A stretch of 13,484 nucleotides of DNA from Candidatus Bathyarchaeum sp. GTDB taxonomy: Archaea > Thermoproteota > Bathyarchaeia > Bathyarchaeales > Bathyarchaeaceae. Shown here piece after piece: positions 1 through 13,484 of the stretch (positions are counted from its first letter, which is position 1; each line of letters starts with the position of its first letter). The position numbers and the translations under genes are program-made. The DNA lies in the NCBI GenBank assembly GCA_026014495.1, contig JAOZIF010000105.1, positions 1-13,484 on the forward strand, written 5' to 3'. Below the pieces are notes generated by a model. It did not search any database and was not told the DNA's origin. It worked only from the letters and a program-made list of their open reading frames with translations.

Positions 1-116
1 AGACAGTTTCATAATGAAAGAGAAAAAAGAGTATTCTGAATAGCAGTTCTGATTGTGGATACTGATTTTTTCTTCATAACGCTTATCCGAAATTCTAGTC
101 CATAACCTAACTCCAA

Positions 117-311
117 GTGTACGTTGGAGTGTGGGAAAATTTGGGAATATTGAAGCGAAAAACTTCGTCTAATCGGCGATGTATGGTTTGTAAAGAAGCT
201 ATTATTTCATCAAGACTTTATTGTGACCGACTTGGCGAATACGTGGACGATCTTGTTTACTGTCCATACTTTGAACCAAAACCCGTGGTTAAACTGCAGG
301 CTGTAATGTAG
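117..311 (+). CDS. Small Cys-rich putative metal-binding protein (C-x2-C-x10-C-x12-C); true start may be TTG at 141 or 150
   Basis: ORF encodes RRCMVCKEAIISSRLYCDRLGEYVDDLVYCPYFEP with four spaced Cys. GGAG at 126-129 precedes in-frame TTG codons. T-tracts follow the stop. No family recognised. Confidence 0.55.
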   Translation: MYVGVWENLGILKRKTSSNRRCMVCKEAIISSRLYCDRLGEYVDDLVYCPYFEPKPVVKLQAVM

Positions 312-329
312 TTAGTGTTACAGTTTGCT

Positions 330-395
330 GCTTTTCTCCCTTTTTTGATGTTTTTCTTCTTTACTAGTTAACTTTTTGTGTATCAGTCTTTTTTG
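330..395 (+). terminator. Oligo-T tracts, probable archaeal intrinsic terminator of the small Cys-rich gene
   Basis: Several T runs (ttttctcccttttttgatgtttttcttcttt, then more T5-T6 runs) start about 20 nt after the TAG at 311. Confidence 0.4.
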
Positions 396-420
396 TGGGC
401 ATGTTTAGCTGGTTGTTTGC

Positions 421-436
421 CTCAAGACTTATTAAC
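421..436 (+). promoter_or_regulatory. Putative BRE/TATA promoter of the methanopterin biosynthesis operon
   Basis: ctcaagac-TTATTAAC (TATA-like at 429-436) is the best AT-rich TATA-like element upstream of the first operon gene. Confidence 0.5.
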
Positions 437-439
437 TAA

Positions 440-455
440 GTGAAAAAAATTACAC
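440..455. promoter_or_regulatory. Palindromic operator-like site GTGAAA-AAAA-TTACAC (copy 1)
   Basis: One mismatch from the perfect palindrome GTGTAA-N4-TTACAC. Lies 3 nt downstream of the TATA-like element. 15/16 identical to the site at 5302-5317 when both are read in their genes' direction. Confidence 0.65.
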
Positions 456-517
456 TCGGTTGAGATGTGCTGTGGCTGTACAAGAATCTACTCCTTTCAG
501 TTTAGTTTTGAGTTCTG

Positions 518-544
518 ACTTCCAAAGTTATGTTGTTTGGAGGT
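518..544 (+). promoter_or_regulatory. Predicted 5'-UTR hairpin sequestering the Shine-Dalgarno of the first operon gene
   Basis: ACUUCCAAA (518-526) pairs with UUUGGAGGU (536-544): 8 Watson-Crick pairs plus 1 G-U, with a 9-nt loop. The 3' arm contains GGAGGT of the RBS. Pairing done by eye. Confidence 0.35.
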
Positions 545-550
545 GCTCCA

Positions 551-1216
551 ATGACTGATTTATGTGATTTAGGATTTGTTAAAGATGCAATCGGAGAGAC
601 AATTGTTTCTACGTATACTTTGGATATGCAACCGACTGCTGCACCCATGGGTGTTGTGATAAAAAACAATAAGCAACTACTTGTTAGGCCATATGTTTCT
701 TCTTTAACTTACAAGAACCTTCAAGCATCACGATGTGCTGTGGTAAATGTTACATCAGACCCAGAATTGTTTTACCTGACCGCTTTCAAAGAAGCAAATT
801 CTGGCGGCAAACTGCCTTGTGGGTTTTTCGAAAAAGCAGAGAGTGTTGCTGCTCCAAGATTACGGACGGCAAATGCTGTTATTGAGGTGCTTGTTACGAA
901 AGTGGGTTCTTTTAATTCTGAAAGAGCAGAGTTTTTGTGTGATGCCCAGCTTGTTGCAGCATCAAAGGCGTTACCTACTGTGTATTGCAGGGCTCAGTTC
1001 GCGACAATTGAAGCAATAGTTCATGCTACCCGCATCAAGCCCTTTTTGAAAGGCAGTAAAGAAGAGCAAGAACGTGCGCTTAACCTATTAGAGTTGGTTA
1101 ATGTTTGCCAAGATGTTGTTGACCGTACAGCTCCTAATTCGCGTTACTCTGAACTTATGGCTGATTTAAGTCAAAGAATCAATTCATGGAGGAACCAAAG
1201 TGAAAGTTTACGTTAA
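551..1216 (+). CDS. DUF447 family protein (FMN-binding split-barrel-like), associated with methanopterin biosynthesis
   Basis: Motifs ETIVST..PTAAPMGV, TYKNL..AVVNVTSDPELF and RAQFATIEAIVHATR match my recollection of DUF447. Start moved from 530 to the in-frame ATG at 551 because GGAGGTG (539-545) lies 5 nt upstream. Confidence 0.85.
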   Translation: MTDLCDLGFVKDAIGETIVSTYTLDMQPTAAPMGVVIKNNKQLLVRPYVSSLTYKNLQASRCAVVNVTSDPELFYLTAFKEANSGGKLPCGFFEKAESVAAPRLRTANAVIEVLVTKVGSFNSERAEFLCDAQLVAASKALPTVYCRAQFATIEAIVHATRIKPFLKGSKEEQERALNLLELVNVCQDVVDRTAPNSRYSELMADLSQRINSWRNQSESLR

Positions 1217-2165
1217 AACTCCAGCAAGGCTGCATTTTGGTCTAATAGACCTTAATGGAGACATGGGACGATTCTTCGGAGGCTTAGGCGTAGGCATAGA
1301 CCAGCCAAATGTGGTTCTTGTGGCTCAAGTATCCGAAAGTTTTTCTGTTACCGGCAAAAAAACTGACTTAACATCATTGCTTGCTAAACGGTTTCTTGAA
1401 TCTTACAACATAAACGCCAACGTTAGCATCAATGTAAAACAGGTAATTCCTGAACATGCAGGACTAGGCTCTGGAACACAGTTGGCGTTGGCTGTAGCTG
1501 CAGCTCTTGCTAAACTGTTTCAGGTAAACGCTTCAACTCAAGAACTATCCCTTACCATGGGAAGAATGAAACGAACTGGAGTTGGCACCGCAATATTTGA
1601 GCACGGCGGCTTTGTTGTTGATGGCGGAAAAACAATGAAAGACGGAGTTGTGGTTCCCGAAAGTTTGCCTCCCCTGATTTTCCGTTACCCCTTCCCTGAG
1701 GACTGGAAATTTGTTGTTGCAATGCCTGACGTGAAAAAAGGACTAGCCAAAACTGAAGAGAAGACAGCTTTTGCTAGTGTGCCTCAGATGCCTGCTGAAC
1801 TTGTTGGCAGAATCTGCTGGTTGACAATGATGAAGTTGCTGCCTGCGTTAGTGGATTGTGACATCAAAAGTTTTGGTGATGCTTTAACCACAATTCAAGT
1901 AGTTGTTGGGGACTACTTTGCTGGTGTTCAAGGAGGAACCTTTTCCAGTTTGGCAGCTTCAGCAGGGATAGATTTCATGAAAGCATGTGGTGCCTATGGT
2001 GTAGGGCAGAGTTCTTGGGGACCTGCAGTTTATGGGCTAGTTCAAGGTGATACACAAGCAAAAAAACTTCACTCTGAAGTTGAAGCTTTCCTTCAAGACA
2101 ATGGGGGTGGACAAGTTTTTGTTGCCAACCCAAATAACAGTGGAGCCACAATAAAGCAGGTTTAA
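1200..2165 (+). CDS. mptG: Beta-ribofuranosylaminobenzene 5'-phosphate (RFA-P) synthase, GHMP-kinase fold
   Basis: TPARLHFGLIDL..GR.FGGLG, PEHAGLGSGTQLALA, GVG..IFEHGGFVVDGG and GQSSWGPAVY are the family motifs. GTG start with GGAGG at 1188-1192; overlaps the upstream gene by 17 nt. Confidence 0.93.
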   Translation: MKVYVKTPARLHFGLIDLNGDMGRFFGGLGVGIDQPNVVLVAQVSESFSVTGKKTDLTSLLAKRFLESYNINANVSINVKQVIPEHAGLGSGTQLALAVAAALAKLFQVNASTQELSLTMGRMKRTGVGTAIFEHGGFVVDGGKTMKDGVVVPESLPPLIFRYPFPEDWKFVVAMPDVKKGLAKTEEKTAFASVPQMPAELVGRICWLTMMKLLPALVDCDIKSFGDALTTIQVVVGDYFAGVQGGTFSSLAASAGIDFMKACGAYGVGQSSWGPAVYGLVQGDTQAKKLHSEVEAFLQDNGGGQVFVANPNNSGATIKQV

Positions 2166-2196
2166 CGTTAGATTCACTATAGATGGATGGTTGAGT

Positions 2197-2922
2197 ATGG
2201 CTGTGCAAATTGCTTGGGCGATAACTGGAGCTGGTCACTTCTTGGCGGAAACCTTTGAGTTAATGACCAAGTTAGCTAAAAACAACAAGATTACAGTAAC
2301 AACATACCTGTCTTCGGCGGGGGAACAGGTAGTGAAAATGTATGGGTTATGGAACAAATTTGAACAGATATCTTCTGGTGGTTATCTTCAAGAAATTTTT
2401 ACCGAAAACAACCAAGACTTAGGGTTCTCGCATGCAGGGCGATTCATTGTAGAACCGTACGCGTTGCTTGTTGTTTCTCCTGCGAGTGCAAATACAGTTG
2501 CAAAGATTGCATGTGGCATAGCTGATACCCTTGTGACTAACGTTGTTGCTCAGGCACAAAAAGGGGGCGTTCACGTTTATGTTGTGCCAACTGACCAAAA
2601 AGAAGGCTTTGTTGAGACTGTGCTGCCTTGTCGAGTTGACCGCGCAAGTTGTAAACAGTGTAGCCCCTGTTCTATAGTTGATGTTTGCCCAAATTCTGCT
2701 GTGCAACTCTTGGATGGTTTTCCAAAGATTAATTCAGTGTTATGTCAAGGCTGCGGTTTGTGCGTAACCTCTTGCCAGTTTGGAGCGGTCAAATTTGGCG
2801 AAAAAAAGAGAATTTGGATTAGAAGTGTTGACGCCCACAATGTTGATAAGTTGCGGTCTATGGCTAACTTGACTGTTTTGGAGCATCCACAACAAATACA
2901 AACAATAATTGCAAAACTATGA
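2197..2922 (+). CDS. dmrX: Dihydromethanopterin reductase-type iron-sulfur flavoprotein (archaeoflavoprotein AfpA/DmrX family)
   Basis: Flavoprotein motifs IAWAITGAGH and VSPASANTVAKIACGIADTLVTNVVAQAQKG, plus PTD. Inserted 2x[4Fe-4S] domain with CxxCxxCx5CP and CxxCxxCxxxC. Start at ATG 2197 or TTG 2191. Confidence 0.85.
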   Translation: MAVQIAWAITGAGHFLAETFELMTKLAKNNKITVTTYLSSAGEQVVKMYGLWNKFEQISSGGYLQEIFTENNQDLGFSHAGRFIVEPYALLVVSPASANTVAKIACGIADTLVTNVVAQAQKGGVHVYVVPTDQKEGFVETVLPCRVDRASCKQCSPCSIVDVCPNSAVQLLDGFPKINSVLCQGCGLCVTSCQFGAVKFGEKKRIWIRSVDAHNVDKLRSMANLTVLEHPQQIQTIIAKL

Positions 2923-2940
2923 ACAGATTAGGTGTTGCCC

Positions 2941-4503
2941 TTGAAGGTGTTGCTGATAACTGGAGTCCTTGCACAGGACATAGTGAAACGTTATGCCCAA
3001 CAAAGCAGCATAGAAACCAAAGTCCTTGCTTTACCTATTCAAGTTGCTGCGCTACTAAAAATGCCAAACATTGCACAAGAACTAAAAAACAGGAACATAA
3101 ACGGCTTTGACGCCATCTTGGTTCCCGGACTAATCCGTGGCGACACTTCAGTTATTGCAGCTGCTACACAAATTCCAACATTCAAAGGTCCAAGATACGC
3201 CGCTGATTTGCCTACCGTCTTGGATTCCATGGGCAAAGTTGAGCTTTCAACAGTAACACCTGCTTGTGATTTGCTCAGAGAAGAACTTCAACGAAAAGCA
3301 CTACAAGAACTGGAACTTGCAGAGAAAAACTGGAAAACATTACTAAACAACCCCGGAAACATGGCTATCAAAAACTTGGTTTTTGGCAAAGATTTTCCAA
3401 TGCGCGTTATGGCTGAAATCGTTGATGCTCCTTTGATGGAATCTGACGAAATTCAAAGACTTGCTAAACGTTACGTGGAGCATGGCGCAGACATTATCGA
3501 TGTTGGTATGATTGCAGGTGAACCCAGACCAGCAGATGCTAAACGTGCTGTTGAGGCAGTTAAGGCTGTTGTAGATGTGCCTGTCAGCATTGACACACTT
3601 GACCCTGTTGAAGCAAAAGCCGCCGTTTCTGCTGGCGCAGACTTAATCTTGAGTGTAGATGCTGGAAACGTTGAAGAGATTGCAGCTTTTGCTTCTGATG
3701 TGGCTGTGGTTGCTATTCCAACTAATCAGCGTGAAGGATACTTCCCCAAAGAAGTGGCTGAGCGCGTGGCTTTTCTTGAACAGATTATAGCCCGAGCCAG
3801 AGCGCTGGGAATAAAACAGATTTTGGCTGATTTGATTCTTGAGCCGTCAAATGTTTTGCGGTCGTTTATTGCTTTTGGTGAGTATGCAAAAAGAAACCCT
3901 GATGTTCCCCTGTTTATAGGTGCCACCAACTTCACGGAGTTGATAGATGCCGATTCTGTGGGCGTTAACGCGTTGCTTGCTTGTTTGTCGTCTGAGGTTG
4001 GAGTGAGCATATTGTTGGCTACCGAGAAAAGCTCCAAAGCAAAAGGGACAGTCAAAGAACTTGTTACTGCGTCTAAGATGATGTTTTTGGCTAAAAAGCG
4101 GGACTCTGTTCCTAAGAATCTTGGTTTAGACCTTCTTGTGTTAAAAGATAAACGGTTGCGTGCTGAACCTTACGACGCCAATGTTGAGTCAGATGCACAA
4201 CTAGTATATGCAGATGAAAATCTTAAACCCGAAGTTTTAGACGAAAAGGGAATCTTCAAAATCGCAGTGGACCACATTAGCGGAAACATTGTTGCTCTTC
4301 ATCTTGTTGACAACCAACAGGACAAGCCAACTGTTGTGGTTAAAGGCAAAACCGCCGAGAATGTGTATTCCAAAATTGAGGACCTTGGTTTGTTAACGCG
4401 ACTTGACCATGCTGCCTATTTGGGGCGTGAATTGGCAAAGGCTGAGGTTGCCTTGCTGACTGGAAAAGAGTACATCCAAGATAGCCCATTATTCAAGGCT
4501 TGA
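2941..4503 (+). CDS. Dihydropteroate synthase-like protein (MJ0107/TIGR00284-type; pterin-binding TIM barrel plus C-terminal DUF4346-like domain)
   Basis: N-terminal KVLLITG.LA and TFKGPRYAADLP; barrel motifs AEIVDAP, GADIIDVG and PVSIDT; C-terminal DHAAYLGRELAKAEVAL..GKEYIQD. Start probably TTG 2941 (AGGTG at 2930-2934) rather than GTG 2932. Confidence 0.88.
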   Translation: MKVLLITGVLAQDIVKRYAQQSSIETKVLALPIQVAALLKMPNIAQELKNRNINGFDAILVPGLIRGDTSVIAAATQIPTFKGPRYAADLPTVLDSMGKVELSTVTPACDLLREELQRKALQELELAEKNWKTLLNNPGNMAIKNLVFGKDFPMRVMAEIVDAPLMESDEIQRLAKRYVEHGADIIDVGMIAGEPRPADAKRAVEAVKAVVDVPVSIDTLDPVEAKAAVSAGADLILSVDAGNVEEIAAFASDVAVVAIPTNQREGYFPKEVAERVAFLEQIIARARALGIKQILADLILEPSNVLRSFIAFGEYAKRNPDVPLFIGATNFTELIDADSVGVNALLACLSSEVGVSILLATEKSSKAKGTVKELVTASKMMFLAKKRDSVPKNLGLDLLVLKDKRLRAEPYDANVESDAQLVYADENLKPEVLDEKGIFKIAVDHISGNIVALHLVDNQQDKPTVVVKGKTAENVYSKIEDLGLLTRLDHAAYLGRELAKAEVALLTGKEYIQDSPLFKA

Positions 4504-4507
4504 TTTG

Positions 4508-5275
4508 TTATTCTTCTGGAAGTAAGAACGTTTTTTTGAGGACTCTTAGTAGGGGGGTGCCAACTATTGTTGCTAATGCAATTAAGCCCAGCCTTTCTAC
4601 GGGGTATACAAGGAATATGCTTGGCCATATGAACATGTGATATGTTTCAAAAGATATTGAACCTAGGGGTTGAGCCATTATTGTTTCGAACAGCAGATTT
4701 CCCATTAAGTGCTGCATCATGGTTCCGATGAAAACTAGTAGTGCTATTCCTGTTGCGGTTTTTGTTGTGTTGTTTGTGGTTACCCAGTGGGCTGCTTTTC
4801 GTCCCAGTGGCGATATAAGAACTGCCAGTGCTACGATATGTAACCAAGCAAACGGAAGTGCGATTGTTGTCTCCCCTAAGGAGAAGTCTATGAGGACACT
4901 TGTGTTTGGGTGTATGAGAAACACTGCGAGCAAGGTGACATTTATTGCGATTACGTGTACCCATTTCTTTTTTATTAGTAATCCTAGCGATACTGCGCCT
5001 ATTGTGGCGGGTAGAAAGTCGAGGAACATGAATGAGACTGGTTTTCCCATTGCCATTGCTAAGAATGTGCCTATGGTTGTGCTTAAGCCGCCGATGTATG
5101 GTCCTAGTATGATTCCGTAGATGGGGGCGATGACGTCTGATAGTGAGAATGAAGCATTTGAGGCGCCTATCATTGGTACGGTGGGTATTATTCTGAGTAC
5201 GGCGTATAGAGCGGTGAATATTGCGACTAGTGCTATTGTTTTTGTGTTTGTGGCTTGTTTTAGTATGTTGCTCAA
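4508..5275 (-). CDS. ECF-type transporter substrate-binding (S) component-like membrane protein
   Basis: At least 6 hydrophobic segments. N-terminal helix IALVAIFTALYAVL contains AxxxA; then GIILGPYIGG...IG; late HLMGNLLF and ER motifs. TTG start with GAGG upstream. No ECF T or ATPase genes in the window. Confidence 0.72.
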   Translation of the reverse strand: MSNILKQATNTKTIALVAIFTALYAVLRIIPTVPMIGASNASFSLSDVIAPIYGIILGPYIGGLSTTIGTFLAMAMGKPVSFMFLDFLPATIGAVSLGLLIKKKWVHVIAINVTLLAVFLIHPNTSVLIDFSLGETTIALPFAWLHIVALAVLISPLGRKAAHWVTTNNTTKTATGIALLVFIGTMMQHLMGNLLFETIMAQPLGSISFETYHMFIWPSIFLVYPVERLGLIALATIVGTPLLRVLKKTFLLPEE

Positions 5276-5300
5276 TTGGTTTCCCTCATTTGTATGTCGT

Positions 5301-5318
5301 TGTGTAATTTTTTACACA
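5301..5318. promoter_or_regulatory. Perfect palindrome TGTGTAA-TTTT-TTACACA (operator-like, copy 2)
   Basis: 7-bp perfect arms with a 4-nt spacer, read directly. Lies between the TATA box (5333-5340) and the start codon (5275), over the expected transcription start. Confidence 0.7.
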
Positions 5319-5332
5319 GTGTATCTTTTGGT

Positions 5333-5348
5333 ATAATTAAGCTTTTTC
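5333..5348 (-). promoter_or_regulatory. BRE/TATA promoter of the S-component gene
   Basis: Minus strand reads GAAAAAGC-TTAATTAT, a purine-rich BRE followed by a TATA box. Confidence 0.65.
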
Positions 5349-5413
5349 CCAATAACTGTGTCAAAAAACAAGCAACTTCACAAAATACCTTGCTCTACAA
5401 AGGCACGGTATCT

Positions 5414-5426
5414 CGAAAGTTTTAAG
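5414..5426 (+). promoter_or_regulatory. BRE/TATA promoter of the 82-aa membrane protein gene
   Basis: CGAAAG-TTTTAAG about 43 nt upstream of the TTG at 5469; GAGG RBS at 5455-5458. Confidence 0.55.
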
Positions 5427-5468
5427 TGCAAAGGGAGTTAAGCCTCTTATGTTTGAGGCGAAAAACAG

Positions 5469-5717
5469 TTGAGAAACAGGTCTTTAGGTGCACTGCTCTT
5501 CGCGTTAGCATTACTTGGCATGGTTGGCTATTTTTGGCTGCTCTTCTTGACTCCACAAGATGCAGTTTTCTTGGAAAAAAGCGTAAGCGAATGGGCACTA
5601 ATTATTCCCATTGTAATAATAGTCTATGCGGTTCTTATTGTGGTGGCATGGATTGGCTGGGCTTTGGCTTCCACGGCGCCTCCTCTTCCGGTTACTGTTG
5701 AAGTTTCTGATGAATGA
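5469..5717 (+). CDS. Small two-TM conserved archaeal membrane protein
   Basis: Two hydrophobic helices and a C-terminal AWIGWALASTAPP motif, resembling the WIGYTLATTPPP motif I recall from a TACK-archaeal family. Has its own promoter and RBS. Confidence 0.75.
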   Translation: MRNRSLGALLFALALLGMVGYFWLLFLTPQDAVFLEKSVSEWALIIPIVIIVYAVLIVVAWIGWALASTAPPLPVTVEVSDE

Positions 5718-5739
5718 GAAAAAACAGGACGATATTTTC

Positions 5740-6372
5740 CTATTTTCTTGTTTTAAGTAAGATTGCTAAAACAGCGCCTATTGTTACAGCAAGCAATACA
5801 ATAGGGAAAATTGGGTCTATCCCAAAGGCTTGACTTTGCCAGATGTTTGTGTTTTCTGCTTTTGTAGTGATGGTGAAGTCTGAATATGTTGAGGTTGCTT
5901 CAAGTAGAAAGCCTGTGGCTTGGTCCCAGTAGAACATGTTGTGTGTTGTGGTTGCAGTTACAACTGTCCGTTTTGCGTCTGCGTATGTTCTTTCTTCAAC
6001 TGCGCTGATTGTTATGGTGCCTTCGGTTTGTTCTATGAATGTGTCTGTGTTACTCAGGTTTGCGGGGATGATGAATGAGTCTCCGATTTGTCCTGTTTGA
6101 AGGTTCAGGGTTGTGGTGTCTGTTGTCTGTGTTCCATTAGGGTATGTCGATGTGAGTTTGATGTCAATTTGTGTTCCGTCAACTCCAGTAACTTCAATTT
6201 TTGCACTGTCTACGTTGTGTTCGTCTGGAACGTTTCCCGTGCAGGTTACCTGATACTCTATCACGTCACCTTTTGTTACGCCCACTGAAATCTCAGCTAA
6301 CACGCATGCCGGAAATATCATGCCAAAAAGAACTGCTAAACAAATTATATATGATGCATTTTTTTTCATCAT
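5740..6372 (-). CDS. Secreted, C-terminally membrane-anchored hypothetical surface protein
   Basis: Signal peptide (MKK+hydrophobic+VLA), GV.KGD.IEY start of the mature domain, Thr-rich beta-type body with YWDQATGFLLE, and a C-terminal TM helix plus basic tail. GGAG RBS upstream. Confidence 0.8.
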   Translation of the reverse strand: MMKKNASYIICLAVLFGMIFPACVLAEISVGVTKGDVIEYQVTCTGNVPDEHNVDSAKIEVTGVDGTQIDIKLTSTYPNGTQTTDTTTLNLQTGQIGDSFIIPANLSNTDTFIEQTEGTITISAVEERTYADAKRTVVTATTTHNMFYWDQATGFLLEATSTYSDFTITTKAENTNIWQSQAFGIDPIFPIVLLAVTIGAVLAILLKTRK

Positions 6373-6440
6373 ATATTCTCCTATTAATTGTTATTTTTCT
6401 TTAGTTTTATGCGTTACGGAAGAACATTACTCCGTCCTTG

Positions 6441-8528
6441 TTATTTTTCTACGTAAATTTGGCTTGCTCCCATCTCTTTTTCTACACGTATTACATGCTC
6501 TGCTTTTTCTGCGAAAGCTTCATTGTGCGTTACAGCGATTATTTGCTCGATAGACTTTAAGCGACTCACTGCTTCAGCCAATCGGTCCACGGAGCCGTCT
6601 TCTCTTCCCAGACTTTCTGTTGGTTCATCAAGCAAAAGCATGTAAAGTCCGTGACCTGTTCTGGATTGCATGATTAGTTGTCCTAGTCCTATGCGGTAAG
6701 CAAATGCGAGTAGTGTGCGTTCTCCGCCTGAAAGGTTTGTGACTTCTCGTTCGTAGCCTTCTTCGCTGGATACTGTTGGCGAGTATGTTTCGTCGATTTT
6801 AATGTTTAATGTGGGTCCTGTGTCTCCGACTAGGTTGTCTAGTGTTTGTTGAACTGTGATCTGCAGGTACGTGATGAATTCTTTTCTAAGTTTAGGCTGG
6901 ATGCTCCTGTATGCAACCCGTATGCCATCTATGATTCCAAGAAGCTTGTTTATCTTCTCTTTTCGTTCAATCTTGCTTTGAGCATTATCTAACCTTTCTT
7001 TTAGTTCATCTACACGTAAAGCAAGATCCTTTTTTTGGCGCAATAAATTCTCTAACTCGTGTTTAGCTTCAGAGTGCTTTGTGAAAGCATTGTCACGTAG
7101 TTTTCGTGCGCACTCAAGTTTCGTAACATCAAACTTGGATATTTCGTCCCGAGTTTCGTCAAGCTGCTTTTGGAGCATAGTTTCTTCTTGTTGTGCCTCT
7201 TCAAGTTGCTCAGAAATTTTGGTAGTTAATTCCTGTTTTTCTGTCACCTGCTTTTTGGTGTCTGCTATTCGGGGAATAATCTGCTGGAGATTCGAGACCG
7301 CATCATCGACGATGCTGTGGCGGCTGTTTAGTTTGTCAAAGTCTTTTTGCAGTTCTGTTAGCCTTTTTTTGTTTTCTGCTTGTTCTTTTTGCATGTTTTT
7401 CTTGAGGCTTTCTTTGTAGTCGCCAGTGAGGTCTTGAAGGCATCGGGGACACTTGCTTTCGGTTATTATGCCTGCAATTGTGTTCATGGACGCTTTCATT
7501 TCTCTTTTTATTGCTTCTTGTTCGCCGCCGATAGTTCGGATTTGCTCTTCGAGACCAAAAATGTGGTTCTTTAGTTCTTCAAACGTTTTATCTGAGCCTA
7601 ATCCTGCTTCTTGGAGCGCTTTTTGGTGTGAGCTTTTTTGTTTTTCAAGCTGTTCCAAAAGCTTGTTTGATTCATCAAGGCGCCTCTTGTTTGTTTGTTT
7701 TTGGTCTAAAAGTTCTGTTGTCCTTCTTTTGATGTTGGCGATGTTTGTTTGAATCTGAATCTTTTTTCTTTGTAATGCCTCTGTTGTTTTTCGCAGCTCT
7801 TCGAGGCTTTCAAGAGTGGCAGTTGCCTCTTTGAGAATTGTTTGTGTTTTTGCAACTTTTTTGTTCATAGTTTCAAGTTGACTTGCAACAGCAAGGCTTT
7901 CTTCAGCCGCTTTGTTGTAGTCGCCGTCAAGTTTGTTGATGCGAATCACGTCTGCGTCCCGTTCAAGGACACTTTTTTCGATTTCATATTCTCTTTCAAA
8001 CTGGTGCAAACCGCTCCATGCAACGTTGTAGTCGGAAAGCCCAAACAGCTTATCCAGTTTTGTTTGGCGTTGCCGAGGAGTTATGTCTAAAAGTTCTTTG
8101 AGGTACTCTTGGCGCACCCAAATGACTTCTCGGAAAATGTTTTTGTCCAGTCCAGTTAGCGCTTTTAGTTCCTCGGTAACTGCATCGTTTTTGTTGCCTG
8201 CAACCATTTTGCCGTCTCGATAAAACTTGAGGTGGTCAACATCTTGGCTGATGCCGTTTGCTTTTCTTTGGAGGACACGTTGAATCTTGTATTTTGTGTT
8301 ATTGTGAACAAAAACTGCTGTTACCTTTCCGTTTTCTGCGTCTTCTCTGAGCAGATAATCGTAGCTTCTGCCTAATGGGTCTCCAAAAAGAACAAAATCA
8401 AGAGCATACAAAACAGTTGACTTTCCTTGCCCTACACCCCCAACTAGACAGTTGAAGCCTTCACCAAAAGGCACAACTGTTTTGACGTGCGACCTGATGT
8501 TCTCTAACTGCATGGATTCAAGCTTCAA
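6441..8528 (-). CDS. rad50: Rad50 (SbcC-like) ABC ATPase of the Mre11-Rad50 DNA double-strand-break repair complex
   Basis: Walker A GGVGQGKST, Q-loop VRQE, coiled coils, central zinc hook CPRC (7440-7451), signature LSGGE, Walker B LLLDEPT and H-loop VTH. TTG start overlaps the mre11 stop (TTGA). Confidence 0.92.
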   Translation of the reverse strand: MKLESMQLENIRSHVKTVVPFGEGFNCLVGGVGQGKSTVLYALDFVLFGDPLGRSYDYLLREDAENGKVTAVFVHNNTKYKIQRVLQRKANGISQDVDHLKFYRDGKMVAGNKNDAVTEELKALTGLDKNIFREVIWVRQEYLKELLDITPRQRQTKLDKLFGLSDYNVAWSGLHQFEREYEIEKSVLERDADVIRINKLDGDYNKAAEESLAVASQLETMNKKVAKTQTILKEATATLESLEELRKTTEALQRKKIQIQTNIANIKRRTTELLDQKQTNKRRLDESNKLLEQLEKQKSSHQKALQEAGLGSDKTFEELKNHIFGLEEQIRTIGGEQEAIKREMKASMNTIAGIITESKCPRCLQDLTGDYKESLKKNMQKEQAENKKRLTELQKDFDKLNSRHSIVDDAVSNLQQIIPRIADTKKQVTEKQELTTKISEQLEEAQQEETMLQKQLDETRDEISKFDVTKLECARKLRDNAFTKHSEAKHELENLLRQKKDLALRVDELKERLDNAQSKIERKEKINKLLGIIDGIRVAYRSIQPKLRKEFITYLQITVQQTLDNLVGDTGPTLNIKIDETYSPTVSSEEGYEREVTNLSGGERTLLAFAYRIGLGQLIMQSRTGHGLYMLLLDEPTESLGREDGSVDRLAEAVSRLKSIEQIIAVTHNEAFAEKAEHVIRVEKEMGASQIYVEK

Positions 8529-9724
8529 AGAAACTCCTCCAGCTTCTCTTTCACTTTAATTTCTCGCTTATCCACCAGTGGCGCTATCAAATCAAGTGCT
8601 AGACGGGCGATTTTTTCGCTTTCTTCGCGGTTGTAGTTTTCCTTGAAGATTTCAAAGAAATACTCGAAAGCCTTTGTTTTCAGGTCTTTTATGTCTCCGC
8701 CAAAGATGGAGCGGATTATTTCCTCAGAAATTTCTGTTTCTCTAAGCCGCAGAACAGGATGAACAAGAAGAGCCTTTTTGCTTGCACTTCTTATTTTTGC
8801 AAGGTCAATTTCGCCGCGTCCAGCCTCTGCAGGTAGCACTCCTTTGATGACAGGAACTATAATTGCTTCTGGTTCATCGTTGTCTTTAACCAACTGCACG
8901 GCTGCTTCTGTTATTTTTGAGGGCGTTAAACCAGTGTATGTTTGCTCTAGCACGATGAACCTGCGTGGAGTGTCCAAGTTTATGCGTTCAAGTTTTGGTT
9001 TGCCAGTTTTGCTGACCTGAACGTGGTAAAAGCCTTTCTTGATTTTTGCTTCATCATAGCTTGCGGTTTCTGTGCCGCCGCTATACGACAGAAAGCCGTT
9101 CTTGAACTTTGACTGATACGGCTTGTGAATATGTCCTCCCGCATAATAGTCAAAGCCTTCTGGAAGACTTTCTAGTCCCGCTTCTGCCTCCATTTTTGGG
9201 GGCTTAATTGCAGGAATATCCAAAGCCATGTGAAAAACAAGAACATTAAACAGTGACGGGTCAGGTGCGGGCTTGTTTTTTTTCAGAAACAATGGCAATT
9301 CTTCTTGGGTTTTTCGTGCAGTTCGAAAATTGGGGATGCCATAAACGTAGCAGTTCTCGTTTCTCCAGCATGCACCCTCATGACGAGGCAAATACCAAAT
9401 CAGTCCTGCACTGTCTAGTGGATTAAGAATCGTGCTTGTTATCATGTTAGGTGCAGAATCGTGAGAGCCATCAACAGCAAGAACAGGTATCCCCGCGTCT
9501 TTTAGCCTGCGAAAATTGCTTATCGCAGCTTCCAGAGTGGAGTTTGATGGGCGTGCATGCTCAAAGATGTCTCCTGCAAGTATCATAAAATCTGGCGCTA
9601 ACTCGATTGTTTTGTCCGCCAACTCGCCAAAAACGTTATTGAAGTCTTTGCGTCGCACATCCAAATTGTACTGCGCATACCCCAAATGCAAATCAGCAGC
9701 GTGAACAAAACTAAATGCCTTCAT
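8525..9724 (-). CDS. mre11: Mre11 (SbcD-like) metallophosphoesterase nuclease
   Basis: Phosphoesterase motifs HAADLHLG, LAGDIF, DGSHD, FH and GGHIH, plus YSG..E. Directly upstream of and overlapping rad50. Confidence 0.93.
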   Translation of the reverse strand: MKAFSFVHAADLHLGYAQYNLDVRRKDFNNVFGELADKTIELAPDFMILAGDIFEHARPSNSTLEAAISNFRRLKDAGIPVLAVDGSHDSAPNMITSTILNPLDSAGLIWYLPRHEGACWRNENCYVYGIPNFRTARKTQEELPLFLKKNKPAPDPSLFNVLVFHMALDIPAIKPPKMEAEAGLESLPEGFDYYAGGHIHKPYQSKFKNGFLSYSGGTETASYDEAKIKKGFYHVQVSKTGKPKLERINLDTPRRFIVLEQTYTGLTPSKITEAAVQLVKDNDEPEAIIVPVIKGVLPAEAGRGEIDLAKIRSASKKALLVHPVLRLRETEISEEIIRSIFGGDIKDLKTKAFEYFFEIFKENYNREESEKIARLALDLIAPLVDKREIKVKEKLEEFL

Positions 9725-10035
9725 TGCGCCCTTAGTCCCTCTTCAAACTATTAACTCGTAAACCATTAAGGTGCTTTAGTGACTATTATAAGTAAAGCCC
9801 AAACATGAATAGTTTCCTTCACCAATAAGAAACATCCATGAATCCACATTCATATTGGCACCAAATAGAGAAACATTGTTGAAAACAAGATTTTACTCTG
9901 AAAAACAGAAGTTATTTTTTGCTTCAGAATTCATAATTTTAAACAACTAATTTAGATTAAGTTCGATTTCTTTTATATGTTTGACAAAATCTTTATAGTT
10001 TCTGGAATAAATAACTCACATTAGTGGTATTTTAA

Positions 10036-10236
10036 ATGTCAACTAGCCTACAATTAACTGGTGAATCTGCTTTAGTTGCTTTTGTTTTACTTCTTAGTCT
10101 TTGGCTTTGGGATAAAAATCAAATAATTTCTATTGTTTTACTTGCTATTGGAGTAATTCTTGTTATTTTTGTTTTATATATTACGTTCAAATTAAAAAGG
10201 GATGAACAGAGAGATAAACGCAGGGGTTACATTTAA
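10036..10236 (+). CDS. 66-aa two-TM hypothetical protein with a basic C-terminal tail
   Basis: ATG start, two hydrophobic segments, then KLKRDEQRDKRRGYI. CAAAATC-TTTATA promoter-like element at about 9985-9997. GC is 59/201 (about 29%) by hand count. Confidence 0.55.
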   Translation: MSTSLQLTGESALVAFVLLLSLWLWDKNQIISIVLLAIGVILVIFVLYITFKLKRDEQRDKRRGYI

Positions 10237-10267
10237 TTTATTGCTTAACTTTCCATTTTTATTGGTC

Positions 10268-10324
10268 AAAATAGAATTTCTATTTTTATCCGATAAACCA
10301 GCCTTTTTGTGAAAGCCCAAAAAG
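10268..10324. repeat. Cluster of three short inverted repeats in a convergent intergenic region
   Basis: AAAATAGAA-T-TTCTATTTT (10268-10286), TTTATC-C-GATAAA (10285-10297) and CTTTTTG-N8-CAAAAAG (10303-10324). Confidence 0.5.
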
Positions 10325-10475
10325 CTCTTAACTGATTCACATTTCTGTGCGACATATTAGTCTGCTAATAGAGGTACATTGTTGAAAACTAACTTTTTTT
10401 CTGAAAAATTTTGCACAGCACACATTTGCTAAAAAAGTTCACACAAGCATTAGTACACCAAAAAAACAGCTTTTT

Positions 10476-11024
10476 TTACAATTGTGCCTCGGCGAGGTCG
10501 CTGTATGAGAGTGTTTCAAGATTGTTTGCAGATATTTCCAGTGTTTTTCTTAGTTCTTCTAGAACCTGCTGGTCTCGTTTAACCATGCTTGGTTTGTCAC
10601 CTGTTTGTCTTTCAAATTCAACAAATTTGCCAAGCGACTTGACCGTGTCCAAATGAATCTGGGTTCCTTTAAGCTGATAAATCTCTCTAACCTTGTTTAT
10701 GACAATAAGCGGCTTTAGTATCTTCTTAAGAACATCCTTCAGCTCTTGTGCTTCTTGAATCCTAAGCAAAAAAGCATCATCCTGCTTTGGTCCAGCAATG
10801 TTTTCCCGCTCATAATAAATCAACTCTGCAGCACTTTGACCTTCTACTTCTCTTAGCTTTAATCTTCCTTCGGGAACCACAAAATACAAGTCAGTTTGCT
10901 GAAAAATTCCAGTATATTGCGCTCCTAATTCAGTCAACTTTTTTTTCAAAAAATCGTGGTCGTCAACTCTTGCCTTTAATTCAACCATTTTATGCTTGAA
11001 ACTGCTCTGTGTTTCGATGTTCAC
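10476..11024 (-). CDS. cyaB: CYTH-domain protein (class IV adenylate cyclase / triphosphate tunnel metalloenzyme family)
   Basis: MVELKAR (ExExK-like), Q.DLYF..PEGRLKLRE, VINKVREIY, IHLDTVK.LGKFVEFE and C-terminal SYSDL. Start at GTG 11024 or ATG 10988. The actual substrate cannot be told from sequence. Confidence 0.87.
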   Translation of the reverse strand: MNIETQSSFKHKMVELKARVDDHDFLKKKLTELGAQYTGIFQQTDLYFVVPEGRLKLREVEGQSAAELIYYERENIAGPKQDDAFLLRIQEAQELKDVLKKILKPLIVINKVREIYQLKGTQIHLDTVKSLGKFVEFERQTGDKPSMVKRDQQVLEELRKTLEISANNLETLSYSDLAEAQL

Positions 11025-11083
11025 TGTGCACTCAACTCTTCACAAAAGGAGTTACACAGATGACTCTTTTGTCTTTCGATGCA

Positions 11084-11464
11084 TCAAAACTTAGATGCCT
11101 CAAAAGGCTTTTTCAAGTCACCACTGTTTGTGGTCTCTTCGAGTTTATCAAGCCTATTTTTGAACGATGATTCAAGCACTTGCATTAATCGACCATACGT
11201 TTCTTCATCAATTTTTTCGTCAGATAATAAAGCAAGAAGCTTCTTTGATTCGCTGTTGAAATGTTTCACATATTTTACTCTGCTTGTGAAGTTTGTAAAC
11301 TTTTTTCTGTCAATTTTACCTGAAAGCAATTGTTGCCTTAGCTTCTTTTCTTGCTTTTCGTAATCATCTTCTTCCTTTCGGGAATTATAAATAACTACAC
11401 CTACAAGAAAGAACACCAATATGGCTAGGGGTAGAATCAGAAAGAAGAAATAATTTGGTTCCAT
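11084..11464 (-). CDS. Single-TM membrane protein with two SHOCT-like helical repeats
   Basis: N-terminal TM, then KLRQQLLSGKIDRKKF and KLLALLSDEKIDEETYGRL, both of the L..L...G.I...EY/F type. A TATA-like TTTATTTT lies 21 nt before the ATG, suggesting a leaderless mRNA. Confidence 0.72.
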   Translation of the reverse strand: MEPNYFFFLILPLAILVFFLVGVVIYNSRKEEDDYEKQEKKLRQQLLSGKIDRKKFTNFTSRVKYVKHFNSESKKLLALLSDEKIDEETYGRLMQVLESSFKNRLDKLEETTNSGDLKKPFEASKF

Positions 11465-11694
11465 ATCAACTGAAAAGTTTGTTTGAAAATAAACCCTTTA
11501 TGAATTCTAACTAAATACCTCACATAAGTATGTCTACACAGATTTTTTGGAGCACAAACACATTTTCATGACTTTGCTAAAAACCCGATTTCTAAGAATG
11601 CAACAAAAACACAATAGGACAAAATTTGAGTAAGGTTAATAGGTTAGCTTTTAATCTAGCATGCTATCCATTAACAATCAGGAGAATATATAAG

Positions 11695-13484
11695 GTGCCC
11701 AAATTTAGGCAGACGAGCGATCTTGTAAAGCTCATGAATAAAAAAGAAGACATCAGGGATATAGGCATAATTGCCCACATCGACCATGGTAAAACAACCA
11801 TGTCTGACTCGCTGCTTGCTGAAGCAGGACTTTTGTCCCCTAAAATCGCAGGAGCAGCAAGAGCCCTTGACTATCTTGAAGAAGAACAAAAACGTGGAAT
11901 CACAATTAAAACAGCAAACATTTCCCTCCTACACGAGGTCGACGGCACATCACACGTCGTCAACCTAATCGACACGCCTGGACACGTAGACTTCACAGGA
12001 AAAGTAACACGTGCCCTAAGAGCAATCGACGGAGCAGTCGTAGTAGTAGACGCCGTCGAAGAAGTAATGGTTCAAACAGAAACAGTTACCCGACAAGCTC
12101 TTAACGAGCGAGTGAAACCCGTTCTATTCATCAACAAAGTTGACCGCTTGATTAAAGAACTTAAACTAAACGCAGACCAGATGCAAACAAAACTTCTGCG
12201 AATAATCAGGGACTTCAACAACCTGATTTCAATATATGGAGAAAAAGAAGTTAAAAATGAATGGAAAGTTGACCCCACTCAAGGAACAGTAGCCTTTGGC
12301 TCTGCGCTGCACAAATGGGGCTTCACGCTTGAGATGGCCCAGAAGGCTGGAATAAAATTCAGCGACGTTGTGGATGCATACCAGAATGGAACTGAAGAAA
12401 AACTTGCAGAAATAGTTCCTTTGCACACTGCAATACTGGACATGGCTGTCAAGAATCTTCCAAATCCGATAGTTGCCCAGAAGTATCGTGTTCCAAAAGT
12501 CTGGAAGGGCGAAGCAGATTCTGAGATTGGAAAAGCCATGATTAACTGTGACGAGAATGGACCCACTGTAATGTGTTTAACCTCAGCAATGATGGACCCA
12601 CATGCGGGCCTAGTTGCTACTGGCCGCATCTTTTCAGGTTGCGTTAACGAGGGTGACCGAGTTTTTCTGGTTGGCGCAAAGAAGGATTACCGTGTTCAAC
12701 AGGTCTCCATGTATATGGGTGCCTTCCGAGAAGTTGTTGGCAAAATAGGCGCTGGAAACATAGCTGCAGTGTTGGGAATGGACCTTGCACGAGCAGGAGA
12801 AACTCTCATTAGTGTTGAACAAAAAGATGGGATGGTTCCATTCGAGAACATACAATATGTTTCTGAGCCAGTCATCACAATCGCTATTGAACCCAAATAT
12901 CCACGTGACTTGCCGCGCCTAATCGAGTTAATGGACCGATTAGCAATTGATGACCCAAACCTTGTAACAAAGATTAACAAAGAAACTGGCGAATATCTGC
13001 TCAGCGGAATGGGTGAACTTCACCTTGAAATAGCCGTCAAGTTCCTCAAACAAACTGGTGGAGGATTAGAAATTCTAACGTCTCAGCCACTTGTTGTCTA
13101 CAGGGAAACAGCAGCTACCGAAGGTGTGGTTGCAATGGCAAAGAGTCCCAACAAGCACAGCAGATTCTGGCTACAAGTGGAGCCTCTTGATCAAACTGTT
13201 GTTGATTTGATGGAGAAGGGTGCACTGTTTGAAGCAATGGGAAACAAACGAATCGGTGAGACCCTGCGAGCGGAAGCAGCTTGGTCTGCTCAAGAAGCAA
13301 AGAACGTTTGGGCTTTAGAAGAGCACAGAAACATTCTGGTAGACTTAACTAAAGGTGTTCAATATCTTCGAGAAGTAAAAGAAACCGTTAACTCAGGTTT
13401 CAGATGGGCAGCCAAAAACGGTCCCCTTTCTGATGAGCCAATACGAGGAGTCAAAGTAAAATTGTTGGACGCAAAACTGCACGA
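11695..13484 (+). CDS. fusA: Translation elongation factor 2 (archaeal EF-2), 3'-truncated by the window edge
   Basis: Own translation from GTG 11695 (GGAG at 11681-11684): MPKFRQTSDLVKLMNKKEDIRDIGIIAHIDHGKTT, EEEQKRGITIK, DTPGHVDF, FINKVDR, FGSALHKWGF, SGMGELHLE, KSPNKH, GVKVKLLDAKLH. About 596 codons open to the window end; missing from the ORF track because it has no stop. Confidence 0.96.
   Translation, partial: MPKFRQTSDLVKLMNKKEDIRDIGIIAHIDHGKTTMSDSLLAEAGLLSPKIAGAARALDYLEEEQKRGITIKTANISLLHEVDGTSHVVNLIDTPGHVDFTGKVTRALRAIDGAVVVVDAVEEVMVQTETVTRQALNERVKPVLFINKVDRLIKELKLNADQMQTKLLRIIRDFNNLISIYGEKEVKNEWKVDPTQGTVAFGSALHKWGFTLEMAQKAGIKFSDVVDAYQNGTEEKLAEIVPLHTAILDMAVKNLPNPIVAQKYRVPKVWKGEADSEIGKAMINCDENGPTVMCLTSAMMDPHAGLVATGRIFSGCVNEGDRVFLVGAKKDYRVQQVSMYMGAFREVVGKIGAGNIAAVLGMDLARAGETLISVEQKDGMVPFENIQYVSEPVITIAIEPKYPRDLPRLIELMDRLAIDDPNLVTKINKETGEYLLSGMGELHLEIAVKFLKQTGGGLEILTSQPLVVYRETAATEGVVAMAKSPNKHSRFWLQVEPLDQTVVDLMEKGALFEAMGNKRIGETLRAEAAWSAQEAKNVWALEEHRNILVDLTKGVQYLREVKETVNSGFRWAAKNGPLSDEPIRGVKVKLLDAKLH

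Follow-up and report, generated by a model that had tools for sequence, protein, structure and literature searches.

The locus raises the question of what is achieved by a 16-bp palindrome that precedes both an operon for methanopterin biosynthesis and the convergent gene of an ECF S-component-like (S-like) membrane protein, within a window of 13,484 nucleotides, the whole stretch of Candidatus Bathyarchaeum DNA that was analyzed. The dyad very probably serves a regulator as its binding site, and it very probably marks a previously undescribed methanopterin cofactor regulon. The explanation that best accommodates the observations, to which we assign a probability of roughly 0.7, is that the dyad is the operator of a dimeric factor encoded elsewhere, which would repress a set of dispersed methanopterin genes.

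The sequence-only reading from which this analysis started had placed the two 16-mers at 440-455 and 5302-5317, and both are found there, as GTGAAAAAAATTACAC and GTGTAATTTTTTACAC, respectively, on the plus strand (Table 1). Read in the direction of the minus-strand S-like gene, the second site (O2) becomes GTGTAAAAAATTACAC and, as had been claimed, it is identical to the first (O1) at 15 of 16 positions; O1 carries an A at position 4, and its extended palindrome spans 438-457. The placement of both dyads beside a TATA box also stands, with one spacing corrected: the TATA-like TTATTAAC (429-436) is followed by 3 nt and then by O1, as proposed, and the TATA-like TTAATTATA (5340-5332, minus strand) is separated from O2 by 14 nt instead of 15. 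Archaeal promoter geometry points to TTATTAAC as the TATA box and to a predicted start at ~457-460. The block GAGTGWAAAAAATTACAYT is the best-conserved part of the alignment upstream of the DUF447 operon, and in the orthologous promoters of the S-like gene the BRE/TATA block is kept while its gap to the dyad varies from 3 to 14 nt. An insert of ~11 nt in the O2 spacer is found, among these promoters, only in this genome (G000) and in G010, G016 and G005, and the ATACAC that the spacer holds may be what is left of a second dyad that abutted O2. The DUF447 gene has GGAGGTG before its ATG at 551, with an alternative ATG at 530; a 17-codon upstream ORF at 466-519 was discarded because it is not conserved in G021.

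Table 1. Positions of the promoter elements and genes of the window, with the evidence for each.
Feature	Position	Strand	Evidence
Promoter block with TATA-like TTATTAAC (429-436), 3 nt before O1	421-439	+	CTCAAGACTTATTAAT kept in relatives
Putative operator dyad O1, before DUF447 operon	440-455	+	Kept in 10/10 orthologous operons
DUF447 protein, operon gene 1	551-1216	+	Pfam DUF447_N, 64 bits
Beta-RFAP synthase family protein	1200-2165	+	TIGR00144, 202.6 bits (cut-off 113.5)
Dihydromethanopterin reductase (acceptor), DmrX-type flavoprotein with 4Fe-4S domain	2191-2922	+	TIGR02700, 275 bits (cut-off 251)
Dihydropteroate synthase-like (DHPS-like) protein (DUF6513 + Pterin_bind + DUF4346)	2932-4503	+	TIGR00284, 385 bits (cut-off 257); Pfam
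ECF S-component-like membrane protein (type A), convergent with operon	4508-5275	-	PF07155, 32.3 bits (cut-off 26.7)
Putative operator dyad O2, before S-like gene; perfect consensus	5302-5317	-	Orthologue conservation
14-nt spacer, holds ATACAC (5324-5319)	5318-5331	-	Comparison of orthologous promoters
BRE/TATA block GGAAAAAGC-TTAATTATA of S-like promoter	5332-5349	-	Kept in all orthologous promoters

Across 2,190,950 bases in 196 contigs the pattern GTGWAA-N4-TTWCAC has three matches; an A/T spacer is seen in two of them, O1 and O2, each at a promoter of this window, and the third (C122:14337) lies within a 759-aa ORF with PQQ repeats and was rejected as a further site. Occurrence at background frequency had been named beforehand as an outcome that would speak against a regulon, and the dyad proves far rarer than background in the genome. 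With up to one mismatch allowed, the window holds three matches against 0.21 expected, a count reached by none of 200 shuffles, the third of them (7081-7096) falling within the Rad50 gene, and a PWM scan of the genome adds only a variant site at C45:9692, before an operon of S-like and nucleotidyltransferase genes. Within this order the motif is enriched, with 31 matches in 34 genomes against 6 control matches, and in other Bathyarchaeia outside the order it is at control level. Further near-matches were examined and set aside: C107:10404 (two mismatches, 3' of a tandem AsnC gene), C174:20541 (an intra-operon junction without the left arm), C85:13433 (not conserved in relatives and belonging to a dispersed repeat) and G005:C1:1155648 (no gene in a fitting position).

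The proposal also foresaw conservation upstream of orthologues, and the dyad is present at 12 of 12 S-like genes and 10 of 10 DUF447 operons, counts that overstate the support, since the relatives are not independent. The orthologues that carry it share 49-78% protein identity amid diverged flanking DNA, and the O2-type dyad lies at -38 to -51 in all 12 S-like orthologues. In a set of 47 instances no variation is seen at 10 of the 16 positions, the consensus equals GTGTAAAAAATTACAC, the core is TGTAA-AAAA-TTACA and its AAAA centre is fixed; in one family (f9), both half-sites are altered together, giving TTGTAA..TTACAA. An exchange of the outer G/C for T/A is seen in genus g16, and the families represented by G025, G033, G034, G035 and G038 have no dyad. 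In 37 of 38 promoters of S-like genes and operons, the A-run of the spacer points to the gene, a polarity that a symmetric dimer does not need and that counts against the operator reading.

Beta-RFAP synthase catalyzes the committed step of methanopterin synthesis, and the beta-RFAP synthase, DHPS-like and DmrX profiles of the operon all score above their curated cut-offs. The window's beta-RFAP synthase family protein also matches the equivalog NF040726 at 237 bits, below its cut-off of 328, and the DmrX-type protein has Pfam Flavoprotein and Fer4 matches. In the H4MPT islands of methylotrophs, DUF447 is linked with DHPS-like and AfpA genes as orf19-orf20-afpA (PMC3615186). The S-like protein has a weak profile match (PF12822 reaches 28.9 bits, below its cut-off of 30.7) and no NCBIfam match; its type A gene adjoins the operon in all relatives in which this gene occurs, as well as in two metagenome contigs. 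Elsewhere in the order, the dyad is also found before CitG-like genes and before other S-like genes, each of the latter followed by a pol-beta-type nucleotidyltransferase gene, and these dyads occur in genomes without the DUF447 operon too. In G026, G030, G032 and G040, CitG-like genes diverge from S-like or nucleotidyltransferase genes, and the intervening DNA has a single TATA box and a single dyad. Abutting double dyads occur at type-B promoters, and the CitG-like gene of this genome has lost its dyad, which counts against the operator reading. The nucleotidyltransferase combines a pol-beta-like core with a C-terminal OB fold and a further N-terminal domain, and has no HTH. In G038, an H4MPT cluster with DHPS-like, RFAP synthase, PTPS, DmrX and MptE-like genes also includes, side by side, the DUF447, CitG-like and nucleotidyltransferase genes, an arrangement that ties the regulon to methanopterin. 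The H4MPT regulon first envisaged is retained for the biosynthesis operon and the S-like gene and lost for the C1 enzymes, as no dyad is present at mch or ftr in this genome, where MptA-, MptE- and HPPK-type genes were not found; it reaches instead to the CitG-like, nucleotidyltransferase and paralogous S-like genes.

The usual order of the promoter module is TATA, 3 nt, dyad. At the DUF447 operon and the S-like genes the dyad lies between TATA and the predicted start, or over that start, and at the CitG-like genes it lies upstream, on the BRE side of TATA, at a gap of 3 nt; this placement suggests repression. Archaeal repressors of the MDR1, LrpA, Phr and TrmB/TrmBL1 class bind between TATA and the start, and the dyad would share with them an operator position just downstream of, or over, TATA and start that implies a block of polymerase recruitment, although here the position depends on predicted starts. 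Under the favored explanation, a dimeric transcription factor encoded elsewhere would recognize the dyad as its operator in double-stranded DNA and, once bound, would block access of TBP/TFB or RNA polymerase to the promoter. The operator would thereby join the CitG-like enzyme, the pol-beta-type nucleotidyltransferase and one to three S-like membrane proteins, probable importers of the cofactor or of a precursor, with the early operon (DUF447, beta-RFAP synthase, DmrX, DHPS-like). Abundant cofactor would favor binding, the likely signal being a metabolite related to methanopterin.

Acting through this site, the factor might instead work as an activator, or in a dual manner, with repression downstream of TATA and activation upstream at the CitG-like genes, which we regard as unlikely. 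Whether such a factor represses or activates depends on the position of its site relative to BRE/TATA. The distinct geometry of the CitG-like promoters favors this alternative, as does the precedent of archaeal regulators such as TrmBL1, for which both repressor and activator roles are described (PMC4706686). The gap of only 3 nt between dyad and TATA at the CitG-like genes nevertheless argues against activation, because it leaves no room for a BRE and would make occlusion likelier than recruitment.

It is quite improbable that the dyad is no operator at all but part of the core promoter, a symmetric TATA-like box with inverted BRE-like arms serving a particular TBP/TFB pair in both directions. 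Its centre, TAAAAAAT, is indeed TATA-like, it lies between divergent genes in four genomes, and the 30-43 nt from the dyad centre to the start codon of the S-like genes would allow short leaders. Against this, a separate BRE/TATA block (GAAAAGC-TTAATTATA or TAATCTTATATACC) is conserved upstream of the dyad, and both blocks are kept while the gap between them varies (3, 14, 18-35 nt). In some type-B genes, moreover, only 8-20 nt separate the end of the dyad from the start codon, a distance too short for a TATA box, and the existence of abutting double dyads is also at odds with a core promoter element.

Among known systems, the closest parallel to the proposed regulon is that of RbkR, a single dimeric regulator that in Archaea controls riboflavin synthesis together with ribU/ribT uptake (PMC5397151). 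Both systems were delineated by comparative genomics, and both feature lineage-specific palindromes at promoters (16-20 bp for RbkR) by which an ECF S-component importer is linked to the biosynthesis genes of a cofactor (PMC5397151). The likeness invites the reading that the dyad is the operator of RbkR, a wHTH-riboflavin-kinase protein, and that the S-like genes are riboflavin importers of a B2 auxotroph, and this reading has points in its favor: RbkR is encoded in this genome, adjoining ribL, neither ribH nor ribB was found there, the S-like protein scores weakly above the Pfam cut-off of the riboflavin S-component family, and published RbkR regulons include ribU and lineage-specific palindromes (PMC5397151). 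The genes at issue here, however, are linked to methanopterin, and dyad targets cluster with H4MPT genes, not with flavin genes. The closed, one-contig genome G024 carries exact dyads at its CitG-like and S-like genes yet lacks the RbkR HTH fusion, its homologue being a kinase-only protein of 134 aa, and no dyad precedes a far better RibU of this genome (C194:48732, 106.6 bits). In G005 and G016, the rbkR promoters instead carry CTAC-N10-GTAA, near the published TTAC-N10-GTAA, with outward half-sites 14 bp apart in a geometry unlike that of the GTAA-N4-TTAC dyad. RbkR is hence an unlikely binder of the dyad, and there is little to be said for the riboflavin reading as a whole. That the dyad acts as a hairpin in the 5' end of the RNA, for instance as a protein-binding or stability element, is not supported and hardly credible. 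In its favor, the dyad can fold as a 6-7 bp stem with an AAAA loop, the arms of operon sites are lengthened by further complementary bases and one G040 site has two G:T-type mismatches. Against it, most promoters have their predicted start 3' of the dyad, TATA follows the dyad at the CitG-like genes, the hairpins are weak (-3.8 and -6.0 kcal/mol), arm mismatches over the 47 instances are mostly of other kinds (A:A 10, A:C 7, G:T only 2) and an Rfam scan of the window gave no match at E<=1.

As the sequence-only reading had stated, no regulator gene is present among the genes of the window. None was found beside the targets in G000, G005, G011, G024, G026, G038, G040 or two metagenome contigs, and no regulator gene with a dyad of its own was seen. 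At C138, a dyad-like site follows the TATA of a gene for a 203-aa protein with an RHH-like N-terminus, but this protein was ruled out because it was not found in the dyad-holding G024, G011, G013 and G020, and because its site lacks a conserved left arm; the nucleotidyltransferase was likewise rejected as a bifunctional regulator given its domain composition. In form, the dyad recalls Lrp/AsnC-type boxes: the Ss-LrpB consensus TTGCAAAATTTGCAA (PMC1802622) is also a short palindrome with arms of 5-6 bp and an A+T-rich centre, some promoters carry multiple adjacent sites in both cases, and the f9 variant, TTGTAA-AAAA-TTACAA, comes close to such a box. This is a likeness of form only; the dyad has 16 bp and the box 15 bp (13-15 bp class). 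No Lrp gene lies beside any of the dyad targets examined, the only Lrp-adjacent near-match being C107:10404, with two mismatches and 3' of the gene. The sharply defined operator offers a bait for the regulator.

A broader and more tentative proposal concerns what the regulon is for. Mch was found in 38 of 41 relatives and beta-RFAP synthase above cut-off in only 13, and the preponderance of relatives with Mch but without beta-RFAP synthase hints at salvage of the cofactor or of a precursor. The dyad might then mark a system for methanopterin salvage and completion: most members of the order possess H4MPT-type C1 enzymes and not the committed biosynthetic step, methanopterin or a precursor would be imported via S-like proteins, completion or repair of its side chain would fall to the CitG-like enzyme together with the OB-fold nucleotidyltransferase, and one cofactor-sensing repressor would switch the salvage genes, along with the early operon where present. 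CitG/CitX and MdcB/MdcG take part in prosthetic-group synthesis of citrate lyase and malonate decarboxylase, and the pair considered here similarly unites a CitG-family enzyme with a partner of nucleotidyltransferase fold, often divergent from one promoter. The partner differs from CitX, however, in its pol-beta-like core and OB fold, with no CitX match, and the genes sit with H4MPT genes rather than with citrate lyase. An inventory of methanopterin biosynthesis from 2011 counted ~7 unknown proteins (PMC3087415), and the operator provides a guilt-by-association list of CitG-like, OB-fold nucleotidyltransferase, DUF447 and S-like proteins. Literature searches found no described regulator or transporter for methanopterin, and nothing relevant on the dyad motif or on a link between ECF transport and methanopterin in Bathyarchaeia; if true, salvage would provide the first described methanopterin transporter and the first methanopterin-responsive regulator, and would assign two missing pathway steps. 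The distribution of Mch and beta-RFAP synthase suggests a reliance of many Bathyarchaeia on neighbours for this central C1 cofactor or for precursors of it, which bears on the difficulty of culturing them. An EcfT-family gene is located at C194:28095-28745, away from the S-like gene, and the S-like protein presumably uses this EcfT module.

The genes preceded by the dyad GTGTAA-N4-TTACAC make up a novel regulon of a well-known type, under a putative regulator; a search of the literature returned no paper with this motif and no described methanopterin regulator or transporter. The sequence-only reading had located its two 16-mers correctly, GTGAAAAAAATTACAC at 440-455 and the reverse complement of GTGTAAAAAATTACAC at 5302-5317, the first preceded at 3 nt by a TATA-like TTATTAAC and the second at 14 nt by TTAATTATA. 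With at most one mismatch, the dyad is matched three times in the window where 0.21 matches are expected, a count that no shuffle out of 200 attained; the third match, GTGAAAGCATTGTCAC (7081-7096), lies within the Rad50 gene and is taken as chance, because its spacer contains G/C. The window is the entire contig C142 of a 2.19 Mb genome in 196 contigs (G000), and across this genome GTGWAA-N4-TTWCAC again yields three matches, only the window's two having an A/T spacer and the third falling inside a long ORF. A PWM scan of G000 revealed no further credible site beyond those named here, and the suggested extension of the dyad to C1 enzyme genes was not borne out, with none at mch or ftr.

Genes of the window, as called from our own ORF readings
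Feature	Position	Strand	Profile support
DUF447 protein	551-1216		
beta-RFAP synthase family protein	1200-2165		TIGR00144, 202.6 bits (cut-off 113.5)
Dihydromethanopterin reductase, DmrX type	2191-2922		TIGR02700, 275 bits (cut-off 251)
Dihydropteroate synthase-like (DHPS-like) protein	2932-4503		TIGR00284, 385 bits (cut-off 257)
ECF S-component family protein	4508-5275	minus	Pfam cut-off weakly passed
Rad50, Mre11, CYTH protein, EF-2-type GTPase, small membrane/secreted proteins	remainder of window		

Among 40 relatives, orthologues of the S-component-like (S-like) gene, at 49-78% identity, were identified in 12 and those of the DUF447 operon in 10, in the same genomes and on the same contig, approximately 4 kb apart and convergent, and two metagenome contigs show an identical arrangement. 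Conservation of the dyad upstream of orthologues, on which the earlier proposal depended, holds for every S-like and operon promoter among these relatives, which share kinship and hence do not provide independent counts. The dyad lies 38-51 nt ahead of the start of S-like orthologues, directly 3' of a conserved GAAAAGC-TTAATTATA block, and 45-112 nt ahead of the operon start, 3' of a conserved CTCAAGACTTATTAAT block. No other part of the operon upstream alignment is as well conserved as the dyad, and DNA farther upstream is unalignable. In genus g16, from another family, both outer positions are switched jointly (TTGTAA..TTACAA), as would be expected if the specificity of a dimer shifts. In two relatives (G009:C9:78900-80570 and G003:C4:700-5620), stops or frameshifts break up the genes for DUF447, beta-RFAP synthase and the S-like protein next to intact dyads, and some species seem to be losing the operon by decay. 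Ahead of the operon lies a small Cys-rich ORF of 64 aa (117-311, plus strand; C-x2-C ... C ... C), whose C-terminal part three relatives (G005, G016 and G009) also keep upstream of their operons; a family search yielded no match.

In a pattern scan of 41 genomes, most members of the genus and several further families yielded exact consensus matches, some of them in genomes without the operon. The A/T-spacer matches examined all precede three kinds of gene: the S-like gene and operon, CitG-family genes (Pfam CitG, ~250 bits), and paralogous (type B) S-like genes. Downstream of each of these paralogues lies the gene of a 300-350 aa protein that has a pol-beta nucleotidyltransferase signature, a C-terminal OB fold and no HTH, and for which the structure model is confident (pLDDT 93). 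In four relatives (G026, G030, G032 and G040), the interval between a CitG-like gene and an S-like or nucleotidyltransferase gene contains just one TATA box and one dyad. In G000, a variant dyad with outer G/C changed to A/T and one right-arm change precedes an S-like and nucleotidyltransferase operon on contig C45, and the site of the CitG-like gene has decayed. The 14-base core is enriched in the order (31 matches in 34 genomes, against 6 for a reversed control) and at control level in the remainder of the class.

As proposed earlier, the regulator would be encoded outside the window, which holds no recognisable regulator gene; none was found beside any target examined. RbkR, the archaeal riboflavin-kinase regulator, is encoded in G000 and has regulons that include ribU (PMC5397151), making it a serious candidate for binding the dyad, against which stand the presence of dyads in a genome lacking RbkR (G024), a much better RibU in G000 with no dyad ahead, and rbkR promoters in G005 and G016 carrying CTAC-N10-GTAA, near the published TTAC-N10-GTAA type. 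Also in favour of RbkR, the G000 organism is probably a riboflavin auxotroph: its genome encodes RbkR, RibL and a good RibU, but searches for ribH and ribB found neither. The RbkR-type consensus of Thermoplasmata, TTACT-N8-AGTAA, occurs 54 nt ahead of mch (G000:C3:3851-3868), which may be chance, there being six such sites across G000 against about five expected; a kinase-only RbkR paralogue adjoins mch in G024, G013 and G020. A further candidate regulator, an RHH-like protein whose site mimics the dyad, was discarded. Lrp-type boxes, for example the Ss-LrpB box (PMC1802622), are similar to the dyad in form only, a lead and nothing firmer.

Read with the A-run on top, the promoter module consists of the TATA box, 3 nt and the dyad, with S-like and operon genes on its 3' side and stand-alone CitG-like genes on its 5' side, on the opposite strand. 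Relative to transcription starts predicted by placing the TATA centre ~26 nt upstream, the dyad spans about -18 to -3 in operon and most S-like promoters and about -4 to +12 in promoters with an 11-nt insert, including that of the window S-like gene; in CitG-like promoters it lies over the BRE side. On these predicted starts, each of the positions is compatible with TBP/TFB or polymerase being occluded. An RNA element is unlikely, since the dyad falls mostly outside the predicted transcript, its hairpins are weak (-3.8 and -6.0 kcal/mol), mismatches between its arms comprise 10 of A:A and 7 of A:C but just two of G:T type, and Rfam has no match for the region. Type B S-like promoters have a pair of abutting dyads, with a separate TATA box upstream of the pair; in loci L019, L024 and L025 (from G014, G017 and G004) the 16-bp units abut directly, an arrangement that suggests cooperative binding by two dimers. 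Of 38 S-like and operon promoters, 37 have the AAAA centre in one orientation, for which a symmetric dimer does not account and which may stem from shared descent or from an A-tract role in promoter melting.

In methylotrophs, DUF447 (orf19), DHPS-like (orf20) and afpA genes form one H4MPT island (PMC3615186). One contig of the relative G038 encodes DHPS-like, beta-RFAP synthase, PTPS, DUF1464, DmrX, MptE-like, DUF447, CitG-like and nucleotidyltransferase proteins, the genes for DUF447 and the last two being contiguous, and in G000 three OB-fold nucleotidyltransferase paralogues adjoin an ftr gene (C59:26238-32632). Genes that form a cluster in G038 are thus dispersed in the genus of the window, where the putative operator would tie them together. 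On contigs other than C142, G000 also has genes for Mch, EcfT and, in two copies, Ftr. Mch is found in 38 of 41 genomes, but just 13, those with the operon, have a beta-RFAP synthase scoring above cut-off. Five high-quality genomes without the synthase (G024, in one contig, G013, G020, G026 and G032) still carry dyads at CitG-like and S-like genes, a pattern suggesting that the cofactor or a precursor is salvaged. Mch alone is no proof of methanopterin use, since its homologues in haloarchaea are proposed to act with tetrahydrofolate (PMC8305020). A profile search of G000 (93% complete) found no MptE-like kinase, HPPK, MptA/FolE2-type cyclohydrolase or DUF1464, absences here and elsewhere referring to incomplete genomes and to the profiles searched; the pterin half may therefore also be imported.

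Elsewhere in G000, a non-coding stretch of ~280 nt (C85:13466-13745; L134:1966-2245), present in one copy per genome, shares 82-93% identity within the genus and 70-80% within the order, has no Rfam match at E<=0.1 and may be an unclassified structured RNA. A dispersed repeat of 30-60 nt with TATTAG-N4-CTAATA occurs at L134:1880-1940 and in many other places (12 copies in G000, 16 in G009), also upstream of CitG-like genes.

Follow-up and report, generated by a model that had tools for sequence, protein, structure and literature searches.

What does an orphan ECF S-component-like protein bring into the cell when its gene lies beside the genes for methanopterin assembly? We asked this of S1, which is encoded in the window analyzed here, a 13,484 nt stretch of DNA that makes up contig C142 in a Bathyarchaeia MAG of 2.19 Mb (93% complete). 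Group II ECF S-components use a shared energizing module and are usually co-regulated with the biosynthesis of their own vitamin, as known for FolT, RibU and ThiT. By its predicted fold and its context, S1 is a group II S-component, and the reading we favor, at a probability of roughly 0.55, is that it salvages a precursor of methanopterin, most likely the pterin moiety. The features on which this reading draws are collected in Table 1.

Table 1. Genes and promoter elements of the S1 locus and its putative regulon; positions are those of the window unless a contig is given
Feature	Position	Strand	Basis
Second operator copy, AGTGAAAAAAATTACACT, at the methanopterin operon promoter	439..456	.	
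DUF447 protein, operon gene 1; likely true start ATG 551 behind GGAGG	530..1216	+	Pfam DUF447_N, 1.2e-17
Beta-ribofuranosylaminobenzene 5'-phosphate (RFAP) synthase	1200..2165	+	TIGR00144, 202.6 bits (cut-off 113.5); NF040726, 2.2e-70
Dihydromethanopterin reductase, DmrX-type flavoprotein with 4Fe-4S domains	2191..2922	+	TIGR02700, 275 bits (cut-off 251)
Dihydropteroate-synthase-like protein, MptH-like	2932..4503	+	TIGR00284, 385 bits (cut-off 257)
S1, ECF S-component-like membrane protein, 255 aa, TTG start	4508..5275	-	
Shine-Dalgarno-like GAGGG, 8 nt 5' of the S1 TTG	5283..5287	-	Direct sequence reading
Candidate operator at the S1 promoter, perfect palindrome TGTGTAA-N4-TTACACA	5301..5318	.	
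TATA-box-like TTAATTATA behind a BRE-like, A-rich stretch	5332..5340	-	Sequence reading
NTP_transf_2-type (NTase-like) protein, 338 aa, no characterized relative	C45:7849-8865	-	

The open reading frame, which a first-pass annotation had singled out for its AxxxA and GP..GG motifs, is real and conserved among homologues. Its start is supported by alignment, in which homologues begin at the same position. A search of a large protein collection returned 612 homologues at E ≤ 1e-3, with up to 81% identity to S1; those listed are about 217-294 aa long, mostly about 250-260, and every taxon-bearing source name among them is Bathyarchaeota or Bathyarchaeum. The few named homologues are called 'hypothetical protein', 'uncharacterized membrane protein' or, occasionally, 'ECF transporter S component'. 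An exhaustive profile-free search with S1 gave only 245 cluster representatives; the family is thus compact and lineage-restricted. Both motifs are constrained: in A18-x-x-x-A22 of helix 1, position 18 is alanine or serine in 26/26 aligned homologues and conservation of A22 is 90% or higher. Across the same alignment, the three glycines of G58-P59-x-x-G62-G63 never vary, and its proline is likewise conserved at 90% or more.

The predicted structure of S1 has the six-helix membrane fold of S-components. When the model was compared with solved structures, the best 19 matches were all ECF S-components, aligned end to end, so that the assignment came through the fold comparison at which the first-pass annotation had placed its own possible failure. 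The best Foldseek E-value was weak (0.0096), and all top matches were S-components. The greater length remarked on earlier also holds, with 255 aa in S1 against 155-214 aa in the solved S-components matched, or about 70 aa more than in classical members; about 70-100 residues fall outside the S-component alignments, and it is there that the model shows one beta-hairpin at 31-44, another at 128-141 and a long final helix. At the level of sequence families, Pfam PF07155 was matched at 32.3 bits (cut-off 26.7) over residues 10-104 only (3-97 of the 172 positions in the profile), PF12822, a general S-component family, scored 28.9 bits, under its cut-off of 30.7, and no family was matched in an NCBIfam search with S1.

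The first-pass annotation saw no T or ATPase genes beside S1, and the whole 13,484 nt window contains no ECF T or ATPase genes. A search of the rest of the genome located them on contig C194, where two ABC ATPases, EcfA and EcfA', and a CbiQ-family T component, EcfT, are encoded together (C194:26400-28880) with no adjoining S gene, which is the layout of group II. The same contig encodes a canonical RibU-like S-component of 166 aa (C194:48711-49211) with a full-length match to PF07155 (1.3e-30). In complex prediction, EcfT and S1 scored 0.58 against 0.00 for the best control, a weak pass that solved ECF complexes may explain; the mark is reached by 58/80 solved complexes and 2/110 mismatched pairs, and scores up to 0.60 were given by 7/80 solved complexes and by both mismatches, such that a pass in this range is wrong more often than right unless the pairing is already likely. 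At least 72% of contacts agreed between the runs, with a partner pLDDT of at least 72.

The added 70 residues or so, with two beta-hairpins that classical S-components do not have, could also be read as signs that S1 is not a transporter but serves methanopterin biosynthesis as a scaffold in the membrane or as an enzyme, or else that it is a solitary carrier working without an ECF module. We know of no enzymes for several methanopterin steps, which would leave room for such a role, and EcfT is found in 117 of the 121 genomes of the class examined, so that its presence does not discriminate. We regard a role of this kind as very improbable, given that no catalytic family or fold was detected, that the whole fold aligns with S-components from end to end, and that the small-residue motif of helix 1, through which S-components dock on EcfT, is conserved.

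The gene for S1 and that for the MptH-like protein, whose Pfam domains are DUF6513, Pterin_bind and PterinBD-DUF4346, are arranged tail to tail, with their stop codons 4 nt apart. The first-pass annotation had described S1 as abutting a pterin operon; the adjacency is well founded, but here the gene converges on the operon and is not part of it. We surveyed the neighborhoods of 74 loci encoding S1 relatives (38-77% identity), taking one genome per species, and found S1 directly adjoining an MptH-like gene in 66. Sixty-two of these 66 also have RFAP synthase and 57 also have DUF447, which makes the latter syntenic in 57 of the 74 species-level loci; the lower counts are mostly due to contig ends. 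The eight exceptions (8/74) come from sources with the labels Nitrososphaer*, Thaumarchaeota, Bathyarchaeota or Bathycorpusculum; where the neighbors of exception loci were examined, unrelated genes stood beside S1. Among the 121 class genomes, S1 converges on MptH in families f1 and f2 and is co-directional with it, immediately downstream, in f8, f20, f21 and f26, indicating that the adjacency has survived an inversion of S1.

The opposite flank of S1, occupied here by Rad50/Mre11, is common to the closest relatives only. Two ORFs between S1 and Rad50, a 91-aa hydrophobic one at 5426-5701(+) and one of 210 aa at 5740-6372(-), have no family match and are likewise conserved in the closest relatives only. 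The Mre11-Rad50 pair itself spans 6441-9724(-), with a short Rad50 (695 aa, as compared with model lengths of about 880). Beyond it, a 42 nt direct repeat occurs in two copies (9864-9905 and 10367-10408) that are 83% identical and 503 nt apart, in an AT-rich stretch (34% GC) between Mre11 and a CYTH/class IV adenylate-cyclase-like gene at 10476-11024(-); the repeats have no Rfam match. At 11626-13482(+), an elongation factor gene of the EF-G/EF-2 type, with GTP_EFTU and EFG domains, runs off the window, which holds its 5' part. No tRNA gene was found in the window by ARAGORN.

More divergent members of the S1 family (about 30-37% identity) have other gene contexts. In f28 (L089-L091), f17 (L092) and a second genus of f1 (L093/L095), such members occur in non-methanopterin contexts, lying directly downstream of a LarC-type nickel-insertion gene, beside a branched-polyamine synthase gene (BpsA), or between QueT and the F420 glutamyl ligase gene CofE. 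The family may thus serve several cofactors. The association with pterin genes on which the first-pass annotation had made its reading depend therefore stands for the orthologous subgroup, through the 66/74 loci and the operator described below, and does not extend to the distant members found elsewhere: the methanopterin link applies to orthologous S1, and the family as a whole has diversified.

The palindrome upstream of S1 recurs at the promoter of the methanopterin operon. At S1 it begins 13 nt downstream of the TATA-like box, and at the operon it follows a TATA-like box (428-435) at a distance of 3 nt. Each candidate operator thus falls between its TATA box and the point at which transcription is expected to begin, and the one at S1 overlaps that point. 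This arrangement is conserved in related loci. Sharing of the element, noted in the first-pass annotation, extends well beyond this genome. Its 14 nt core, TGTAAAAAATTACA, is present with at most two mismatches in all 63 testable S1 promoters (63 of the 66 operon-adjoining loci could be tested), 36 of them exact, and at the same threshold in 45 of 55 operon promoters; shuffled upstream sequences reach this level in about 1% of cases (1% for S1, 0.8% for the operon). By comparison, 8/8 S1 homologues encoded away from the operon show three or more mismatches to the core. Within the window alone, the second copy would not be significant (3 matches against 1.13 expected). The operator was not found in the f20, f18 or f11 loci, nor beside divergent S1 homologues.

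A position weight matrix (PWM) built from the operator sites ranked the S1 site first and the operon site second in the whole 2.19-Mb genome. The fourth match lies 29 nt upstream of S2 (C45:8891-9661), a distant paralogue of S1. In two further genomes, G032 and G105, exact copies of the pattern occur genome-wide only at the promoters of S1, the operon and a second S-like gene, at one locus. Other matches were set aside as probable chance: C122:14335, which is upstream of no ORF of at least 80 aa in a coarse ORF list; the lower-scoring PWM or pattern matches at C69:1852, C52:19922 and C48:3307; and extra exact sites in G081 at 1155648 and 2084714, which either have no gene downstream of them or fall within an ORF. 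Control by a described riboswitch family was also considered and rejected, as a scan of the window against Rfam gave no match at gathering thresholds. No candidate regulator was found among the nearby ORFs, including the two lacking family matches between S1 and Rad50. The simplest reading of these sequence patterns is a small dedicated regulon under one putative DNA-binding repressor, and with the same palindrome at the S1 and operon promoters, one repressor would switch uptake and assembly together.

Besides S2, the putative regulon includes the gene for the NTase-like protein. In this genus the gene lies downstream of S2 and under the S2 operator, and in G032 and G105 it has a TATA box and operator of its own (L120:1188 and L121:1192). 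A homologue with 33% identity is encoded by the first gene of the operon in f18 (L081:3196-4224). The NTase-like protein is thus a candidate for filling an enzyme gap in methanopterin synthesis or pterin salvage; that it replaces the missing pterin pyrophosphokinase is only a guess. As judged by its distribution, the family as such was ruled out as a complement of MptE, as it is present in 96/121 genomes, with several paralogues each.

An unrelated substrate could account for some of these features. The only Pfam match of S1 above a cut-off is to the riboflavin S-component family, and two operon products are of flavoprotein type, suggesting that S1 might import, for example, a flavin for DmrX and DUF447, with its linkage to the operon reflecting inherited gene order and a regulator of wider scope. 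The compared genomes all belong to one class, such that their synteny is not independent, and other family members reside in unrelated contexts. We consider a non-pterin substrate unlikely. The genome already has its canonical RibU-like S-component, the adjacency of S1 and MptH has outlasted both the inversion of S1 and the loss of the other flank, and the operator is essentially confined to the operon, S1, the S-like paralogue and the NTase-like gene.

Salvage of a pterin precursor would fit with what the genome appears to lack. The known enzymes leading from GTP to hydroxymethyl-dihydropterin diphosphate are MptA, FolE, MptD, MptE and HPPK. In the 93%-complete genome, we found none of MptA (PF02649), FolE (PF01227), MptD (PF04038), MptE (PF01973) or HPPK (PF01288), and all five were likewise not found in a single-contig congener and three other S1 carriers. 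With the same outcome in the congener and in the three other carriers, assembly gaps are an unlikely cause. Methenyl-H4MPT cyclohydrolase (Mch) and MptH are present both in this genome and in that congener, whose genome is closed. The genome also encodes the S-component QueT (C69:17925-18368(+)), whereas searches of it gave no QueD and nothing beyond marginal matches for QueC, a combination that fits a true loss of GTP cyclohydrolase I together with salvage of 7-deazaguanine precursors. Given that H4MPT is used, that the assembly enzymes have been kept and that no known pterin-making enzyme was found, a pterin precursor is the most likely substrate. A point against pterin import is that no known pyrophosphokinase was found that could activate imported hydroxymethylpterin.

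We examined how S1 is distributed relative to these genes across the 121 genomes of the class, 65 of which are MptH-positive, scoring S1 orthologues at E below about 1e-35. An S1 orthologue is present in 21 of 42 MptH-positive genomes without MptA/MptE and in 3 of 23 with MptA/MptE, counts that are descriptive rather than a statistical test, as the compared genomes are related and independent support is overstated; three genomes have both S1 and MptA/MptE. MptA and MptE co-occur in 22-24 of the 121 genomes, usually right beside MptH. At these loci (L084 and L085 and, for example, G029:C7, G011:C4 and G052:C1) they occupy the MptH-adjoining position that S1 holds elsewhere. Family f11 has MptH in 11/11 genomes, MptA in 10/11, MptE in 11/11 and S1 in 0/11. 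In f18, an operon of DUF447, RFAP synthase and MptH is present in 17 of 23 genomes (for example, L080-L083) and also carries CitG-like, NTase-like and flavin-reductase-like genes, while MptA, MptE and FolE were found in 0/23 and an S1 orthologue in 0/23; five f18 genomes have weaker S-family matches (E 1e-22 to 1e-11). An operon with neither S1 nor pterin genes implies another pterin route or importer in Bathyarchaeia, possibly one that also serves the genome studied here. S1-family matches (E 1e-36 to 1e-82) but no MptH match were found in 16 genomes.

This phyletic pattern bears on which part of the cofactor S1 would carry. RFAP synthase, whose substrate is an aryl precursor (p-aminobenzoate or 4-hydroxybenzoate), belongs to the co-regulated operon, and the two distinct S-like proteins of the regulon would suit two precursors, so that S1 might import the aryl compound, with the pterin entering through S2 or elsewhere. 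To our knowledge, the archaeal p-aminobenzoate (pABA) route is not defined by known genes, and auxotrophy for pABA is thus conceivable. Yet the pattern tracks MptA/MptE and not a marker of the aryl branch, MptA/MptE hold the place next to MptH in MptA-positive lineages, and pABA passes membranes fairly readily. We accordingly give aryl import a low probability.

Import of the intact or nearly complete cofactor (methanopterin, sarcinapterin or folate) would follow the usual logic of group II S-components such as FolT, RibU and ThiT, and the 16 genomes with S1-family members and no MptH match could be explained in this way. For the cultivated congener, the one relative of this genome in culture, an archaeal Wood-Ljungdahl pathway that uses tetrahydromethanopterin is reported, along with several cofactor deficiencies and a methanogenic partner on which it probably depends for growth factors (PMC10477458). 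This ecology fits salvage of a pterin precursor, and the apparent dependence on methanogens would agree with uptake of the finished molecule as well. Two observations make this improbable: operator-bearing S1 orthologues are nearly always accompanied by RFAP synthase and MptH, which would be dispensable if the cofactor were imported whole, and the S1-family members of MptH-negative genomes are more divergent and occur in other contexts.

We return to salvage of a pterin precursor. Given the predicted fold, the ECF module, the synteny, the shared and conserved operator and the failure to find pterin-branch genes, we propose the following scheme for transport, ligand, repression and cross-feeding source. 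S1, alone in the membrane, would capture a pterin-type precursor outside the cell, possibly of the 6-hydroxymethylpterin or dihydropterin type, or a breakdown product of methanopterin, supplied by neighbors such as methanogens. It would then dock through its [A/S]xxxA first helix on the shared EcfT-EcfA-EcfA' module, topple and release the substrate inside. The imported precursor would be activated, the MptH-like enzyme would couple it to RFAP made by RFAP synthase, and DmrX would reduce the coupled product. A repressor bound at the palindrome would respond to plentiful end product, or to a plentiful intermediate, by shutting off the operon, S1 and S2 as well as, through the S2 promoter, the NTase-like gene.

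Extended beyond this genome, the scheme would mean that many Bathyarchaeia can make neither the pterin ring nor 7-deazaguanine and rebuild H4MPT from scavenged pterin, with S1 and S2 as two divergent, long ECF S-components, the operon and the NTase-like gene as the regulon; we put this forward tentatively, at clearly less than even odds. Bathyarchaeia are among the most abundant archaea of anoxic sediments, and we know of none in pure culture. If S1 imports a pterin, these archaea rely on other organisms for the head group of the C1 carrier central to their metabolism, and simple pterins or methanopterin would be a concrete supplement for axenic growth. A pterin-scavenging regulon, if real, would explain in part why such abundant sediment archaea resist pure culture, and it offers an explanation, open to test, of why Bathyarchaeia depend on partners. 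The regulon also yields candidates for those steps of methanopterin assembly or salvage that are still missing, and, being compact and archaeal with a clear operator, it provides a handle for finding the regulator.

How does S1 compare with known S-components? FolT, the folate S-component (for example, PDB 5d0y and 4z7f), has low identity to S1 in structural alignments (14-18%, or 12-18% in the comparison made for orthology), and S1 has no FolT-type Pfam or NCBIfam match and is not orthologous to it by sequence; S1 is also about 90 aa longer, archaeal, and linked to methanopterin rather than folate genes. With RibU, the riboflavin S-component (PF07155; PDB 5kbw and 3p5n), the match is partial, covering residues 10-104 and not the full length. 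BioY, the biotin S-component (PDB 4dve), shows 17% identity, and S1 has neither a BioY HMM match nor biotin genes nearby. S1 is thus not an orthologue of FolT, RibU, BioY, ThiT or PanT, with 10-19% identity in structural alignments and no full-length HMM match. The closest likeness is to S-components for precursor salvage, reportedly described by Rodionov and colleagues in 2009, namely HmpT/ThiW of the thiamine regulon and QueT for queuosine precursors. As in those cases, an orphan S gene shares a regulatory element with cofactor genes and would supply a precursor rather than the finished cofactor; the bacterial systems use riboswitches, in contrast to S1, which has a DNA palindrome beside an archaeal TATA box. 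Literature searches combining ECF, pterin, methanopterin and Bathyarchaeia turned up no description of such a transporter or regulon, and as far as these searches show, pterin destined for methanopterin is a substrate class not described for ECF transporters. If our reading is correct, S1 would be the first of the ECF S-components with an assigned place in methanopterin metabolism, standing beside HmpT/ThiW and QueT as an importer of precursors.
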